Shown here: positions 1-64,000 of the stretch, in pieces
Layout: every line of letters begins with the position of its first letter
Numbering within the stretch: position 1 is the stretch's first letter
Source: Verrucomicrobiia bacterium
Lineage (GTDB): Bacteria > Patescibacteriota > Saccharimonadia > Saccharimonadales > JAGQNK01
Reading direction: 5' to 3'
Length of the DNA stretch: 64,000 bases
Assembly: GCA_035489575.1 (NCBI GenBank)
Contig: DATHJY010000011.1
Span: 20,514-84,513, forward strand
The notes under the pieces: model-generated
Databases searched by the model: none
The model's input: only the letters and a program-made list of their open reading frames with translations
What the model was told of the DNA's origin: nothing
Translations under genes and position numbers: made by a program

Positions 1-15
1 CCGTACAAGCCACTT

Positions 16-594
16 GTGGTGGGATTGTCGGCGGCAGCCTTTTTGATACTGTGTGGCGTAGCCCTGCAAAGTGCTACCATGGGCCCCCTAGAGAAGTCTA
101 TCTTTACCACCCTCTACGACGCCTCGGATCAATTAGGCATATTTGCCCTGCTTATTACGCAGCTGGGTAACGCCTGGGTGCTGATCGCTATAGTAGGGCT
201 GCTGTTTGTGTTGAAGTGGCGCCCCGAACCGGCCCTAACGGTGCTGCGTGCTGGGTTGCTGTCGTACATCTTGGCCACCGTAGCCAAAGTACTGGTTGGT
301 CGACCGCGACCGCCATTGTTGTTAGAAGAGGTCATATCGCGCGAGATAGTCGTACGGGGGTTTGGGTTTCCGTCCGGACATGTCGCGTTGGCTACGGCTG
401 TCAGCTTGGCCCTCTTGCCGTACCTGCCCAAGCGGTTGTGGTGGCTGCCAGTGCCGTGGATTATCTTGGTGGCATGGTCTCGGCTGTACCTTGGCGTTCA
501 TACGCCACTAGATGTATTGGCTGGTTTTTGTCTGGGTGTTTTCGTGGCTGCTGCCAGCACCTACATACCTGTGGAAAAGTTCGCCAAAAGATAG
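16..594 (+). CDS. PAP2-family (type 2) lipid phosphate / undecaprenyl-diphosphate phosphatase, membrane protein
   Basis: 192-aa ORF carries the three PAP2 signature blocks in order (VLVGRPRPP, FPSGH, SRLYLGVHTPLDV) and several hydrophobic helices. GTG start at 16. Confidence 0.8.
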   Translation: MVGLSAAAFLILCGVALQSATMGPLEKSIFTTLYDASDQLGIFALLITQLGNAWVLIAIVGLLFVLKWRPEPALTVLRAGLLSYILATVAKVLVGRPRPPLLLEEVISREIVVRGFGFPSGHVALATAVSLALLPYLPKRLWWLPVPWIILVAWSRLYLGVHTPLDVLAGFCLGVFVAAASTYIPVEKFAKR

Positions 595-659
595 TGCTTA
601 TGCTCTTGTCAAAGGACAGAGCTGGGCGTACGCTAAATGAGGAAGTGTGAGGCTTCCAC

Positions 660-685
660 AGACCCTAGGCAGACGCCTGGGGTCT
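660..685 (+). terminator. Hairpin downstream of the PAP2 gene (11-bp stem, loop AGAC)
   Basis: agaccctaggc/gcctggggtct pairs with one U-G wobble that only works on the plus-strand RNA. It is followed by tatgaattt, so the U-tract is weak. Confidence 0.4.
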
Positions 686-693
686 TATGAATT

Positions 694-744
694 TAAGGAA
701 GGGAAACCCAGGCCTGAAAGGCCTCCAGGGATTTCCCTTCCTTA
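694..744. terminator. Long near-perfect hairpin in a convergent intergenic region (possible bidirectional terminator)
   Basis: taaggaagggaaa pairs with tttcccttcctta (13 bp), extended by ccc/ggg and aggcc/ggcct around loop tgaaa. Lies between the convergent PAP2 (+) and fur-family (-) genes. Confidence 0.4.
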
Positions 745-781
745 GACTCGCTTCACTCGTGATCCATCCCTTCCATTGGGA

Positions 782-816
782 CACTATCTTAGGCGAGTAA
801 ATCGCCAAAGATAGTG
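782..816 (-). terminator. Hairpin just downstream of the Fur-family gene
   Basis: cactatctt/aagatagtg (9 bp) plus inner ggcga/tcgcc around gtaaa, located 10 nt past the stop of the minus-strand gene. No clear U-tract. Confidence 0.35.
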
Positions 817-825
817 AATAGTTGA

Positions 826-1254
826 TTAATTGTCATCCTGATGGCAGGTAGGGCAGAGGCCGCGAAGTTCAAGGCTGTGGCTGGTCAGGCTAAAGCCAAC
901 TGTTTCTGCCAACTTATGTATATCGTTTTCTAGTTCCGGGCTTTCCTCGAAAGCAACCACTTTGCCGCACTGCATGCAGCTGGCATGGTGATGGTGCCCG
1001 GCAAAGATTTCGCTGAGTTCTAGTTTGTACTTCCAGCCAATCTGCAGCCGATTGACTATGCCAATTTTCTCGAACAGGTCGACCGTGCGATACACGCTAG
1101 CCCGGTCCATTTTGTGCTGCAGTTTGCGGATCAGCTGGTTCATGCTGAGGGCGTCGCTATCAGTCAGGGCGTTAAATACCAGCTGACGGGTTTTAGTCAG
1201 GCTGTACCCCTGTTGCTTCAGGGTGGTGGCCAAGGTTGGCAATTCGGCGTTCAT
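826..1254 (-). CDS. Fur-family metalloregulator (Zur-like, given the divergent ZIP zinc transporter)
   Basis: 142 aa with an N-terminal winged-helix region and C-terminal HHHHASCMQCG...CPTC metal sites typical of Fur/Zur. Divergent from the ZIP transporter gene. Confidence 0.85.
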   Translation of the reverse strand: MNAELPTLATTLKQQGYSLTKTRQLVFNALTDSDALSMNQLIRKLQHKMDRASVYRTVDLFEKIGIVNRLQIGWKYKLELSEIFAGHHHHASCMQCGKVVAFEESPELENDIHKLAETVGFSLTSHSLELRGLCPTCHQDDN

Positions 1255-1274
1255 GACCCAATTTTATCAAAAAT

Positions 1275-1289
1275 TGCAACATATTTGCA
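1275..1289. promoter_or_regulatory. Candidate Zur/Fur operator in the divergent zur-zupT promoter region
   Basis: TGCAA-catat-TTGCA is an AT-rich inverted repeat in the 83-nt gap between the two divergent start codons. Confidence 0.3.
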
Positions 1290-1337
1290 GTATGCATTAA
1301 ATTTGGCAATACTGGGATCATAAAATAGGAATACAAA

Positions 1338-2177
1338 ATGAGTACTTATGTAGACGTTATCTTCTTCTCGCTTATCGGTGGCGTGTTTTCGCTGATAGGC
1401 GGAATACTATTACTCAGTCGAAAGAAAACCGCCACGGCATTAGCCCACTACGCTACGCCTTTTGCCGCCGGAGCACTGCTTGCAGCCGTGTTTTTGGACC
1501 TGATCAAAGAAGGGGTCGAGCAAGCTCCACCTGTCACCGTGCTAGAAGCCACACTGGCGGGAATTGTCGTGTTTTTCTTTGCCGAGCGCTTTCTGCGCTG
1601 GTTTCACCACCATCACGAGCACGAAAAAATTGGCAAGGACCCAGCACGCAGCCTGATTATCGTTGGTGATACTATTCACAATGCCATGGATGGTGTCGCT
1701 ATTGCGGCCGCTTTTCTGATCAGCCCCTCAACCGGCATAGTTACCACCCTGGCCGTTGCTGCGCACGAGATCCCGCAAGAAATAGGCGATTTTGGCTTGT
1801 TGCTGAAGCGTGGTATGTCACGAAAAAATGTACTGCTCGTTAATATTGGCAGCGCCTTAGCCACGACAGCCGCGGCGGTACTGACGTTTGCACTAGGTAG
1901 TGCCGAAGCGCTGCCTACGGGCGTCCTGCTGGGTGTCAGCGCGGGCTTTCTACTATACATTGCCATGAGTGACGTTATTCCCGAGATTCACGAGAAGTCA
2001 CCCAAGCGGTTATTCGACCTGCAACCACTGTTATTGGTCCTAGGAGTTGTGGTAGTGGGGCTAGCCATAAATATCTCGCATAGTTTCATAGAAGACGGCC
2101 GCAAACACACTCCCGGAGAAGTCATTGACGTACAAGAGTACGAGCCCTCGTATCACGACGACCTAGACGTGGAATAA
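1338..2177 (+). CDS. zupT: ZIP-family zinc/divalent-metal transporter
   Basis: 279 aa and polytopic. Carries the ZIP signature HNAMDGVAIAAAF and HEIPQEIGDFGLLL, plus a His-rich loop (HHHHEHE). Confidence 0.85.
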   Translation: MSTYVDVIFFSLIGGVFSLIGGILLLSRKKTATALAHYATPFAAGALLAAVFLDLIKEGVEQAPPVTVLEATLAGIVVFFFAERFLRWFHHHHEHEKIGKDPARSLIIVGDTIHNAMDGVAIAAAFLISPSTGIVTTLAVAAHEIPQEIGDFGLLLKRGMSRKNVLLVNIGSALATTAAAVLTFALGSAEALPTGVLLGVSAGFLLYIAMSDVIPEIHEKSPKRLFDLQPLLLVLGVVVVGLAINISHSFIEDGRKHTPGEVIDVQEYEPSYHDDLDVE

Positions 2178-2195
2178 CCTGTTACAATAAGCGGG

Positions 2196-3377
2196 ATGCA
2201 GATAGTATTAGTTTTACTGGGGGTACTAAATCTCGGCGCGCTGGCGTATCTGCTAACGCGCAAAAGTGGCGCCGGGTTAGACGGCCCTCTGCGCGATGAG
2301 TTTGCCCGTAACCGCAAAGAATTCTCTGACGCCAACAAAGACTTACGCCTAGAACTGACCGGACAGCTAGAGCGCTTGCGTGACAAGAATGACGAAAAAC
2401 TAGAACATATTCGCAAAACTGTAGAGGTCCGTCTGGAATCTTTGCAAAAAGACAACGCCGACAAGCTCGAGAAAATGCGCGAAACAGTAGACGAAAAACT
2501 GCAAAGCACCCTAGAGAAGCGGCTGGGACAAAGCTTTAAAATTGTTAGCGAGCGCCTAGAGCTGGTGCACAAAGGCCTGGGCGAGATGCAAGGCCTGGCT
2601 ACGGATGTTAGCGACTTCAAGCGAGTGCTTACCAATGTAAAGACTCGTGGTACGTGGGGTGAGGTGCAGCTAGAAAACCTCCTAGAGCAAATCTTTGTAC
2701 GTGACCACTACGAAAAGCAGGTCATGCTAAAGGCCGGCAGCCAAGACCAGGTAGATTTTTGTATTAAGCTGCCAGACAAAAGTTCCAAGGACGGGTTTAT
2801 CTTTCTACCCATTGACGCCAAGTTCCCGCTAGAAGACTACCAACGCTTGGCAGCCGCCCAAGAAAAGGGTGACGTAGCGGCGGTAGCACTGGCTACCAAG
2901 GGTCTGGTAACTCGGGTCAAGCTAGAGGCCAAATCCATAAAAGAAAAATACATACAACCGCCCAAGACAACCGACTTCGCAATCTTGTACGTACCCATAG
3001 AGGGCATGTACGCCGAGGTGCTTCGACAACCCGGCTTATTCGAGCATCTGCAGCATCACTATCGAGTGACCGTAGCCGGGCCGACTACCATCGCAGCCAT
3101 CCTGAACAGCTACCAGCTAGGATTCCGTACGCTGGCCATTGCCGAACAGACCAGCCAGGTGTGGGAGCTGCTGACCACCATCAAGGGCGAGTTTGGCAAG
3201 TTTGGAGACCTCTTGGACAAGACCAGGGACAAGCTGGTACAAGCCACCAAAACCATAGACTCCGCCAGCACAAAAAGCCGCACAATAGAACGCAAATTAG
3301 GCACCGTACAAAAGCTGGCCGACAAAGCCACAGAAACTGCCGAAAACACTAAACTCATAGATGTCGCCGACGAATAA
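2196..3377 (+). CDS. rmuC: DNA recombination protein RmuC
   Basis: 393 aa with an N-terminal TM helix, a long coiled coil, then the RmuC nuclease-like core (VDFCIKLPD...LPIDAKFPLEDY...ILYVPIEGMY). Confidence 0.85.
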   Translation: MQIVLVLLGVLNLGALAYLLTRKSGAGLDGPLRDEFARNRKEFSDANKDLRLELTGQLERLRDKNDEKLEHIRKTVEVRLESLQKDNADKLEKMRETVDEKLQSTLEKRLGQSFKIVSERLELVHKGLGEMQGLATDVSDFKRVLTNVKTRGTWGEVQLENLLEQIFVRDHYEKQVMLKAGSQDQVDFCIKLPDKSSKDGFIFLPIDAKFPLEDYQRLAAAQEKGDVAAVALATKGLVTRVKLEAKSIKEKYIQPPKTTDFAILYVPIEGMYAEVLRQPGLFEHLQHHYRVTVAGPTTIAAILNSYQLGFRTLAIAEQTSQVWELLTTIKGEFGKFGDLLDKTRDKLVQATKTIDSASTKSRTIERKLGTVQKLADKATETAENTKLIDVADE

Positions 3378-3386
3378 AATAGACGC

Positions 3387-4739
3387 CTAGCTTTTCAGCA
3401 GGTCAATTGTCAGAGCAGCCGTCCAGCCAAAGTTCTCGGCGCCGGCTGGTGAACCGTCTACCGGGCTGAAGTATTCCCAAAATCCAGCATTATGGACCAT
3501 TTCTAGGGTAGCTTCTTTTAGCGCTTCGGCATGGTCGTTATAACCGTATCGCTTCAGTCCATCTATGATCAGCCAGTTGGTGTTTACCCAAGTGGGGCCT
3601 TGCCAGTAGCGGTGCGGGTTAAACCACTCACTGTTTAGGGGTGCCGTTGGGATGGGGTAATGAGCACCAAACAGATGCTCGTTCTCTATCATTTTGACCA
3701 GCTGCTTGGCTCGTTCCTTCGTAACGGTGCCGGCATACAGGGGCATGAGCGTGCCGATACTCGGTACTTTGAGCAGCCGATGTGACACAAACTCCCTGGA
3801 ATAGTACTGCAATGAATATGGGTCCCACAGCGATTCCAGCGACTTCTCGGTCTTACGCATGTGGACCACCAGCTCTTCTGGCAGCTCTTTGCGAATATAT
3901 TTAGCAATGGCTTCTAGGTTTTGGTTGGCACGTATCAAAATAGAATTAAAGGTTACATCCTCTATGGTGAACATAGAATGGGCCAGGATGCGCTTGGTAT
4001 CATAATTTTTACGACGCAGCCGACGTTGTGTGCTGTACAAAGCCAGGGCATCAATGGTGCCGATACGCTGAGCAGCGTGAATAAAGTGCGTGTCGCGCCG
4101 TAGCAGATTTATGAGCGGCACCAGGTGCAGCTTGTCTATGGCTGTAATCCAAAAGGCCAGTTGGTGATCATGCAGTTCGGCCATCCAGGGCGGGGTGTTG
4201 TCTAGGCCGGTCTCCCAGGGGTGTACCAGCAGGGCCAGGCCTTCGCCGTGTGGATCACGGTCTGCATAAATCCATTCGTGGTAGGCCAACAACGCCGGAA
4301 AGACGGATTGATACCAACTGCGTTTCTCGGCCTTGGGGAGTTTCTGGCCTATACGCACCACAGCCTCGGCGACCATGGGGGGTTGGGTGATACCGCTAGT
4401 GCTGACGTCGTCCGGAGCATTGGGGTTGAGCCAGCTGCGCCAGATATTGCCGTCGCGGCCATGACGCCCTTGGCTATGAATAATGTTTGGGATCATGCCG
4501 TTAGCCCACTGTCCGCCAAGCAGGCTCAGTATTTCAGTCTGGGCACGCTCGACGTTGTAGTGGCTCAGCCCAATTGCAATAAAACAGCTGTCCCATAGCC
4601 ACTGATGGGGGTACATACCACCACCGACCGGCACCGTGTGTGTCCCGTGATCGTTATGAGCCAACACAGTCTGAGCTGCCTCAAGAAAGTTTTCGCCGGT
4701 GGGCTGGTCGGAATTTGCCTGGCCCTGTTTTTCGTCCAT
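3387..4739 (-). CDS. (alpha/alpha)6 six-hairpin glycoside hydrolase, GH63/MGH1-like (possible glucosyl-/mannosyl-glycerate hydrolase)
   Basis: 450 aa with the YPHQWLWDSCFIAIG motif and a GPTWVNTNW C-terminal block typical of this clan. Exact substrate is not determinable from sequence. Confidence 0.6.
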   Translation of the reverse strand: MDEKQGQANSDQPTGENFLEAAQTVLAHNDHGTHTVPVGGGMYPHQWLWDSCFIAIGLSHYNVERAQTEILSLLGGQWANGMIPNIIHSQGRHGRDGNIWRSWLNPNAPDDVSTSGITQPPMVAEAVVRIGQKLPKAEKRSWYQSVFPALLAYHEWIYADRDPHGEGLALLVHPWETGLDNTPPWMAELHDHQLAFWITAIDKLHLVPLINLLRRDTHFIHAAQRIGTIDALALYSTQRRLRRKNYDTKRILAHSMFTIEDVTFNSILIRANQNLEAIAKYIRKELPEELVVHMRKTEKSLESLWDPYSLQYYSREFVSHRLLKVPSIGTLMPLYAGTVTKERAKQLVKMIENEHLFGAHYPIPTAPLNSEWFNPHRYWQGPTWVNTNWLIIDGLKRYGYNDHAEALKEATLEMVHNAGFWEYFSPVDGSPAGAENFGWTAALTIDLLKS

Positions 4740-4788
4740 TGCTATCAGTATAGCGCAGCCCGGTTATGCTTGCCCAGTAGTCCGCCCC

Positions 4789-4954
4789 AGAACCTATCCC
4801 AGATCTCCAATTCCGTCCCGGGAACTCACCCACTCCGGCGACAATCCGTCCCAGTTTCCGAGCCGTAACTACGGTTACGCCTCAAAAACTGGAACGAATT
4901 CTCACTCGAAATGGATCGATTTTGGGCTCGAAAGCGAGATCTGGGGTGGGTTCT
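4789..4954 (+). ncRNA. Candidate structured RNA or MITE-like element closed by a 19-bp helix
   Basis: agaacctatcccagatctc (4789-4807) pairs with gagatctggggtgggttct (4936-4954): 17 Watson-Crick pairs plus 2 U-G wobbles on the plus strand. Inside are hairpins 4815-4842 and 4851-4892, the latter capped by c(UACG)g. No credible ORF. Confidence 0.3.
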
Positions 4955-5450
4955 AACGATAATTGGTGAAGTTTAGTGGAAAGTCGAATTCTTTGCCCTG
5001 TATGATCTGCATGACTGACTGCAAGTCGTCCTTGCTGCCACTGGTCACGCGGACTGCGTCACCTTGGATCTGAGATTTGACCTTGGGATATTCGTCGCGG
5101 ATCAGCTTGGTGATCTGCTTGGCCTTGTCCTGGTCTAGGCCCTGTTTAAATGGCACCTCTTTGGTAGTTTTCAGGTTAGCCACCACTGCTTCTCGGGTGG
5201 TGTCCAGAACTTTCTGGCTTTGGCTACGGGCGGCCAGCTTTTTACGCACGATGTCTAGGATGGCGTCTATTTGCCAGTCACTGGTGCCGGTTACTTTAAA
5301 TCCTGTTTTATCCCCATTCAGCCACTCGAGTTGTGCCGGCGTGCCCTTGAAGTCATAGCGGCCCGCAATCTCGCGCTGGGTTTGGTCAAAGACGTTGTTC
5401 ATCTCGGCCTTGTCGTATTCACTCACTATGTCAAACGAGAACTGTGCCAT
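4953..5450 (-). CDS. yajQ: YajQ-family (UPF0234) nucleotide / cyclic-di-GMP-binding protein
   Basis: 165 aa. The N-terminus MAQFSFDIVSEYDKAEMNNVFDQTQREIAGRYDFKG is the characteristic YajQ start. Confidence 0.85.
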   Translation of the reverse strand: MAQFSFDIVSEYDKAEMNNVFDQTQREIAGRYDFKGTPAQLEWLNGDKTGFKVTGTSDWQIDAILDIVRKKLAARSQSQKVLDTTREAVVANLKTTKEVPFKQGLDQDKAKQITKLIRDEYPKVKSQIQGDAVRVTSGSKDDLQSVMQIIQGKEFDFPLNFTNYR

Positions 5451-5465
5451 ACTTTTACCTGAGTT

Positions 5466-5870
5466 CTATAAAGAAATCCCTTCCTTCTTAGCTATTGTTT
5501 GTACTTGATGGACGATGCTTCGCAAAGTTGTCTCCAAATTGGCCGGCTTACCGCCCGACAACAGTTGAGTCTGGACCGCTGCAAGCTCATCCAAAATTTC
5601 CTTAGTATCAACATGTATAGCTACGATTTCATTTTGAACAGTTGTGAGCTGCTCTTGGTGTTTGCTGCTTTCAATTTCCAAGCGATAAATGGACTTTTTT
5701 AGATCGGAGGTGTCATGCCGCACGGAGTTCATCTCGGTGTGTAGTCCATCCATACGTTCATTGGTTTCGTCTATACGTCGGTCAAGCTTACCTAGGCCCT
5801 CACTAGTCATCTGCATACTTTCCTGCAGGAGTTCTAGGATATCTTCATTCGCAACAGATTTTGTCGGCAT
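5466..5870 (-). CDS. Hypothetical coiled-coil protein
   Basis: ORF 5466..5924. I prefer the internal ATG at 5870 (MPTKSV...) because it avoids overlapping pheS. Heptad-like, charged sequence; no recognisable family. Confidence 0.5.
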   Translation of the reverse strand: MPTKSVANEDILELLQESMQMTSEGLGKLDRRIDETNERMDGLHTEMNSVRHDTSDLKKSIYRLEIESSKHQEQLTTVQNEIVAIHVDTKEILDELAAVQTQLLSGGKPANLETTLRSIVHQVQTIAKKEGISL

Positions 5871-5900
5871 ATCTGTATTATAGCGTGGCTGGTTGCTATA

Positions 5901-6944
5901 ATGAACACCAAGATGAGTTACCAAAATCAGAAGATTGCCGAAACTGCTGAAGTGCTCAAAGCTCGGCTGAGCCAGCTCGATACCAAAGCCGATATTTTAA
6001 AGGCCACAGAGCTGAAGGCTTTGTATGCAGAAGTTCGCACATTGCCAGCTGATCAGCGGGCCAGTTTTGGCAAAGAAATAAATCAGCTCAAGACTGACCT
6101 AGAACATCTCATAGCCCAGCACAGTGATACCGCCGAACAGCTAGAACCCATAGATGTCACGGCACCATTCGATGTAAATGTAGGCGACCAAAAACCCGCA
6201 CTTCTGCCCAGCCAAAATGGCACCAAGCATCCACTGATGACCGAGCTAGACACTATTCTGGATATTTTTTACCGCATGGGGTTCAACGCTATAGAGTCTC
6301 GGCAGCTCGATGACGACTACCACATGTTCGAGAGCCTCAACTTTCCGGCCGATCATCCTGCCCGTGACGACTACGACACCTTTATGACCACCGAAGGTTT
6401 GATTGCGCCGGCCCACACCAGCACCATGCAAAATAGGGTGTTGTCGGCCAACAAAGAGCGGTTAGAAAACGGCCAACCGATTTCGTACGTCATTCCTGGT
6501 CGCGTCTTTCGCAACGAAGACCTGGATGCTCGACACGAACATACCTTTTATCAGTTAGAAGGTGTTTATGTGGGCAAAGATATTCATGCTGGGCACCTGA
6601 TTGCGGTACTCCAGACTTTTTTCGAGACCTACTACGGCAAAAAAATGGAGGTCAAAACCCAGCCCTTCTACTTCCCATTTACAGAACCTAGCTTTGAGTT
6701 CGCCATAGCCTGCCCATTTTGCGACAAGGCTGGCTGTAATATCTGCGGCGAAGGCTGGCTGGAATTGCTAGGCTGCGGCATGATCCACCCCAATGTGCTC
6801 AAGATGGCCGGCATAGATTCCAACGAATACACCGGCTTTGCGTGGGGTGGAGGTATCGAACGTCTGGTCATGATAAAGCACAACGTAGAAGACATCCGCC
6901 ACTTCGAATCAGGCAAACTAGACTTCCTAAGGCAATTTTCATGA
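5901..6944 (+). CDS. pheS: Phenylalanine--tRNA ligase alpha subunit
   Basis: 347 aa with class II aaRS motifs (FRNEDLDARHEHTFYQLEG, GFAWGGGIERLVM). Confidence 0.95.
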   Translation: MNTKMSYQNQKIAETAEVLKARLSQLDTKADILKATELKALYAEVRTLPADQRASFGKEINQLKTDLEHLIAQHSDTAEQLEPIDVTAPFDVNVGDQKPALLPSQNGTKHPLMTELDTILDIFYRMGFNAIESRQLDDDYHMFESLNFPADHPARDDYDTFMTTEGLIAPAHTSTMQNRVLSANKERLENGQPISYVIPGRVFRNEDLDARHEHTFYQLEGVYVGKDIHAGHLIAVLQTFFETYYGKKMEVKTQPFYFPFTEPSFEFAIACPFCDKAGCNICGEGWLELLGCGMIHPNVLKMAGIDSNEYTGFAWGGGIERLVMIKHNVEDIRHFESGKLDFLRQFS

Positions 6945-7282
6945 AAATTGTTGACAAGATTTCCGTTGCCGAGCTCACGCAAATGGCACAAAAAATGTTT
7001 GGTGAGCTCGTTAAGGCAGATGTCGACATAGCCAAAAAGATTGTCGTTATTGACATGCCTATGCATTATGACGGCGAGGCTCATTTACTGGAAAAAGGAT
7101 CAAAGCAAAGCGACCTATGGGGCATCAACCTACACCCGGCAGACTATGGTACGGACGATTTCATCGAATTCGACTCTATGATTAATATTCGTCCGTCCCA
7201 GGGCAATGCCTCCAAGGATGTGCTTGATCCACTAGTGCGGCAAAAAATTATCCGCATTGTCAGTGAGGTTGTCCATGAGTAG
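6941..7282 (+). CDS. Small conserved hypothetical protein (DUF5674-like)
   Basis: The ATG at 6941 overlaps the pheS stop (ATGA). The 113-aa MKIVDKISVAELTQMAQKMFGELVKADVD... product resembles the small DUF5674-type proteins common in CPR. Family assignment is from memory. Confidence 0.6.
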   Translation: MKIVDKISVAELTQMAQKMFGELVKADVDIAKKIVVIDMPMHYDGEAHLLEKGSKQSDLWGINLHPADYGTDDFIEFDSMINIRPSQGNASKDVLDPLVRQKIIRIVSEVVHE

Positions 7283-7595
7283 CCATGAGTTTGATCGAGA
7301 TGCGTGGGCAGAGTTGGATATTTTTAATCAGATGGGCAACATCGGCTCCGAGGTTGGTAGGGCGCTTGCGGCAAAAAGGCAGGGCAAAACAGAGCGTATG
7401 CAATCCGCCTTTTTCAGGGGGATGGACCTTATAAACGCTACTGTTGATGTCTGGTCTGCATCACACAAAACTGCAGTGCCCGAGCTACTTTGCGCCCGCG
7501 AATTATTTGCAGAATCCATCCTAACAGACAAAGTTGACGCTACCCTTGAAAAGTACTTTATGCAGTTTGCAATAGCAGCGAGGTTACAAAGATGA
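7275..7595 (+). CDS. Hypothetical protein
   Basis: The ATG at 7275 overlaps the previous stop by 8 nt, and the stop overlaps the next start (ATGA at 7592). Helical-looking, no family recognised. Confidence 0.45.
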   Translation: MSSHEFDRDAWAELDIFNQMGNIGSEVGRALAAKRQGKTERMQSAFFRGMDLINATVDVWSASHKTAVPELLCARELFAESILTDKVDATLEKYFMQFAIAARLQR

Positions 7596-8062
7596 ATACA
7601 GACGTAGAAAAAATAATCAGAGAATATATAGACAAGTCACTGCATATGTCGCTGGCTACGGTCAGTGGCGACCGACCATGGGTATGCGAGGTCCACTTTG
7701 CCTATGACGACAACTTAAATCTGTATTTCCGTTCGCTCAAGTCACGTCGGCACAGCCAAGAAATCAGCATAAATCCCCACGTTGCCGGCACTATTGTCAA
7801 ACAGCACGGCCTGGACGATGCCCCCCATGGTATCTATTTTGAGGGCACAGCCGAACTGCAAGAAGACCAAAGTCGTTTCCCGGAATATTATGAATACTTC
7901 AAGCAGCGCCAAAAAGTAGACGAAGGCATCATAGAACAGGCCAAGCAAGAGGACGGCCACAAATTCTACAAAATCACCGTAGAAAAGTGGTACGCCTTTG
8001 GAAAGTTCGGCGAAGAAAAAGCGATCAAGCATACGCTTGACTGGAACGGTGGCCAAAAATGA
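7592..8062 (+). CDS. Pyridoxamine 5'-phosphate oxidase-family (FMN-binding split-barrel) protein
   Basis: 156 aa. LHMSLATVSGDRPWVCEVHFAYDDNLNLYFRSLKSRRHSQEI is typical of PNPOx-like / general stress protein 26 family proteins. Confidence 0.75.
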   Translation: MNTDVEKIIREYIDKSLHMSLATVSGDRPWVCEVHFAYDDNLNLYFRSLKSRRHSQEISINPHVAGTIVKQHGLDDAPHGIYFEGTAELQEDQSRFPEYYEYFKQRQKVDEGIIEQAKQEDGHKFYKITVEKWYAFGKFGEEKAIKHTLDWNGGQK

Positions 8063-10560
8063 AAGTTAGTCTGAATTGGATCAAGCAGTTTACAGACGTC
8101 AATATATCTATTGACGAGCTCGTAACCAAGATTGGTGCCCAGCTAGGTGCTGTAGAAGAAGTGACCGATCTGGGTAAAAAGTATCAAGGCATTTTGGTGG
8201 CCAAGGTGATGTCGTGCCAGAAGCATACCAACGCCGACAAACTAAACGTTTGTCTGATAGACGACGGCGGCAAGGCCGAAGGCGTCACTCGTAACCAAGA
8301 CGGTCATGTGCAAGTGGTCTGTGGCGCACCAAATGTCCGCGCCGGGCTGACTGTTGCGTGGCTGCCGCCGGGTGCCACCGTGCCCAGCACGTATGACAAA
8401 GATCCATTTGTGTTAGAAGCGCGCGAAATACGCGGGACCGTTAGCAACGGCATGCTGGCTAGCGCCAAAGAGCTGGCGCTTGGTGACAACCACGACGGTA
8501 TTGTCGAACTGGACACACCAGCAGAGCCTGGTACCTCGTTTGCCGAAGCCTACGAGCTGGACGATCATATTATCGAGATAGAGAACAAGATGTTCACCCA
8601 CCGGCCCGATTGCTTTGGCATCTTGGGTGTGGCCCGCGAAATAGCCGGTATCCAGAACATTCCGTTCAAGAGCCCGGACTGGTACGTGCGCTCGCTAGAC
8701 CGCATAAAGCCTGGTGCAAAAACACTGCCGCTAGAGGTCCGCAACGAGGCTGGCGCCTTGGTGCCACGCTTTATGGCTATTGCCCTAGCAGACGTGCAAA
8801 TGGGCCCGAGCCCACTCATCATCCAGACCTACCTGAGCCGAGTGGGGCTGAAACCTATCAACAACATTGTTGACGTTACCAACTACCTGATGGTTCTCAC
8901 CGGACAGCCGTTGCATGCCTACGACTACGACAAAGTTGTAGCCAAGAGCGGCACCGTTCCTACTCTTATCGCCCGGCAAGCCACCGGCGAGAAGATCAAG
9001 CTGCTCAACGGCAAAGAACCTGTCATCGAAGCCCCGACCGTGGTGATCGCAACCGACAAAGAAGCCATTGGCGTCGGTGGGGCCATGGGCGGAGCCGACA
9101 CAGAAGTAGACGACGACACCAAGAACATCATTCTGGAGTGTGCCAACTTTGACATGTACGCGATTCGGCGGACAGCCATGAAATACGGCTTGTTTACCGA
9201 CGCCGTAACACGATTCAACAAAGGCCAAAGCCCGCTGCAAAATGACATAGTACTGGAAGAAGCCGTTACAACTGTTGCCTATGTATCCAATGGTAGTGCC
9301 GCCAGCCAAGTCTTTGACGTTAAATCACAGCTGCAAAAACCAGCCCCCGTGCAGGTAACCAGCGACTTCATCAATGTGCGACTCGGCTTGCAGCTGCCCG
9401 CCGAGGATATGGCACGCCTGTTAGAGAACGTAGAACTAGTAGTAGAGGTGCACGGCGACGAATTGTCGGTCACGCCACCCTATTGGCGCACCGATATAGA
9501 GATTGCCGAGGACGTCGTAGAAGAAGTAGGGCGCCTGTACGGTTTTGACCACTTGCCGTTGGAGCTGCCCGTACAATCTATCAAGCCCGTCACCCAAGAC
9601 GCTTTGTTTGACCTAAAGTCACAGATTCGTCAGAGTTTGGCAACTGCTGGTGCCAACGAACTACTCACCTACAGCTTTGTGCACGGTGATCTCTTGGCCA
9701 AAACAGGACAGAACAGAGAACAGGCTTTTCAACTGAGCAATGCCCTCAGCCCAGACCTGCAATATTTCCGCCTCAGCCTGACACCCAGTTTGCTCGACAA
9801 AGTGCACCCCAACATCAAGGCCGGCTACGGTCAGTTTGCACTGTTCGAGATTGGTAAGTCCCACATAAGAGGACAGCAGGATCGCGTCGAGCAGCAGGTA
9901 CCCCTCGAACTAAATGCTCTCAGTCTGGTAATTACCGCCGATCCTAAGGCAGCAACAAACCTACAGGGCGCAGCCTTTTACCAGGCCAAACAATATCTGT
10001 CGGTTCTGCTGAAAAACCTTGGAGTGACAGACATATGCATCGAGCCAATTACCGACGAGCTGTCCGACCAGTCAGTCATGGGTATCGTAGCTGCGCCTTA
10101 CAATCGGGCCCGAAGTGCAGTGATCAAGAATCACCAAGGCCACGCCATGGGGATCGTTGGCGAGTTCAAGCCGTCAGTTGCCAAGGCACTCAAACTGCCC
10201 GCACACACTGCCGGTTTCGAAGTAGGATTGCACGCCCTTAAGACGCAGCAGCAATCTTCTTATCATCCCTTGTCTAAGTTCCCTAGTGTTCAGCAAGACA
10301 TTTCGCTCCGAATAACTGCTGACATCGACTATGCGCGTTTGCATGACGAGCTGCAGGCCGGGCTGGCCGAGCTAGACGATAGCCACCTGCAAACTAGGCT
10401 AGAGCCCTTAGACATCTACCAAAAAGATGACGTAAAACACATTACCTTCCGCCTGACAGCAACCCATCACCAAAAGACACTGAAAAGTACAGAGATCAAC
10501 CACCTTCTAGACAATTTGGCCGAGCGCGTTAGCCAAAATCTCGGCGCCGAACGGCTATGA
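8059..10560 (+). CDS. pheT: Phenylalanine--tRNA ligase beta subunit
   Basis: 833 aa. N-terminal tRNA-binding (EMAP) domain, B3/4, B5 and the C-terminal anticodon-binding FDX-ACB domain are recognisable. Start overlaps the previous stop. Confidence 0.95.
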   Translation: MKVSLNWIKQFTDVNISIDELVTKIGAQLGAVEEVTDLGKKYQGILVAKVMSCQKHTNADKLNVCLIDDGGKAEGVTRNQDGHVQVVCGAPNVRAGLTVAWLPPGATVPSTYDKDPFVLEAREIRGTVSNGMLASAKELALGDNHDGIVELDTPAEPGTSFAEAYELDDHIIEIENKMFTHRPDCFGILGVAREIAGIQNIPFKSPDWYVRSLDRIKPGAKTLPLEVRNEAGALVPRFMAIALADVQMGPSPLIIQTYLSRVGLKPINNIVDVTNYLMVLTGQPLHAYDYDKVVAKSGTVPTLIARQATGEKIKLLNGKEPVIEAPTVVIATDKEAIGVGGAMGGADTEVDDDTKNIILECANFDMYAIRRTAMKYGLFTDAVTRFNKGQSPLQNDIVLEEAVTTVAYVSNGSAASQVFDVKSQLQKPAPVQVTSDFINVRLGLQLPAEDMARLLENVELVVEVHGDELSVTPPYWRTDIEIAEDVVEEVGRLYGFDHLPLELPVQSIKPVTQDALFDLKSQIRQSLATAGANELLTYSFVHGDLLAKTGQNREQAFQLSNALSPDLQYFRLSLTPSLLDKVHPNIKAGYGQFALFEIGKSHIRGQQDRVEQQVPLELNALSLVITADPKAATNLQGAAFYQAKQYLSVLLKNLGVTDICIEPITDELSDQSVMGIVAAPYNRARSAVIKNHQGHAMGIVGEFKPSVAKALKLPAHTAGFEVGLHALKTQQQSSYHPLSKFPSVQQDISLRITADIDYARLHDELQAGLAELDDSHLQTRLEPLDIYQKDDVKHITFRLTATHHQKTLKSTEINHLLDNLAERVSQNLGAERL

Positions 10561-12287
10561 AAAAAGCCCTCTGGCTTATCCTGGCCTTTTTATGGGTAAC
10601 GCTGGGCATGGCACCCATAGCACATGCCGGCGTAGACGATTTTGTTGTCAACGATTTCTATGGCCAGTATCGTCTGCATAACGACGTGCATGGGGGCCGT
10701 ATGGAAGTAACAGAATCGATCGACCTGACGTTTTCGGACAACAACCACGGCATCCTGCGTGCCTTGCCGCAGATTAACAGGGGCCATTCACTCCACCTAG
10801 AAGTAAAGTCTGTCAGTCGTGATGGCCAGACCGAGCCCTATTCGTCGTATACCGAGAATGACAACACTGTGCTCAAGATTGGTGACGCTGGCAGAACCAT
10901 CACCGACCACCATAGCTATCAAATTAGCTACGAAATGCAGAACCTCATGGATTTCTACGACGGATTTGACGAGTGGTATTGGAATATCAACGGTACCCAG
11001 TGGAGGCAGCCATTTACCCAGGTAAGGGGCGAGGTCATTTTGCCAGATGGCTGGAAGGCGACAGACAGAACTCCCTCGTGCTATACCGGTCCCCAAGGCA
11101 GTACTGCGCAAAACTGTACACTTGTACCTACCGGTCAAGGGTATACATTCGCCGCAACCCATCCACTTGGTGCGGGCGAAAACCTATCGGTTGCCGTGCC
11201 GATTCAGAAGAGTTTATTTGCTCCTACTACTACGGGTGACTGGGTGCGGCAAAATATTTTGCAGTTAGTGGGGATTGTCGTTGGGCTAGGCGGCGTCTTG
11301 TACGCTTTTAATTTATGGCGCAAACATGGCAAAGATTACAAGGGCAGGGGTGTTATTGTCCCAGAATACAAGCCGCCAAAGGGGCTCAGCCCAGCAGAAG
11401 TTGGATTGCTGATGGACTACAACCTAGACAACCGAGACCTGTCGGCAACCATCATAGACCTAGCCATCCGTGGTTACCTGAAAGTCCATGACGAGGAAAA
11501 GAAACGGCTTGGTCTTTTTACCAAGCATGTATTTAGTTTAGAGGTCGTCAAGGCCGACACCACTGGTCTGAAGCCACACGAGATTGACCTCCTGGGTGCA
11601 CTGTTCAAGCCCTTCCAGGTCGGTACCATCCAAGATATTTCCAAGATAGACAAAACAAAAATGTACGCGGCCGTTACCAAAATTCGCAGCAAGCTCAAAT
11701 CGAGCCTGACCAAAGAACACGGCCTGCTCGAGGAAAGCCCTTCTGGTGCCTACGCCAAACTAATTGGCCTGGCCCTGGTAGCATTTATGATACTTATATT
11801 TACTGGTGCGGGATGGGGATGGCTGATAGGCATGTTGGCAATCATCCTCAGTGCCATACTGGCCATGATTCTGATGCGTCGCCGCAGCCACGCGGGCGTA
11901 GAGGCCTATGAAAAGGTCAAAGGACTCGAGCTGTACATGAAAACAGCTGAAGAGGATCGGCTGAAGATGCTCCAGAGCGTAGATCGCCCATACGCCGCAC
12001 CCTCCAAGACAGTCCACTTGTTCGAGAAACTCTTGCCGTTTGCCATAGCCTTGGGCGTCGAGAAATCCTGGGCTAATCAGTTTGATCATATATACAGTCA
12101 GCCACCCGGTTGGTACAGTGGCAACTTCAGTACATTTAGCACTGTCTACTTTGCGCATAGCCTGACCCAAGGCGTATCAGCCATGAACAGCAGCTTTAGC
12201 GCACCCACTAGTTCTGGCAGCTCCGGCAGCGGTGGCGGAGGTTTCTCTGGGGGCGGTGGAGGTGGTGGCGGGGGTGGGGGCTGGTAG
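10557..12287 (+). CDS. DUF2207-family membrane protein with Gly-rich C-terminal tail
   Basis: 576 aa with a signal/TM segment, an extracellular N-domain, internal TM helices and the terminal SSGSSGSGGGGFSGGGGGGGGGGGW characteristic of DUF2207 proteins. Confidence 0.8.
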   Translation: MKKALWLILAFLWVTLGMAPIAHAGVDDFVVNDFYGQYRLHNDVHGGRMEVTESIDLTFSDNNHGILRALPQINRGHSLHLEVKSVSRDGQTEPYSSYTENDNTVLKIGDAGRTITDHHSYQISYEMQNLMDFYDGFDEWYWNINGTQWRQPFTQVRGEVILPDGWKATDRTPSCYTGPQGSTAQNCTLVPTGQGYTFAATHPLGAGENLSVAVPIQKSLFAPTTTGDWVRQNILQLVGIVVGLGGVLYAFNLWRKHGKDYKGRGVIVPEYKPPKGLSPAEVGLLMDYNLDNRDLSATIIDLAIRGYLKVHDEEKKRLGLFTKHVFSLEVVKADTTGLKPHEIDLLGALFKPFQVGTIQDISKIDKTKMYAAVTKIRSKLKSSLTKEHGLLEESPSGAYAKLIGLALVAFMILIFTGAGWGWLIGMLAIILSAILAMILMRRRSHAGVEAYEKVKGLELYMKTAEEDRLKMLQSVDRPYAAPSKTVHLFEKLLPFAIALGVEKSWANQFDHIYSQPPGWYSGNFSTFSTVYFAHSLTQGVSAMNSSFSAPTSSGSSGSGGGGFSGGGGGGGGGGGW

Positions 12288-12464
12288 CAAAAATAATTAG
12301 TATTGCATATTGTATTAATTGGTTATATAATATATGAACTTTTAGTCGAGCATTGCTCCTAAGGGTGCACATTGACAGATGTAATTCGAATAGTTTGATA
12401 ACTTTTTAGGAATCCTTACTGCTGCAAGCGCTATTGGTTGGATGGTTTTGCTTCGCCATATATT

Positions 12465-12671
12465 TTATGACGAGCCAAAACTGTCCAACAAGACAATAGA
12501 ACTTAGCCGCCGAGCGCCTGAGAAAGTATTAGAAGCGTAGGTTGAAATACGCTTCTTGTGCGTATTTCTCATGGCGATCCGCAGGAAGGGGTGAGCGCTT
12601 GAGCCGGTGTCTGCCGCCTGTGCCGCGATCTGGCCACGCTTGTCGTGACCATTGGTATGGACTTTGTCCAT
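12465..12671 (-). CDS. Possible small ORF (68 aa), doubtful
   Basis: Strong SD (aaaggggtgg) sits 3 nt upstream of the ATG at 12671 (MDKVHTNGHDKRGQIAAQAADTGSS...). The 3' half contains two mutually exclusive perfect hairpins and runs into AT-rich DNA, so the real product may be shorter or the locus may be RNA. Confidence 0.25.
   Translation of the reverse strand: MDKVHTNGHDKRGQIAAQAADTGSSAHPFLRIAMRNTHKKRISTYASNTFSGARRLSSIVLLDSFGSS
12531..12568 (-). promoter_or_regulatory. Pair of mutually exclusive 9-bp hairpins (attenuator-like)
   Basis: agaagcgta (12531-12539) pairs with tacgcttct (12548-12556). The overlapping gaaatacgc (12544-12552) pairs with gcgtatttc (12560-12568). Both cannot form at once. 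Confidence 0.3.
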
Positions 12672-12829
12672 AACCACCCCTTTCTGTGTTTCGATAGAGC
12701 TGGACCTTCTAACGAAGCTCTGGTTCCATGTTCGGGTTCCTCTGGTTGAAGCGGTTGTTCCGCCACTTCCGGCTGACGCCAGAGGAACCCACAGGTCAAG
12801 ATAGTCCTCTCCTCGAAGGAGACGAAAAA

Positions 12830-13012
12830 GTGGCCACATGCACCAATTGCGGTGGTTCTGGCAAAGTTGGTCTGACCAAGCTCAAATGCACTCCGTGCAA
12901 GGGCACCGGCAACATCAGGAAAGAGAACGCCTGCAGTCCATGCAGAGGTACCGGCAAAGTTGGGTTTCCCCAGCGGAACTGTACTCCTTGCAGAGGAACA
13001 GGTCGCCGGTAG
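12830..13012 (+). CDS. Stand-alone DnaJ-type cysteine-rich zinc-finger mini-protein (4 x CxxCxGxG)
   Basis: CTNCGGSG, CTPCKGTG, CSPCRGTG and CTPCRGTG repeats. GTG at 12830 is preceded by GAAGGAGA with 8-nt spacing. The long ORF version starts at ATG 12728. Followed by a 12-bp terminator-like hairpin. Confidence 0.55.
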   Translation: MATCTNCGGSGKVGLTKLKCTPCKGTGNIRKENACSPCRGTGKVGFPQRNCTPCRGTGRR

Positions 13013-13024
13013 GTAAAGGGGGAC

Positions 13025-13062
13025 GTGTCAGTCAAGCGGACGACAGCCTTCTTGGCTGACAC
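13025..13062 (+). terminator. Hairpin after the zinc-finger ORF
   Basis: gtgtcagtcaag/cttggctgacac is a 12-bp stem with one U-G wobble valid only on the plus strand, 13 nt after the stop codon. The U-tract is poor. Confidence 0.45.
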
Positions 13063-13098
13063 TCACCCCCCATTGTTTAAAAAACTACACCGAATTGC

Positions 13099-13148
13099 AT
13101 CTGTCCATCTATCCAAGTCAAGCAAAATTCTGGTTGCTTTGGACAGAT
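13099..13148. repeat. Nested hairpin carrying the GACAGAT box
   Basis: atctgtcca/tggacagat (9 bp) encloses aagcaa/ttgctt (6 bp). Confidence 0.5.
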
Positions 13149-13150
13149 AG

Positions 13151-13180
13151 TTGTGGAAATGTTTTATAGCATGCTATAGT
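13151..13180 (+). promoter_or_regulatory. Candidate promoter with a perfect 14-bp palindromic operator
   Basis: TATAGCATGCTATA (13165-13178) is a perfect palindrome. TGCTATAGT (13172-13180) fits an extended -10. A weak -35 TTGTGG lies at 13151-13156 with an 18-nt spacer. Confidence 0.3.
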
Positions 13181-13666
13181 GAAAAAGCGACGATAGAGGT
13201 AGAGCAACTGCTCCCACCATCGTAGCACTTTGACAGATATATGGTTTGTCTCCCTGAGGCAGTAATGCTTGTCCGCAATAATTTGTGGCCAGCCATTCTG
13301 TCTCATACGAGACTTGATGATCGAGCACGGATACCGACACGTCCCCCAACGTCCTGTTGGTTCCATGCTCTGGAGAGGAGAGACTTCGGTCCGACAGCGC
13401 ACTCCCCCTGCGCAGTTGAAGGGCTTTGCCCGCTCCTCTCCAATCTCGCTTGCTGCTCCAGTCATTGGAAGCAGTACACCTAGTCGAGGTAGACGATCTC
13501 GCCGCCGAGAACGTCTGGAACAACTTCGGTTGTTTTGCCGCTCCACGCCAAGGCACCTCGCTCGGCGAGAGAGATGCTTACATAGCTGTGCTTGCGATAG
13601 ACGCTGTAGTCCACGCGCCTTCCCTGCATCCGGGCAACCGGGTCTCTCTCGTCGCTTTCTAAAAGG

Positions 13667-13740
13667 TCTGGGTTCCGTGACACCTCCGCCGACGCCAGTC
13701 CGCCCGCCCGCCGGCCAGAGTTCTTGTCACGGAACCTAGA
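13667..13740 (+). repeat. Tandem hairpin module U1
   Basis: tctgggttccgtgac (13667-13681) pairs with gtcacggaacctaga (13726-13740): 15 bp including one G-U. The 44-nt loop is C-rich and contains CACCTCC and CCGCCCGCCCGCC. Confidence 0.7.
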
Positions 13741-13763
13741 GTTCTACCAAGAAGGTAACAAGA

Positions 13764-13842
13764 TCTGGGTTCCGGAACATCGTGCTTGCTCAAGCGCCGC
13801 CCGCCCGCCCGTTTGGGTAACACGTCCGTTCCGGAACCCGGA
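13764..13842 (+). repeat. Tandem hairpin module U2
   Basis: tctgggttccggaac (13764-13778) pairs with gttccggaacccgga (13828-13842): 15 bp including one U-G. The loop contains CCGCCCGCCCGCC. Confidence 0.7.
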
Positions 13843-13868
13843 GTTCTCTACAGTTGTAGTACGAGACC

Positions 13869-13960
13869 TGGGTCCCGCGGCTTACTTGCTGCTTGTGCGT
13901 CAGCTGCACCTCCGGCCGCCTCCACACAATCGGCGAGTGCCACACCAGTCGCGGGACCCA
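13869..13960 (+). repeat. Tandem hairpin module U3 (diverged)
   Basis: tgggtcccgcg (13869-13879) pairs with cgcgggaccca (13950-13960): 11 bp. The 70-nt loop contains CACCTCC and GCCGCCTCC. Confidence 0.6.
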
Positions 13961-14073
13961 TCCCTCTCCAAAAGCGAAATCCCCCACCCATATATCTGTC
14001 AGTTAATCAGAATGCAAGAGCCCAAACCTCTCGTGCATTGTGACTAGCACATAATCCACTCTATAACTCTCCT

Positions 14074-14153
14074 AGGCCTCATCCGGCAATAAGCTGTGCG
14101 GTTCAGGACAGATGGTTTCTAGCTGAACGTGCAGATTATTGTCGGATGGGCCT
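14074..14153 (+). promoter_or_regulatory. Long leader hairpin upstream of the RND permease gene
   Basis: aggcctcatccggcaataa pairs with ttattgtcggatgggcct: 18 bp, one bulged C, and two wobbles valid only on the plus strand. It encloses gttcag/ctgaac and ends 50 nt before the ATG at 14204. Confidence 0.4.
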
Positions 14154-14203
14154 TAGTATTTGCTTACGTATGCTAAGCTTTTAGCAATAAGAGGGTCTTT
14201 AGC

Positions 14204-17065
14204 ATGACAGGGCGCAAGAAAACTATCGTTACCAAAGAAAAAGACAAAATGTTGGCAAAATTTACGACGTTCTTCTTTGATCGTCCCCGAATAACAGCCA
14301 TATTGTGGCTGGTTGTGGCAGTTTTTGGTGTTGCCAGCTACACCACGCTCCTCAAGCGCGAAGGTTTCCCGAGTGTGCAGATCCCCATCGCTATCGTAAC
14401 CGGCACCTATGTGACTAATGACCCAGCAAAGGTAGACGCCGAGGCCGCCAAGCCTCTGGCCGAGATTGCCCTGAAACAGGCAAACGTCAACACCGTTACA
14501 ACCCAGAGTTCTGGCAACTTCTTTAGTACCTCCATTCAGTACAAAGAAGGCACCGATACCGCAGCTGCGGCCAAAACCCTAGAGCAGGCTGTAAAAGACT
14601 CAGGCAAACTACCTGCGTCTGCTCGGCTGCAATACAATGTGCCGTACTTTGGCGCAACCGGGGGAGACATCCGGCAGATAGATATAGCAGTATCTTTTTA
14701 CAGCAAGAAAACAGCTTCAGAGGCAGACCTAAATGCCAAAGCTACCCAGGCTGCTACTTGGCTACAAAACAAAAAGATCCCGCATGTTCATGAGGTCTTT
14801 GTAAAAAGTCCACTCGAGTCTGTTGCCGATCCCTCAACCGGGCAGGCGGTTACGATTCAGCGCAGCTTTGACCGCTATGGCAAGCGTGAGGGAGGCCAGG
14901 CCGCCTTCTATAATTCGGTCATCGTCGGCATGTCTGCCAACAAGGGCACCGATGTCATTAAGCTGGACCACGATGTGCGTCAAGCTTTGCAGGAACTTAT
15001 GGGCCAGCCGGGTTTTCAGGACTATGGCGCAGATGTCAGCGCCAGCTTTGCGCCATCTATCGAAGAGAACTTGAGCGAATTGCAACGAGTGCTCCTAGAG
15101 GGACTGTTGGCAGTGCTTATCGTGGGCTCTATTGTTATCGCCATTCGGGCCTCGCTGATCACAGTCATCTCTATGATCACTGTGCTAGTGGCTAGCATTG
15201 CCTTTCTGTATGCGGTCGGGTATTCGCTGAACGTGATAACACTGTTTGCGCTCATACTAGGTCTGGCACTGATAGTCGACGATACCATTATTATGGTAGA
15301 AGCTATCGACGCCGCCCGAGCACGCGAGAAAGATCCACGCAAAGCCGTACAGATAGCTACCAGAAAGGTCAGCCGTGCCATGGTGGCAGCCACCCTGACC
15401 GCCAGCCTCAGTTTTGCGCCACTGTTATTTGTAGGGGGTATTCTGGGCAGCTTTATTCGAGCCATACCTATTACCATCATTGCCTCGCTCCTGATCAGCC
15501 TAGTGGTAGCACTGGTGTTTATTCCGTTCTTTGCTCGCTTCCTGCTACTTGGCAAAAAGCAAATGGGCAAGCAGGCCGTCAAAGAAGTTGCTGCCGGTTT
15601 CGAGGCCAAGCTGGCACAATTTATTGCCAAGCCCATGCTGTGGGCTAGGCATTCTAAACCCAAGTTGTTTGGGGTGGGCATTACGGCTGTTTTGATTGGT
15701 CTGGCATTTATCGGTGCCGGTGGAGCAATTGCTCGGCACGTGGTGTTCAATATCTTTCCGCCTACCAAGGACACCAACGGCCTCGTAATGGCTATTAACT
15801 TCCCGGCCGGTACAACCATTGGCCAAGCCGAGGCTATCGCCGGCAAGGCCGACGAGCTAACTAAGCAAATCGTTGGTGACAACTTTGTGCAGGCTTCTTA
15901 CTACGGAACCGGCAGTGCCCAAACCGGCACCCTGTTTGTACAACTGACGCCGTACAACAAACGCGATATTCGTTCACCAGAAATCGTCAAGCAAGTGCAA
16001 GATCGCTTTACGGCCGATTTCAAAGAAGCCCAGGTGGCCGTGGGCCAACAAGACGTTGGGCCGCCGTCCGCGTCCTTTGTGGTGCAAATAGACACCGCCA
16101 ATCGGGGGGCAGCCTTTCGGGCCGCCAAAGACCTGGCCGCCTACCTGTCCACTGTCGAACTAAAACGCCTAGATAACAGCACTGCGCGTATGAAAAACGT
16201 CACAGTTGCATCGGCAGATGAATACGTTCGGGTTGGCAACAAATCGGTTGTACAGGTTCAGGCCGGTTTTGACGGCACGGACACCACCACCCTGGTAAAT
16301 TTGGCCCAAGAGGCCGTCAAAGACAAGTTTGGTGGCGCCACTCTGGCAAGCTATGGCCTGGCCAACGACGCCATCCATTTCGAACTAGGGCAAGAGGCAG
16401 AGAACCAAGAATCATTCAACGCCCTCCTGCTAGCATTTCCGGTTCTGTTGGCAGCCATGTACGTATTACTAGCGGTGCAATTCCGTTCGCTCTTGCAACC
16501 ACTGCTGATTTTTTTGGCCATACCGTTTAGTTTCTTCGGCATTATGTTGGGCCTCAATCTCACCGATAACGCCATCAGTTTCTTTGCTATGCTGGGCTTC
16601 TTTGCGCTCATTGGTCTGAGCATCAAGAACACCATTCTGCTGACAGATTTTGCCAACCAGGCCAGACGTGCAGGAGCAGACCCTATCGATGCAGCCGTTG
16701 CTGCGCTGGAAGAACGCTTCCGGCCCTTGTTCGCAACCAGCATGACTGCCGTTGTGTCACTCGTACCCTTGGCTATCGCTAGTCCGTTTTGGGAGGGTTT
16801 GGCCGTGGTACTCATCTTTGGCCTACTGTCGAGCACGTTGTTGGTTGTGACCGTCTTTCCGTACTACTATCTGGGGTCGGAGTACTTGCGACTTAAATTT
16901 AAGCGACGCCATGTGGTGTTTTGGTTGATCGCCCTCATCGGTGGGGTGATTGCTTTGTCTGCCCTGGAAAAGCGCACACTTATTGGCCTGTGGCTGCTCA
17001 TTTGTGCGCTGTATCCAATTGTGTATGTTGTTAACAAAAAGCATGTGCTTCCCCGGGTTTTGTAG
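14204..17065 (+). CDS. RND-superfamily efflux transporter permease (AcrB/AcrD/AcrF-like)
   Basis: 953 aa with the N-terminal FFFDRPRITAILWLVVAVFG helix, two large periplasmic loops and 12 predicted TM segments in the RND pattern. The start could instead be the ATG at 14249 (MLAKF...). Confidence 0.85.
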   Translation: MTGRKKTIVTKEKDKMLAKFTTFFFDRPRITAILWLVVAVFGVASYTTLLKREGFPSVQIPIAIVTGTYVTNDPAKVDAEAAKPLAEIALKQANVNTVTTQSSGNFFSTSIQYKEGTDTAAAAKTLEQAVKDSGKLPASARLQYNVPYFGATGGDIRQIDIAVSFYSKKTASEADLNAKATQAATWLQNKKIPHVHEVFVKSPLESVADPSTGQAVTIQRSFDRYGKREGGQAAFYNSVIVGMSANKGTDVIKLDHDVRQALQELMGQPGFQDYGADVSASFAPSIEENLSELQRVLLEGLLAVLIVGSIVIAIRASLITVISMITVLVASIAFLYAVGYSLNVITLFALILGLALIVDDTIIMVEAIDAARAREKDPRKAVQIATRKVSRAMVAATLTASLSFAPLLFVGGILGSFIRAIPITIIASLLISLVVALVFIPFFARFLLLGKKQMGKQAVKEVAAGFEAKLAQFIAKPMLWARHSKPKLFGVGITAVLIGLAFIGAGGAIARHVVFNIFPPTKDTNGLVMAINFPAGTTIGQAEAIAGKADELTKQIVGDNFVQASYYGTGSAQTGTLFVQLTPYNKRDIRSPEIVKQVQDRFTADFKEAQVAVGQQDVGPPSASFVVQIDTANRGAAFRAAKDLAAYLSTVELKRLDNSTARMKNVTVASADEYVRVGNKSVVQVQAGFDGTDTTTLVNLAQEAVKDKFGGATLASYGLANDAIHFELGQEAENQESFNALLLAFPVLLAAMYVLLAVQFRSLLQPLLIFLAIPFSFFGIMLGLNLTDNAISFFAMLGFFALIGLSIKNTILLTDFANQARRAGADPIDAAVAALEERFRPLFATSMTAVVSLVPLAIASPFWEGLAVVLIFGLLSSTLLVVTVFPYYYLGSEYLRLKFKRRHVVFWLIALIGGVIALSALEKRTLIGLWLLICALYPIVYVVNKKHVLPRVL

Positions 17066-17100
17066 TGCTATACTGGGGGGAGTCAACTTAGGAGGTATAC

Positions 17101-17637
17101 GTGGCGAAAACGCACCAACGCGTATTTGCCTTGATCTTAGCAGTCCTGTTCTTAGCAACTTCTGTTGCTGCGGGTCTGGGCGTGATCTGGCAAATAAGAA
17201 AAGATAACCAGCAAACCAAAGCTGCAGGCGACAATAACAACACTCAAACCGCACAGGAGGGTACATTGGAAGGCACAAAACTAGCAAACTTTACAGCCGT
17301 AGAAAAAGTGAATGCTTTGCAAATTACTGACACCAAGCCGGGAGATGGCGAAGAAGTAAAAGCCGGCGCCACGGTAACCGCACACTACACCGGCGCCCTA
17401 GCCAAAGACGGTACTATTTTTCAGAGTTCACATGATACCGGGCAGCCCATCGAGTTTAGCCTGAGTGGTGTCATTGCTGGCTGGACAGAAGGCGTTCCAG
17501 GTATGAAAGTTGGTGGTACACGCCGCTTGACCATCCCGGCAGACAAGGCCTATGGCGCCAACTCTCCATCTCCCAATATTCCAGCCAATTCTGACCTGGT
17601 TTTTGACATAGAGATAACCGCTGTAAAAAATCAGTAG
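17101..17637 (+). CDS. FKBP-type peptidyl-prolyl cis-trans isomerase, membrane-anchored
   Basis: GTG start after ggaggtatac. N-terminal TM helix, then an FKBP core (VTAHYTGALAKDGTIFQSSHD...GVIAGWTEGVPGMKVGGTRRLTIP). Confidence 0.9.
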   Translation: MAKTHQRVFALILAVLFLATSVAAGLGVIWQIRKDNQQTKAAGDNNNTQTAQEGTLEGTKLANFTAVEKVNALQITDTKPGDGEEVKAGATVTAHYTGALAKDGTIFQSSHDTGQPIEFSLSGVIAGWTEGVPGMKVGGTRRLTIPADKAYGANSPSPNIPANSDLVFDIEITAVKNQ

Positions 17638-17730
17638 TTGTTGTAAACGCTACATATAGGGGTCTTGTCTAAAGCATGAGCACTATATATAATAGATGAG
17701 AGACTAAAAACAAAGTAAAGAGAGGGTAAA

Positions 17731-17979
17731 GTGGTCAAAAACATAACGATCTTCACAACCAACACGTGCGCATACTGCGTCATGGTCAAAAAGTGGTTGA
17801 ACGCCAAGGGCTATCAGTACGAAGAAGTAAACCTAGACCAAAACCCAGACCGACAAAAAGAAGCTTTTGAAATGAGCGGCACGCTGTCTGTCCCGGTTAC
17901 CATCGTGACCAAGCAAGACGACAGCAAAGAAGTAGTCGTTGGCTACAATCTGGCAAAGCTAGCACCCGCCGTTGGCTAA
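17731..17979 (+). CDS. Glutaredoxin/NrdH-like small redoxin
   Basis: 82 aa with a CAYC active site near the N-terminus, a thioredoxin-fold layout and a TVP cis-Pro motif. Confidence 0.75.
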   Translation: MVKNITIFTTNTCAYCVMVKKWLNAKGYQYEEVNLDQNPDRQKEAFEMSGTLSVPVTIVTKQDDSKEVVVGYNLAKLAPAVG

Positions 17980-17993
17980 GGGAGAACTAATAT

Positions 17994-18977
17994 ATGGCAG
18001 ACACAACAGACCACGATGTGGTTATGATTGGTGCTGGGCCGGCAGCCTTGGCCGCAGCAATCTACACTACCAGAGAAGACATAGATACCATTTTGTTTGA
18101 AAAAGGCGCCATTGGCGGCCTTGCGGCAATCACCGACTGGGTCGACAATTACCCGGGCTTTGCGCAGGGCATATCGGGCATGGACCTGGCCACCGGATTG
18201 CAAGAGCAAGCCGAACGGTTCGGCGCCGAGATTCGTCTGGGCGAAGTCCTCAAGATCGAGGACCAGGGTGCAAAGAAGAAACTGACGACAACCGACGGAG
18301 ATATCTTTGCCAAGGCTGTCCTGATTGCCACTGGCAGCGACTACAAGCGTCTGGGTATCCCGGGCGAGGCCGAATACTACGCCCGCGGCGTACACTACTG
18401 TGCGACGTGCGACGGAGCCTTTTATCGCGACAAACGGCTGGTGGTGGTTGGCGGAGGTAACTCGGCTGTACAAGAGGCTATGTTTTTGACTCGCTTTGCT
18501 ACACACATAGACCTGTTGGTTCGTGGCGACAAAATGCGAGCCTCTGAAATTCTGCAACAAGACCTAAAAGACCATACCGACAAGATCACCGTGCACATGA
18601 ACACTACAACCGATGAAATTATTGGTGGTGCCGACAAAAAAGTGACCAATGTCAAAGGCACCGACAAGCTCACCGGCAAACCGGTCAATTTTGAGACTGA
18701 CGGTGTGTTTGTATTCGTGGGACTCAAGCCCAATACCGAGTTTTTGCACGACAGTACTGTCCAATTAGACTCGATCGGCATGATAAAAACTGGTCCTGAT
18801 TTGCAGACCAGCATGCCGGGCGTGTTCGCAGCCGGCGACGTTCGGAGTGGTGCCACTATGCAAATCGCCAGCGCCACCGGCGAAGGAGCTACGGCGGCCC
18901 TTATGATGCGCAAATATTTGGAGGACCACGGCAAGTCAACTATCGCTCCACCCACTCCCGCGACCGTAAGTATGTAA
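17994..18977 (+). CDS. trxB: Thioredoxin-disulfide reductase
   Basis: 327 aa with GAGPAALAAAIY FAD site, CATCDG redox centre and GGGNSAVQEA NADPH site. Confidence 0.92.
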   Translation: MADTTDHDVVMIGAGPAALAAAIYTTREDIDTILFEKGAIGGLAAITDWVDNYPGFAQGISGMDLATGLQEQAERFGAEIRLGEVLKIEDQGAKKKLTTTDGDIFAKAVLIATGSDYKRLGIPGEAEYYARGVHYCATCDGAFYRDKRLVVVGGGNSAVQEAMFLTRFATHIDLLVRGDKMRASEILQQDLKDHTDKITVHMNTTTDEIIGGADKKVTNVKGTDKLTGKPVNFETDGVFVFVGLKPNTEFLHDSTVQLDSIGMIKTGPDLQTSMPGVFAAGDVRSGATMQIASATGEGATAALMMRKYLEDHGKSTIAPPTPATVSM

Positions 18978-19039
18978 GATTTTTACTTTACAAAGTGTAG
19001 GTTTTGCGTAAAGCTGTTCAGTAAGAAAAGGGTGGAACC

Positions 19040-19495
19040 ATGGAAGATACGAGTCCGATCACCATGTCTCAGGCCTGTCTGCTGCATTCCCGCGCTGACC
19101 GAGCCCTGAGGGTGGTAGTGTCCCGGCAGCTTGAACAGTTCGATGTAACAATGATGGAATGGCTCCTGATGAGCGTGGTCTGTAACGGGCCAAAAGAGGG
19201 TATGACTATGAGTGCCGTTGCCTCGGCACTAGACGTAACGCTGCCCCAGGTTACGGCGCTTACAGCCAGTTTGACCAAGTCAAAACTGGTCAAACAAAAA
19301 GTCAGTCGACAGGACCGACGAAGCCGGCGCCTGATATGTGCGCCGTCTGGCAAACGCCTTGTAGAGGAAACAGAAAGTGCCATAAACAAGGCCATGAAAG
19401 ACTGGACGGCTGATATTCCGCCAGAGCAGCTAAAGATATACCTGGCTACCGTAGAGCTACTTGCTATGCGCAAGGTGGCTGATGCTGCAGACTAG
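19040..19495 (+). CDS. MarR-family transcriptional regulator
   Basis: 151 aa with a winged-HTH layout (LTKSKLVKQKVSRQDRRSRRL wing). Confidence 0.8.
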   Translation: MEDTSPITMSQACLLHSRADRALRVVVSRQLEQFDVTMMEWLLMSVVCNGPKEGMTMSAVASALDVTLPQVTALTASLTKSKLVKQKVSRQDRRSRRLICAPSGKRLVEETESAINKAMKDWTADIPPEQLKIYLATVELLAMRKVADAAD

Positions 19496-19537
19496 GCTTA
19501 GCTGCTACAATGGATTGAGTTAAAGGGAGGTATTAGT

Positions 19538-20005
19538 ATGAAAAAATCAACACTCGCCATTATTGTCGCGGTTATTGCCATTGTGGCAGTTGCCGGCGTG
19601 GTAGTAGCCAACAACATGTCTAACGAAAAGAACAAATCTAGCTCTGAAGCTTCGAGCGCCAACACCAACTCGTCAGAAGCCGACGAAATGGCCAACATGG
19701 ATACTAGCCAGACACCAACGCCAAACGCTGGCTCATCGGACACCGCTCAAGCCAGCGCAGTCACCATCCAAGAGTTTTCGTTCAACCCAGCCAAGATCAC
19801 CGTCAAAAAAGGCACTAAGGTAACCTGGACTAACAAAGATTCCACCAAGCACGACGTAACGCCTGACACCGAAGGGGCCTTTACAAAGAGTGAACTGCTT
19901 GGCCAAAACGAAAGCTACAGCGTCACTTTTGACACCGTTGGTAGCTTTAGCTACCACTGCTCACCGCACCCCTACATGAAAGGCATCGTAGAGGTCACGG
20001 AATAG
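19538..20005 (+). CDS. Cupredoxin (plastocyanin/amicyanin-like type-1 copper protein), membrane-anchored or secreted
   Basis: N-terminal TM/signal segment, a low-complexity linker, and a C-terminal cupredoxin domain with ligand pattern H...C-x-P-H-x-x-M (KHDV...YHCSPHPYMKG). Confidence 0.8.
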   Translation: MKKSTLAIIVAVIAIVAVAGVVVANNMSNEKNKSSSEASSANTNSSEADEMANMDTSQTPTPNAGSSDTAQASAVTIQEFSFNPAKITVKKGTKVTWTNKDSTKHDVTPDTEGAFTKSELLGQNESYSVTFDTVGSFSYHCSPHPYMKGIVEVTE

Positions 20006-20056
20006 GCCAATGTTTGCAATCTGGCTTCGTCCCTGTGAAGCCCTAAGTAGCAAATA

Positions 20057-20087
20057 AAATATTTCCGGATTTACTCCGGAAATATTT
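20057..20087. terminator. Bidirectional terminator-like perfect hairpin
   Basis: aaatatttccgga/tccggaaatattt is a 13-bp perfect stem with loop tttac, lying between the convergent cupredoxin (+) and FNR-like (-) genes. Confidence 0.5.
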
Positions 20088-20159
20088 ACCTGCATGAGGG
20101 GAGAGCAGCCGGAGAAAGATGAAGTTGCGGGCCCGCTGAAAGTGGGAAATCATCCCCTC

Positions 20160-20864
20160 TCAAATAGCGTCATAATTTGGGAAGTAGTCGGTTATGAGGC
20201 GCTTTTTGTCGACACCTTTGGCTTTTAGGTCATCAAACAATTTTTCTATCATGGGCTCGGGGCCGGACAGATAGACCATGGCAGTATCTGCTACACCTGG
20301 AACCTCTAGCACGGCATCGGCCGTCAACATGCCAGATTTGCCCTTCCAGTCCTTGGGTGGGTTGTTCAGAATAATCTGGAAGGTAATAGGAGCTTTCTCG
20401 AACAAGTCCCTAAAGGCCACATCCTCTAGCTTGTTTGCGGCGTACAGCAAGTGTATGTCGCGCTTTTCGCCGGTGTCCACCAGCCACTTGATCATGCTGT
20501 GCATGGGCGTCACGCCAATTCCGCCGGCCACAAACACAAGTGGTCGGTCAGTTTGCTTAGGCAGCACAAAATCACCCATGGGTTCTGCCAGCTGTACCTC
20601 GGTGCCCATTGGCAGAGAAAACAACGTCTTCTTGAAACTACTGGCTTTATCACCCGCCCATTTGGTGGTGATGCTCATCATAGCGTCAGTAGGTGAGGAC
20701 GAAACTGTGAACCAGCGCTTGTCGCCACGGTCATCCGGCTTGTCATGCTTCAGTCTGATCTCTGTAAACTGGCCGGCCGTGTAGCGTGCCGGTTTTTCTG
20801 GCTTGAACCAAAAAGTTTTAATATTTTTAGCTTCGTCATGCGTGTGGTCGAGTATAGTTTTCAT
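20160..20864 (-). CDS. Ferredoxin-NADP reductase-like FAD/NAD(P)-binding oxidoreductase
   Basis: 234 aa with the RWFTVSSSP (RxYS-type FAD) motif and the GGIGVTP NAD(P)-binding motif. Confidence 0.75.
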   Translation of the reverse strand: MKTILDHTHDEAKNIKTFWFKPEKPARYTAGQFTEIRLKHDKPDDRGDKRWFTVSSSPTDAMMSITTKWAGDKASSFKKTLFSLPMGTEVQLAEPMGDFVLPKQTDRPLVFVAGGIGVTPMHSMIKWLVDTGEKRDIHLLYAANKLEDVAFRDLFEKAPITFQIILNNPPKDWKGKSGMLTADAVLEVPGVADTAMVYLSGPEPMIEKLFDDLKAKGVDKKRLITDYFPNYDAI

Positions 20865-20907
20865 AGCCTCATTATATACCTGCAGGCTTATGCTATAGTT
20901 TTTACAT

Positions 20908-21444
20908 ATGGAGCCAAATACATCTGCTGACCGGATAGATTTTAGTCAATTATTCGCAACCACCAGGGCGCGCGTTTACTTTGTGTGGCTAGTGATTGTA
21001 GTGGTAGGCTTTGTGGCCACGCATTTTCACCAAGAAAAGAACATCAACGCCTTGTGGTTTTTCCTGTCTGTGTTTGGGCTTGGCTATATGTACAAAACAA
21101 TGCCCATGCGTGTCAAACAAATGCGCAATATTTTCCTGGCGTGGTTGATACCTATAACTGTCGGCATGGTGGTGTCAGCTGCCGTTTTTTATGTCAATTC
21201 TCCAGCAGCTGGTGATATCCTGGCCAACCTTGGCGCATTCTGGATGATAGTGATGGCCGTCGGATTTGCAGCCAACGGTATGGTTGATCCACCTGGACGC
21301 CTGTACTGGATGGCGGTAGTCGCCAACCTGGCCGGCGGCATAGCCTGTTTTATGTTCGATTCTTTGGTACCGATGCAGTACGTGATCGCCGCGATTGTGA
21401 GCGGTTGGTCGATGCTCTCTTTATGGCTCTTTCGCGCTTCTTGA
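20908..21444 (+). CDS. Hypothetical polytopic membrane protein
   Basis: 178 aa with about 5 hydrophobic helices. No family recognised. The 3' end overlaps the convergent GDPD gene. Confidence 0.5.
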   Translation: MEPNTSADRIDFSQLFATTRARVYFVWLVIVVVGFVATHFHQEKNINALWFFLSVFGLGYMYKTMPMRVKQMRNIFLAWLIPITVGMVVSAAVFYVNSPAAGDILANLGAFWMIVMAVGFAANGMVDPPGRLYWMAVVANLAGGIACFMFDSLVPMQYVIAAIVSGWSMLSLWLFRAS

Positions 21445-22117
21445 TATCGGACAGAAATCCCAGCCTGTCCGGATTGTTGGTAGTAATGCTGATATGTGGA
21501 TACAGAAACTTGAGAAAGCGGGCAATCCATACATGATTGACCGTATAGACAATGACCTTTAGGTTATGACGACGAGCCAAGTAGTAGGTGAGTGGATTCA
21601 GGGTCCAGAAGTTAATATCTATCCCGGTAAATCTACGTTCGTACGCCCCATGAACCACATCTAGCGGGCTGGTGTGCTCCAAGGCGTAGGTGTCAACGTG
21701 AGGACACAAGGCGCTGAAGCTCTCTAGCTCATCGTGATTGAACGAGATAACGCTAATAGAACGAGACTGGTGGGTATGCAGGATGCGCGCCAATGGCTGT
21801 GCCCAGCCGCTGTCTTTGGCATCTATGATAAGTGGAGTAGTGCCAACAGCTTTCAGGGCCTCTTGCAATGTCGCAATACGTTTGCCGTTATGCAGCTTTA
21901 GCCCGCGCAGTTCCTCCAGGAGTGTCTCGTGCACAACGGTGCTGTTGGGACTGACACGGCCGATATGTTTGTCATGGGACAACACCAGATGGTGGTCTTG
22001 GGTTAGCCGGACATCTACCTCGACTGCGTCTACCCCGGCCTTAATAGCAGAGCGAATGCTCTCCAGAGTGTTCTCGAGCGCCATACCTGCGGCGCCCCTA
22101 TGGCCGATTATCTTCAT
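21350..22117 (-). CDS. Glycerophosphodiester phosphodiesterase
   Basis: MKIIGHRGAAGMALENTLESI matches the GDPD HRG...ENT motif. I prefer the ATG at 22117 over the ORF start at 22141. Confidence 0.85.
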   Translation of the reverse strand: MKIIGHRGAAGMALENTLESIRSAIKAGVDAVEVDVRLTQDHHLVLSHDKHIGRVSPNSTVVHETLLEELRGLKLHNGKRIATLQEALKAVGTTPLIIDAKDSGWAQPLARILHTHQSRSISVISFNHDELESFSALCPHVDTYALEHTSPLDVVHGAYERRFTGIDINFWTLNPLTYYLARRHNLKVIVYTVNHVWIARFLKFLYPHISITTNNPDRLGFLSDIKKRERAIKRASTNRSQSRRSRTASVPKNRT

Positions 22118-22167
22118 AGCTGTATTACCTCTAGTGTACAATACCTCCAGTACATAAAGGAGATTCC

Positions 22168-22701
22168 ATGCCTGATTTTAATGTTGTTTTAGACGCCGGT
22201 AACGTAAATGGCGGCATTATTAATACCATTATTGAAATTCCTAAGTGGTCTACCCTCAAGATAGAGTGGAACCGCAAACTGGCCTTGTTTGAGCTAGACC
22301 GCGTAGAACCCAGTATTTTTGCCAAACCTACCAACTATGGTTTTATCCCTCAAACGCTGGACGGTGACGGTGATGAACTAGACACCTTGGTCATTACAAA
22401 TGATCCGATTCCTACAGGGGTATATCTGAAGGCTCGTGTCATTGGTGTCCTAAACTTCGAAGATGACGGCGAGATGGATCACAAAATTATCTGTGTGCCC
22501 GTAGACGACCGCAACACCGGCGACCAAATCCAGGGCCTAGACCAAATCCACGAACAGTGGAAACAAAAGATCGAACACCACTTCAACCACTACAAAGACC
22601 TCAAAAAGCCCGGCACTACCAAAGTCTTGGGTTGGGGCAACGCCGACGACGCGAAAAAGATCATAGTGGAGTGCGTCGAGCGCTTCAAAACAGATGCGTA
22701 A
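22168..22701 (+). CDS. ppa: Inorganic diphosphatase (family I)
   Basis: 177 aa with YGFIPQTLDGDGDELDTLV and the acidic active-site pattern of family I PPases. Confidence 0.92.
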   Translation: MPDFNVVLDAGNVNGGIINTIIEIPKWSTLKIEWNRKLALFELDRVEPSIFAKPTNYGFIPQTLDGDGDELDTLVITNDPIPTGVYLKARVIGVLNFEDDGEMDHKIICVPVDDRNTGDQIQGLDQIHEQWKQKIEHHFNHYKDLKKPGTTKVLGWGNADDAKKIIVECVERFKTDA

Positions 22702-23284
22702 GGTCGTTCCAAAAGACGCCGTACTAGTACCGGACCAAGCGGAACGGGTCTTTCACGGTGTTATCTATGACGTATACCATTGGCAACAAAAGCTATTCGA
22801 TGACTCAGACACAACCTTCGAGATGATCAAGCGAGTGGACACAATCGTGGTCATTGGTGTAACGGGTGACAAAATACTCGTCATCGACGAAGAGCAACCC
22901 CATGCGGGCTCAGGGGTGAGCTTTCCGGGCGGACGGGTAGACCCAGATGACGCCTCTATACTAGAAGCCTCTCAGCGTGAGATGCAAGAAGAGACAGGCT
23001 ACGAGTTTAGCCAGTGGCGACTGATAGACGTCAGGCAACCTTTTGTAAAAATCGAGTGGTTTATTCATGTCTACATGGCTACAGATGTCAGAAAAAGGTC
23101 CACACCCCAGCAAGATGGGGGCGAGAAAATCACCATACGCCAGGAATCATTTGAGTCTCTAAAGAAGCTCATAGATGACAAAGTCGGCTCTATGGGCGAG
23201 GCCCGAGACCTCTTCGATAACTTGAAGTCTTTAGATGACTTGCTGGCGCTGCCAGAGTTCCAGGGCCAAGAAGTCGACCGCTAG
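22694..23284 (+). CDS. NUDIX hydrolase
   Basis: Nudix box GGRVDPDDASILEASQREMQEETGY. The start overlaps the ppa stop. Confidence 0.85.
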   Translation: MRKVVPKDAVLVPDQAERVFHGVIYDVYHWQQKLFDDSDTTFEMIKRVDTIVVIGVTGDKILVIDEEQPHAGSGVSFPGGRVDPDDASILEASQREMQEETGYEFSQWRLIDVRQPFVKIEWFIHVYMATDVRKRSTPQQDGGEKITIRQESFESLKKLIDDKVGSMGEARDLFDNLKSLDDLLALPEFQGQEVDR

Positions 23285-23362
23285 ATATAGATATTGCTTC
23301 ATACCTCTTACGCTTATACAATAGGCACTAGCACGACAGAAAATCTAATCTAAGAGGTGGGC

Positions 23363-24385
23363 ATGAAGACAAAAGTAGCTATAAACGGATTTGGCCGAAT
23401 TGGCCGCAATGCTTTTAAAATAGCATTTGATCGAACAGACGCAGAGATTGTGGCTATCAACGATCTTACCGACACCAAGACGCTGGCGTATCTGCTCAAA
23501 CACGACAGCAATTACGGCGCCTACAACAAAAAAGTAACATTTGACGACAAACATATCATCGTAGACGACCACAAGATAGTAGTCACGGCAGAAAAAGACC
23601 CAAGTACTTTGCCATGGAAAGACATGGAAATAGACGTAGTCATAGAATCCACTGGCCGCTTTACCAAAAAAGAAGACGCCGAGCTACACATCAAGGCAGG
23701 TGCCAAGCGTGTGGTCATATCTGGCCCCACCAAGAGTGATGGCGTAGACACCATTGTACTGGGTGCCAACGACGACAAGCTGGAAGGTGCAACAGAAGTA
23801 CTGAGTAACGCCAGCTGTACCACCAACTCACTTGGTGCGGTGATGGCAATTCTAGACAGCCACTTTGGTGTCGAGAAGTCTATGCTAACCACCGTCCACA
23901 GCTATACCGCCAGCCAGGCCCTGCAGGACGCGCCCAACAAAGACTTACGTGAAGGCCGCAACGCCGCCGAAAACATGGTGCCAACTACCACTGGTGCAGC
24001 CATTGCCGTCACCCTGACCCTACCACAGCTCAAGGGCAAGTTTGATGGCCTGAGTATTCGCGTTCCAACGCCTGTTGTTTCTATCAGCGACATTACAGCG
24101 CTGCTCAAAAAAGATACCACTGTCGAAGAAATCAACGACGTTTTCCGAAAATCCGCTAAAGAACCGTTCTTCCAGGGCATCCTGGGAGTGAGCGATGAGC
24201 CACTGGTATCTAGTGACTATATCGGCAATAGCAACTCTGGCACCGTTGACCTACTATTGACCAAGGTCGTAGGCGGTAACCTCGTAAAAGTTATGGTGTG
24301 GTACGACAACGAATGGGGCTATAGCAACCGTTTGGTAGAGGTTGTTGCCGATACCGGACGCCTCTTGCACAAGAAAGCAGCGTAA
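23363..24385 (+). CDS. gap: Type I glyceraldehyde-3-phosphate dehydrogenase
   Basis: INGFGRIGR and SNASCTTN motifs. The ATG at 23363 is preceded by aagaggtggg; the ORF track starts 6 nt earlier at a GTG. Confidence 0.95.
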   Translation: MKTKVAINGFGRIGRNAFKIAFDRTDAEIVAINDLTDTKTLAYLLKHDSNYGAYNKKVTFDDKHIIVDDHKIVVTAEKDPSTLPWKDMEIDVVIESTGRFTKKEDAELHIKAGAKRVVISGPTKSDGVDTIVLGANDDKLEGATEVLSNASCTTNSLGAVMAILDSHFGVEKSMLTTVHSYTASQALQDAPNKDLREGRNAAENMVPTTTGAAIAVTLTLPQLKGKFDGLSIRVPTPVVSISDITALLKKDTTVEEINDVFRKSAKEPFFQGILGVSDEPLVSSDYIGNSNSGTVDLLLTKVVGGNLVKVMVWYDNEWGYSNRLVEVVADTGRLLHKKAA

Positions 24386-24838
24386 ATGAAAGTCTATATC
24401 GGGACGGATCACAACGGTTTTTACTTACGAAATATGCTGGTTGAGTATCTCAAAAAAGCCGGATATGACGTACAGGACGAAAGCCTGACCCAGCTGAACC
24501 CAGAGGACGACTTCCCGGTATTTGCCCAAAAGGTAGTAAAAGATGTGCTAACCAGTGACGACCCAGAGCCACGCGGCATCCTGCTATGTGGAAGCGGCCA
24601 GGGCATGTGTATGACTGCCAACCGGTTCAAGCACATTCGTGCTGCTATGATTTATGACCGCGAATCTGCGCGGGCCAGCCGCAATGACGACGACGCCAAT
24701 ATCATCTGTCTGCCAGCCAAAACACTCGAAAAAGACGATGCCAAAGTTATCGTAGAGACTTTCCTGAACACCTCCTTCGCGGGTGCCGATCGTTATAAGC
24801 GCCGTATCCGCGAAATGGACGAAGTAGGCCAGGGATAG
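24386..24838 (+). CDS. rpiB: Ribose-5-phosphate isomerase B (RpiB/LacA/LacB family)
   Basis: 150 aa with GILLCGSGQGMCMTANR and the typical N-terminal KVYIGTDH. Confidence 0.9.
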   Translation: MKVYIGTDHNGFYLRNMLVEYLKKAGYDVQDESLTQLNPEDDFPVFAQKVVKDVLTSDDPEPRGILLCGSGQGMCMTANRFKHIRAAMIYDRESARASRNDDDANIICLPAKTLEKDDAKVIVETFLNTSFAGADRYKRRIREMDEVGQG

Positions 24839-24841
24839 CCC

Positions 24842-25480
24842 ATGGCAGTTATATGTCCGACTATCACGGCCTACGAGCCGCATGAGTATCGCGAGCAAAT
24901 GGAGCGAGTAACGCCCTTTGCCAAGCGCGTACATATAGACCTCATGGATGGCCAGTTTGCACCTACCACCTCGCCAGAGCTCGAACGCATTTGGTGGCCA
25001 CATGATGTAACTGCCGACATACATCTGATGTACCAAAACCCTATGAACTACTTGAGCCAGCTTATCAAGCTCAAGCCAAACCTAGTGGTTATTCACAACG
25101 AAGCCCATGTCCACCACATGCACTTTGCGGCCGAGCTCCACAAGCATGATATACAGGTAGGTCTGGCCATTCTGCATGACACACCCATAGAACATGCTTT
25201 TCAAATTATGCATAGTTTTGACCACGTATTAATCTTCAGCGGAAATTTGGGTCACCATGGCGGCCAGGCCGACCTGGGTTGCCTGGACAAGGTGCAGAAG
25301 GTCAGAGCCCACCACCCAGACGCCGAAATCAGCTGGGACGGTGGTATCAACGACCAGAACATCAAGACACTGGCCGATGGCGGCGTCGACATTTTGAATG
25401 TTGGCGGATTCATTCAAAAGTCCCCCAATCCCAAGGACGCTTATGCTAAACTGAAAGCTATACTAGAGGACCGCCAGTGA
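24842..25480 (+). CDS. rpe: Ribulose-phosphate 3-epimerase family protein
   Basis: 212 aa TIM-barrel-like protein with HIDLMDGQFAP and C-terminal DGGIN...GG motifs. Sits between rpiB and tkt. Confidence 0.7.
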   Translation: MAVICPTITAYEPHEYREQMERVTPFAKRVHIDLMDGQFAPTTSPELERIWWPHDVTADIHLMYQNPMNYLSQLIKLKPNLVVIHNEAHVHHMHFAAELHKHDIQVGLAILHDTPIEHAFQIMHSFDHVLIFSGNLGHHGGQADLGCLDKVQKVRAHHPDAEISWDGGINDQNIKTLADGGVDILNVGGFIQKSPNPKDAYAKLKAILEDRQ

Positions 25481-26361
25481 CACAGACAAAAAAGTTAACA
25501 CTAGAACAGCTTGAGCAAAAAGCCTACGAGATTCGCGAGGATCTTATTCGCATGCTGGAGCATGCAGGGTCAGGTCACAGTGCCGGTCCGCTTGGTCTAG
25601 CTGATATTTTTACCGCCCTGTATTTTGATATCATGCGCTACGACCCCAAGCGACCAGACTGGGACGAACGCGATATAGTGCTCCTAAGCAACGGACATTG
25701 TGTGCCAATACAGTACGTCACCATGGCGCATGCCGGCTTTTTTGACAAGTCAGAGCTCAAAACCTTGCGTCAGTTCGGCTCGCGTTTGCAGGGCCACCCC
25801 GAAAGAACTCGCCTCCCCGGGCTAGAGAACACTAGTGGGCCACTGGGCTGCGGCCTGAGTCAAGCCGCCGGTATGGCCCTGGCTATGCGCATGAACAAAC
25901 AGCTCCACCGCTGGATCTATGTCGTCATGGGAGACGGCGAACAAAACGAGGGCAATGTCTGGGAAGCAGCCATGCTGGCTGGCAAGTACAAGCTGAACAA
26001 CATCATCGCCATCACCGACCGCAACAATATCCAGATAGACGGTCCAACTGAAAAAATCATGCCGCTAGAGCCCCTGAAAGATAAGTGGGAAGCCTTTGGC
26101 TGGCATGTCATAGAGATAGACGGCAACAATATAGAGTCCGTCATAGACGCCTGCGCTATGGGCCGTGCCATTGTCGAAAAACCCGTCATGATTATTGCCC
26201 ACAACGTACCAGGCAAGGGCGTACCGTTCATGGAATACGACTACCACTGGCATGGATATTTTGTAGAAACACCCGGCTCGCCAAAACTAGACAAGGTCGC
26301 CAAAGAAGCACTGCATGATTTGCGGACCCTAAAGGGTAAAATCCGGAGCGAACATGAGTAA
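25477..26361 (+). CDS. tkt: Transketolase, N-terminal (TPP pyrophosphate-binding) subunit
   Basis: 294 aa with GSGHSAGPLGLADI and GDGEQNEGNVWEA (TPP-binding GDG...N). Split-gene form. Confidence 0.9.
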   Translation: MTQTKKLTLEQLEQKAYEIREDLIRMLEHAGSGHSAGPLGLADIFTALYFDIMRYDPKRPDWDERDIVLLSNGHCVPIQYVTMAHAGFFDKSELKTLRQFGSRLQGHPERTRLPGLENTSGPLGCGLSQAAGMALAMRMNKQLHRWIYVVMGDGEQNEGNVWEAAMLAGKYKLNNIIAITDRNNIQIDGPTEKIMPLEPLKDKWEAFGWHVIEIDGNNIESVIDACAMGRAIVEKPVMIIAHNVPGKGVPFMEYDYHWHGYFVETPGSPKLDKVAKEALHDLRTLKGKIRSEHE

Positions 26362-27334
26362 GCATTATTTAATCGAAGATATTTTGGCCGAAGATATAAA
26401 ACAAGAAGCCACTCGCAAAGGGTTTGGCCGCGGCCTCAAAAAGGCCGGCGAAATTGACGAAGCTATTGTAGCCGCTTGTGCCGATCTGACAGATTCGACC
26501 AATATGGCTGCTTTTAGAGATGCCTTTCCTGACCGTTTTATAGAAATAGGCGTGGCAGAGCAAAACCTGGTAACTGTTGGTTCGGGTATGGCCGCCATGG
26601 GCAAGATACCATTTGTCAGTAGCTATGCCGCTTTTAGCCCTGGGCGTAACTGGGAGCAGATTCGCACTACTATTTGCCTCAACGAGCGACCAGTCAAAAT
26701 CGTTGGTTCACATGCCGGTGTGTCGGTCGGGCTGGACGGAGCCACTCACCAAATGCTAGAAGATATCGCCCTCATGCGAGTGTTACCCCGCATGGTGGTC
26801 ATAGCACCAGGCGACAGCGTAGAGGCCGAAAAGGCCACACTAGCCCTGGCACGCGACAAGATCAACCCCGGCTACTTACGTCTGGCCCGGGCCGATAGCC
26901 CGGTGTTTACCACTGACAAAACTCCGTTCGAAATCGGCAAAGCCTATGTTTTCTCAGAAGGCAAAGACGTAACGATTATTTCTACTGGCAATCTGACCTA
27001 TCAGGCTTTAGTGGCAGCCGAAAAATTGTACAAAGATGGCATCGACGCAGAAGTTGTGCACTGTCCCACCATCAAGCCCCTCGACGCAGCCACTATTCTA
27101 GCCAGCGTAGGCAAGACCAAGGCCGTTATCACTATCGAGGAAGCTCAAATAAACGGCGGCCTGGGAGGCGTAATTGCCGAGCTGCTGGGTGAAAACCTGC
27201 CCACACCAATGGTGCGCATGGGCATGAAAGATCGCTTTGGTGAATCTGGCAAGCCAGATGAGCTTTTGGAGCACTTTGGGCTGACCGCCAAGCATATTGC
27301 CCTGGCGGCCCATCATATTGTTGATAAAAAATAG
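26354..27334 (+). CDS. tkt: Transketolase, C-terminal (pyrimidine-binding) subunit
   Basis: 326 aa with FIEIGVAEQNLV and a GATHQMLEDIA-like block. Overlaps the N-terminal subunit gene by 8 nt. Confidence 0.9.
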   Translation: MSKHYLIEDILAEDIKQEATRKGFGRGLKKAGEIDEAIVAACADLTDSTNMAAFRDAFPDRFIEIGVAEQNLVTVGSGMAAMGKIPFVSSYAAFSPGRNWEQIRTTICLNERPVKIVGSHAGVSVGLDGATHQMLEDIALMRVLPRMVVIAPGDSVEAEKATLALARDKINPGYLRLARADSPVFTTDKTPFEIGKAYVFSEGKDVTIISTGNLTYQALVAAEKLYKDGIDAEVVHCPTIKPLDAATILASVGKTKAVITIEEAQINGGLGGVIAELLGENLPTPMVRMGMKDRFGESGKPDELLEHFGLTAKHIALAAHHIVDKK

Positions 27335-27339
27335 GGTAT

Positions 27340-27699
27340 CTAGCCAACGGTTGTGTCGGTAGAAGAACTGTCGTCAAAATCACTGGCACTGAGTACGTGA
27401 TCTACACAGGCAGTGTGGCCAACTGAACGAATTTCGCTTGGCTCACGAAACCCGAGGCTGGCCTCTACGAGATCCGGTCCCTCGCAGTAAGCGACGACCG
27501 TTGAGTGGTCGACGTTTTCTGCATCACCTATTTCTGTAACCCTCTGGTTCTTATAGTAAGTGTGCGTCACCGGATAGGCAGCATCTGGATCCGACACGGT
27601 GCTCTCGGGTGTAGTAGGCGTGCCAGGCTCGCCGCCACAAGCTGCCAGGGACAGTGTTGCTGCGGCTCCGAATGCTAATAATTTTCCAGGTATTTCCAT
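27340..27699 (-). CDS. Hypothetical lipoprotein
   Basis: 119 aa with signal peptide and lipobox LSLAAC. Antisense orientation inside an otherwise plus-strand sugar cluster. Confidence 0.55.
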   Translation of the reverse strand: MEIPGKLLAFGAAATLSLAACGGEPGTPTTPESTVSDPDAAYPVTHTYYKNQRVTEIGDAENVDHSTVVAYCEGPDLVEASLGFREPSEIRSVGHTACVDHVLSASDFDDSSSTDTTVG

Positions 27700-27786
27700 G
27701 AAGTCGCTCCTTTGTCATGTATGCGATGTGATTATCAATATTTTTCAGGCCCAGTGCAAGCACGAGCGGAATGCTATACTGGGGGC

Positions 27787-28698
27787 ATGTCATTATCTCT
27801 TACTCAAATGCGGGCCAACTGTAGCAAAGCCCGGGCTGCTATGGAGCGTGCCCAGCACGAACATTTCGCCTTGGGCGCCTTCAACCTAGACAACCAAGAC
27901 ATCCTGAAGGCAGTCATGCACGCTGCCAAAAACAAAAATGCACCGCTGATGGTAGAAGTCAGCCATGGCGAGGTAGAGGCTTTGGGTCTCGATAATATTC
28001 GCGATATGGTGGACAACTACAAGGAAGAATTTGGCACTGAGGTTTATGTCAATCTAGATCACAGCCCTTCAGTCGCCGCTGCCATCGCCGGCATAGAGGC
28101 TGGCTATGAGTTCATCCATATAGACATCAGCCAGGCCCGTAAGGATGCCACCGTAGAAGAGATCATCACCGAAACCCGGCAGATCGTAGATTACGCCCGC
28201 CTTACCGGGGCGATGATAGAGAGCGAACCGCACTACTTTGGCGGCGGTTCCAACCTATTCACCAAAGCCTTTGACTACGAAGAGGTCAAGAAGACATTCA
28301 GTACCCCGGACAGTGCACGTGATTTTGTAGATGCTACTGGCATAGACACCTTTGCTGCGGCTATAGGCAACCTACACGGCAAGTATCCAGTACCCAAGAA
28401 ACTCGATATCGACTTACTGCGTGAGATTCGGGCAGCCATAGACTGCAATATTTCGCTGCATGGTGGCAGCGGTACACCCGGGCACTATTTTATAGAGGCC
28501 GTGAAAGTAGGCGTCACCAAGGTCAACATCAATTCCGACATGCGCGTGGCTTATCGCAAGACACTAGAGCAAGTACTAGACGACAACCCGCACGAGTTTG
28601 CCATCGTGAAGCTCATGGACGAAGTTATAGAATCTGTGCGGCTGGTGGTAGAAAGCAAAATAGATATGTTTAATGCGGCTGGCAAAGCCCAGCCATAG
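27787..28698 (+). CDS. fba: Class II fructose-bisphosphate aldolase family protein
   Basis: FALGAFNLDN, NLDHS and SLHGGSG motifs. I prefer the ATG at 27787 (MSLSLTQ...) to the ORF-track start at 27712. Confidence 0.85.
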   Translation: MSLSLTQMRANCSKARAAMERAQHEHFALGAFNLDNQDILKAVMHAAKNKNAPLMVEVSHGEVEALGLDNIRDMVDNYKEEFGTEVYVNLDHSPSVAAAIAGIEAGYEFIHIDISQARKDATVEEIITETRQIVDYARLTGAMIESEPHYFGGGSNLFTKAFDYEEVKKTFSTPDSARDFVDATGIDTFAAAIGNLHGKYPVPKKLDIDLLREIRAAIDCNISLHGGSGTPGHYFIEAVKVGVTKVNINSDMRVAYRKTLEQVLDDNPHEFAIVKLMDEVIESVRLVVESKIDMFNAAGKAQP

Positions 28699-28743
28699 TT
28701 GATAGACTAAACATAAGCATGATAAAAGAGGTGGGACACTGCT

Positions 28744-29748
28744 ATGAGTCATAATCAAATAGACGTCTTGAGCGTGGGCGACATTGTTACCGATGCGTTT
28801 ATTCGTTTATACGAAGACCAGGGTGTTACCTATGAGAACGAAGACGGTAAATGGCTGGCCATTCCTTTTGGCCAGAAAGTACCATTTGACCATGTGGAAG
28901 TACTAGAAGCCGTTGGCAATGCGGCCAATGCAGCAGTCAGCTTTTCGCGCCTGGGCCTCAACAGTGGCTTTATTACCAACGTCGGTGGCGACCAAGCTGG
29001 CCGCGATATGATTAGCAGCTTACACCAAGACAAGGTAGACACTCGCTTTGTGCGGGTCAATCCCGACAAAAAAAGCAACTATCACTATGTCCTATGGTAC
29101 CGAGAAGAACGTACCATACTCATCAAACACGAAGAGTACGACTACCACTGGCCCAAACTGGCGCCAAAGGAAATTCCCAAGTGGATCTATTTTAGCTCGG
29201 TCAGTAAAAATTCTCTGGACTATCATGATGATATTGCAGACTGGCTCCGGGATAACCCAGAGGTAAAATTTGCTTTTCAGCCGGGCACCTTCCAAATAGA
29301 CGAGGGCCTTGAGCGGCTTGGCCATCTATATTCACGGGCCGACGTCTTAGTCCTCAACCGCGAAGAAGCTGTAGAAGTAACAAAAGGCAATTATGATGAC
29401 GTCCACAGCCTGCTAAACAAACTCCACGAAATTGGGGTAAAGATTGCTGTGATAACCGATGGACCAGCCGGAGCATACGCCAGTGATGGCGTATCGCGCT
29501 TCAAGATGCCACCATATCCAGATCCAGCTCCACCATACGAACGTACGGGCGCGGGTGACTCTTTTGCTTCAACCTTTGTGGCTGCTATTATGCTGGGCAA
29601 CAATATTGAGGGTGCATTGCAGTGGGCGCCTATCAACTCTATGAGCGTCGTACAACAAGTTGGTGCCCAAAAGGGCCTCCTGACACAAGACAAACTGAAC
29701 GAATACTTGCAACACGCACCCGACTGGTATCGAGCCGAAAAGTTCTAG
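28744..29748 (+). CDS. PfkB-family carbohydrate kinase
   Basis: 334 aa with an N-terminal GD..TD motif and C-terminal TGAGDSFASTF (PfkB signature 2). Confidence 0.8.
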   Translation: MSHNQIDVLSVGDIVTDAFIRLYEDQGVTYENEDGKWLAIPFGQKVPFDHVEVLEAVGNAANAAVSFSRLGLNSGFITNVGGDQAGRDMISSLHQDKVDTRFVRVNPDKKSNYHYVLWYREERTILIKHEEYDYHWPKLAPKEIPKWIYFSSVSKNSLDYHDDIADWLRDNPEVKFAFQPGTFQIDEGLERLGHLYSRADVLVLNREEAVEVTKGNYDDVHSLLNKLHEIGVKIAVITDGPAGAYASDGVSRFKMPPYPDPAPPYERTGAGDSFASTFVAAIMLGNNIEGALQWAPINSMSVVQQVGAQKGLLTQDKLNEYLQHAPDWYRAEKF

Positions 29749-29825
29749 TAAACTCTTAGCAATCTTCCAATTCTACACCAGACTAACAGCGCGTTTTCGT
29801 TAGACGGCCGACCCCAATAAATGGT

Positions 29826-31106
29826 ATGCTTATGCTAACTATGACCAAGGTTTTATCTGATCTATTAGCCGCGGACGAACCTCTGTTTTCGATTGCCATG
29901 CAACAGCTGGAAAGAGCCAGTGGACAACAAAGTATAGACGTACGTCTGACAGCCGAGATCATTGGCAAGGTACACCAAAAGTCACGCGAACTCGGCCTGG
30001 ACCCCAAAGACACCCGCCCCGAAGAGTTGTATCTGGCGCTTATTGAACTAGTCAAACGCCATGATAGTTTCCTGGCGCGCCGCATTGGTGTCATCGACCC
30101 AGAAGACGTACAGGGTGTTTTGCCCAAAATCGCCAGCTACATTAACGAGCTAGACGTGCCAAAATCTGCCTGGGTACTCAAGCCCAGCACAGCCAAGCGT
30201 CTACTGAAAGCCACCCCGCCCAAAAAAGTCATGAAGCAACTCGGGTATCGCTCAGTAGATTCCATGCTCAAACGAGAGCCTATTGGCAAGCTATACGCCG
30301 CCCTGCGTTTTGCCGAAACACCCGCTTGGCTAACAGCCTTTACTCGCAAGTACAAACACCTTCAGCCCCACGACTTCGAGACACGCGACATAGAATTTTA
30401 CTTCTTTGACGCCAAACAGTGGGGCACCATAAGTGACACGTTCACCAAGAGGAATCGTCACAACATTACACACATGAAAGAAATGGGTGTTATTGCTATT
30501 TTGCCGCTACCGCTCAAGCGTCTACCCGGTGTGACTATCGCCGTATTGCCGCTGGTATTGCACTATATTAATGAGATCCGTCTATATAGCACCTACTTCA
30601 AGCTGCAACAGGTTCGGCCCAACTTTGCCCACGAAGTAATAGACACCATACTAGAAGACCCCGGCAAGCACGCCTCTATGTCTGGTCACCAGGTGCATTG
30701 GCGAATTATTCATCGGTATTTTGGCAGCAACGCTGACACCAACCACCACCCAGAGATCTTTCAACCGCACGTCCAGCCAGAAGACCTCTTGTGGCGCAAG
30801 ACCGAGGCTACTTTGTATCGCATAGAACCAGCACTGCACTTTTGGTATGACATGGATTTTGTGGCCCTGCAAAGTGATAAGGGCCCAATTAGCCTGAACC
30901 TCATGGACGTAGCGATCAACTTCATCAACAAACTGCCATACGGCAGCCACGCGGTCTATCACTTTCGGGATAGTCTGTGGAACGAGATATTTATGCGCTA
31001 CATGGGGCAAAAGAGCCTAGAGCAACAGATTTTGCGACAGCTAGATGATGGAGTGATCTCCCCTATGGACATGGAACAAAGTTTTACCATACAGGAGATT
31101 TTTTAA
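29826..31106 (+). CDS. Hypothetical protein (426 aa), no family recognised
   Basis: Long uninterrupted ORF. Its stop overlaps the start of the next gene (TAATG), implying translational coupling. Confidence 0.6.
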   Translation: MLMLTMTKVLSDLLAADEPLFSIAMQQLERASGQQSIDVRLTAEIIGKVHQKSRELGLDPKDTRPEELYLALIELVKRHDSFLARRIGVIDPEDVQGVLPKIASYINELDVPKSAWVLKPSTAKRLLKATPPKKVMKQLGYRSVDSMLKREPIGKLYAALRFAETPAWLTAFTRKYKHLQPHDFETRDIEFYFFDAKQWGTISDTFTKRNRHNITHMKEMGVIAILPLPLKRLPGVTIAVLPLVLHYINEIRLYSTYFKLQQVRPNFAHEVIDTILEDPGKHASMSGHQVHWRIIHRYFGSNADTNHHPEIFQPHVQPEDLLWRKTEATLYRIEPALHFWYDMDFVALQSDKGPISLNLMDVAINFINKLPYGSHAVYHFRDSLWNEIFMRYMGQKSLEQQILRQLDDGVISPMDMEQSFTIQEIF

Positions 31107-31669
31107 TGTATCAGATCTGTGTATCCGGCGCAGCCAAAGGCAGAAGCGTAGAAGAAGGCAAGATGCTAGCCCGCGCAGCTGGCGCAGCCATAGCCAAAGC
31201 CGGACATGCCCTCATGACCGGTGCCACAGTGGGACTGCCAAACTATGCAGCCGAGGCCTACAAAGAGGCTGGCGGCAAGATGAGTGTAGGCATCAGCCCT
31301 GCCTCTAGCAAGATCGAGCATGTCCTAAAATACCGGCTGCCAATCGCTGCCTACGACACAATTATTTATACCGGACTGCACTACATTGGCCGGGATAGCC
31401 TGCTCATCAACTCTAGCGATGCCGTTATCAGTATTGGGGGCCGACTGGGCACACTGCATGAATTTACCATTGCCATGGAGACCGACACGCCTATTGGCTT
31501 CCTGGAAGGCGCCGGCGGAATTGGCACCGAGATCATGGATATCCTCCACGCTGCTGGGGCTGACCGCGACAAAGACGTGGTATTCGACAAAGACCCAACC
31601 ACACTGTTAGCACTCTTAACCGCCATGCTCGACAAGGATCGAGTCAAATATAAAGCACTCTATGCGTAA
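31106..31669 (+). CDS. TIGR00725 / LOG-SLOG-superfamily Rossmann-like protein
   Basis: 187 aa. ICVSGAAKG...LMTGATVGLPNYAAEAY...AVISIGGRLGTLHEF matches the LOG/SLOG (lysine-decarboxylase-like) pattern. Family assignment is from memory. Confidence 0.7.
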   Translation: MYQICVSGAAKGRSVEEGKMLARAAGAAIAKAGHALMTGATVGLPNYAAEAYKEAGGKMSVGISPASSKIEHVLKYRLPIAAYDTIIYTGLHYIGRDSLLINSSDAVISIGGRLGTLHEFTIAMETDTPIGFLEGAGGIGTEIMDILHAAGADRDKDVVFDKDPTTLLALLTAMLDKDRVKYKALYA

Positions 31670-31928
31670 ATACCTCCGTAAAATACGAAACCCATACCAG
31701 GCACGCCCGCTGCCACCCAAAGTAATAATCGGACTGATCACGGCCGTCGCAGTCGCGGCACTGATGTGGCTCGGCTACAGCCTGGCTACCAAAGACCCAG
31801 TCGTCAATAGTTACGACACCTGCATAGCAGCCGGCAACCCAGTCCTAGAGTCATATCCAGAACAGTGCGTCCACGAAGGCCAAAGCTACATAAATCCAGC
31901 CCAGAACGTACCGCATCCGTTTCAGTAA
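31662..31928 (+). CDS. Small membrane-anchored hypothetical protein
   Basis: 88 aa with a basic N-terminus and one TM helix. Overlaps the previous gene by 8 nt. Confidence 0.45.
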   Translation: MRKYLRKIRNPYQARPLPPKVIIGLITAVAVAALMWLGYSLATKDPVVNSYDTCIAAGNPVLESYPEQCVHEGQSYINPAQNVPHPFQ

Positions 31929-31949
31929 AATAGCTGCTACAATATTAGG

Positions 31950-33914
31950 ATGCCTGCATTCGAACTTCAGTCCAATTACAAGCCCATGGGCGATCAGCCC
32001 TCGGCTATTGCCCAATTGACAGAGGGGCTCAATAAAGGCGTCAAAGAACAGACATTGCTGGGTGTTACCGGTTCGGGCAAGACTTTTACCATGGCCAACG
32101 TGGTTCAGAATATCCAAAAGCCTACGCTGGTCCTCAGCCACAACAAAACTTTGGCTGCGCAGCTGTATGGCGAATTCAAGAAGTTCTTTCCCAACAACGC
32201 TGTCCATTATTTTGTCAGCTATTTCGACTACTACCAGCCAGAGGCCTATATAGCACGCAGCGACACCTATATAGAAAAAGACTCTCAGATAAATGAAGAA
32301 ATAGATCGGTTACGGCACGCTGCTACCAGTTCATTGCTGTCCCGCCGCGATGTATTAATTGTAGCCAGCGTCAGCTGTATATATGGCATTGGTTCGCGCG
32401 ACGACTACGGTGCTATGGCTGTCGAAGTCAAACGGGGCGAGCGCCGAGTACGTGATAAATTCCTGCGCCAGCTGACCGACATTCAGTACAGTCGCAACGA
32501 CATAGACTTTCACCGTGGTACCTTCCGGGTGCGAGGCGATGTAGTAGACATCTTTCCAGCTGGCGAAGAAGTAGCTTACCGCACCGAATTCTTTGGCGAC
32601 GAGCTAGAGCGCATCACCAAGATTGATCCGCTTACCGGCGAGATCCTAGCCAACCTAGAAGACTACAAAATCTTCCCAGGCTCTCACTACGTCACACCGC
32701 AAGACAAACTCAAGGTCGCCATTGGCAACATAGAGACCGAGCTGGAACAGCGCCTGCAACAGTTCAAGAAAAACGGTCAACTGCTCGAAGCCCAGCGCCT
32801 GCTGCAACGCACCCGTTTTGACATAGAAATGCTGCAAGAGACAGGCTTTGTGAAAGGCATCGAAAATTACAGTCGTTACCTCACCAACCGTGAACCAGGC
32901 GAGCAGCCGGCTACGCTCATGGATTACTTCCCAGACGACTTCCTGCTGCTGATAGACGAATCCCATATGTCCATCCCGCAAGTCCGCGGCATGTACAACG
33001 GCGACCGTGCGCGCAAAGAGGTGTTGGTAGAGCACGGCTTTCGGCTGCCAAGCGCCCTGGACAATAGGCCGCTGACCTTTACCGAGTTCGAAAAGCATGT
33101 CAACAAAGTAGTCTACGTCAGCGCCACACCTGCACAATACGAGCTATCACGCAGCCCCGAACCCGCTCAGCAGGTCATTCGCCCTACTGGACTTATCGAT
33201 CCACCCATAGAGGTCCGGCCCATCGAGGGCCAGGTGGACGACCTGATTGCCGAGATCAGGGCCACCATAGCCAAGCGACAGCGTGTGCTGGTGACCACTC
33301 TGACAAAGCGCATGTCCGAAGATCTGACCGATTACCTAAAAGACATAAACATTAAAGTGACCTACTTGCATAGCGACGTAGACACCCTCGACCGCACTGA
33401 CATTCTTCGTGATCTCCGCCTAGGCACTTACGATGTTGTGGTGGGTATCAACCTGCTACGCGAGGGGCTGGACTTGCCCGAAGTATCCCTGGTAGCAATC
33501 CTGGACGCCGACAAAGAAGGCTTTTTGCGTAGCGAACAAGCCCTCATTCAGACCGTCGGCCGCGCCGCCAGACACGTCGAAGGCCGGGTCATTATGTATG
33601 CCGACCGCGTAACTGGCAGCATGCAACGCACACTAGACGAGACCGATCGCCGTCGGACCATTCAAGAGGCTTATAACAAACAACACGGCATCACTCCTAC
33701 CGGCATAGCCAAAGAAATCGAAAAAGGCATGCGGCCAGACCTGCCAGAAGAAGCTCAGCGAGCCAAACTAGACCTAAAGAAAATACCAAAAGACGAGTAC
33801 AAACACCTCATTCGTGATCTGTCCGCCCAAATGGACATGGCCAGTGCCAACCTAGAGTTCGAAAAAGCTGCCGAACTTCGAGACATCATTGCCGATGTTA
33901 AGAGCAAACTGTAA
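31950..33914 (+). CDS. uvrB: Excinuclease ABC subunit B
   Basis: 654 aa with GVTGSGKT Walker A, helicase motifs and a C-terminal UVR domain ([11 protein letters not shown]). Confidence 0.97.
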
Positions 33915-33962
33915 ATTTTTATAACACCACAAGGCTCAAATAATTTAAGCATTCTGGTGATA

Positions 33963-34482
33963 TGACAGAGCAGAGAAAGGGCGGTAGTGGCGGGGAGGCG
34001 GGGACGCAAATAGCGTCTGCCTTGGGTTTCCCCGCCACCTGCAAGATGTTGCAACTACTCCGCGACTTTGCGTGGAGTGACTCTGATCTGGGGGGAAAGG
34101 GTGGTGAACATGCCCATGATGAGGTTGACATCTTCCAGGGCCTGGACAAACCTCTCTTCTGTCGACGTACGACCCCTGTCGGAGGGACGAGCGCGAAAGC
34201 ACAAGGTCGTTGTCTGGCAGTCTGCTGTGGTTCTCAGTGGAATCAGGCGGAAGCCACCTGAGTCACGCGGGACCGTGGGGTCAACCTCCCACAACTCGAT
34301 GATCCAGCCAGACCGGGGACCGACCTTCGAAGGGCGCACGCCAGGCTCGTCCCAGTGAGCGAGCCGACGGTCAGTGAAGGCTCTCTCCGTCATGTCAACG
34401 ATGTCAACACGCCGGGCTTTGATCGTGAGGGTGCAGATGATGGGGTAGTCTTGTTCGGGCAAGGCATTCTCCTACTCTGTCG
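33963..34482. repeat. G+C-rich single-gene cassette with imperfect inverted termini
   Basis: The left end tgacagagcagagaaagg and the reverse complement of the right end (cgacagagtaggagaatg) match at 12 of 18 positions, core GACAGAG. The interior is visibly more G+C-rich than the flanking uvrB/gatC DNA. Confidence 0.3.
34055..34462 (-). CDS. Orphan hypothetical protein (135 aa), compositionally foreign
   Basis: TTG start lies 6 nt after GGAG. By hand count about 70 percent of third codon positions are G/C. A GC-rich 11-bp hairpin (33987-33997 with 34028-34038) follows the stop. No family recognised. Confidence 0.5.
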   Translation of the reverse strand: MPEQDYPIICTLTIKARRVDIVDMTERAFTDRRLAHWDEPGVRPSKVGPRSGWIIELWEVDPTVPRDSGGFRLIPLRTTADCQTTTLCFRARPSDRGRTSTEERFVQALEDVNLIMGMFTTLSPQIRVTPRKVAE

Positions 34483-34654
34483 AGGGGCTTACGGCAAAGA
34501 ACTGTAGTTGCTTACAATACAATTTTTATACTGAATTGTAAATATTTACCTCAGTTCAACCATAAGCTGTGAGATATCTTACTTCCTTCTTATATATTTT
34601 CTGATAAGAACTTTAGTCAGCACAATCACAAAACCTTTGTTATACTGATACGAA

Positions 34655-34945
34655 ATGGCAAAACTCACACGTGATGATGTATTAAAGCTTGCTCGACTCG
34701 CACGCCTACACCTGTCAGACAAAGAGATAGCGCAGTTTCAGACCGAAATCAGCGCCATTTTAGGCTATATTGACCAGTTACAGGGCATCGACGTCAGCAA
34801 CCTTGAACCCACAAATCAAGTTACCGGGCTCAAGAATGTCACCCGGCCCGATGTGGTCAAAGACTATGGGCCTACTCCAGCAGAACTGCTTAAAAACGCA
34901 CCCGCTACCGAAAAAGATCACTTCAAAGTAAGGAGAGTCCTATGA
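34655..34945 (+). CDS. gatC: Asp/Glu-tRNA(Asn/Gln) amidotransferase subunit C
   Basis: 96 aa with LARLARLHLSDKEIAQFQTEISAILGYIDQL. Confidence 0.9.
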   Translation: MAKLTRDDVLKLARLARLHLSDKEIAQFQTEISAILGYIDQLQGIDVSNLEPTNQVTGLKNVTRPDVVKDYGPTPAELLKNAPATEKDHFKVRRVL

Positions 34946-36366
34946 GTCAGTGGGACCCTATCGCAACCCTAGCGGGCAAAGTACGGTCCGGCGAGACTAA
35001 AGCTACTGATCTAGTCGAGCGAGCGCTCAAGACTATCGAAGAAAAGAAAGACTTCAACGCGGTGCTAGCCACAGTCGCCGACCGCGCTCGCGCTCGCGCA
35101 AAACAGATTGACGAAAAAGTAAGCAAGGGCGAACAAGCCGGACGCCTGGCAGGCGTACCCTTTATAGCCAAAGACAATTTTTTGACCTTTGGGTCAGAAA
35201 CAACAGCCGCCAGCAACATCCTCAAGGGCTTCAATGCACCTTACCAGGCGACAGCTATAGAAAGGCTCGAGACCGAAGGCGCCATAGTAGTTGCAAAAGC
35301 CAACCTAGATGCCTTTGCCCATGGCACCAGCACCGAAAACAGTGATTTTATGACTACCAAAAATCCCCACGACCCAGAGCGCGTACCAGGCGGTTCGTCC
35401 GGTGGTTCGGCGGCAGCAGTCATCTTGGATATGGTCCCCTTTGCACTGGGTACTGACACCGGTGGTTCTATTCGCCAGCCCGCTAGCTTCTGTGGCGCTG
35501 TGGGCTTCAAGCCTACCTACGGACTCGTATCCCGCAGCGGTGTCGTAGCTATGGCTAGCAGTACTGATGTCGTTGGGCCTCTTACGCGAACAGTCCAAGA
35601 TGCAGCCCAGGTACTAGAGGTACTAGCCGGCAAAGACGAACTAGATGGTACCGCCATTGACCGCGACAAGAATTCTTACACTGACTTAGACATCGGTATA
35701 AAGGGCAAAAAGATTGGTCTGATCAAAGAATATTTTGGCGAAGGCCTAGACCCAGATGTCAAAAAGCAAATCCTAGCCACCACAGACCGTCTCAAACAAG
35801 CCGGTGCCAATGTAGTAGAAGTCAGCCTGCCTTCGCTTCCGCTCGCCTTGGCTTGTTATTACATCATTGTGCCAGCCGAAGTCAGCAGTAACTTGAGCCG
35901 TTACGATGGCCAACGTTATGGCTTCTCGTCCAAGGAGGCCAAGAGCCTGGACGACAGCTATAACTGGTCACGCAGCGAAGGCTTTGGCAACGAAGCCAAG
36001 CGCCGTATTATGATTGGCACCTACGTGCTGAGCAGCGGCTACTACGACGCTTACTACCGTAAAGCTCAACAGCTGCGCACAAAGCTCATCCAAGAATTTG
36101 AAGCCGCTTTTGAAGCAGTAGATTTTCTGGCAGGACCAGTAGCACCAACAACTGCTTTTAAAATTGGCGAAAACATCAATGATCCATTGGCTATGTATTT
36201 GCAAGATATTTACTCTGTAGCCGTGAACCTTGTGGGGATTCCCGCTGTCAGCGTACCGGCTGGCATGGTACAAAATATGCCAGTGGGATTGCAGCTGATG
36301 GCACCGCAGAAACAAGACCGAGCATTACTGGCAATCGCACATACAACAGAGGAGTTAATCAAATGA
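34942..36366 (+). CDS. gatA: Asp/Glu-tRNA(Asn/Gln) amidotransferase subunit A
   Basis: 474 aa with the amidase signature GGSSGGSAAAV and catalytic KDN. Confidence 0.95.
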   Translation: MSQWDPIATLAGKVRSGETKATDLVERALKTIEEKKDFNAVLATVADRARARAKQIDEKVSKGEQAGRLAGVPFIAKDNFLTFGSETTAASNILKGFNAPYQATAIERLETEGAIVVAKANLDAFAHGTSTENSDFMTTKNPHDPERVPGGSSGGSAAAVILDMVPFALGTDTGGSIRQPASFCGAVGFKPTYGLVSRSGVVAMASSTDVVGPLTRTVQDAAQVLEVLAGKDELDGTAIDRDKNSYTDLDIGIKGKKIGLIKEYFGEGLDPDVKKQILATTDRLKQAGANVVEVSLPSLPLALACYYIIVPAEVSSNLSRYDGQRYGFSSKEAKSLDDSYNWSRSEGFGNEAKRRIMIGTYVLSSGYYDAYYRKAQQLRTKLIQEFEAAFEAVDFLAGPVAPTTAFKIGENINDPLAMYLQDIYSVAVNLVGIPAVSVPAGMVQNMPVGLQLMAPQKQDRALLAIAHTTEELIK

Positions 36367-36794
36367 GAATAGAAATGCTGGGCATTATTGTCGTTGGTAT
36401 TATGATCGCGCTCTTGAGCGTACTAGTGATCGCCCTGAAGATACCCAAAAGGCTCAAAGCCAATTATTTTGTAGTCGGCTGGAAAGAACTACAGAACTTC
36501 TGCAAAGAGAAACACACCTGGCCCCAGGCAATCGAAAGCGCCGACCACCTGCTAGACAAAGCCCTAAAAAAGCGCAAGTTCAAGGGCAAAACTATGGGCG
36601 AACGCATGGTGTCAGCACAACACACTTTTAGCGACAACGACGGCGCCTGGTTTGCGCACAACTTACACAAAAAAGTCATAGCCGACCCCACTTTTAAACT
36701 GAAAGAATCCGACGTCAAAGACGCACTCATGGGCTTTCGGCAAGCACTTAGGGACATAGGAGCACTACCTCATGGTGAGTCCAGAGACACGTAA
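36363..36794 (+). CDS. Hypothetical membrane-anchored protein inserted between gatA and gatB
   Basis: 143 aa with one N-terminal TM helix. Overlaps the gatA stop by 4 nt and the gatB start by 23 nt. Confidence 0.5.
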   Translation: MRIEMLGIIVVGIMIALLSVLVIALKIPKRLKANYFVVGWKELQNFCKEKHTWPQAIESADHLLDKALKKRKFKGKTMGERMVSAQHTFSDNDGAWFAHNLHKKVIADPTFKLKESDVKDALMGFRQALRDIGALPHGESRDT

Positions 36795-38214
36795 AAAATA
36801 CACGGTCACTATTGGCCTGGAAACGCATGTCCAGCTAAAAACCAAGACCAAGCTTTTTTCGGCCGTAGACAACGACGCCCGTGAGGCGCCGCCAAACACG
36901 CTCATTAGCCACATCGACCTGGGTATGCCAGGGGCTTTGCCCGTCCTGAACCAGGGGGCGGTCGACCTAGCTATCAAGGCAGCCTTTGCATTGGGCACGC
37001 CGCCACAAAAGCTTAGTACCTTTGACCGCAAGCATTACTTTTACCCAGACCTGCCCAACGGCTACCAGATAACACAGTTTTATAACCCCATCATCAAAGA
37101 TGGTGCCGTGACATTTTGGCTAGACGGCCAGGAGCACCGCGTGCGCATCCACGAAGCACATCTAGAAGCCGACGCCGGCAAGAGCACTCACCCCACCGGC
37201 AAAGACTACAGCTTGGTCGATCTCAACCGGGCCGGCACACCACTACTCGAAATAGTTTCCGAACCAGACATACACAGCCCAGCCGAAGCTAAAGCCTACG
37301 CCCGCGAGCTGTACCTACTGGTCCGCTACGCCGGCATATCAGAAGCCAGCTTGTACTATGGCAACATGCGATTTGACGTCAATGTCAGTGTCAGCACCAC
37401 CGATCAACTGGGCACCCGCAGCGAAACCAAGAACCTGAACAGCTTCAAGAGTGTCGAGAAAGCAGCCGAGTACGAGATCGACCGCCAGATAGAACTACTG
37501 GAAAAGGGCGAGAAAATCGTCCAGGAAACTCGTGGCTGGGACGAGGCAAAGCAAAAGACCATTAGCCAGCGCGGCAAAGAAGAAGCCCACGACTACCGCT
37601 ACATGCCAGACCCAGACCTGCCCCCCTTAGAACTCACCGACGCTATGCTAGAGCAAACCAAAAACAGCATGCCACTCATGCCCCACGACTACCGAGAGGT
37701 TTTCAAGCAACTTGGGTTAGATGAAGCAGTTACCGAATCCCTCATAGATACCTCTCAGCACGCCGCAGTTGTAAAAGAAGTCTTTGACCAACATGGACCA
37801 GCTCATGCCAAGCGCATAGCCAACTGGTTTGTTAACGTTATCACTGACATCGCAGAAGAGGCCCAACAACGATACAAATCAGACACGTCGGCAGTAGTAC
37901 AGCTATCACAAATGGTAGAAGACAAAAAACTCAGCTCTACAGCCGCCAAAGACATATGGATAGAATTGTTCAACAATGGCGGTGATCCCGAAAAAATTGC
38001 CCAGGCCAAGAATCTGCTGCAGGTATCAGACAAAGATGAGATTGCTAAAATAGTCCAACAAGTACTTTCCGAAAACCCTCAAGCTGCCCAAGACATCAAG
38101 GAAGGCCAGATGAAAGCCATCGGCTTCTTGGTTGGCCAGGTCATGAAAGCCTCACAGGGCAAAGCCAATCCTGGGCTTGCGCAAGAACTCATAAAAAAAC
38201 AGCTCGAATCCTAG
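36772..38214 (+). CDS. gatB: Asp/Glu-tRNA(Asn/Gln) amidotransferase subunit B
   Basis: 480 aa with IGLETHVQL, RKHYFYPDLP and a C-terminal YqeY-like domain. Confidence 0.95.
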   Translation: MVSPETRKKYTVTIGLETHVQLKTKTKLFSAVDNDAREAPPNTLISHIDLGMPGALPVLNQGAVDLAIKAAFALGTPPQKLSTFDRKHYFYPDLPNGYQITQFYNPIIKDGAVTFWLDGQEHRVRIHEAHLEADAGKSTHPTGKDYSLVDLNRAGTPLLEIVSEPDIHSPAEAKAYARELYLLVRYAGISEASLYYGNMRFDVNVSVSTTDQLGTRSETKNLNSFKSVEKAAEYEIDRQIELLEKGEKIVQETRGWDEAKQKTISQRGKEEAHDYRYMPDPDLPPLELTDAMLEQTKNSMPLMPHDYREVFKQLGLDEAVTESLIDTSQHAAVVKEVFDQHGPAHAKRIANWFVNVITDIAEEAQQRYKSDTSAVVQLSQMVEDKKLSSTAAKDIWIELFNNGGDPEKIAQAKNLLQVSDKDEIAKIVQQVLSENPQAAQDIKEGQMKAIGFLVGQVMKASQGKANPGLAQELIKKQLES

Positions 38215-38230
38215 AAGGGCAGTAGTTGTT

Positions 38231-38743
38231 ATGTCCCAATCAGAATTAGTATGTGAATTTAGAGAGGTCGTAGATGCCGTCATTGCGACTCAAGTAGAAG
38301 AAGCTCACGAAAGCGGGCGAACCTGGCCGGGGTATACTGTTGGCGCAATGGCGGCAGGGCTACTTTTTGCATCGGCCGAATCAGCGTCCAGCCGGCAAGA
38401 GTTTTTTGGGCACGAAGGCGAACGCATATGGGGTGTTGCCACCCAAGAAGAGTGGCATCCTCAGGCAAAAATGTACGGCCGGCTTATTATTGTTTCGGTC
38501 GCCGATGATCCGGAGCAGTTGCACCGAAAGGTCAACCTCAGATTGCCGCCAGCCATTCAGGCCGAGGCTACTTCAGTACACAGTACGCTATCCACCGACA
38601 CACAAATACGTCACGCCGTTCAGTGGATAAAGTCCCCTCATTTAGCACGTGCTGCCTATGCACAGCTTAATACGCTCGACGAAGACCAGGCAGAAACAGC
38701 GATCCTAGAGACGCGGCTACTTGCCAAAGAGTCTGCGCGGTAA
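38231..38743 (+). CDS. Hypothetical protein (170 aa)
   Basis: Intact ORF in operon-like spacing after gatB. No family recognised. Confidence 0.5.
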   Translation: MSQSELVCEFREVVDAVIATQVEEAHESGRTWPGYTVGAMAAGLLFASAESASSRQEFFGHEGERIWGVATQEEWHPQAKMYGRLIIVSVADDPEQLHRKVNLRLPPAIQAEATSVHSTLSTDTQIRHAVQWIKSPHLARAAYAQLNTLDEDQAETAILETRLLAKESAR

Positions 38744-38775
38744 CACCGCCAAAACCCGTCTGCTATACTCATTCT

Positions 38776-39657
38776 ATGCCTCAGTACAAACCAGTCAGAA
38801 AAGCAGTCATCGCCGCAGCTGGCTTTGGCACTCGATTCTTGCCACAAACCAAGGCCATGCCCAAGGAAATGCTGCCAATCATTGATAAACCAGTCATTCA
38901 ATTAGTTGTAGAAGATTTGGTTGCAGCAGGGGTGACGGATATTATCATAGTCACTGGGCCTACCAAACGAGCCATCGAGGACCATTTTGATCGTGCCCTC
39001 GAGCTCGAAGACGAGCTACGAGGCAAGGGCAAGGATGCGGTCGCCGACACCCTCAAAGATATCGCTGAGATGGCCAACTTTATTTACCTCCGACAAAAAG
39101 GCCTTCCAAAAGGAAATGGCCGTCCCGCCCTGAATGCAGCCCATCTTATTGGCGACGAACCGTTCTTTATGTTTTTTGGTGACGACTTTTTTACAGGACA
39201 CATTACCCGTGCCCAACAGCTACTAGAAACCTACAGCCAGACTGGCAAGTCAGTTATTTCGCTCATAGAAGTAGACCGCAAAGACGCCGACAAGTACGGT
39301 ATGGTAGCAATCAGCGAGAAACTCGACGACAAGAGCTTTAGGCTAGATAGCCTTGTCGAAAAACCAGGAGCCAAGGATGCACCGTCAGAATTTGCTTCTA
39401 TTGGAGGGTATCTTCTGACACCAGAAATTTTGCCCATATTAGCAGATGAGCACACCAGCTCACGGGGAGAGCTAGAACTGCCCGGGGCAATCAACAGGCT
39501 GGCTCAGCAAGATACCGTATACGGTCGCTTCATCGAAGGTGATTACCATGACACCGGCAGTCCAGAACTATACTTGCGCGCCCTGATAGATACCGCCCTA
39601 GACGACGACAGGCTCGGGCCGGATCTTCGGGACTACCTGCAGCAAAAATTGCAGTAG
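38776..39657 (+). CDS. galU: UTP--glucose-1-phosphate uridylyltransferase
   Basis: AAGFGTRFLPQTKAMPKEMLPIIDKP N-terminal signature and the VEKP block. Confidence 0.9.
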   Translation: MPQYKPVRKAVIAAAGFGTRFLPQTKAMPKEMLPIIDKPVIQLVVEDLVAAGVTDIIIVTGPTKRAIEDHFDRALELEDELRGKGKDAVADTLKDIAEMANFIYLRQKGLPKGNGRPALNAAHLIGDEPFFMFFGDDFFTGHITRAQQLLETYSQTGKSVISLIEVDRKDADKYGMVAISEKLDDKSFRLDSLVEKPGAKDAPSEFASIGGYLLTPEILPILADEHTSSRGELELPGAINRLAQQDTVYGRFIEGDYHDTGSPELYLRALIDTALDDDRLGPDLRDYLQQKLQ

Positions 39658-39678
39658 TAATATATAATGAGGTAACAA

Positions 39679-39945
39679 ATGGAAAATGCTCAGACTATCC
39701 TCGTAATTTGTCTTTCTGCAGCACTTGCAGTCTTCCTTATCTTAGGGATTATCTTGCTGTCGATTTGCATCAAAATTGCCAACCACATAAAACACATCTC
39801 TGAAAAGGCCGAACAAATCACCGATAAAGCAGAAAACATTGCCGACTTTTTTAGCAAAGCGGCCACCCCTATGGCGATTGGTCGCATCATCTCACAGGTA
39901 AGCGAAGCAGTGCTTAATCGAAAAGGCAAAAAAAGGAAGGACTAA
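39679..39945 (+). CDS. Small membrane protein (DUF948-like)
   Basis: 88 aa with one TM helix followed by a helical charged tail. Precedes a YtxH-type gene, a pairing seen in many Gram-positive-type genomes (from memory). Confidence 0.5.
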   Translation: MENAQTILVICLSAALAVFLILGIILLSICIKIANHIKHISEKAEQITDKAENIADFFSKAATPMAIGRIISQVSEAVLNRKGKKRKD

Positions 39946-39950
39946 CCCCT

Positions 39951-40394
39951 ATGGCAAAAGAAGAAAAGAAAGAACACGCTGGACGTAACATGGCTATTGG
40001 CGCAGCACTGGCCGCTGGCGCAGGCTACGTCGCTGGCATCTTAACAGCTCCAAAGAGCGGCAAAGATACTCGCAAAGACATAAAAGACACCGCCGTAAAG
40101 ACCAAGACAGAAGCCGAGAAACGACTCAAGGTCATGCACAGTGAAGCCACAGACCTCATTGGCAAGGCAAAAACTCTCGCTAAAAATGTTGGCAGTGGTT
40201 CAAAAGACGAGCTCAACCAAGCTATCGAGTCAGCTGTCAGCGCCCGCGAGAAAGCTCGCAATCTACTGAGCGCCCTCCACGAAGGTGACGCAGACGACAA
40301 AGACCTCGAAGAGGCTATCGCAGAAGTAAACAGCGCCGTCGAGCATCTAAAAAAATACGTCAGCAAAAATGTCCAGCAGTCCAAAAAAGCCTAA
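39951..40394 (+). CDS. YtxH-domain protein
   Basis: The N-terminal GAALAAGAGYVAGILTAPKSGKDTRKDIKD motif is typical of YtxH. The remainder is coiled coil. Confidence 0.7.
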   Translation: MAKEEKKEHAGRNMAIGAALAAGAGYVAGILTAPKSGKDTRKDIKDTAVKTKTEAEKRLKVMHSEATDLIGKAKTLAKNVGSGSKDELNQAIESAVSAREKARNLLSALHEGDADDKDLEEAIAEVNSAVEHLKKYVSKNVQQSKKA

Positions 40395-40638
40395 GGACAA
40401 ACAATACGAAGATCTCGGGCGAATGCTCGAGACTCTTTATGAAACCGGATATGCCAGGCATCGTGACGTCTACAAGATGAGCTTTATAAAAGGCGTCGTG
40501 GCCGGCTTCGGCGGTGTGCTAGGCGCTACCATCTTGGTGGCATTACTGCTCTGGATTATCTCCCTGTTTGATTCAGCACCACTCATAGGCCCCGTGCTTG
40601 ACGGCCTCAGAGACACCGTTAAAAGCAAACCCCAATAA
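40369..40638 (+). CDS. Small membrane protein (DUF5665-like)
   Basis: 89 aa with a basic N-terminus, FIKGVVAGFGGVLGATILVALLLW TM segment, and a 26-nt overlap with the previous gene. Confidence 0.55.
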   Translation: MSSSPKKPKDKQYEDLGRMLETLYETGYARHRDVYKMSFIKGVVAGFGGVLGATILVALLLWIISLFDSAPLIGPVLDGLRDTVKSKPQ

Positions 40639-40659
40639 CACCTCGTAGAACGGTGCTAG

Positions 40660-40688
40660 CGCCGAGTTCGAACCCCTCACCCCAGCCA
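40660..40688 (+). other. tRNA 3'-half-like fragment, copy 1 (degenerate)
   Basis: cgccgaGTTCGAAcccctcaccccAGCCA has a T-loop-like GTTCGAA and a terminal GCCA, but the T-stem does not pair and there is no 5' half. Confidence 0.3.
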
Positions 40689-40745
40689 CAATAAAAGGTC
40701 TCTTTTAGGGTGACCTGCAAGAAATCCTAGGATTATTATTGAGTA

Positions 40746-40775
40746 CGTCGGGTTCGAATCCTGCTGCCACAGCCA
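40746..40775 (+). other. tRNA 3'-half-like fragment, copy 2
   Basis: cgtcggGTTCGAAtcctgctgccacAGCCA has a T-arm cggg/TTCGAAT/cctg and ends in GCCA. No complementary 5' acceptor strand (tgtggca) occurs within 400 nt upstream. Confidence 0.3.
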
Positions 40776-40911
40776 AAGTATTATCAACAGATAAGAGAGC
40801 GTCACATCATGGCGTTTTCTTTGTATTCTGGCCACTATCTCCAAAAGTTTGGTTTGGTTTAATTTGATTCCTTTTCTATCTGCTTTAATCCGAATAGACT
40901 ACAATATTGAG

Positions 40912-41337
40912 ATGAAAATACTATTCGTCTGCAGAGGCAACAACTGCCGCAGTCAGATGGCGGAGACGCTATATAATCATATGACCAATTCAACCAATGC
41001 AAGTTCTGCAGGCACACGGGTTGAAGGAGCAGGAGACACTCTAGCTGAATTCGGCAAGCGTCCCGGTATTAAGTCCTTCACTGTAGATGTTATGCGTGAC
41101 GCTGGGTTTAATATCCAGGATAAGGTGCAGACTCAGCTCACGAAAGACATGCTCACCAAATATGATGTAGTCGTTAGTATGGCCGCGAAACAGTTCACGC
41201 CCACCTGGCTGTCATCAGCTCCAAACTACATATATTGGAAAATACCTGATCCAAAAGGTCGGAGCTATGAAATTACAAAACATGCCAAGGATGCGGTTGA
41301 ACAGAAAATTCATGAGTTGATTAAGACCAAGGGCTAA
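40912..41337 (+). CDS. Low-molecular-weight phosphatase family protein (LMW-PTP / ArsC-type)
   Basis: MKILFVCRGNNCRSQMAE carries the CX5R(S/T) P-loop. I prefer the ATG at 40912. The gene looks more A+T-rich than its neighbours. Confidence 0.8.
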   Translation: MKILFVCRGNNCRSQMAETLYNHMTNSTNASSAGTRVEGAGDTLAEFGKRPGIKSFTVDVMRDAGFNIQDKVQTQLTKDMLTKYDVVVSMAAKQFTPTWLSSAPNYIYWKIPDPKGRSYEITKHAKDAVEQKIHELIKTKG

Positions 41338-41563
41338 ACACAGCCACCTTCGCCCAGTAGTTCACGTATATCTTTCTCACCCCGAAAAAGCCATATTTTT
41401 TATTTTGTTACACTTCAGGCACGAATCAACAGCCTCTACGATGACCGGCCATAACAAAAGTCAGACGATGCACGCATTAGGATCTCTGTGTTGTAATTAA
41501 AAGCATCGCCAAAACAGCCCTGAGTCCAGTAAACTAGCAAGAGTACTGGAGGGTAACCAGCTC

Positions 41564-44500
41564 GTGTCGGCAGTTCAGAAAAAGGCTGCAGATTTGCGTA
41601 GTTCAGACTACGTGCATCTGCATAATCACACCCAATTTAGTTTATTGGACGGTCTCACACGCGTTGGGCCTTTGATGGATTTTGTCAAAGAGCAGGGTAT
41701 GAAAGCCGTGGCCATGACCGACCACGGTACTTTATCTGGGGCTATCGAATTTTATAAAGAGGCCAAAGCTCGAGACATCAAACCCATCATTGGTATAGAG
41801 ACTTATGTGGCCGCCCGCCGACATACCGACAAAGACCCCCAGAAGGACAAAAACCGCTTTCACCTGATCCTGCTGGCCATGAATAACACAGGCTACCAGA
41901 ACCTCATGCAGCTGAGCACCAAGGCTAACCTGGACGGGTTTTACTATTTCCCCCGCATAGACCACGAACTACTAGAGAAATACCACGAAGGCATCATTGC
42001 CCTTAGCGCCTGCATGGGTGGCGAGATAGGCAACGCCCTCAAGCAAGACCAGTATGCTCAGGCAGTCGAGATAGCTACCTGGTACAAGAAGCTTTTTGGG
42101 GATAGGTATTATCTAGAGATTCAAGATCATGGACACCCCGAAAACCAGCTGCACAGCAGCGAACAAGGGGCTATCAACCAGCAGGTCCTACAGCTTGGCA
42201 AAGAACTAGACATCCCGGTAGTCGTAACCTGCGACGCCCACTACCTGCACCATGAAGACCAGGATGCTCACGAGATCTTGCTGTGCGTGGGAACAGGCTC
42301 ATTCCTCAGCGACGAAAAGCGCATGTCGCTTAAAGACTACCCACTACACGTCGAAACACCGGCAGAGATCATCAAACGTTGGGGCGCAGAGTATCCCGAC
42401 GTTATCACCACTACGGCAGCCATTGCAGACCGCTGCAATGTCGAACTAGAGCTAGGCAAGATCCTGATTCCAAAATTTCCAGTGCCAGAAGGCGAGACAG
42501 AGAAAACTTATCTAGACAAACTGGTCTACCGCGGACTAGCCTGGCGCTACGGCGGCACAGCAGAAGAAGCGGCAGCCAAAGTCAGCATTGCGGCAGCCAA
42601 AAAGACACTGCCCAAAAACATTGCCGAGCGAGCAACCTACGAACTCGGGGTGATAGACAAAATGGGCTTTAACGGCTATTTCCTTATCATTCAGGATTTT
42701 ATTAACTGGGGTAAGGACAATGGCATTGTGTTTGGCCCGGGCCGCGGTTCGGCCGCTGGTTCTATCATTTCATATGCGTTAAAAGTGACCGAGCTAGACC
42801 CCATGCAGTACGACTTGCTGTTCGAGCGCTTCCTAAACCCGGACCGCATCAGCATGCCCGACGTCGATATCGACATCCAGGACACCAGGCGTAACGAGGT
42901 TATTCAGTACTGTGTAGAAAAGTATGGCACCGAGCGGGTAGCAAATATCGTTACCTTTGGCCGCATGTTTGCTCGTAACGCCGTGCGCGACGTAGCCCGG
43001 GTGCTGCAAGTGCCCTATGCCGATGCCGACCGCCTGGCCAAGATGATACCCGCGCCAGTACAAGGCCGTCACATACCACTGCCAACGTCACTCAAGGATG
43101 ATGCCGACCTGAAGCGTGAGTACGAGACAAACGAAGTATCACGCCAGGTCCTGGACCAAGCGGTGCGCCTAGAGGGTACGGTGCGCAGTCATGGTGTGCA
43201 CGCAGCCGGAGTAGTTATCGCGCCTGATGATATCGTCAAATTTGTGCCGCTTGAAATGGCCCAAAAAGGGGTGGTAGCCACCCAGTACCCTATGGGTCCG
43301 GTTGAAGAGCTCGGGCTCCTAAAGATGGACTTCTTAGGACTGAGCAACCTGACCATCATCAAGAACGCATTGCGTATTGTTAAAAGGGTGTATGGCAACG
43401 ACCTCGACATCAACACTATTCCGCTAAACGACGACAAAACATTTGAATTGTTCCAGCGTGGCGACACCACTGGCGTGTTCCAGCTGGAATCCGCCGGCAT
43501 GAAACGCTACCTGAAAGAGCTGCGACCTACCGCCTTTGAAGATATCGTCGCGATGGTGGCGCTGTACCGGCCTGGCCCTATGCAGTTTATTGACAGTTTC
43601 ATTAAGCGCAAGCACGGCCAAGAGGACATAACCTACCTGCACCCCGGCCTAGAGAACTCGCTCAAGAATACTTACGGCATCTTGGTCTATCAGGAACAGT
43701 TCATGCAGATATCCAAGGAATGGTGTGGCTTTAGCGGCGGACAGGCCGACACACTGCGCAAGGCAGTAGGCAAGAAAAAGATCGACCTTATGCGCAAGGT
43801 AAAAGTCGAATTTGTCGAAGGAGCCGTCAAGCACGGTGGCGCCACCGAGGCAATGGCCGAAAAGTTCTGGGACCAACTGGAAGAATTTGCCAATTACTGT
43901 TTTAACAAATCACACGCTGCCTGTTACGCCCTGATAGCCTACCAAACGGCCTATCTAAAGGCCCACTATCCGGCCGCCTTCATGGCCGCCCTTATGACGA
44001 GTGACTTCGACGACACCGACCGCCTGGCTATCGAGATTACCGAATGCAAACATATGGGTATCGAGGTACTGCCGCCAGACGTCAACGAATCATACCTAGA
44101 ATTTGCCGTAGTGCCCAAGACCAATCAGATCCGATTTGGTATGGCGGCCATCAAAAACGTAGGTACGGGTGCAGCCGACGAGATCATACACACTCGGGAT
44201 GCCAATGGCCAATTTGAAACCCTAGAGGATTTCTTTACCAGAGTGAACACCCGTGTAGCCAACCGCAAAACACTGGAAAGTTTGGTCAAGTCTGGCGCCT
44301 TTGATCGTTATGGCGAACGCAGTTTTCTGCTCCACAATATGGATGTTTTGCTAGCCTATGCCTCTCGCCTGCAAAAAGAAAAGGCCAGTGGCCAGACAGA
44401 CCTCTTTGGCAATATTATTGACGACGCCATGGCTCACAAACCCACACTCAAGTTAGACAACCCCACTGAAGTGTTTAACCAGCAAGAGCAACTGATCTGG

Positions 44501-45208
44501 GAGCGCGAGCTGCTTGGTCTGTATCTGAGCCAACACCCCCTGGAGGCCTACGAACTCTTTCTTGCAGAACGAACCACACCGATCAAAAGCCTCAAGCCAG
44601 AACACGATGGCAAGCCCGTGACCATCGGCGGGGCTATCCAGGATGTCCGCGAGATCACTACAAAAAATGGTCAAAAAATGGCATTTGTAAAACTAGCCGA
44701 CCAATTCAGCGAGCTAGAACTCATACTGTTTCCCAGCATGTACCAGCAAACCGTCGGCATCTGGGAGCGCGACAAAGTTATCTTGGTAAAAGGCAAAATA
44801 AACGCCAAAGACCGTGACGGCAACATGTCCCAGGAGTTGAAAGTACTGGTAGATGACGCCCGTGAGATAACCCACGCCCAAGCGGTGGCCTATCAGGCAA
44901 CTGGCAAAAAGCCCAAGGTGGTAAAACCATCCAAAAAACCACGCACTAGTGCAGCCGCCGTGGTCACGTCCAAAGAGGCCGTTCCGCAACGCATATATAT
45001 CCGGCTGGAACGCAGTGATGACCATAAAACCCTGCTGGAGCTCCGCCAGGCTATCGACGCCAACAAGGGCGATGCCGAAGTAGTGCTGGTGGTGGGACCA
45101 GAGGCAACCAAACAAGTCATTCGATTGCCCATACGGGTACAGGCCGACGCTTCCATCCTGGCCTCGTTCGGCAGCCTCGTAGGTGCCGATAACGTCAAAG
45201 TTCAATAA
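41564..45208 (+). CDS. dnaE: DNA polymerase III alpha subunit
   Basis: 1214 aa with an N-terminal PHP domain (YVHLHNHTQFSLLDG), polymerase core and C-terminal OB fold. GTG start. Confidence 0.97.
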   Translation: MSAVQKKAADLRSSDYVHLHNHTQFSLLDGLTRVGPLMDFVKEQGMKAVAMTDHGTLSGAIEFYKEAKARDIKPIIGIETYVAARRHTDKDPQKDKNRFHLILLAMNNTGYQNLMQLSTKANLDGFYYFPRIDHELLEKYHEGIIALSACMGGEIGNALKQDQYAQAVEIATWYKKLFGDRYYLEIQDHGHPENQLHSSEQGAINQQVLQLGKELDIPVVVTCDAHYLHHEDQDAHEILLCVGTGSFLSDEKRMSLKDYPLHVETPAEIIKRWGAEYPDVITTTAAIADRCNVELELGKILIPKFPVPEGETEKTYLDKLVYRGLAWRYGGTAEEAAAKVSIAAAKKTLPKNIAERATYELGVIDKMGFNGYFLIIQDFINWGKDNGIVFGPGRGSAAGSIISYALKVTELDPMQYDLLFERFLNPDRISMPDVDIDIQDTRRNEVIQYCVEKYGTERVANIVTFGRMFARNAVRDVARVLQVPYADADRLAKMIPAPVQGRHIPLPTSLKDDADLKREYETNEVSRQVLDQAVRLEGTVRSHGVHAAGVVIAPDDIVKFVPLEMAQKGVVATQYPMGPVEELGLLKMDFLGLSNLTIIKNALRIVKRVYGNDLDINTIPLNDDKTFELFQRGDTTGVFQLESAGMKRYLKELRPTAFEDIVAMVALYRPGPMQFIDSFIKRKHGQEDITYLHPGLENSLKNTYGILVYQEQFMQISKEWCGFSGGQADTLRKAVGKKKIDLMRKVKVEFVEGAVKHGGATEAMAEKFWDQLEEFANYCFNKSHAACYALIAYQTAYLKAHYPAAFMAALMTSDFDDTDRLAIEITECKHMGIEVLPPDVNESYLEFAVVPKTNQIRFGMAAIKNVGTGAADEIIHTRDANGQFETLEDFFTRVNTRVANRKTLESLVKSGAFDRYGERSFLLHNMDVLLAYASRLQKEKASGQTDLFGNIIDDAMAHKPTLKLDNPTEVFNQQEQLIWERELLGLYLSQHPLEAYELFLAERTTPIKSLKPEHDGKPVTIGGAIQDVREITTKNGQKMAFVKLADQFSELELILFPSMYQQTVGIWERDKVILVKGKINAKDRDGNMSQELKVLVDDAREITHAQAVAYQATGKKPKVVKPSKKPRTSAAAVVTSKEAVPQRIYIRLERSDDHKTLLELRQAIDANKGDAEVVLVVGPEATKQVIRLPIRVQADASILASFGSLVGADNVKVQ

Positions 45209-45210
45209 TC

Positions 45211-45843
45211 ATGAAATACGATACATTATTTATCGATTGGGATGGCACGCTCAGCCAATCACGTCTGTGGGGGCATTGGAAGGATGATCCCAAACGCGCC
45301 GATGACTACCAATCTATCCAAGAGTGCGTTTTTCAATCCAGCGACCCTGATGACACTTTTCAGCGCTGGATGCTCGGCAAACTCACGACCGAACAAGCAC
45401 TTGCCGTTGCCGCGGCCAAAACGGGAATAGACTATGCCCAACTGCTAGAACATATGCGACACAGCTGCCAAAATATGAGCTTTATCGACGAGCGCCTGCC
45501 ACACCTGCTGCGAGCAGTCCAGGAGCGTGGCGTACGCATAGTAATTGCTACAGATAATATGGATTGCTTTACTAGGTGGACCGTTCCGGCTCTGCGGGTA
45601 AACACTTTCAGCGACGACATACTCAGCTCTCACCTAGTGGGTGCATTCAAACGAGAAACAGCAACAGATGGCTCTAGCCTGTTCTTTGGAGACTATTTGC
45701 GCCGTCATACTATGCAGCCCGGGCAAGTAGCCCTGCTGGACGACGGAGCCAAAAATGAAGCAGTTGCTGCCTTTGGCATAGACTTTATACACGTCAGCCT
45801 AGAGCAGCCAGCGACGACCCTCTTGGACAAACTTCTCCTATAA
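45211..45843 (+). CDS. HAD-superfamily hydrolase
   Basis: FIDWDGTL (DxD motif I), IATDN and a LLDDG-type motif IV. Confidence 0.75.
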   Translation: MKYDTLFIDWDGTLSQSRLWGHWKDDPKRADDYQSIQECVFQSSDPDDTFQRWMLGKLTTEQALAVAAAKTGIDYAQLLEHMRHSCQNMSFIDERLPHLLRAVQERGVRIVIATDNMDCFTRWTVPALRVNTFSDDILSSHLVGAFKRETATDGSSLFFGDYLRRHTMQPGQVALLDDGAKNEAVAAFGIDFIHVSLEQPATTLLDKLLL

Positions 45844-46860
45844 GATAGTACCGACAGTCCGCAGTAGCGTCATACCTAGTATGGCGAGACCCAACAATGT
45901 GCTGTCTAGCAAGGGGTGGTGCAAAATAAGTCGCTCGCCATCCTTCAGCAAGTGACGGAACTTCAGACTATGATGCAGCAGCTTGAACACCGCCAAGCCG
46001 ATCAGTAACATACCGAGCGCAGTAGCTGCCCACGGCAACCGCCCGCCAGTCAGGGCCTCTATGCGTGATATCTTCTTGGGCTGAGTGGTAACAGCAGCAG
46101 CCGGCTGATCGGTCGCAACTGGTGCTGATTCTTTTGGTTGCTCGACCGGTGCAGCCGGCTGCTCTGCGGGAGCAGTAGGCGATGGCGTGGGGACAGGGGC
46201 TGGTGCCGCAGGCGGCTTGGGGGTAGCAGTAGGAGCGGTGGTACTAGGGGCCGGTGGCGTCGTGGCAGCCTGGACTTGTGGCTTGGCATACATGGCGACC
46301 ACCACGGTCTGCTCGCCGTCGCCATTGAAATCGGCGCTGTTGGCATACCCAAAGCCAACCTGAGTAAAAGAGGTATCTAGCATATTGGCCTTGTGTGCCG
46401 GGCTATTCATCCAGCCAGAAACCGTCTCGCTGCTGGTGGCAAATCCATAGGCCAGGTTTTCGCCAGCCTTACTATATTTATAGCCGGTAGAATCAATGAA
46501 TACCCACGGTTGCTGACCGTCGGGCGTGGTATGTGACCAATAATCGCGCGCTACCATGTCATTTGCCTTAGCCTGAGCGGCCGAGTTGAGCTGGCCGCTC
46601 AAAGACAGCGACCCCGCTCCGTTGGCAGTCCGCTGACTGTTAGTGGTCGACAGCAAACCACCAGCGCTTATTTCGGTGGCGTAGGCCAGGGTATTGCCCG
46701 GCGCTGGGCGCCAAAAACTCAGGAAAATACTGGCAATAATAGATATAACCAGCGGCAAATAGGGTGCGTACACCTTGGCGTACTTGGGGCTTTGCTTGTG
46801 GTGTCGGCCGTGCCGTTTGGTGTGGTCTTTTGTGTGCGTTCTTCTGGATATTTTGGGCAT
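45838..46860 (-). CDS. CAP/SCP/PR1-domain protein with Pro/Ala-rich linker and C-terminal TM anchor
   Basis: CAP core (ARDYWSHTTPDGQQPW...GENLAYGF...GWMNSPAHKANMLD...VGFG), then TTPPAPSTTAPTATPKPPAAPAPVPTPSP, then hydrophobic helices. The start is uncertain (46860 or 46899). Confidence 0.8.
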   Translation of the reverse strand: MPKISRRTHTKDHTKRHGRHHKQSPKYAKVYAPYLPLVISIIASIFLSFWRPAPGNTLAYATEISAGGLLSTTNSQRTANGAGSLSLSGQLNSAAQAKANDMVARDYWSHTTPDGQQPWVFIDSTGYKYSKAGENLAYGFATSSETVSGWMNSPAHKANMLDTSFTQVGFGYANSADFNGDGEQTVVVAMYAKPQVQAATTPPAPSTTAPTATPKPPAAPAPVPTPSPTAPAEQPAAPVEQPKESAPVATDQPAAAVTTQPKKISRIEALTGGRLPWAATALGMLLIGLAVFKLLHHSLKFRHLLKDGERLILHHPLLDSTLLGLAILGMTLLRTVGTIL

Positions 46861-46911
46861 ATCGGTACTCGTTAACCATAAGTATATCAAACCGGGCACG
46901 CACCAGACAGC

Positions 46912-47433
46912 CTACTGTGTTTCTTGGAAGAATGCACAATGATAAAGCGCCATTCCGGCAGCTTGTACGACATTGAATGATTCTTTGGATCCAGCCATGG
47001 GTATCTCTAGGGCTGCTTTGCAGCGGGCCAGCACTTCTGGCTCCACCCCCTCGACTTCTCGACCCACCAGCAGCGCCAGCCTGTCCGGTGGCTGAAAGCC
47101 GGGCAAAGTTATCGACCCCTTCGCCTGTTCAACAGCATATACGGGTGTATTTTGCTGCCCCAACAAGTCAAACAGATCAGCTATATTCTTATATACCTGC
47201 CAATCAACCAGCCTTTCAGCCCCCAGCGCTGTTTTTTGTATCTGCTTATGTAGTTTTTGACGAATATGGGGCAATCTATCATCGTCTGGCATTTCGGGAT
47301 AAGGCGTGTAGCCAGACAAGTAGACCGTTCGTACACCCAAACCCTCGGCCGTCCGCAGTAATGACCCCACATTGTGGCAACTCCGCAAATTGTGGGCGAT
47401 TACTATTAGCTCACGCTGTTTCATCATGACCAC
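46912..47433 (-). CDS. TrmH/SpoU-family RNA 2'-O-methyltransferase
   Basis: 173 aa with NLRSCHNVGSLLRTAEGLG, LLVGREVEGV and IPMAGSKESFNV (SPOUT motifs). Confidence 0.8.
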   Translation of the reverse strand: MVMMKQRELIVIAHNLRSCHNVGSLLRTAEGLGVRTVYLSGYTPYPEMPDDDRLPHIRQKLHKQIQKTALGAERLVDWQVYKNIADLFDLLGQQNTPVYAVEQAKGSITLPGFQPPDRLALLVGREVEGVEPEVLARCKAALEIPMAGSKESFNVVQAAGMALYHCAFFQETQ

Positions 47434-47535
47434 ATCTTATCAAAGTACTCTTCTTATGCTTAAATAAGGGTATATGAAAGCCCCGCGAAAACGTGTTCAG
47501 ATTTTGCATGCACTCTTAGAGTTAGGGAGTTTGGC

Positions 47536-49134
47536 ATGAGCCAAGACGCCAGACGTGACGAAGAGCTAACTACCCAGCGACGAGCTATTATATTGGGGCT
47601 AAACTATATAGATACTTCGCGTATTGCTAAAAAGACGCTCTACAAAGACTATCTAACCACCCAAGAGCTCTATAATTTGCGGCTTATCCCTATCCAGGCA
47701 GACGAGCACAATGTTACATTTGGCGTCACCAACACGACGTCCCAGCAAACCATGGTAGATATGCGTCATAAGTTTTTGGACCAGCGTATAGCTTTTGGAC
47801 TCATTTCCGAGACCGGCTTCAGGGAGTACATGAAACTGTACGACCCGCCCAAACAAGTGGTCTACCAAGACATCTCTATTACCAACGCCGGCCAGGAAGA
47901 GCTCATCCGCTCGGTGTCCTCCACCCTCGAGCAAGTGCGAGCAGCCGACATGTTAGCCTATCTAGTGCAACAGGCGCACAAATTGGCCACTTCAGATATC
48001 CACCTAGAGATCCAGCGCGAATACGTCCGCGTTCGGTTCCGTATAGACGGCGTTTTGCATCCCGTTGCTCGTCTGAGTATCGAAAAGTACCGTGTGCTGA
48101 TTTCTGCCATTGCCAGCGCTGGCAATGTATCTACTTCCTCCGGGGAAGCACAGCAGGGCCACATCGCCCAGCACCTGCGAATGCAGGATGGCGCCGAGGT
48201 AGACATAAATCTCCGCCTGGAAACCGTACCCACCATAAACGGCATGGATGTTGTCATGCGTTTGTTCAACCTGGACGAAAACATGTACAACCTAGACAAA
48301 CTGGGCCTATCAGCAGATGAGCGCAAAGTAGTAGACGATATCATTGCCAAGCCAAGCGGCCTGGTACTGGTTGTCGGCCCAACTGGTTCGGGCAAGACCA
48401 CCACATTGTATTCCATGCTCAATACCCTCAACTCCGAAGAGCGCAAGGTCATTACCATCGAGGACCCAGTAGAATATCAGTTTACCGGCATCACCCAAAT
48501 CTCCGTCACCACCAAATCGGCTACAGAACTGAGCTTTGCCAACAAACTGCGCGCTGTCTTACGCCTTGACCCAGATATCGTCATGGTTGGTGAGATCCGC
48601 GATATAGACACCGCCAAGACATCCCTGCAGGCCTCGCTCACCGGACACCTCGTGCTTTCGACTTTCCACGCTTCTTCTGCTGCCGCCGCTCTGACCAGAA
48701 TGGGCGACATCATTGGCGAAAATCCTCTGTTTGTGTCAGCTATCCGCTTAGTCATGGCTCAGCGACTTGTTCGCCGTCTGGACGACTCATCCAAGCAGGC
48801 CTATACGCCAGACGAGCCCACCAAGAAGAAGTTAGCCGAAATCATATCCACTCTTCCCGAGGGTATCGAGCGCCCAGACGTCAATAATCTGCAGCTATAC
48901 AAGGCTGGTGCGAGTGCAGACAATCCCTACGGCTATCGTGGGCAAGTAGCCTTGCGCGAGCAGTTCCTCATGCAGGGCGAAGTAAGCAAGCTCCTAGAAA
49001 ACACGCATCCGACCGCCCAGCAAATTGAAGCAGCCGCCATAAAAAGTGGTATGCGCACCATGATACAAGATGGCATACTCAAGGCCATTGCCGGCGAGAC
49101 TACCCTAGAAGAAGTGTTCCGGGTCGTCGGCTAG
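47536..49134 (+). CDS. GspE/PilB-family type II/IV secretion (type IV pilus assembly) ATPase
   Basis: 532 aa with an N-terminal T2SSE_N-like domain, Walker A GPTGSGKTTT, Asp box, Walker B (DPDIVMVGEIRD) and His box. Confidence 0.85.
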   Translation: MSQDARRDEELTTQRRAIILGLNYIDTSRIAKKTLYKDYLTTQELYNLRLIPIQADEHNVTFGVTNTTSQQTMVDMRHKFLDQRIAFGLISETGFREYMKLYDPPKQVVYQDISITNAGQEELIRSVSSTLEQVRAADMLAYLVQQAHKLATSDIHLEIQREYVRVRFRIDGVLHPVARLSIEKYRVLISAIASAGNVSTSSGEAQQGHIAQHLRMQDGAEVDINLRLETVPTINGMDVVMRLFNLDENMYNLDKLGLSADERKVVDDIIAKPSGLVLVVGPTGSGKTTTLYSMLNTLNSEERKVITIEDPVEYQFTGITQISVTTKSATELSFANKLRAVLRLDPDIVMVGEIRDIDTAKTSLQASLTGHLVLSTFHASSAAAALTRMGDIIGENPLFVSAIRLVMAQRLVRRLDDSSKQAYTPDEPTKKKLAEIISTLPEGIERPDVNNLQLYKAGASADNPYGYRGQVALREQFLMQGEVSKLLENTHPTAQQIEAAAIKSGMRTMIQDGILKAIAGETTLEEVFRVVG

Positions 49135-49147
49135 CCACAGCCCTGAT

Positions 49148-50302
49148 CTATCTGATTTCTCGACTAATACTGGACACCAGTCTGTCATCTAACACGCTTG
49201 GAATAATTTCTTCGGCAGTCGGATGCTCAACTAGCCCAGCAATAGCCTTGGCAGCCTTGATTTTATGATCATCCGTAATCGTGCGAACCTTATTATCCAG
49301 CGCTCCACGAAAAATACCCGGGAATGCCAGAGCGTTGTTGACTTGATTTGGGAAGTCACTGCGACCAGTAGCCATGACCGCTACCCCAGCCGCCTTAGCT
49401 TCATCTGGCATGATTTCGGGTGTCGGGTTAGCCATAGCAAAGATAATCGGCTTCTTGGCCATAGTCTTCACAAGCGCAGGTGTCAGCAATTCAGCTTTTG
49501 ACACCCCGATGAAGATATCGGCATCTTTCAGAGCGTCCTCCAGGGAACCGTGGACATCATGTTTATTTGTAAACGCCAGGAGTTTTTGCTTCTCGGTGTT
49601 CAGATCCGTGCGCTTCGAGCTAATAATGCCCACGCTATCAACTGCTAGTATTTCGGGCTTGGCATACAGGTCCAACAATTTCATGATGGCCGTTCCGGCT
49701 GCACCAGCGCCCACGCACACAATCCGACAATCCTCCAAGCGACGTCCAGTAACTTTCATGGCGTTAATAAGACCCGCCAGCACGACTACCGCAGTACCGT
49801 GTTGGTCGTCGTGAAACACCGGTATGTCCAGTTCGGCTTTCAGCCGTTCTTCTACCTCAAAGCAAAGCGGGGCGGCAATATCCTCTAGGTTGATACCGCC
49901 GAAACTGGGCGCGATAGCCTTTACGGCTGCCACTATTTCGTCTGCCGTATGCACGTCTAGAATGATCGGCACCGAGTCAATGCCCGCAAAATGCTTGAAC
50001 AGCATGGCCTTACCCTCCATGACTGGCAGCGAGGCTTTGGGCCCAATGTTGCCCAGGCCCAGCACGGCCGAGCCATCAGAGATCACGGCAACGATGTTGT
50101 TCAGCCATGTATAATCACGCCCCTCTTCGGGATGCTCATATATATAACTAGAGACGGCTGCCACTCCAGGCGTGTAATAAGTGCTTAGCTTGTCACGGCT
50201 ATCTAACGGGTCCTTGAGTTCAACCGATATTTTGCCTTTAAGTTCTTTGTGCTTTTTTAACGCCTCTTTTGCATAGTCCATATCTTTACTATAGCGGTGC
50301 AT
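49148..50302 (-). CDS. NAD(P)-dependent malic enzyme (short form)
   Basis: 384 aa with VISDGSAVLGLGNIG, FHDDQHGTAVV and GAGAAG. Confidence 0.9.
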   Translation of the reverse strand: MHRYSKDMDYAKEALKKHKELKGKISVELKDPLDSRDKLSTYYTPGVAAVSSYIYEHPEEGRDYTWLNNIVAVISDGSAVLGLGNIGPKASLPVMEGKAMLFKHFAGIDSVPIILDVHTADEIVAAVKAIAPSFGGINLEDIAAPLCFEVEERLKAELDIPVFHDDQHGTAVVVLAGLINAMKVTGRRLEDCRIVCVGAGAAGTAIMKLLDLYAKPEILAVDSVGIISSKRTDLNTEKQKLLAFTNKHDVHGSLEDALKDADIFIGVSKAELLTPALVKTMAKKPIIFAMANPTPEIMPDEAKAAGVAVMATGRSDFPNQVNNALAFPGIFRGALDNKVRTITDDHKIKAAKAIAGLVEHPTAEEIIPSVLDDRLVSSISREIR

Positions 50303-50374
50303 AAAATAAATTCCTAAACTTTTATATTTCAGGGTTAAGTTGTTGCATTAAAGAGGTGAATAGTGTAATATCTA

Positions 50375-50902
50375 TTGGATATGCAATCTGTTATTCAGAA
50401 AATTGAGGAAAAATACAAAAAGTCTCAGGTCGTCGACATTCGACCTGGCGACACCGTTAAAGTGCACCAAAAAATCCGCGAAGGAAGCAAAGAGCGTGTA
50501 CAGATTTTTCAGGGCCTGGTTATCCGCGTAGACCGCAAGGGTAGCCACACCAGCCGTATCCTGGTACGCAAGATTGCCAGCGGCGTTGGCGTAGAGAAGA
50601 GCTTTTTGCTGCACAGCCCCCTCGTACTAAAGGTCGAGGTGACCAAGCGTAGCAAAGTTCGCCGCAACTACTTAACTTACATGCGTGCTCGCACCGGTAA
50701 GTCTGCTCGTCTAACCGGCATGGACTTTGACCGCGAAGCCGTTAACACCATCCACGACACCAAGGCCGAAGCTGAAGAAGAAAAACTGCACGACGAAGTC
50801 AAAGCCGCCGCAGAAGCAGACGCCGCCAAAAAGGCTGAAGGAGACGCAAAACTAGAAGCCAAGGCCGAAGCAGCACTGAAAGCTCGCGAAGAAGAAGAGT
50901 AA
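50375..50902 (+). CDS. rplS: 50S ribosomal protein L19 with a ~60-aa Ala/Glu/Lys-rich C-terminal extension
   Basis: The L19 core (DIRPGDTVKVHQKIREGSKERVQIFQGLVIR...VRRNYLTYMR) is followed by AEAEEEKLHDEVKAAAEADAAKKAEGDAKLEAKAEAALKAREEEE. Confidence 0.95.
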   Translation: MDMQSVIQKIEEKYKKSQVVDIRPGDTVKVHQKIREGSKERVQIFQGLVIRVDRKGSHTSRILVRKIASGVGVEKSFLLHSPLVLKVEVTKRSKVRRNYLTYMRARTGKSARLTGMDFDREAVNTIHDTKAEAEEEKLHDEVKAAAEADAAKKAEGDAKLEAKAEAALKAREEEE

Positions 50903-50962
50903 AAATCCGTTATATGACAATAAAACCCTGGCACGTCCAGGGTTTTTTGTTACCATGAAAGC

Positions 50963-51520
50963 ATGAATGTAGTAGGGGTAGACGAAGTAGGGCGCGGCTG
51001 CTGGGCTGGTCCGTTGGTGGTGGCAGCGGTTGTACTGCACAAACGCTTGCGAGGCCTCAAGGACTCAAAGCTCCTCACTCGTACTCAAAGAGAAATACTG
51101 GCTGTCCGCATCCATAAACATGCCAGTATCGGAATCAGCTGGATCCAACCCGCCGATGTCGATCGGCTGGGGTTGACCGAGGCCACCCGCCAGGCCGCCG
51201 CTGAAGCCGTTGCGCAACTGACCTGCGGCTACGATCAGATCATCATGGACGGCAACTACAATTACCTCAGCTCCAACCCAAAGGCAATCACCCTGATCAA
51301 GGCCGACAACCTGGTGCCAGCCGTCAGTGCCGCAAGTATTGTTGCCAAAGTAGCTAGGGACAACTACATGCGCGATATCGCCCAGCAATTCCCCCAGTAT
51401 CAGTTTGACAAACATGTTGGCTATGGCACGCGTTTGCACCGCGACATGCTAGCACTCCACGGTGCCTGTGAGCTACACCGCCTAAGCTGGCAGCCGCTAA
51501 AAAACCTACAGAATGTCTAG
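50963..51520 (+). CDS. rnhB: Ribonuclease HII
   Basis: VVGVDEVGRGCWAGPLVVAA (DEVGRG), DSKLL, and the SAASIVAKV block. Confidence 0.92.
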   Translation: MNVVGVDEVGRGCWAGPLVVAAVVLHKRLRGLKDSKLLTRTQREILAVRIHKHASIGISWIQPADVDRLGLTEATRQAAAEAVAQLTCGYDQIIMDGNYNYLSSNPKAITLIKADNLVPAVSAASIVAKVARDNYMRDIAQQFPQYQFDKHVGYGTRLHRDMLALHGACELHRLSWQPLKNLQNV

Positions 51521-51586
51521 AACCCATCTTAAAAGTCTTTTCAAGTGCTCGTCAAGATGGCTTGCAGCCGAAAGAGACTTTTAGGG

Positions 51587-51928
51587 ATGGGTTCTAACTA
51601 CGCAGCGGGCCATAATGCCGAAAAACGTGCCGCAGTTTACTTAGAATCACAGGGCTTTGCCGTGCTGCAGCTGAACTGGAAGACACGGTACTGCGAGATT
51701 GATATAGTCGCCAAAAAAGATAAGGTACTCTACCTGGTAGAAGTAAAGTATCGCCGCAACACAAAGCACGGCGGCGGCCTGGACTACATAACGCCAAAGA
51801 AACTCCACAGCATGCAGTTTGCGGCAGAAATGTGGGTACAAAACCACGACTGGCCTGGGGACTACCAGCTCGCGGCAGTGGCTATCGATGCCAACCACAT
51901 AGAATTTATTGACTCGATTATTACCTAA
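51587..51928 (+). CDS. yraN: YraN-family (UPF0102) endonuclease-like protein
   Basis: GHNAEKRAAVYLESQGFAVLQLNWKTRYCEIDIVAKKDKVLYLVEVKYR. I prefer the internal ATG at 51587. Confidence 0.8.
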   Translation: MGSNYAAGHNAEKRAAVYLESQGFAVLQLNWKTRYCEIDIVAKKDKVLYLVEVKYRRNTKHGGGLDYITPKKLHSMQFAAEMWVQNHDWPGDYQLAAVAIDANHIEFIDSIIT

Positions 51929-51939
51929 AAATATAAAGA

Positions 51940-51989
51940 CCATAGTATATGAGAAACAACACCGAGCGGGCTCGGCACATATACTATGG
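51940..51989 (+). terminator. Long hairpin after yraN
   Basis: ccatagtatatg/catatactatgg (12 bp) encloses ccgag/ctcgg. Lies in a convergent intergenic region. Confidence 0.4.
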
Positions 51990-52099
51990 CTCTGGTTTCT
52001 AGGGGAGGCGTCAGCAATACTGACGTGAACCTGCTTCTGCTCCGGGTACGACCCAGTAGCATACTTAACCCTAGATGTCCTCGGGAGGAATTCGGTGGC

Positions 52100-52384
52100 T
52101 CATAGCTTGTTTTTGCTCGCCACAGCGAAAGGCATCGCCAATACAGCCCCCGTGAAAGCGAGGATGTTAGTTGAACTCGGTGGACCAAAGTAGGTACCGA
52201 TCTGTACTCCGATAAGCAAGTTCGTACCCGCGATCAGGGCTGGCCCAGTGACCGAGAGACTGCACACAAAGTACAAAGTAGAGACAAAAATGGCGGGGAA
52301 TAGTAGCGAGATGCTGCCCGAACTGGCCCACGGCAAAACCGTGACATAGGCCAACGAACCTAAAATGACAAGTAAGCTCCTCAT
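52100..52384 (-). CDS. Possible small membrane protein
   Basis: 94 aa from the ATG at 52384 (MRSLLVILGSLAYV...), three hydrophobic segments and a weak SD. Confidence 0.4.
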   Translation of the reverse strand: MRSLLVILGSLAYVTVLPWASSGSISLLFPAIFVSTLYFVCSLSVTGPALIAGTNLLIGVQIGTYFGPPSSTNILAFTGAVLAMPFAVASKNKL

Positions 52385-52582
52385 GGAAAGACTTCTTTCT
52401 TCCAACGACAGGACGCATACAATATACAATATCTTTACGGCAGCGCACTAGCGACTACCCCTCAATCGTATAGTCTTAGCAGTAATCAGGACATCGAAGC
52501 GCTATTTTTGCGCCAAGACTTTGGCAAACAATAGCACATCGATTCCTGGCGCAGTAGAATGCGGAATTTAAGCTAGTAAAAA

Positions 52583-55144
52583 CTAACTTTGGGCCTGGAA
52601 GAAGTTTTTGACTTCTTTTAAGTCTCTTTCTTTCCAGGCAGATTGCCAGGTAATCACCTCGATACCTTGCCGAATAGATCTTTCAAACGACGGTTCTATG
52701 CGGGGCAAAAAGAAATCTTTATAGTCTTTCAGAAATTCCCGGTTAGAAAAGGCATGTGCGGCGTACATGGGGAACCGGTTAAAGCTAAGATCTGTTCCCA
52801 TTTTCTTGGCCAGCCAGTGCCAGTTATCAGTCATCCACTTCCAGGTCTTTTGGCGAGCGAAACGATTAACAAAGCTATAGGCCACCCAGTAGCTAATATC
52901 CTGGGTGCGCACCGACTTGGACTTGATTATATCCAGCGCTTTATCAATCAGCTCGGGCTGTTCAAAGTGTGTGAGGGCGGCTGTTAACGTCAACCGTTCG
53001 TCACTGTTGGCGGTCGATTCATGCATGGCAAACAACTTGTCAAAAGTCTTGGCATCGCCATGCCGGACTGCAGTACTATACACTACACCCCTCAGGTCGG
53101 GATTGATATCTTGGGCTGACTTCATGGCCTGGAACTGACGCAGCGCCTCTTTGACTACACTAGGTTCGTCCGCTCCGGCAGCAAGTCCGATGATGGTAGG
53201 TCGCAGCAGGGTATCAAAGTGCAGTTCATCCTCGGCTGGCTTCCAGCCCAGGCGTGCCAGCTGCTTGGCAACCAGCCGCCTGATAAAGGGTTTCATGAGT
53301 TCGCGCAGCTCTTCGTCGTTGAATATATTGCGCACGGCCATGATCCCCCCGGCAATCACATCCCAGACGGCGTTGTCGTTTTCGTTTTCGAATACTTCCA
53401 GGAAATGAATGGCGTCCAATGTGTCAGCCTCGCCGGCTTTGGCCGCTTCGAATAGATCGCTCAAAATTCCCAGACGATCGAGCGGAGACATACGGCCCTT
53501 CTTGATAAGTTCGCCAAGATGCTTTAAATGGCTGGCATTATAGGTGGTACGATAAAAGCCACTCTGGCCCTGGTTCAGCTTAAATGAATGGCTATCAGGC
53601 AGATCAATGGCGGTAATCTTTTGGGTCATCAGCTCTGGCTCGATACCGCTGCCAGCCAGTAGAGCTATGGGCCACGTCTTGGTGGTCTTGTCAGATATTT
53701 CCGGATTTACATAGAAGCGTTCCTGAGTCAGCGTGACCGCGCCATCTTCGACGTTGGCGTGCACAACAGGAAAGCCGGGCTGCGACGTCCAGGCATGCAT
53801 AAAGTCTTTTACTGGTTTACCCGAAATTTGCTCGAGTGCTGCCCACAGGTCTACGGTGTCAGTATTGGCATATTTATGCAGGTCTAAGTAGTGACGCAAA
53901 CCGTCGCGGAACAGCTCTGGCGTCAGGTAGTCATGCAACATATGAATAACACTGGCACCCTTGCTATAGCTAATAGTGTCAAAGATAGTACGGATCTCAT
54001 CCGGATGGTGCACTGGCACCTCAATGGGGTGAGTGTGCTCCAGGGCGTCCAGTTTAAAGGCCCGCTGTTGCTCATCGACAGCAAACTGAATCCACATTTG
54101 CCACTCCGGGAACAAGTGATCAACCGCCAGATATTCGATCCAGCTGGCAAAGCCCTCGTTCAGCCACAAGTCCGTCCACCAACGCATAGTCACCAAATTA
54201 CCAAACCACTGGTGGGCAAACTCGTGACAGACCACCATGGCTACATACTGCTTGGTGTTGAGCGAAGTATTGACGGGATCCACCAGCATGCACTGTTCGC
54301 GGTAAGTAATCAGCCCCCAGTTTTCCATGGCGCCAGAGGCAAAATCGGGCAAGGCCACCATATCAGCCTTGGGCAATGGATAGGGTATACCAAAATAATC
54401 GTTATAAAATTCCAGGGTCTTGACTGCGACATCCAGGGCAAAATCAGTGAGCTTAACATTGTCCGGTGTCGCATAAGCGCGCACCACGACACCATCTTTA
54501 GTTTTGGCTTCTTTATATCCTAGCTCGCCATAAAGAAAAGCCAGCAGATAAGTACTCATCTTGGGTGTTGTCTCGAAGGTGGTGTGCTGCACCCCGTTCT
54601 CTACTACTTGGGTCTTCACGGGCGTATTAGCCAAGACCGTTTCGCCTACGGGAGTACTGAGGCTGAGATCAAAGGTCGCCTTGGCAGCCGGCTCATCAAC
54701 ACTTGGGAAGACTTCGCGGGCGTGGTGGCTTTCGAACTGTGTGGCAATCAGTTGTTTCTGTACGCCATCCTGCTCAAATACGCTGGGGTATATGCCATTC
54801 ATGTTTTCGGTAATCTTGCCCTTAAAATCCATGCGAATGGTGTAGCGGCCAGGATATGCCATAGTCTTGGCATGCAATCGTACCTCGTCATAGGTGGCGT
54901 GATGGTTAATACGGTCAACGACGATCTCTTGATCGCCTTTTTTGTCATGGCGCGTTATGTGTGCGGCTGTTATCTTCAGTCCACTCTGGTGAAAAGTCAC
55001 ACGTTGACTTGGTCGCCCAGACTTGGTGCCAGTGATAACAACCGTGCCGCTAAACGTCATGTTGTCGCGGTCTGGCTTTAGATCTAATGCATAATGGATC
55101 GGCTGAAATTCATCAAACAGCCTTTTGACAGTATTTTTACCCAT
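52583..55144 (-). CDS. M1-family aminopeptidase (aminopeptidase N-like)
   Basis: GAMENWG exopeptidase motif and HEFAHQWFGNLVT...WLNEGFA zinc site, with a C-terminal ERAP1-like helical domain. The start is uncertain (55144 or 55192). Confidence 0.9.
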   Translation of the reverse strand: MGKNTVKRLFDEFQPIHYALDLKPDRDNMTFSGTVVITGTKSGRPSQRVTFHQSGLKITAAHITRHDKKGDQEIVVDRINHHATYDEVRLHAKTMAYPGRYTIRMDFKGKITENMNGIYPSVFEQDGVQKQLIATQFESHHAREVFPSVDEPAAKATFDLSLSTPVGETVLANTPVKTQVVENGVQHTTFETTPKMSTYLLAFLYGELGYKEAKTKDGVVVRAYATPDNVKLTDFALDVAVKTLEFYNDYFGIPYPLPKADMVALPDFASGAMENWGLITYREQCMLVDPVNTSLNTKQYVAMVVCHEFAHQWFGNLVTMRWWTDLWLNEGFASWIEYLAVDHLFPEWQMWIQFAVDEQQRAFKLDALEHTHPIEVPVHHPDEIRTIFDTISYSKGASVIHMLHDYLTPELFRDGLRHYLDLHKYANTDTVDLWAALEQISGKPVKDFMHAWTSQPGFPVVHANVEDGAVTLTQERFYVNPEISDKTTKTWPIALLAGSGIEPELMTQKITAIDLPDSHSFKLNQGQSGFYRTTYNASHLKHLGELIKKGRMSPLDRLGILSDLFEAAKAGEADTLDAIHFLEVFENENDNAVWDVIAGGIMAVRNIFNDEELRELMKPFIRRLVAKQLARLGWKPAEDELHFDTLLRPTIIGLAAGADEPSVVKEALRQFQAMKSAQDINPDLRGVVYSTAVRHGDAKTFDKLFAMHESTANSDERLTLTAALTHFEQPELIDKALDIIKSKSVRTQDISYWVAYSFVNRFARQKTWKWMTDNWHWLAKKMGTDLSFNRFPMYAAHAFSNREFLKDYKDFFLPRIEPSFERSIRQGIEVITWQSAWKERDLKEVKNFFQAQS

Positions 55145-55234
55145 TACACTAATAGTACCATTTTTGACAGCGAAGAGAGGCCTGATGTGCATTTGACGCT
55201 TACTGGGTTTTGCTGTACTATTACGACTGTAGTG

Positions 55235-55259
55235 AGTCGGCCGGCAGGTCGACTTTTTT
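55235..55259 (+). terminator. Intrinsic terminator-like hairpin in the nusA leader
   Basis: agtcggcc/ggtcgact is an 8-bp GC-rich stem (one G-U) with loop ggca, running directly into a six-T run (the first T is shared with the last stem pair). It sits 22 nt before the nusA ATG and just upstream of its AAGGAG. Confidence 0.5.
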
Positions 55260-55280
55260 CATGAAATAAGGAGTCCACCT

Positions 55281-56459
55281 ATGGATCTAGATATCAAACA
55301 ACTGGCTATGGCCGTCAAATCCATTGCCGAAGAAAAGAATTTGCCCACTGAAGTCGTTCAGGAAGTCGTCGAACAAGCGCTGGCTGCAGCCTATCGCCGC
55401 GACTACGGAGAACGCGAGCAAGAAGTGCGCGTTAGCATGAACCTAAACAATGGTGACGTCGATGCTTACGTGAGCAAAGAAGTAGTAGACAACGTAGAAG
55501 ACGACCACTTCGAAATCCCCCTAACAGAAGCCCAAGCCATCCGCAAAGATGCCAAAGTAGGCGAAACCGTAGAGATCCACGAAAAAGTCAACAACTTTGG
55601 TCGCGTAGCCGCCCAGACCGCCAAGCAAGTTATTTTGCAACGCCTGCGCGAAGCCGAGCGCGAAATCATTATGAACGAATACGAAGATAAGATCGGCGCC
55701 GTTATCAACGGCATCGTCGCTCGGGTTGAAGGCCGCATTGTACGAGTAGACTTGGGCAAAGCCCAGGGGATCATGCCCATGAGCGAACAGATCCAGGGTG
55801 AGCGATACTATCCCGGCCAGCGGCTCAAGGTCTTTTTGAAAGACGTCGAGCGTGGTCCTCGCGGTCCACAATTGGTAGTATCACGTGGCAACACGCAGTT
55901 TATAGAGTGGCTGTTCCGAGCCGAAGTGCCAGAAATGGAAAACGGCGCAGTAGAGATCAAAGGTATTGCCCGTGAAGCTGGTGTCCGCAGCAAGATTGCC
56001 GTAGCCAGTACCGTCCAAGGTGTCGACCCAGTCGGTACGTTTGTAGGCGGCCATGGTACTCGCGTAAACGCTGTTATGAGCGAGATTGGCGAGCAAGAAA
56101 AGATTGATATCGTTGTCTTCAGCGAAGATCTGAACGACTACATCACCAATGCCCTCAGTCCTACCAAAGTCACAAAAGTTGAAATAGACCAAAAGAACAA
56201 CAAAGCCAAAGTGACCGTACCTGAAGATCAGCTGAGTATTGCCATTGGTAAAAGTGGACAGAACGTCCGTCTGGCCAGCAAACTAACCGGCCTAGACATA
56301 GACATCGCTGCAGAGCAGCAAAAAGCCCCAGAACCACCAGCCGTCGCCGAAGGCACAACCACGGCCCGACCGGTAGCAGCAACTAAGCTTAAGAAAAAAG
56401 AACAGCTGGAAAGCTCCCTGCTGGAAGCCATCGAACAACACGGCACAGACGAAAAATAA
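55281..56459 (+). CDS. nusA: Transcription termination/antitermination factor NusA
   Basis: 392 aa with an N-terminal domain, S1, and two KH domains (IAIGKSGQNVRLASKLTG). Confidence 0.95.
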   Translation: MDLDIKQLAMAVKSIAEEKNLPTEVVQEVVEQALAAAYRRDYGEREQEVRVSMNLNNGDVDAYVSKEVVDNVEDDHFEIPLTEAQAIRKDAKVGETVEIHEKVNNFGRVAAQTAKQVILQRLREAEREIIMNEYEDKIGAVINGIVARVEGRIVRVDLGKAQGIMPMSEQIQGERYYPGQRLKVFLKDVERGPRGPQLVVSRGNTQFIEWLFRAEVPEMENGAVEIKGIAREAGVRSKIAVASTVQGVDPVGTFVGGHGTRVNAVMSEIGEQEKIDIVVFSEDLNDYITNALSPTKVTKVEIDQKNNKAKVTVPEDQLSIAIGKSGQNVRLASKLTGLDIDIAAEQQKAPEPPAVAEGTTTARPVAATKLKKKEQLESSLLEAIEQHGTDEK

Positions 56460-56471
56460 CTCAGGATCACC

Positions 56472-56909
56472 ATGGACTCAGGCCCAGAAAAGGAACCGCT
56501 CCTTATCACCAACGATGAGCTGGAACATTTTCGGGTCAGAGCCAAAACGCTACGCATCACCGTTTCCGAGCTCATAAGACGAGCCGTGTCTTTAGAGATG
56601 GTCGCTTTTGAACTACCAGAAAACTATGTCGCCTACCGGAATCGTATCACCGACGAAAGGCAGGTGCTGGACAGCCTGCCCGAACGCCCCAACCGCTCCG
56701 CGCCATGGCGAAAGGTTTCCATTGCTATGCCACAGTTCTTATCCATTACTCTCAATATACGCAGCGAATTTAGCGGTAGCGCAACGACGGGTGAATATGC
56801 AGCCCGATGCGTGTACCTCGTAGACCCTCTCATCGAAGACCCAGACATCGGCCTAGAGGTCGAGGGCGTAGGCGAACCCAGATTATTTCATATGGAGATT
56901 CCAGAGTAA
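56472..56909 (+). CDS. Hypothetical protein with N-terminal ribbon-helix-helix-like segment
   Basis: LLITNDELEHFRVRAKTLRITVSELIRRAV resembles a CopG/RHH strand-helix-helix. The remainder is unassigned. It occupies the slot after nusA. Confidence 0.45.
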   Translation: MDSGPEKEPLLITNDELEHFRVRAKTLRITVSELIRRAVSLEMVAFELPENYVAYRNRITDERQVLDSLPERPNRSAPWRKVSIAMPQFLSITLNIRSEFSGSATTGEYAARCVYLVDPLIEDPDIGLEVEGVGEPRLFHMEIPE

Positions 56910-56920
56910 AATTAATTTTT

Positions 56921-56947
56921 CTGGCACTCTTGCATGCTGAGTGCTAA
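56921..56947. promoter_or_regulatory. CIRCE-like (HrcA operator) inverted repeat upstream of clpC
   Basis: CTGGCACTC-ttgcatgct-GAGTGCTAA compared with consensus TTAGCACTC-N9-GAGTGCTAA: right half perfect, left half 7/9, spacer exactly 9. It overlaps a plausible promoter (TTGCAT 56930-56935, 16-nt spacer, TAAAAT 56952-56957). Confidence 0.6.
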
Positions 56948-57006
56948 ATGGTAAAATAGAAGCAGCGAACAACGATATAAGATCTCGCTTGAAAGGGTAG
57001 AACATA

Positions 57007-59505
57007 ATGATGCCAAGCAGCCCTGATTTCCAAGAATTTTTGAACCATCTGACTGATAATGCCTTGCAAAGCCTAAAGCACGCCGATGCTATTGCTCGTA
57101 GTTTCGGCAGTGCCTACGTTGGTACCGAGCACTTACTACTGGGTGTACTGGCCCAGGACACCAGCATAGGATCTAAGATTCTCGAAGAAAATGGGGTAAC
57201 ACTCGATCGTGCCCGACTCGCCCTGAACCTGACACCAAAAACTCTCGTTATTAACATGGGAGCCAAAGGCTTGAGCGAAACCGCCAAGCTGACTCTGAAG
57301 ATGGCTTACGACGTAGCCCAGGATTTCAACCAAGAGTTTTGCGGCACCGAGCATATTCTGTACAGCGTGCTCAGCCAAAAGAACGCTCGGGCAACCATTC
57401 TACTCCGCGACATGAACGTCAACGTCGACTCACTTGTCAACGAACTCGAACAATTCCTGAATCGCCAACAATACGAAGAAGAAAGCGAAGCAGCAACCGA
57501 AGGCCGGCGCCGTTCCAAAAAACAGAAAAAGACTGCCCTAGACTTCTTTGGCACCGACATGACAGCCCAGGCCCGCCAGGGCAAACTAGACCCAGTCGTA
57601 GGACGCGAGCCCCAGATTCGCCGCGTCATTACTATCCTGAACCGCCGCACCAAAAATAACCCAGTACTTATTGGCGAACCCGGGGTTGGCAAGACGGCTA
57701 TCGTAGAGGGCCTGGCCCAACGCATCATAGCCGAAGACGTACCTGACAGCCTGCTAGACAAGCGCTTGGTCATGCTAGATCTCGCCGGGATGATCGCCGG
57801 CACTAAGTATCGTGGCGAATTCGAAGAGCGCCTCAAGAAAGTCATGTCCGAACTAGAGAACGATCACAAAACCATCGTCTTTATAGACGAGCTCCACCTT
57901 ATTGTGGGCGCCGGCGCCGCCGAAGGCGCCATGGACGCTGGCAATATCCTCAAACCCGCCCTGGCTCGCGGCAAAGTCCAAGTCATTGGCGCCACCACTA
58001 CAGCCGAATACACCAAGCACATAGAAAAAGACGCTGCGCTCGAGCGACGTTTCCAGCCCATCCAGGTACCAGAGACTACTGTTCCGGAGACGCTAGCCAT
58101 CCTCAAAGGCCTTCGCCGCCATTACGAAGATTTTCATGGCGTAAAGGTGAGTGACAAAGTGCTAGAAGACACGGTGACACTCGCCAAGCGCTATATCAAC
58201 GACCGCTACATGCCAGACAAGGCTATCGACCTATTAGACGAAGCCTCCGCTCACTTGCGCGTGGACAAGGGCAAGACACCGCCCGAAGTCCGTAAACTGC
58301 AAAAAGAGCTAAAACTCGTCAGCATGCGCATCGAAGACGCAGTGGACAGCGAAGATTACGAAAAGGCAGCCAAAGAAAAACAGCGTGCCTCGCAAATCAA
58401 CGAAGAGCTCAAAGCGCTCGAGCAGGCCGGCAAGACGGCTAATCAACTCACCGTTACTAGCGAAGACATCGCTGACGTCGTAGCGCGCATGACCGGTGTG
58501 CCAGTTAACAAAGTTATCCGATCAGAAGCCAAATATCTGCTGAACCTAGAAAAAACGCTGAGCAAATACGTCATTGGTCAGAACGAAGCTGTCGAGGCTG
58601 TCGCCAAGGCCGTCCGGCGCAACCGGGTAGGTATTGGCAGTGGCAAACGCCCCATTGGCTCGTTTGTCTTTCTGGGCCCTACCGGTGTTGGCAAGACCGA
58701 GCTGGCTCGCGTCCTCGCCAGAGAGTTCTTTGGCAGCGAAAACAACCTGGTCAAGATCGACATGAGCGAATTTGGCGAACACCATACCGTTTCGCGACTA
58801 GTTGGTGCCCCAGCCGGCTATGTTGGGTACGACGAGGGTGGTCAGCTAACCGACAAAATCCGGCGACAACCCTACAGCCTGGTGCTGTTTGACGAGATCG
58901 AGAAAGCCCACCCAGAAGTCTTTAACATGCTGCTGCAGATACTCGAAGACGGCGTCTTGACCGATGCAAAAGGCCGCAAGATCGACTTCACCAACACCAT
59001 TGTCATCATGACGAGCAATATTGGCGCTGATAAACTGCAAAAAGAAGCTTCTCTGGGGTTCCAGGCCACCGACCGATCTGACCTAAGTAACCTAGACGCC
59101 CTGCACGCCAGCAACAAAGACAAGGTACATGACGAGCTCAAGAAGATGATGCGCCCCGAGCTCTTAAACCGCATAGACAAGATCATTGTCTTCCGGGCGC
59201 TAACCAAAAAAGACGTCATGCAAATCCTGGACTTACAAATTGGCGAACTGCGCGAACGATTAGTACGGCATGGCATTGGCCTGCAGCTGGACAAAGCCGC
59301 CAAGAAACATCTGCTCCAGCACGGCTATGACTCCCGTAACGGCGTGCGGCCCATGAGACGACTCATTGCCGATACCATAGAGGATCATCTAGCGCTTGCT
59401 CTCCTGGGAAATGACTACCACAAGGGCGAGATTATCCATATTGGCGCTGGCAAAGACGATCTGACCTACCAAGCTCAGGCTGAAGTGCCTGCGTCTATGG
59501 TGTAA
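57007..59505 (+). CDS. clpC: ATP-dependent Clp protease ATP-binding subunit ClpC (class I AAA+)
   Basis: 832 aa with Clp_N repeats, two AAA+ modules (GEPGVGKT and GPTGVGKTE Walker A) and a UVR-like middle region. Confidence 0.95.
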
Positions 59506-59515
59506 ACTAGGGGAT

Positions 59516-60448
59516 ATGAATCGACGTCCGCGCGTATGGCCGCTGGTAGTATTACTTGTACTACTGGCAACAGTGGCTACTGCCTATTGGCAGCGACTAG
59601 CCATTTACGATTGGCAACGGCTGCGTGGATATGAAGCACCAGCAGAAATAGCCACGCTAGCTACAGAGACGACCATGAACGAATCGGCACGTCGGCTGTT
59701 CTATGTCCACCGTCCGCTCCTAAACGATCGCACCCAGTTTACCCAAAACTGTAGTGACTTTGGCGAACACACCATTGTACTGGGATGCTACGTATCACAA
59801 ACCGGTATCTATATATTCGACGTCCAGGACGAGCGCCTGCAGGGAGTAGAGCAAGTCACCGCCGCACACGAGCTGCTACACGCCGCCTACGATCGCCTGG
59901 ATACTTCAGAGCGCACCCGAATAGACGAACTAACCGAACAGGTGCTGACTAGCCTCAAAGATCAGCGCATCAAAGATACTATCGAGAACTATCGCAAACG
60001 AGACCCCATGGTGGTGTCCAACGAGCTCCATTCTATTATTGGCACAGAGGTGCGCGAACTCCCCGAAGACTTAGAAACCTACTATAAAAAGTACTTTAAC
60101 GATCGGCACGTGGTAGTAACCTATTCAGAAAAATACGAATCAGTCTTTACAGAACGCAAAAACAAGGCTGAAGCAATAGAACAAGAACTACAAGGCCTCA
60201 AGACCGAAATAGAACAGCGTCAAAACACGCTAGAGGCTGATCGCAAAGGACTAGATCGCGACCGCAGTGGTGCCCGAACAGAACCCCAGATAGACGCCTT
60301 CAACGCCCGCGTAACCGCCTATAACGCGGACATCCGCGAGCTGAACAGCATGATCAATCACTACAATCAGTTGGTCGAGCAGTACAAAGCTGTGTCACTG
60401 GAGACGCAGGAGCTGTTCAAGGCGCTCGACAGCCGTCCCACCTTATAA
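59516..60448 (+). CDS. Membrane-anchored hypothetical protein with HExxH motif and coiled-coil tail
   Basis: N-terminal TM helix (VWPLVVLLVLLATVATAYW), AAHELLHAAYD (HExxH) and a C-terminal heptad-rich region. Confidence 0.5.
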   Translation: MNRRPRVWPLVVLLVLLATVATAYWQRLAIYDWQRLRGYEAPAEIATLATETTMNESARRLFYVHRPLLNDRTQFTQNCSDFGEHTIVLGCYVSQTGIYIFDVQDERLQGVEQVTAAHELLHAAYDRLDTSERTRIDELTEQVLTSLKDQRIKDTIENYRKRDPMVVSNELHSIIGTEVRELPEDLETYYKKYFNDRHVVVTYSEKYESVFTERKNKAEAIEQELQGLKTEIEQRQNTLEADRKGLDRDRSGARTEPQIDAFNARVTAYNADIRELNSMINHYNQLVEQYKAVSLETQELFKALDSRPTL

Positions 60449-60535
60449 GTCATCACCTAAAATTGTGAGATTTTCTGCAGTCACCCCATAACAAGTGTCA
60501 TAACTCATGACCCAGATCTGGTACACTAGTACCAT

Positions 60536-61888
60536 ATGGCAAAAAGGGAACAGGTACAGTATGTGTGCTCCAACTGTGGGGCCGAAAGTTCAACGTGGAG
60601 CGGCAAGTGCTACGCCTGTGGTGAATGGAATACCCTACAAGAACAGCTGATTGCCGCGGCCACTCCGGGCGCCTCGGCTGGACGATCCCTGACTACCCAG
60701 TCGGTCAGTAAGGCCCTGGCCAAAGACCATGCCCGCCTGATAACTGGCATAAAAGAAATTGACACCGTACTGGGCGGCGGCCTGGTGGCGGGCAGTGTCA
60801 ATTTGATCGCCGGACAGCCGGGCATTGGCAAGAGTACTTTGCTTTTGCAGTTGGCGCACAGTCTCAGCGCCACACAATCTGTCCTGTATGTCAGTGCCGA
60901 AGAATCGGCTCACCAGGTTGGCCTGCGCGCTGAGCGGCTGGGCACTACCGGCAAGAAGCTACAGCTGTCTACCAGCACCTCCACTGACGACATTGCCGCG
61001 ACCATAAGTCAGGGTACCTACAAAGTCATAATTGTCGATTCTATACAAACCGTTTCGTGCAGTGCCATTTCTTCCGCTGCCGGCACTGTCAGCCAGATCA
61101 CCAACAGTACCCACCTGCTCACCACTGCTGCCAAGCAGTCCGGCACCGCTATTATTTTGGTTGGCCATGTCACCAAAGAAGGCACCATAGCCGGCCCCAA
61201 GGTCCTAGAGCACGTGGTAGACGTTGTCATGCAGCTGGAAGGCGATTCGCCAGGTTCGCAGGGGTTCAAAGTTCTGCGTGCTATCAAAAACCGGTACGGA
61301 TCAACCAACGAGGCAGGCATATTCGAGATGTCGGACAATGGCCTCCAGCCCGTAGATAATCCCTCGGCAGCCCTCTTGGCTGAGCGCCAAATAAGTGACG
61401 GCTCGGTTGTTCTGGCTACCCTAGAAGGGACCCGCCCACTGTTGGTAGAAGTCCAGGCCTTGGTAAACAAAACCAGCTACGGCTATCCCAAACGAGCCGC
61501 CAGTGGCATAGACCTAAACCGGCTCAACCTGCTAGTAGCCATGCTAGAGAAACGTACCAAACTGAGCCTGGCCGACCAAGACATTTATATCAATATCGTT
61601 GGTGGTATTCGCCTCACCGAACCAGCCGCTGATCTGGCTATCATCATGGCCATTGCCTCAGCGGCTCGTGGCATGCAGCTCAAAGCCAACGCCGTAGTAT
61701 TTGGCGAGGTAGGCCTGAGCGGCGAGATCCGTCACGTGCCTCAGCTAGAAAAACGGCTAGCGGAGGCCAAGAAACTTGGGTTCGAAACTGCCATTGGCCC
61801 GGTAGTGCGCTCTGGCAAAAAACCAACCAACTACCATGGCATGCCCAACGTACGAACAGCACTCAATACATTTCTGGAGAAAGACTAG
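60536..61888 (+). CDS. radA: DNA repair protein RadA
   Basis: N-terminal C4 zinc finger (CSNCG...CYACGEW), Walker A GQPGIGKST, KNRYG motif and a Lon-like C-domain. Confidence 0.95.
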   Translation: MAKREQVQYVCSNCGAESSTWSGKCYACGEWNTLQEQLIAAATPGASAGRSLTTQSVSKALAKDHARLITGIKEIDTVLGGGLVAGSVNLIAGQPGIGKSTLLLQLAHSLSATQSVLYVSAEESAHQVGLRAERLGTTGKKLQLSTSTSTDDIAATISQGTYKVIIVDSIQTVSCSAISSAAGTVSQITNSTHLLTTAAKQSGTAIILVGHVTKEGTIAGPKVLEHVVDVVMQLEGDSPGSQGFKVLRAIKNRYGSTNEAGIFEMSDNGLQPVDNPSAALLAERQISDGSVVLATLEGTRPLLVEVQALVNKTSYGYPKRAASGIDLNRLNLLVAMLEKRTKLSLADQDIYINIVGGIRLTEPAADLAIIMAIASAARGMQLKANAVVFGEVGLSGEIRHVPQLEKRLAEAKKLGFETAIGPVVRSGKKPTNYHGMPNVRTALNTFLEKD

Positions 61889-62670
61889 TGCTGCTGGACG
61901 GTATTCAGATTCTGTTACTAGGATATGTGGCCTTTTTATTGGTAGGCAAGCAAAAGCCATCTATGCCTGCTGTGCGCAAACGAACCGCCCGCAAGCTTAT
62001 TATAGACACCTGCGCCCTTATAGACGGCCGCATTGTTGAGCTGGCTCGGGCTGGCTTTGTGCCCGAGCAACTGATAATACCCGAATTTATCATCCATGAG
62101 CTCCAACTGTTAGCCGACGGCACAGACTCGCACAAACGAGATCGCGCCCGCTACGGGCTGGACATTGTCCAAGAGCTACAGGACAACAAAAATTGTGACG
62201 TCATCATAGACCGCTCTGCTTTTCCAGAAAAGCACGCCACAGACGACAAGCTCGTGGCTCTGGCCAAGAAATTGCATGTGTCATTGTATACAACCGACTT
62301 CAACCTGAATAAAGTTGCCGAGATAGAAGGAGTCAAGGTGCTAAACGTCAACGAGCTCGCCGGAGCCCTCAGGCCATCGGCCCTGCCCGGAGAGAAAAAG
62401 ACAGTCAAGATACTGCAAAAGGGCAGCAATCCTCGCCAAGGCGTAGGCTATCTAGAGGACGGCACTATGTTAGTGGTCGAAGATGCCGCCGCGCAGGTAG
62501 GCAAAACGGTGCAGGTAGAAATCACCCGTATGCACCAAACAGTGTCAGGCAAGATGCTGTTTTCTGAATTGATCCGCCCATCGGCAGCCTTACGGACTAA
62601 GACTGCGTCAGGACCACGATTGGCCGCACGAAAGCCGTCACATTCACTTGCTTCACGCATGAAGCACTAA
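61888..62670 (+). CDS. yacL: PIN/TRAM-domain protein (YacL-like)
   Basis: GTG start overlaps the radA stop by 1 nt. N-terminal TM helix, PIN domain (LIIDTCALIDGRI) and a C-terminal TRAM-like beta domain (VQVEITRMHQTVSGKMLF). Confidence 0.8.
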   Translation: MLLDGIQILLLGYVAFLLVGKQKPSMPAVRKRTARKLIIDTCALIDGRIVELARAGFVPEQLIIPEFIIHELQLLADGTDSHKRDRARYGLDIVQELQDNKNCDVIIDRSAFPEKHATDDKLVALAKKLHVSLYTTDFNLNKVAEIEGVKVLNVNELAGALRPSALPGEKKTVKILQKGSNPRQGVGYLEDGTMLVVEDAAAQVGKTVQVEITRMHQTVSGKMLFSELIRPSAALRTKTASGPRLAARKPSHSLASRMKH

Positions 62671-62692
62671 AATAGTTAGTATGCGTAAGGTT

Positions 62693-64000
62693 CTATTGAA
62701 CCGTGGCGAAAGCCGGCGATCCTGTACCATTTTTGTCTTTAGCGTAGACTGGCACGCCCGTCAGATCGCTCCCATAAGGACAGCCGGTCCCGCTCGATTT
62801 ACACAACTCGGCATTATTCGACTGACGATAGACGATTACCATTCCGCTCCCACCCGTCCAACTAAAGTTAGTTGCTCCGGCGTTTCCGTTGCCGGAGAGC
62901 GTTAAAGACCCCGTATTACTCCCAAGTGTAGCAGTGACTGTGCTGGTATCGGATGCATCATACAACAGGCTGTCCACCACTTCGACCGACACCGTTTTAT
63001 CGCCCGCGGAATCAGCCGTGTAAGTGTAGGTGACTGTTCCAGCCGTCGTGATAGTAGCCGTATGAACCGCGTTGCCATTTACCTTGAAGACGATGCTACC
63101 TGGGAATTGGGCACTAGATAGCGGGTGGGTACCTTGCGTCACATCAGCGACCAGCTGATAGGTTCCATCGCCAGTCGGATTAACACTGATCCTCACGCCC
63201 GGCTTTACGTCGTCACATTTATGCACATCGTCTCTCTCGCTTGTGTTGGCTCCACCGCCACCCGGGACAAACCGGTCGCCAGAGAAGCTAGCTGCGTCAC
63301 CGCCAGTAGTATCTTTTTTGGCACGAGCTGGGGTACATTCGGTAGCCAGCTTGTTAGACACGATATCTATAGTTTGCTTCTGGGTGTTGACCTGCTTTTT
63401 CTGGAACCATTGGGGAAAGAGGTCGTTGGCGGGGCTGGGCTCGACAGAACCGATGCCAACATGACTACGGACAACGTAGGCAGGCAATGACTGCAGAGTA
63501 GCTGGCTTGGGCCAATCTTCTGGCTTGGCATCTTTGTGGGCAGCTTTCATCCAGCCTTCCCAGATAGGTTGCGTCATGCCTTCCATGGTGCCAGACATGA
63601 CACGCTGACGATCGTGGTAACCCACCCATACACCGGCAGCATACTTGCTAGAGTAGCCCATCATCCAGCCGTCTTTGGCATCGTTGGTGGTACCGGTCTT
63701 CATAGCAAACTTCCAGGTGCCCTGGCCATTGTTATAGCGATGTGGCTTGCGGCCAGCAGGGAAGTAGCTAGCATTTGGATCACTCATCATGTCGCTGACA
63801 ATGTAAGCAGCATCGGGGCGAATAGCTTGCTCGCCTTGTTCGGCCTTCCATTCGTCAACGGTTTTACCGCCAGCATCCTCAATCTTCAGAATGTAGGTTT
63901 GGGGGATTGCCCTACCATTGCGTGACAAGGTGCCGTAGGCGTGCACGTGCTCGTCCTGTCTTAGGTAGGCACCATCTCCGATAGCCGACGAGGCATAACA
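62693..64000 (-). CDS. Class A penicillin-binding protein, C-terminal part (partial; continues beyond window)
   Basis: Transpeptidase KTGTT motif and surrounding PBP1-like sequence, followed by a ~200-aa Thr/Gly/Ser-rich beta (Ig-like) C-terminal extension. The ORF stays open to the window edge. Confidence 0.85.
   Translation of the reverse strand, partial: CYASSAIGDGAYLRQDEHVHAYGTLSRNGRAIPQTYILKIEDAGGKTVDEWKAEQGEQAIRPDAAYIVSDMMSDPNASYFPAGRKPHRYNNGQGTWKFAMKTGTTNDAKDGWMMGYSSKYAAGVWVGYHDRQRVMSGTMEGMTQPIWEGWMKAAHKDAKPEDWPKPATLQSLPAYVVRSHVGIGSVEPSPANDLFPQWFQKKQVNTQKQTIDIVSNKLATECTPARAKKDTTGGDAASFSGDRFVPGGGGANTSERDDVHKCDDVKPGVRISVNPTGDGTYQLVADVTQGTHPLSSAQFPGSIVFKVNGNAVHTATITTAGTVTYTYTADSAGDKTVSVEVVDSLLYDASDTSTVTATLGSNTGSLTLSGNGNAGATNFSWTGGSGMVIVYRQSNNAELCKSSGTGCPYGSDLTGVPVYAKDKNGTGSPAFATVQ

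What the first reader, a model, noticed from the sequence alone, without database searches (positions are those of the whole stretch)
13231..14001. 771-nt G+C-rich, ORF-poor element closed by a perfect 14-bp inverted repeat: candidate large structured RNA or non-autonomous mobile element
TGACAGATATATGG (13231-13244) and CCATATATCTGTCA (13988-14001) are exact reverse complements. The DNA between them looks compositionally different from the surrounding genome (G+C-rich by eye, not computed).

No frame carries a convincing ORF. Only short, overlapping Arg/Pro/Ser-rich reading frames appear on both strands, which is typical of non-coding GC-rich DNA.

The element is packed with long stems:
- A 10-bp helix (13371-13380 with 13433-13442) encloses three small hairpins.
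- Three tandem hairpin modules have stems of 11-15 bp.
- A c(UUCG)g-capped hairpin with 8 bp including 2 G-U lies at 13517-13536.
- A GCAA (GNRA)-capped hairpin lies at 13628-13643.

Every wobble pair I found (G-U or U-G) is valid only if the plus strand is the RNA, and the UUCG/GNRA loops are also plus-strand specific. An extended -10 promoter with a 14-bp palindrome lies about 50 nt upstream.

Size and ornateness recall the large bacterial ncRNA classes (GOLLD, ROOL, OLE), but I recognise no signature of any known family. The TG...CA termini equally fit a MITE derived from an IS3-like or other TG/CA-ended transposon. No transposase, integrase or RT lies nearby.
Basis: partly seen in the sequence, partly recalled or inferred. 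Interest (0 to 1): 0.75.

Follow-up and report, generated by a model that had tools for sequence, protein, structure and literature searches.

The report
Candidate large structured RNA gene
A roughly 0.9-kb stretch with no gene in a tiny Saccharibacteria genome is kept by selection as a densely base-paired RNA-like structure that matches no known RNA family, so it is a credible but so far two-species candidate for a new large non-coding RNA.

Summary

One real homologue with DNA was found: locus L004, a related Saccharibacteria species, at the same position.
- Four-fold synonymous sites in the flanking genes are only 51% identical, yet the element is 82% identical.
- Substitutions show no 3-nt periodicity, and fifteen of the sixteen indels are not multiples of three (fourteen are 1-2 nt). 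It is therefore constrained but not coding.
- L004 folds to -338 kcal/mol. Random mutants of the window sequence carrying the same changes average -263 (z = -8.5).
- A shared fold of about 235 pairs has 10 double compensatory and 24 wobble changes.
- Five copies of a repeated hairpin module covary at 6 of 13 stem pairs.
- The plus strand is favoured in every strand test.

There is no Rfam match, no Pfam domain in any frame, no second copy, and no transposase, integrase or reverse transcriptase in 64 kb.

Best reading: a plus-strand structured RNA of about 0.87 kb with the inverted repeat as its closing helix. It belongs to a 1.9-kb lineage-specific island that also encodes a 60-aa zinc-finger protein. 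The MITE, inverton and pseudogene readings are disfavoured. Transcription and function are untested.

The parts
13152..13181 (+). Putative promoter of the RNA. It has a weak -35 (TTGTGG, 13152-13157), TG (13173-13174) and a -10 TATAGT (13176-13181). It is overlapped by the palindrome TATAGCATGCTATA (13166-13179). The inferred start is near 13188.
   Evidence: Read from the sequence. The site is conserved in L004, where the palindrome becomes TATAACATGTTATA through a symmetrical double change and TGnTATAGT is kept. The generic sigma-70 scan does not call it. The start site is an inference.
13187..13226 (+). 5' leader hairpin ahead of the closing helix.
   Evidence: RNAalifold helices 1-2. The MAFFT alignment is uncertain at 13216-13223.
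13231..13244 (+). 5' arm of the 14-bp closing helix (left inverted repeat). It overlaps a TTGACAGAT motif copy at 13230-13238.
   Evidence: It is 100% identical in L004, where the helix extends to 16 bp.
13248..13313 (+). Domain 1: a long interrupted hairpin of about 26 bp.
   Evidence: Helices 4-5. It shows 1 double change (A-U to G-C) and 3 wobble changes between the window and L004.
13323..13370 (+). Domain 2: a hairpin with an internal loop and a conserved CCAAC...GUUGG tip.
   Evidence: Helices 6-7.
13371..13442 (+). Domain 3: a 9-10-bp helix closing a four-way junction with three small hairpins, one capped by UUCG.
   Evidence: (I14). It is also recovered in the independent MFE fold of L004.
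13446..13451 (+). 5' strand (UCGCUU) of a 6-bp long-range helix with 13972-13977 (AAGCGA), nested inside the closing helix.
   Evidence: Helix 12. It is also present in the separate MFE folds of the window and L004. It is invariant, so no covariation is available.
13452..13562 (+). Domains 4-5: a hairpin at 13452-13475 and a multibranch domain at 13482-13562 that contains the c(UUCG)g hairpin 13517-13536.
   Evidence: Helices 13-18. The UUCG hairpin keeps all 8 pairs through 1 double and 3 wobble changes in L004.
13564..13653 (+). Domain 6: a 12-bp helix (CGGCGAGAGAGA with UCUCUCUCGUCG) enclosing three hairpins, including the GCAA-capped hairpin at 13628-13643.
   Evidence: (I13) and helices 19-22.
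13654..13756 (+). Hairpin module M1 (core 13667-13740) plus a small trailing hairpin.
   Evidence: (I5). Model R1 scores 81.7 bits.
13760..13848 (+). Hairpin module M2, a tandem paralogue of M1. It is absent from L004 as a 103-nt indel.
   Evidence: (I9).
13863..13966 (+). Hairpin module M3 (stem 13869-13882 with 13947-13960).
   Evidence: I11. Helices 28-30 carry 4 double changes.
13988..14001 (+). 3' arm of the closing helix (right inverted repeat).
14002..14048 (+). 3' hairpin of 15 interrupted pairs. It is the last well-conserved segment and the probable 3' end region. No U-tract follows it.
   Evidence: Helix 31. Identity is 87.5% up to 14050 and then falls to 62% for 14051-14146.
13074..13230 (+). 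Highly conserved upstream block (89% identity, with 30-nt stretches at 100%). It is not unusually structured. It holds an inverted pair of TGGACAGAT motifs (13099-13107 on the minus strand, 13140-13148 on the plus strand) and the promoter.
   Evidence: (z = -1.8).
12830..13012 (+). Small gene for a 60-aa protein with four CxxCxGxG motifs (DnaJ-type zinc finger). It has a GTG start preceded by AAGGAG and belongs to the same lineage-specific island.
   Evidence: Codon-position identity to L004 is 0.80/0.92/0.66. Matches to Pfam DnaJ_CXXCXGXG and NCBIfam anti-TRAP RtpA are both below their cut-offs.
13018..13069 (+). Hairpin just after the zinc-finger stop codon, kept by compensatory changes (GUGUCAG/CUGACAC becomes GGCCAG/CUGGCC in L004).
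   Evidence: (I4) and the alignment.
12288..12570 (+). Conserved non-coding block at the left edge of the island. It contains TTGACAGAT at 12372, a long hairpin at about 12430-12500, and a terminator-like hairpin at 12524-12556.
   Evidence: alignment; z = -4.8.

Best explanation
The region encodes a stand-alone, plus-strand, non-coding RNA of about 0.87 kb (roughly 13188-14050).

Inferred: it is transcribed from its own extended -10 promoter.

Shown:
- The 14-bp 'inverted repeat' works as the RNA's closing helix. It brings the two ends together around about 30 helices, arranged as six domains plus two or three tandemly duplicated long hairpin modules.
- Selection acts mainly on the helices: 9% of paired columns are substituted against 32% of unpaired columns. 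It also acts on a few conserved single-stranded joining segments.
- Whole hairpin modules can be gained or lost.

Inferred: this pattern is what one sees in scaffold-type RNAs with expandable peripheral arms. The most likely role is therefore a stable structural RNA acting in trans, either alone or as a ribonucleoprotein. A possible partner is the 60-aa zinc-finger protein encoded immediately upstream in the same island.

The RNA is specific to a narrow Saccharibacteria lineage.
For: 1. Purifying selection without coding.
- Four-fold sites of the flanking RND and DUF2207 genes are 51-52% identical between the window and L004.
- The element is 82% identical over 659 aligned nt.
- Substitutions fall 35/40/43 by position mod 3. 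Indel lengths are 1,1,2,1,1,1,1,2,1,2,1,2,1,103,3,1.

2. Structure is what is conserved.
- The L004 sequence folds to -338 kcal/mol.
- 150 random mutants of the window sequence carrying the same 136 substitutions and 23 indel positions average -262.7 +/- 8.8 (z = -8.5).
- L004 alone has z = -10.3 and the window z = -13.5 against shuffles. Their independent folds give the same architecture.

3. Covariation.
- The RNAalifold consensus has 249 pairs, of which 235 are shared by both sequences (14 belong to M2). These show 10 double and 24 wobble changes; slid controls give 0-1 double changes.
- Five orthologous or paralogous module stems are 98.5% paired, with 6 of 13 pairs changed on both sides. 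Slid controls are 15-52% paired.

4. Strand.
- The structure conservation index is 0.86 for the plus strand and 0.74 for the minus strand, with 24 against 14 wobble changes.
- Using the window's own MFE fold, 39 of 63 substituted pairs are kept on the plus strand against 28 of 65 on the minus strand.
- The plus-strand UUCG and GCAA loops are invariant.

5. Boundaries.
- Conservation drops to 62% at 14051-14146.
- The RND gene keeps its own upstream box (14174-14189) in relatives that lack the element.

6. Nothing else explains it.
- Rfam gives no match.
- No Pfam domain occurs in six frames.
- A search of 1.84 billion protein representatives finds only L004's own spurious ORF.
- The 64-kb window holds no mobile-element genes.
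Against: - There is no transcript evidence, and none can be obtained with these tools.
- Only two sequences, plus internal paralogues, support the covariation. The consensus fold was derived from those same two sequences, so the pair counts lean towards it.
- The closing helix, the long-range helix and several long helices are invariant. They say nothing for or against pairing, and their sequence conservation exceeds what pairing alone requires.
- The promoter is weak by consensus, and no intrinsic terminator is evident.
- The T[TG]GACAGAT motif recurs 5 times across the island, including both repeat arms. This hints at a protein-binding or DNA-level role for those arms.
- The distribution is very narrow: the window species, L004, and possibly two contigs whose DNA could not be read.
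- The trans-acting scaffold role and the zinc-finger partner are pure inference.
Confidence: 0.6

Rival explanations
1. The structure is real RNA but not an independent gene. It would be a very long structured 3' UTR of the zinc-finger mRNA, or a 5' leader or upstream regulatory RNA of the RND efflux gene, acting in cis on stability, termination or translation.
For: - All flanking genes are on the plus strand, the same as the RNA.
- No clear terminator separates the element from the RND gene.
- The region upstream of the proposed promoter (13074-13150) is as conserved as the RNA itself.
- The island always contains the zinc-finger gene together with the element.
Against: - A covarying hairpin follows the zinc-finger stop codon, and a conserved extended -10 lies between the ORF and the element.
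- A 96-nt spacer at near-neutral divergence (62%) with a 24-nt indel separates the element from the RND gene.
- The RND gene keeps its own conserved upstream box in relatives without the element.
- No known riboswitch or leader model matches.
Confidence: 0.17
2. The conserved features act at the DNA level. The repeated T[TG]GACAGAT sites, including both repeat arms, would be binding sites for a regulator or recombinase. Possible roles are operator looping or an invertible segment controlling neighbouring genes, with the internal hairpins being secondary.
For: - All 4 exact TKGACAGAT matches in 64 kb lie in 12372-13238 (0.7 expected), and a fifth sits at the right repeat arm.
- A 17-nt direct repeat at 12367 and 13225 is conserved in L004.
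- Both repeat arms and their flanks are 100% identical between species that differ at 18% of the element's other positions.
- A palindrome overlaps the -10 and shows a symmetrical change.
Against: - This does not explain the selection that maintains about 235 internal base pairs, nor the plus-strand wobble bias.
- No recombinase gene lies in the 64 kb.
- No sigma-70-like promoter was found inside the segment on either strand.
- All independent assemblies and L004 show the same orientation.
- L004 lengthens the repeat to 16 bp, as expected for a helix.
Confidence: 0.1
3. It is a non-autonomous mobile element (a MITE with TG...CA ends), or the fossil of one, that inserted upstream of the RND gene.
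For: - The terminal inverted repeat is a perfect 14 bp with TG...CA ends.
- G+C differs from the host genome.
- The DUF2207-RND spacer is a variable hotspot among relatives.
Against: - There is no target-site duplication: the flanks are ...CACTT and GTTAA....
- No other full or partial copy occurs in the 64 kb or in relatives' loci.
- The terminal 20-mers give only chance hits, in phage terminase-like coding sequence, across 596 Gb of genomes and the JGI metagenomes.
- No viral, plasmid or phage matches were found.
- No transposase lies in the 64 kb.
- The position is orthologous in two species, and conservation continues across both 'ends'.
- The interior is under strong purifying selection.
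Confidence: 0.06
4. It is a decayed or frameshifted protein gene, or a real gene missed by the ORF rules.
For: Gene callers placed a 228-aa ORF on the L004 copy.
Against: - That ORF is not conserved in the window, and frames are broken every 50-100 nt by 1-2-nt indels.
- Substitutions show no codon periodicity.
- No Pfam hit occurs in six frames.
- Among 1.84 billion protein representatives, only the L004 ORF itself matches.
- Sequence constraint is far above neutral, which a pseudogene would not show.
Confidence: 0.02

Closest known systems
Large 'ornate' bacterial non-coding RNAs of unknown function (OLE, GOLLD, ROOL, raiA)
   Same: - Length of 0.6-0.9 kb.
- Dozens of helices in multibranched domains.
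- Conserved stems with variable peripheral arms.
- Stable tetraloops.
- No coding capacity.
- Carried as a single gene.
- OLE works with small partner proteins (my own knowledge; see also the PMC12286853 and PMC7936274 abstracts).
   Different: - No sequence or structure match to any of their Rfam models.
- A different host phylum (Saccharibacteria/CPR).
- An extremely narrow distribution of two species, against hundreds to thousands.
- No phage or prophage context, unlike GOLLD and ROOL.
- No oapA/oapB-type neighbours, unlike OLE.
MITEs / non-autonomous IS derivatives
   Same: A perfect terminal inverted repeat with TG...CA ends, sub-kilobase size, no ORF, and extensive self-complementarity.
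   Different: Single copy, no target-site duplication, conserved at an orthologous site under purifying selection, and no cognate transposase found.
Invertible DNA switches (invertons, e.g. the fimS and hin types)
   Same: Short inverted repeats flanking a segment of a few hundred bp just upstream of a surface or transport gene. The repeat arms are kept identical.
   Different: No invertase gene in 64 kb, no internal promoter, only one orientation seen, and an interior constrained for RNA-type pairing.
C-rich-loop regulatory RNAs (e.g. Staphylococcus RNAIII and Rsa RNAs); a lead from memory only
   Same: Hairpin loops rich in C, including ACCUCC in the M1 and M3 loops of both species. Such loops could in principle pair with Shine-Dalgarno sequences.
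   Different: By my estimate CCUCC is not enriched beyond composition (3 copies against about 2 expected). No target was identified and the idea was not tested.

Membership tests
Any Rfam 15 family (including GOLLD, ROOL, OLE, HEARO, raiA, RNase P, tmRNA, 6S, group I/II introns, riboswitches) | Match to the family covariance model at or above its gathering score. | tested here: not met
   There were 0 matches at gathering score in the whole 64 kb. At E <= 10, only generic long-hairpin (microRNA precursor) and other chance hits appeared, far below the cut-offs, in both the window and L004. ARAGORN found no tRNA or tmRNA.
Structured non-coding RNA (generic criteria) | Folding energy far below shuffled controls, in more than one homologue. 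| tested here: met
   z = -13.5 for the window and -10.3 for L004.
Structured non-coding RNA (generic criteria) | Substitutions between homologues preserve pairing (compensatory or wobble changes; structure kept better than by random mutation). | tested here: met
   Random-mutant test z = -8.5. There are 10 double and 24 wobble changes against 0-1 doubles in slid controls. Module stems have 6 of 13 pairs with double changes. Only 2 species are available, so R-scape-type statistics are not possible.
Structured non-coding RNA (generic criteria) | Transcribed as a discrete RNA from the proposed strand. | not testable with these tools
   No expression data are available. Only a conserved extended -10 and the strand bias of wobble pairs bear on this.
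MITE | Terminal inverted repeats. | tested here: met
   14 of 14 bp.
MITE | Target-site duplication flanking the repeats. | tested here: not met
   The flanks CACTT|...|GTTAA share no direct repeat. No flanking direct repeat was found.
MITE | Multiple dispersed copies, and insertion polymorphism of the repeat-bounded unit. | tested here: not met
   - No other copy in the 64 kb or in 8 related loci.
- Only chance 20-mer hits in the genome and metagenome collections.
- Lineages differ by the whole 1.9-kb island.
- The rest of the source genome could not be searched.
Inverton (invertible promoter or segment) | A site-specific recombinase encoded nearby, and both orientations present in populations. 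| tested here: not met
   No recombinase domain occurs in any ORF of at least 100 aa in the window. Identical orientation is seen in the ENA, Logan, JGI and L004 assemblies. Raw reads could not be examined.
Protein-coding gene or pseudogene | A conserved reading frame, codon periodicity of substitutions, and protein homologues. | tested here: not met
   frame-breaking indels; substitutions 35/40/43; no Pfam; no homologues other than the L004 ORF.

The most novel reading that the evidence does not exclude
This would be the founding example of a new class of large, ornate, modular non-coding RNA in the ultra-small, host-dependent Saccharibacteria (CPR). It would be made from its own promoter and closed by a 14-16-bp helix, with expandable hairpin modules. 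It would work as an RNA scaffold or ribonucleoprotein, possibly with the co-inherited 60-aa DnaJ-type zinc-finger protein.
Probability: 0.45. Interest if true: 0.72.

Novelty: new variant of a known kind. Interest (0 to 1): 0.6.

Why it matters
Saccharibacteria have genomes of about 1 Mb with almost no spare DNA. A non-coding unit of about 1 kb that selection has held through saturating neutral divergence is therefore unexpected.

Large, highly structured bacterial RNAs are rare: only a handful of classes are known. Each has turned out to be structurally or biologically unusual, for example as membrane ribonucleoproteins or RNA-only cages. A CPR-specific example would extend this kind of RNA to a phylum where none is described. 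It would also give a compact, modular target for structure determination.

The very narrow distribution limits its general importance. It also limits the statistical strength of the case for now.

Tried and rejected
Searches for relatives that found nothing relevant:
- Plasmid and phage blastn in distant mode gave no match.
- Five exact or gapped patterns from conserved blocks gave no match in viral contigs.
- Back-translated peptides from the 156-aa ORF in genome contigs matched 600 stretches by pattern, none confirmed. The method would not have found even L004.
- The terminal 20-mers in metagenome contigs and genome contigs each gave 4 hits, all from unrelated low-G+C organisms. The four metagenome hits share nothing beyond the 20-mer, and two of them read as phage terminase-like 'LTDIWF' coding sequence; for the four genome hits the same origin is only a guess.
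- A six-frame concatenated 'protein' query gave no hit, probably because candidates saturated the search.
- The RND N-terminal query, meant to find partial contigs, returned nothing above 68% identity.
- Synteny walking through RND homologues at 64-76% identity (L005-L007, L016-L019) showed the element absent. The spacer there holds an ABC transporter, a 115-aa ORF, or nothing.

Leads that could not be followed:
- Two JGI contigs (RND 87% and 71% identical) have gene-free gaps of 1.0-1.1 kb at the right place, but their DNA could not be fetched.

Ideas considered and dropped:
- A tRNA or other gene interrupted by a group I or II intron. Joining the flanks gives no tRNA stem or ORF, and there are no intron model hits.
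- A replication origin. There is no strand switch and there are no DnaA boxes.
- An integron attC array. There are no R'/R'' boxes.
- The 15-nt complementarities 13018-13032/13333-13347 and 13184-13198/13644-13658. They are not kept in L004.
- The contig break inside the element in one JGI sample. It is a 13-nt assembly gap between two contigs that are identical to the window.
Full report
**Setting**

The window comes from a Saccharibacteria (Patescibacteria/CPR) genome. Homologues of the neighbouring RND transporter are named Saccharimonadales or Saccharibacteria by their sources. The identical protein is filed at NCBI under 'Verrucomicrobiae bacterium', which is probably a binning or labelling error.

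The finding lies in a 1917-bp gap between a DUF2207 membrane-protein gene (10557-12287, +) and an RND/AcrB-type permease gene (14204-17065, +). This is the only long gene-poor stretch I saw in an otherwise tightly packed window. All other genes in the 64 kb are housekeeping genes. None encodes a transposase, integrase, invertase or reverse transcriptase.

**Checking the observation**

- The two 14-mers are exact reverse complements at the stated coordinates.
- The enclosed 771 nt are 58.2% G+C against 51.3% for the window, and are C-rich on the plus strand.
- The plus-strand fold is -349.6 kcal/mol, 13.5 standard deviations below dinucleotide shuffles. The minus strand reaches a similar energy but only z = -6.9, because its shuffles fold better.
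- In a partial scan of 400-nt windows covering the first 20 kb, the island supplies four of the five most negative z-scores. The exception is a trio of terminator-like hairpins at 600-825.
- Rfam 15 has no match at gathering score anywhere in the window. At E <= 10 it gives only chance or generic-hairpin hits.

**Relatives**

Exact-protein look-ups show that three assemblies carry a gap identical to the window (L001-L003).

One useful relative was found. L004 comes from a Logan assembly whose RND protein is 93% identical to the window's. It has a homologous 1.9-kb gap.

More distant relatives, with RND 64-76% identical, lack the element. At the same spot they carry an ABC-transporter gene (L005), almost nothing (L006, L007) or an unrelated 115-aa ORF (L016). 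L017-L019 have different gene neighbours.

Two JGI contigs with RND 87% and 71% identical have gene-free gaps of 1.0-1.1 kb in the right place, but their DNA was not retrievable.

DNA-pattern scans of viral, metagenome and species-representative genome collections found nothing related. Plasmid and phage BLAST and two protein-level tricks also found nothing. An exhaustive HMMER search of 1.84 billion protein representatives, using a stop-free translation of 13610-14044, recovered only the spurious ORF called on L004. That hit serves as a positive control. The second hit was a chance match to a repeat protein.

The element therefore looks confined to a narrow lineage. It belongs to a 1.9-kb island that is present or absent as a whole.

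**Is it constrained, and as what?**

Between the window and L004, four-fold degenerate sites in the two flanking genes are only 51-52% identical, so neutral sites are close to saturation. The divergence of the island's non-coding segments is shown below.

| Segment | Identity | Reading |
|---|---|---|
| 13231-14001 (the element) | 82% over 659 aligned nt | constrained |
| 13074-13230 (upstream block) | 89% | constrained |
| 14002-14050 | 87.5% | constrained |
| 14051-14146 | 62% | near neutral |
| 14147-14203 | 95% | the RND gene's own upstream region |

The TAAGCTTTTAGCAATA box at 14174-14189 is shared with relatives that lack the element. The constrained unit therefore runs from about 13074 to about 14050.

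It is not coding:
- Substitutions fall 35/40/43 over the three phases.
- Sixteen indels occur in the element. Fourteen are of 1 or 2 nt, one is 3 nt, and one is a 103-nt module.
- The 228-aa ORF that gene callers placed on L004 has no counterpart in the window.
- No frame has a Pfam domain.

**Is structure the thing conserved?**

*Random-mutant test (not circular).* I applied the same 136 substitutions (same from-to spectrum) and 23 indel positions at random places to the window sequence, with module M2 removed. The 150 mutants fold at -262.7 +/- 8.8 kcal/mol. The real L004 sequence folds at -338.0, which is z = -8.5 and even lower than the window's -323.1. On the minus strand the same test gives z = -5.8.

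*Independent folds.* L004's element alone has z = -10.3. Its independent fold shows the same architecture as the window's:
- the closing helix;
- the long hairpin;
- the junction domain with the UUCG hairpin;
- a 6-bp long-range helix (UCGCUU 13446-13451 with AAGCGA 13972-13977);
- the domains carrying the UUCG and GCAA hairpins;
- the hairpin modules.

*Consensus fold.* RNAalifold on the pair gives 249 pairs in 31 helices. Of these, 235 are shared, with 10 pairs changed on both sides and 24 by a wobble step. Sliding the 3' partners by 1-3 columns gives 0-1 double changes and 37-41% pairing. Paired columns are 9.4% substituted and unpaired columns 31.7%. The consensus was derived from these same two sequences, so these counts lean towards it.

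*Hairpin modules.* Module M1 (core 13667-13740), M2 (13764-13842), M3 (13869-13960) and their two L004 counterparts give five copies of one 13-bp stem. They are 98.5% paired against 15-52% in slid controls. Six of the 13 pairs changed on both sides, and one position shows U-A, G-C and C-G. M2 is missing from L004 as a clean 103-nt indel, so modules are gained or lost as units. A covariance model of the module finds only these five copies in 151 kb of window plus related loci.

**Strand**

Most pairs are Watson-Crick, so both strands fold. Every asymmetric measure, however, favours the plus strand.

| Measure | Plus strand | Minus strand |
|---|---|---|
| Consensus energy (kcal/mol) | -285 | -249 |
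| Structure conservation index | 0.86 | 0.74 |
| Wobble-type changes | 24 | 14 |
| Substituted pairs kept, using the window's own MFE fold | 39 of 63 | 28 of 65 |

The UUCG and GCAA loops are plus-strand motifs and are invariant.

A conserved extended -10 (TGcTATAGT, 13173-13181) with a weak -35 lies about 50 nt upstream of the closing helix. It is overlapped by a 14-bp palindrome that stays perfect in L004 through a symmetrical G-to-A / C-to-U change.

A hairpin after the upstream ORF's stop codon (13018-13069) is kept by compensatory changes. It may end that gene's transcript.

No U-tract terminator follows the element. The last conserved feature is the hairpin at 14002-14048.

**The rest of the island**

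The ORF at 12830-13012 is a real gene. Codon-position identities to L004 are 0.80/0.92/0.66, and it has a GTG start preceded by AAGGAG. It encodes a 60-aa protein made of four CxxCxGxG motifs. Its best matches are DnaJ zinc-finger regions and, below the cut-off, the anti-TRAP protein RtpA. Gene callers missed it and instead called a non-conserved 68-aa ORF on the other strand.

The 270 nt after DUF2207 are also conserved and structured, with z = -4.8. A long hairpin there has two wobble pairs in the window that become Watson-Crick pairs in L004.

The motif T[TG]GACAGAT occurs four times in the 64 kb, all between 12372 and 13238, against 0.7 expected by chance. A fifth near-copy forms the right repeat arm. 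The left repeat arm is part of a 17-nt direct repeat with 12367-12383. I cannot explain this motif. It is the main reason to keep a DNA-level or protein-binding role for the repeat arms as a rival explanation.

**Interpretation**

The best-supported reading is a plus-strand structured RNA gene of about 0.87 kb, with the 'inverted repeat' as its closing helix.

- Shown: sequence constraint, the non-coding nature, preservation of structure, the strand bias, modularity, and the absence of any known family or mobile-element signature.
- Inferred: the promoter, the transcript ends, independence from the neighbouring mRNAs, a trans-acting scaffold or ribonucleoprotein role, and any link to the zinc-finger protein.

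The rivals, in order of my confidence, are:
- a cis-acting UTR or leader (0.17);
- a DNA-level operator or inverton role for the repeated motif (0.10);
- a MITE or its fossil (0.06);
- a pseudogene (0.02).

**Comparison with known systems**

It works like the large ornate bacterial RNAs (OLE, GOLLD, ROOL, raiA) in size, helix density and modular arms. It is not a member of any of them, because no covariance model matches. It fails the defining tests for a MITE: no target-site duplication, no other copies, and no polymorphism of the bounded unit. It also fails those for an inverton: no recombinase, one orientation only, and no internal promoter.

I therefore rate it as a new family within a known general kind. 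Its interest is tempered by the two-species sample and the lack of expression data.

Noticed in passing
window 12372-12380(+), 13099-13107(-), 13140-13148(+), 13230-13238(+), 13993-14001(-): The motif T[TG]GACAGAT is confined to the island. All 4 exact matches in 64 kb lie here (0.7 expected), and a fifth near-copy forms the right repeat arm. GCACATTGACAGATGTA (12367) and GCACTTTGACAGATATA (13225) form a 17-nt direct repeat conserved in L004. This could be a protein-binding site. It remains unexplained.
   Followed up: partly
window 12830-13012 (+): An unannotated 60-aa gene made of four CxxCxGxG (DnaJ-type zinc finger) motifs, conserved in L004 with a coding substitution pattern. Its best NCBIfam hit is the anti-TRAP protein RtpA, below the cut-off. 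Gene callers instead call a non-conserved 68-aa ORF at 12465-12671 (-).
   Followed up: partly
window 12288-12570: A conserved, structured non-coding block right after DUF2207 (z = -4.8). A long hairpin at about 12430-12500 has U.G and G.U pairs in the window that become U-A and G-C in L004. A terminator-like hairpin at 12524-12556 is duplicated in L004.
   Followed up: partly
window 13166-13179: A perfect 14-bp palindrome, TATAGCATGCTATA, overlaps the putative -10. In L004 it is TATAACATGTTATA, still perfect through a symmetrical double change. It could be an operator or a small hairpin.
   Followed up: no
DUF2207-RND spacer in L004-L007 and L016, and the contigs of P0003 and P0006: This intergenic spot is a variable hotspot among Saccharibacteria. 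It holds nothing (L006, L007), an ABC-transporter gene (L005), an unrelated 115-aa ORF (L016), a gene-free gap of about 1.0 kb between DUF2207 and the RND gene (P0006) or of about 1.1 kb directly upstream of the RND gene (P0003; DNA not retrievable for either), or the 1.9-kb island (window, L004).
   Followed up: partly
window 595-825: The convergent intergenic region between a PAP2 gene and a Fur/Zur-family regulator gene (826-1254, -; next to a ZIP zinc transporter) holds three strong, nearly perfect hairpins. z = -8 for 601-1000. These are probably bidirectional terminators.
   Followed up: partly
source record of the window (protein P0001): NCBI labels the source MAG 'Verrucomicrobiae bacterium'. 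However, every one of the few RND homologues that carries a source name is called Saccharibacteria, Saccharimonadales or Patescibacteria (most of the 120 listed are unnamed), and the synteny matches Saccharibacteria. This is a likely mis-binning or mislabel.
   Followed up: no
L022 end (window 13440) and L003 start (window 13454): In JGI sample 3300020034 the assembly breaks inside the element, leaving a 13-nt gap between two contigs. Both contigs are identical to the window. This is an assembly or coverage effect at the GC-rich helices, not structural variation.
   Followed up: yes
window 14174-14189: The box TAAGCTTTTAGCAATA, just upstream of the RND start codon, is conserved in all relatives examined, including those without the element. 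It is probably the RND gene's own promoter or 5' UTR signal.
   Followed up: partly

What the first reader, a model, noticed from the sequence alone, without database searches (positions are those of the whole stretch)
13667..13960. Three tandem ~100-nt hairpin modules whose stems differ by compensatory base-pair substitutions
Modules U1 (13667-13740), U2 (13764-13842) and U3 (13869-13960) repeat with periods of 97 and 103 nt.

They share the blocks TCTGGGTTCCG, CGGAACC and (U1/U2) GAGTTCT, plus a small covarying hairpin after it (tacc-aagaa-ggta versus ctac-agtt-gtag).

The distal stem differs but stays paired:
- U1 has TGAC/GTCA where U2 has GAAC/GTTC, which is two compensated pairs.
- U3 changes two U1 T-A pairs to C-G: t13674-a13733 becomes c13874-g13955, and t13678-a13729 becomes c13878-g13951.
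- Where U1 and U2 differ at the base of the stem, pairing is kept by G-U or U-G only on the plus strand.

Four compensated changes among three paralogous copies argue for selection on the hairpin rather than on a protein sequence. Translating the repeats gives stop codons in every frame. I know of no described repeat class with 11-15 bp stems, 44-70 nt loops and this period.
Basis: seen in the sequence. Interest (0 to 1): 0.7.

Follow-up and report, generated by a model that had tools for sequence, protein, structure and literature searches.

The report
Hairpin domains of a new structured RNA
The three hairpins are real, selected RNA stem-loops, but they are only the tail end of a roughly 0.8-kb non-coding, heavily folded RNA unit that belongs to an undescribed family found next to exporter genes in Saccharibacteria (tiny parasitic bacteria); its function is still unknown.

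Summary
The three hairpins exist as described: stems of 16, 15 and 14 nt, loops of 42, 49 and 64 nt. Nothing like them occurs elsewhere in the 64-kb window. One side claim is wrong: a + frame is open for 145 codons across all three. That frame is not coding, because substitutions fall 18/14/15 by codon position, against 75/20/401 in the RND gene.

A relative (L085, about 88% protein identity) keeps the region at 78-81% identity, while four-fold degenerate sites are 51.5% identical. L085 has only two modules. Stem changes there are compensatory or are wobbles legal only on the + strand.

The hairpins are three of about nine stem-loops in a 771-nt unit (13231-14001). A 14-bp long-range helix closes the unit. 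A -10-like box and a 5' hairpin precede it.

Eleven such units in nine Saccharibacteria genomes share this build. The closing-helix arms covary (10 of 15 pairs). The units lie upstream of ABC or RND exporter genes. Some carry a tRNA-like element or a small CXXCXGXG zinc-finger ORF directly after the same kind of hairpin.

No Rfam family matches. Best reading: multiplied copies of that pre-ORF hairpin inside a stable, ORF-less RNA. The function, possibly a decoy or scaffold, is inferred only.

The parts
13172..13180 (+). Promoter-like extended -10 box (TG-c-TATAGT) of unit 2
   Evidence: Read. It is conserved as TGtTATAGT in L085. The surrounding stretch 13109-13230 is 87% identical, against 51.5% at neutral sites. 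The consensus promoter scan did not flag it, so this is inferred.
13196..13222 (+). 5' leader hairpin of unit 2 (core GAGC-AACT-GCTC, 13202-13213)
   Evidence: A hairpin sits at the same place in all 11 units, with different sequences: GAGC/GCTC, GAGT/ACTC, AGCC/GGCT. A profile of the leader finds only these units.
13231..13244 (+). Left arm of the closing helix, TGACAGATATATGG
   Evidence: It is 14/14 complementary to 13988-14001 (I12). The arms covary across 9 units: 88.9% of cells paired against 68.7% in shuffles, and 10 of 15 pairs changed on both sides.
13248..13660 (+). 5' domain of unit 2. About six stem-loops, including a three-way junction at 13375-13445 and a long-stem hairpin CGGCGAGAGAGA/TCTCTCTCGTCG at 13563-13654.
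   Evidence: From the minimum-free-energy fold and the consensus fold with L085. Double changes include A-U to G-C, U-A to C-G and G-C to U-A.
13446..13451 (+). TCGCTT, predicted to pair with AAGCGA at 13972-13977. This helix would enclose the 3' half of the unit, including the three modules.
   Evidence: Consensus structure (columns 227-232 with 761-766). The pairs are invariant between the two genomes, so there is no covariation and the helix is tentative.
13667..13740 (+). Module U1: a 15-16 bp stem with a C-rich 42-nt loop
   Evidence: The stem is kept in L085, where the basal G.U becomes G-C.
13741..13763 (+). U1 tail GAGTTCTAC plus the mini-hairpin TACC-AAGAA-GGTA, which contains a Shine-Dalgarno-like (SD-like) AAGAAGG
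   Evidence: The same tail, (A/G)G(T/G)TCTAC, follows the pre-ORF hairpin in other units (L034, L089 and L005). In L085 the mini-hairpin is only 3 bp.
13764..13842 (+). Module U2: a 14-15 bp stem with a 49-nt loop
   Evidence: It is 70% identical to U1. The whole module 13761-13863 is absent from L085, and the gap is bounded by the direct repeats AAGA-TCTGGGT and GAGA-CCTGGGT.
13843..13866 (+). U2 tail GAGTTCTCTAC with the mini-hairpin CTAC-AGTT-GTAG
13869..13960 (+). Module U3: a 13-14 bp stem with a 64-nt loop. It is the ancestral last module of the unit.
   Evidence: Compensated changes appear in L085 (C-G to U-A) and in L093 (G-C to A-U, U-A to G-C).
13972..13977 (+). AAGCGA, the predicted partner of 13446-13451
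13988..14001 (+). Right arm of the closing helix, CCATATATCTGTCA
12303..12331 (+). Promoter-like TTGCAT-N17-TATAAT of the neighbouring unit 1
   Evidence: Read. It is conserved in L085. Inferred.
12374..12388 (+). Left arm of the unit 1 closing helix, GACAGATGTAATTCG
   Evidence: It pairs with 13091-13105, with one U.G wobble that is legal only on the + strand.
12734..12790 (+). Module U0, GGGTTCCTCTGG/CCAGAGGAACCC. It is a paralogue of U1-U3 with the same basal helix, and lies 40 nt upstream of the small ORF.
   Evidence: I20, 12/12. In L085 the changes are U-A to C-G, plus two U-A to U.G.
12808..12822 (+). Mini-hairpin TCTCCT-CGA-AGGAGA, in which an upstream complementary stretch pairs with and hides the Shine-Dalgarno (SD) sequence of the small ORF
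   Evidence: Read. An analogous CTTC-CGAC-GAGG is present in L085. Inferred.
12830..13012 (+). Small ORF of 60 aa with four CXXCXGXG motifs (a DnaJ-type zinc finger). Gene callers missed it.
   Evidence: Pfam DnaJ_CXXCXGXG, E = 2.4e-5, below the curated cutoff. Counterparts lie at the same place in L085, L089, L034 and L041.
13091..13105 (+). Right arm of the unit 1 closing helix, CGAATTGCATCTGTC

Best explanation
**What it is**

U1-U3 are RNA stem-loops on the + strand. They form the 3' part of a roughly 0.8-kb non-coding, heavily folded transcription unit, which is built as follows:
- a -10-like box at about 13172-13180;
- a 5' hairpin;
- a 14-bp closing helix, 13231-13244 with 13988-14001;
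- about nine internal stem-loops.

The unit belongs to an undescribed family of 0.55-1.6-kb 'clamped' hairpin-rich RNAs in Saccharibacteria. Family members lie upstream of ABC or RND exporter genes.

**Origin of the modules**

In family members that encode a small DnaJ-type zinc-finger protein, one hairpin of exactly this type sits just before the ribosome-binding site. It has a G-rich base and a large loop, and a GTTCTAC or GGTCTAC tail follows it. Unit 1 of this window has such a hairpin, U0, with the same basal helix GGGUUCC/GGAACCC. Unit 2 has no ORF, and there the module has been multiplied in tandem. Unequal recombination between the repeated module starts changes the copy number: three here, two in L085. 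The differing distal stems keep each 5' arm matched to its own 3' arm.

**How it most likely works (inferred, not shown)**

The clamp and the terminal hairpins would make a long-lived RNA, possibly released by a double-strand-specific RNase. The repeated modules would then offer several copies of the same site to whatever factor acts on U0. Unit 2 would therefore act as a decoy or scaffold that tunes expression of the zinc-finger gene and perhaps of the exporter.
For: **Shown: the sequence is non-coding but constrained.**
- Window versus L085 identity is 78-81% across the unit. Four-fold degenerate sites of four flanking genes are 51.5% identical (n = 1137), and the adjacent spacer 14002-14147 is 60% identical.
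- Substitutions fall 18/14/15 by codon position in the open frame, against 75/20/401 in the RND gene.
- There are 21 indels, most of 1-2 nt.
- The ORF called over the unit in L085 has no homologue.

**Shown: the structure is conserved.**
- The 786-nt stretch folds with z = -8.1 on the + strand.
- The consensus fold with L085 has 226 pairs. Ten are doubly compensated, and none is broken outside the U2 gap.
- The U3-type stem is also compensated in L093.

**Shown: the functional strand is +.**
- I took pairs predicted from the window alone and looked at those that changed in L085. On the + strand 37 were kept and 16 broken. On the - strand 25 were kept and 30 broken (Fisher P = 0.012).
- Single mismatches inside long Watson-Crick stems are G.T 20 against A.C 7 (P = 0.019).
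- Excess folding energy over shuffles is larger on the + strand in 8 of 8 units.

**Shown: it is a family.**
- There are 11 units in 9 genomes.
- Closing-helix arms covary: 88.9% of cells paired against 68.7% in shuffles, 0 of 500 shuffles reached the observed value, and slid controls gave 23-39%.
- The 5' leader and its hairpin are conserved.
- In L010 a 15-pair hairpin followed by TTTTTT comes directly after the right arm.

**Shown: module position and copy number.**
- The module lies before the ribosome-binding site in unit 1, L089 and L034.
- Copy number differs between the window and L085.
- U1 and U2 are 70% identical, less than the orthologues are to each other. The duplication is therefore older than the split, and L085 lost a copy.
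Against: - There are no expression data. The promoter and RNA ends are read by eye, and the consensus promoter scan found no + strand promoter here.
- Only one close relative exists, so module-level covariation rests on two or three genomes.
- RNAalifold optimises for kept pairs, so the count leans towards the structure.
- Two units (L010 and L034) were found by a scan that required an inverted repeat.
- Arm covariation fits a DNA-level inverted repeat as well as an RNA helix.
- Family members share almost no internal sequence, which is unusual for an RNA with a defined ligand or partner.
- The decoy or scaffold function has no direct support. No shared loop motif was established, beyond frequent CCUCC.
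- Open frames of 145 codons here and 228 in L085 are longer than composition alone readily gives.
Confidence: 0.55

Rival explanations
1. Unit 2, including the three hairpins, is a giant cis-acting 5' leader of the RND exporter gene at 14204. It would be an attenuator or stability element co-transcribed with the gene, not a separate RNA.
For: - It has the same orientation as the RND gene and ends 200 nt upstream of it.
- No convincing intrinsic terminator lies between 14001 and 14204 on the + strand.
- The last 56 nt before the start codon are 93% conserved. They contain a hairpin followed by CTTTTAG just before the ribosome-binding site.
- Every unit sits directly upstream of an ABC or RND exporter gene.
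Against: - In L010 a strong terminator follows the unit directly, and the ABC gene has its own promoter-like site.
- Several relatives have DUF2207 directly followed by the RND gene with no unit at all.
- The spacer 14002-14147 evolves almost neutrally at 60% identity.
- Some units carry their own ORF or a tRNA-like element.
- Internal sequence is not conserved between species, unlike ligand-sensing leaders.
Confidence: 0.17
2. The unit is a DNA element: an invertible segment flanked by 14-bp inverted repeats and flipped by a recombinase encoded elsewhere. It would give phase-variable control of the exporter genes. On this reading the hairpins are incidental or are protein-binding palindromes.
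For: - Perfect 14/14 inverted repeats flank a 771-bp segment next to a transporter gene.
- The arms differ between species but match within each unit. Recombination between the arms would maintain that pattern.
- The outer ends read TG...CA.
Against: - No recombinase, transposase or reverse transcriptase lies within about 13 kb.
- The two places shown and the three similar places not shown for this gene give no sign of the opposite orientation.
- All four non-Watson-Crick pairs in the arm core are G.U on the + strand.
- Strand asymmetry of kept pairs and of excess folding energy points to an RNA.
- A conserved 5' hairpin and a -10 box lie outside the left arm.
Confidence: 0.1
3. The unit is a decaying, ORF-less duplicate of the neighbouring zinc-finger unit. 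The hairpins would be leftovers with no present function. A related variant is that they are remnants of a small mobile element with terminal inverted repeats.
For: - Unit 2 lacks the ORF but keeps tails with Shine-Dalgarno-like remnants.
- Units are present in some relatives and absent in others.
- Content between the arms varies widely.
Against: - Unit 2 is better conserved than unit 1: 84% against 72% in the BLAST alignments. It is far above the neutral level of 51.5%.
- Changes in stems are compensated.
- There are no other copies in the window, or in about 0.9 Mb of related loci outside the units.
- There is no target-site duplication.
- There is no match in phage or plasmid collections.
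- Hits in viral contigs are at chance level and lack extended stems or tails.
Confidence: 0.06
4. The hairpins are a TIGR-type stem-loop guide-RNA array. That would mean tandem hairpins with variable palindromic stems whose loops carry two short spacers, used by a Nop-domain Tas protein.
For: Such arrays consist of tandem stem-loops with 'variable but consistently palindromic' stems, and they occur in Candidate Phyla Radiation bacteria (PMC12045711).
Against: - No Nop-domain protein is among the genes within about 13 kb.
- The loops are 42-64 nt, with no paired box-like motifs flanking two 8-12-nt spacers.
- The loops are about 75-80% conserved between genomes, unlike spacers.
- The hairpins are embedded in a larger folded unit.
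Confidence: 0.02

Closest known systems
Processing stems that flank stable RNAs (16S and 23S rRNA precursors, RNase III substrates)
   Same: Both have a long-range helix formed by sequences at the 5' and 3' sides of a highly structured RNA of several hundred nucleotides. The arms covary between species. Some related units contain tRNA-like elements, as rRNA spacers contain tRNAs. The comparison rests on established knowledge of rRNA operons, not on a test made here.
   Different: No rRNA is enclosed and no Rfam rRNA match is found. The helix is 9-15 bp, or about 20 bp with an internal loop in unit 1. RNase cleavage was not tested.
Multi-hairpin decoy RNAs such as CsrB, RsmY and RsmZ
   Same: Both are non-coding RNAs made of repeated stem-loop modules whose number varies between related genomes. 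The modules resemble a site found in an mRNA leader. The comparison is recalled from knowledge of the Csr/Rsm system.
   Different: There is no GGA loop motif and no known binding protein. The modules here have 14-16 bp stems and 42-64-nt loops. This is a functional analogy only, with no evidence of membership.
Large ornate bacterial RNAs (GOLLD, ROOL, OLE, HEARO)
   Same: They share a size of 0.5-0.8 kb or more, many hairpins, no coding capacity and a narrow phylogenetic range. GOLLD and ROOL often lie next to tRNA genes, and some units here contain tRNA-like elements.
   Different: No covariance-model match appears even at E = 10, or at gathering score in related loci. Those families have conserved core sequences. 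These units share little beyond their ends.
TIGR stem-loop arrays of TIGR-Tas systems (PMC12045711)
   Same: Both are tandem hairpins with variable but palindromic stems. Such arrays are reported in Candidate Phyla Radiation bacteria.
   Different: There is no Tas or Nop gene nearby, no box C/D-like motifs and no dual short spacers. The loops are larger and are conserved.
The anti-TRAP (rtpA) operon of Bacillus subtilis
   Same: There, a roughly 53-aa DnaJ-type zinc-finger protein is encoded behind a long structured leader that reads a tRNA, and an efflux-type gene follows it. This is recalled from memory. Pfam gives only a faint Anti-TRAP hit for the L034 ORF (E = 0.003).
   Different: No T-box match is found. 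The leaders here are much longer and clamped. No TRAP system is known in these bacteria.

Membership tests
Conserved structured RNA (generic) | Base pairs are kept through compensatory changes in orthologues aligned independently of the structure | tested here: met
   Ten doubly compensated pairs and none broken outside the U2 gap. For the structure predicted from the window alone, changed pairs were kept 37 and broken 16 on the + strand. The U3-type stem is also compensated in L093.
Conserved structured RNA (generic) | Purifying selection at nucleotide level without codon periodicity | tested here: met
   78-81% identity against 51.5% at four-fold sites. Codon phases are 18/14/15, against 75/20/401 in the RND control.
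Conserved structured RNA (generic) | The RNA is actually transcribed from the + strand | not testable with these tools
   No transcriptome data are available. Strand is inferred from G.U asymmetry.
Any Rfam 15 family (including GOLLD, ROOL, OLE, HEARO, T-box, tRNA, tmRNA, group I and II introns) | Covariance-model score at or above the gathering threshold | tested here: not met
   No match in the window or in L010, L034, L041, L085 and L089. At E up to 10 only microRNA or snoRNA noise appears in 12000-14600. The only real matches are the tRNA model to the tRNA-like elements of L005 and L010.
TIGR-Tas stem-loop array | An adjacent Tas protein with a Nop domain | tested here: not met
   Pfam scans of the ORFs I submitted from 16 to 27334 show only housekeeping families and no Nop domain. 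The precomputed Pfam families for the genes downstream of the RND gene agree.
TIGR-Tas stem-loop array | Each loop holds two 8-12-nt spacers flanked by box C-like and box D-like motifs | tested here: not met
   No repeated motif pair is visible in the three loops. The loops are conserved between genomes.
Integron attC sites | R''/R' core sites RYYYAAC ... GTTRRRY at the hairpin ends, with cassette ORFs between sites | tested here: not met
   The hairpin ends read GGGTTCC ... GGAACCC. The modules are 23-26 nt apart with no ORF between them.
REP/BIME elements or miniature inverted-repeat transposable elements | Many dispersed copies in the genome, with target-site duplications for the transposable type | tested here: not met
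   The motif is confined to this locus in 64 kb. It is absent from the related loci outside the units. The flanks of the 14-bp repeats differ.
Invertible DNA segment | Inverted repeats flank the segment | tested here: met
   The repeat is 14/14.
Invertible DNA segment | Both orientations are present in a population, and a site-specific recombinase is present | tested here: inconclusive
   No recombinase lies within about 13 kb. The places returned for this gene show one orientation. Raw reads could not be examined.
Type III toxin-antitoxin RNA array (ToxI-like) | Tandem direct repeats of about 34-40 nt directly upstream of an endoribonuclease toxin gene | tested here: not met
   Tandem Repeats Finder reports no array. 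The units are about 100 nt. The downstream gene is an RND transporter.
Protein-coding gene | Frame conserved between relatives, third-position bias and detectable homologues | tested here: not met
   Frame-shifting indels, no phase bias and no homologue of the L085 ORF.

The most novel reading that the evidence does not exclude
These units are a new class of large, clamped, modular RNAs specific to Saccharibacteria. They would be long-lived RNAs, or RNA-protein particles that can carry a tRNA-like domain and encode their own small zinc-finger partner. Their repeated hairpin modules would bind that partner, or an RNase, to control the neighbouring ABC and RND exporters. The three hairpins would be the variable-copy binding platform of one such RNA.
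Probability: 0.3. Interest if true: 0.85.

Novelty: new variant of a known kind. Interest (0 to 1): 0.62.

Why it matters
- Candidate Phyla Radiation bacteria have tiny genomes of about 1 Mb with very little non-coding DNA. This lineage nonetheless keeps almost 2 kb of ORF-poor, strongly folded sequence under selection as strong as that on its proteins.
- Large structured RNAs are rare in bacteria, and each one found so far has opened a new line of biology. This family is not in Rfam and I found no paper on it.
- Its build gives concrete, testable handles: a covarying 5'-3' clamp, terminal hairpins, multiplied hairpin modules, an optional tRNA-like domain and an optional embedded zinc-finger ORF.
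- Its fixed position in front of exporter genes suggests a link to efflux or envelope functions in an epibiotic parasite.
- If the units are only long leaders, the result is still useful. It corrects gene calls, such as the spurious 228-aa ORF and the missed 60-aa zinc-finger gene.

Tried and rejected
- **Rfam.** I searched at gathering score and at E up to 10. Only noise appeared, such as mir-77 and mir-3017 on hairpins.
- **ARAGORN.** No tRNA or tmRNA in the window.
- **Nucleotide BLAST.** A search of the 1.9-kb gap against 80 related RND loci found nothing beyond the same genome.
- **Protein searches.**
  - The ORF called over the unit in L085 matches only itself.
  - The 60-aa zinc-finger ORF gave no hits in the word-indexed search.
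  - The exhaustive search found only generic CXXCXGXG-domain proteins.
- **Phage and plasmid collections.** No match.
- **Viral-contig pattern scan.** 46 single, chance-level hits, none with an extended stem or the tail motif.
- **TTGACA of the left arm as the -35 box of the promoter.** Rejected as the main reading. A -10-like box and a covarying 5' hairpin lie upstream of it in every unit, and a proper -10 downstream of it is missing in several units. A second promoter in some units is not excluded.
- **The 15-nt pairing 13184-13198 with 13644-13658 (I16).** Rejected because L085 breaks it.
- **Units 1 and 2 as recent duplicates.** No sequence similarity was detected beyond short motifs.
- **Aligning hairpins from different units by their stems to count covariation.** Rejected as circular. 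Only orthologous or flank-anchored comparisons were used.
- **Literature searches.** Searches for structured RNAs in Saccharibacteria and Patescibacteria gave nothing relevant except the TIGR-Tas paper.
Full report
**Setting**

The window is a gene-dense Candidatus Saccharibacteria genome. The best matches to its RND protein in the species-level genome set are all Saccharibacteria, at 66% identity or less. The finding lies in a 1.9-kb ORF-poor gap. The gap sits between a DUF2207 membrane-protein gene (10557-12287) and an AcrB/MMPL-type RND transporter gene (14204-17065). G+C rises to 0.57-0.61 in 13300-14000, above the coding flanks.

**Checking the observation**

The arms are 16, 15 and 14 nt at 93-94% complementarity, and the loops are 42, 49 and 64 nt. 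The periods, the shared blocks and each cited compensated pair check out base by base.

The motif is unique to this place:
- The paired pattern occurs twice, against 0.01 expected.
- Long hairpins are seven times denser here than in the rest of the window (P = 2e-5).

One claim is false. The + frame starting at 13667 has no stop. It is open from 13610 to 14047, 145 codons. A gene caller even placed a 228-aa ORF over the homologous region of a relative.

**It is not coding, yet it is constrained**

L085 is a contig from another sample. Its DUF2207, PheT, RND and FKBP proteins are 87-93% identical to those of the window, and it carries the same gap.

Evidence against coding:
- Substitutions in the open frame fall 18/14/15 on codon positions 1, 2 and 3. 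The RND gene gives 75/20/401.
- There are 21 indels, most of 1-2 nt.
- The L085 ORF has no homologue among 5.8 billion proteins.

Evidence for constraint:
- Four-fold degenerate sites of the four flanking genes are only 51.5% identical (n = 1137).
- The unit is 78-81% identical.
- The spacer just downstream of it (14002-14147) is 60% identical.

The sequence is therefore held as tightly as a protein gene, but evenly over all positions.

**The constraint is on pairing, and on the + strand**

- The 786-nt stretch folds far better than dinucleotide shuffles: z = -8.1 on the + strand and -6.7 on the - strand.
- The consensus fold of the window with L085 has 226 pairs. Ten are doubly compensated, and none is broken outside the U2 gap.
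- RNAalifold favours kept pairs, so I also took the structure predicted from the window alone and asked what happened to pairs that changed in L085. On the + strand 37 were kept and 16 broken. On the - strand 25 were kept and 30 broken (P = 0.012).
- Inside long Watson-Crick stems found without regard to strand, single mismatches are G.T 20 times and A.C 7 times.
- Excess folding energy over shuffles is larger on the + strand in 8 of 8 units.
- Within the finding itself:
  - The U3 stem shows C-G to U-A and G.U to G-C in L085.
  - The U1 base shows G.U to G-C in L085.
  - In a third species, L093, the U3-type stem changes G-C to A-U and U-A to G-C.

**Copy number**

L085 has U1 and U3 but lacks U2. 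The 103-nt gap is bounded by the repeated module starts AAGA-TCTGGGT and GAGA-CCTGGGT. U1 and U2 are 70% identical, which is less than the orthologues are to each other. The duplication is therefore older than the split of the two genomes, and L085 most likely lost a copy by unequal recombination or slippage.

**The larger unit**

The hairpins are the last three of about nine stem-loops. A perfect 14-bp long-range inverted repeat encloses them: TGACAGATATATGG at 13231 and CCATATATCTGTCA at 13988.

A second pair, at 12374 and 13091, encloses the other half of the gap. That half (unit 1) contains:
- a long folded leader;
- a fourth hairpin of the same kind, U0 (GGGTTCCTCTGG/CCAGAGGAACCC, 12734-12790), compensated in L085;
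- a mini-hairpin that hides the ribosome-binding site;
- a 60-aa ORF with four CXXCXGXG motifs, which gene callers missed.

**A family**

Synteny, a scan for arm pairs and a scan for small Cys-rich ORFs gave 11 units in 9 genomes: the window (two), L085 (two), L005, L089, L010, L034, L041, L093 and L094.

All units have:
- a -10-like box about 45 nt upstream of the left arm;
- a 5' hairpin whose sequence covaries;
- the conserved motif G-Y-A-C-W-TTGACAG;
- a body of 550-1565 nt full of long hairpins;
- the right arm ending in CTGTC;
- a 3' hairpin, which in L010 is a 15-pair hairpin followed by TTTTTT.

The arms differ in every unit but stay complementary. Over 15 pairs, 88.9% of cells are paired against 68.7% in shuffles, with 0 of 500 shuffles reaching the observed value. 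Slid controls give 23-39%. Ten pairs changed on both sides, and all four non-Watson-Crick pairs in the core are G.U on the + strand. L010 and L034 were found by a scan that required the repeat. The others were found independently of it.

Content varies between units:
- Five units encode a small CXXC zinc-finger protein.
- Three contain a tRNA-like element:
  - L005 scores 52 bits to the Rfam tRNA model and has a 6-nt anticodon loop.
  - L010 scores 41.7 bits and has insertions of 83 and 37 nt.
  - L034 was recognised by eye only.
- Four units have neither, including the one that holds the finding.

In the ORF-bearing units (unit 1 here and in L085, L089, L034), a hairpin of the U type precedes the ribosome-binding site. 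It has a G-rich base and a large loop, and its tail is (A/G)G(T/G)TCTAC. In L041 the hairpin before the ORF has a 7-bp stem and a T-rich tail instead. U1 and U2 keep the U-type tail and a Shine-Dalgarno-like remnant.

Every unit lies directly upstream of an MsbA-like ABC exporter gene followed by the RND gene, or upstream of the RND gene itself. Some relatives have no unit at all.

**What it most likely is**

The shown facts add up to a + strand, non-coding, strongly folded RNA unit in which U1-U3 are multiplied copies of the family's pre-ORF hairpin. How it acts is inference.

The clamp and the terminal hairpins resemble the processing and stabilising stems of stable RNAs. U0 and U1-U3 share the basal helix GGGUUCC/GGAACCC within this lineage, so any factor acting on U0 would also meet U1-U3. 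The differing distal stems would stop the near-identical arms from pairing out of register. I therefore favour a stable decoy or scaffold RNA, with low confidence in that last step.

**Rivals**

- **Giant leader of the RND gene.** This remains possible, because no clear terminator follows the unit here.
- **Invertible DNA segment.** It explains the arms but not the strand asymmetry, and there is no recombinase nearby.
- **Decaying duplicate or mobile remnant.** Contradicted by the conservation level, by the absence of other copies and by the absence of matches in phage, plasmid or viral sets.
- **TIGR stem-loop guide array.** The closest published look-alike, but it fails on the Tas gene, the box motifs and unit size.

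**Novelty**

No Rfam family matches any unit. Full-text searches found no description. I rate it as a new variant within the broad kind of large structured bacterial RNAs. The family itself appears undescribed.

Noticed in passing
window 12830-13012: A 60-aa ORF with four CXXCXGXG motifs (a stand-alone DnaJ-type zinc finger), starting at GTG. Gene callers missed it and instead called a 68-aa ORF on the opposite strand. Counterparts lie at the same place in L085, L089, L034 and L041. The exhaustive protein search finds only generic CXXCXGXG-domain proteins.
   Followed up: partly
L005 1508-1579; L010 1548-1731; L034 about 1047-1135: tRNA-like elements sit inside related units. L005 has a 6-nt anticodon loop. 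L010 matches the tRNA model at 41.7 bits but has an 83-nt insertion in the D loop and 37 nt in place of the anticodon loop. L034 has a 13-nt anticodon loop. They keep the acceptor and T arms, so they could be RNase P processing signals rather than decoding tRNAs. None is found in the window.
   Followed up: partly
window 13610-14047; L085 7142-7828: Long open frames (145 and 228 codons) run through the folded non-coding unit, and one is annotated as a protein in a public assembly. They show no codon-phase bias and have no homologues, so they are spurious. They are longer than base composition alone readily gives.
   Followed up: yes
window 13142-13152 and 14107-14117: Two extra copies of the arm motif GGACAGAT lie downstream of each right arm. 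Each could pair with the right arm (ATCTGTCC) as an alternative 3' hairpin that competes with the clamp. In L034 and L041 the right arm likewise overlaps a 3' hairpin (TGTCCGTTCCC...GGGAACGGACA). The copy at 14107 is not conserved in L085.
   Followed up: partly
window 14080-14203: A 15-bp hairpin at 14080-14148 has a 24-nt insertion in its loop in L085. It is followed by a 93%-conserved stretch with the hairpin CTTAGTAT...ATGCTAAG and CTTTTAG, immediately before the ribosome-binding site of the RND gene. This may be the RND gene's own promoter or attenuator.
   Followed up: no
L094 5832-7396: The largest unit, at 1565 nt. It has at least eight long hairpins and two tandem paralogous modules (GGCGTGAGGGCACTAG...GTGCCCCACGCC, at about 6307-6395 and 6484-6569). 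Module multiplication therefore happened independently in another lineage.
   Followed up: partly
window 12438-12490: A long hairpin in the unit 1 leader (TTGGATGGTTTTG...CAAAACTGTCCAA). It gives a false mir-77 hit in Rfam (30.7 bits against a gathering score of 83). It is kept in L085, where two wobble pairs become Watson-Crick pairs.
   Followed up: partly
window 12229-12264 versus 13679-13698: The 5' part of the U1 loop (GACACCTCCGCCGACGCCAG) is 82-83% complementary over 17-18 nt to the Gly-rich 3' end of the DUF2207 coding region. This may be only G-rich against C-rich low complexity.
   Followed up: no
window U1 and U3 loops; L010, L034 and L089 module loops: CCUCC or CACCUCC, the sequence complementary to a ribosome-binding site, recurs in the loops of the large hairpins. 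It could pair with GGAGG-type ribosome-binding sites. Enrichment was not tested statistically.
   Followed up: no
L088, L087, L086 versus window, L085, L093, L094, L089, L005: The units are present or absent among relatives at a similar distance. In L088 the DUF2207 gene is followed by the RND gene after 90 nt. The window and L085 lack the ABC exporter gene that separates the unit from the RND gene in L005.
   Followed up: partly
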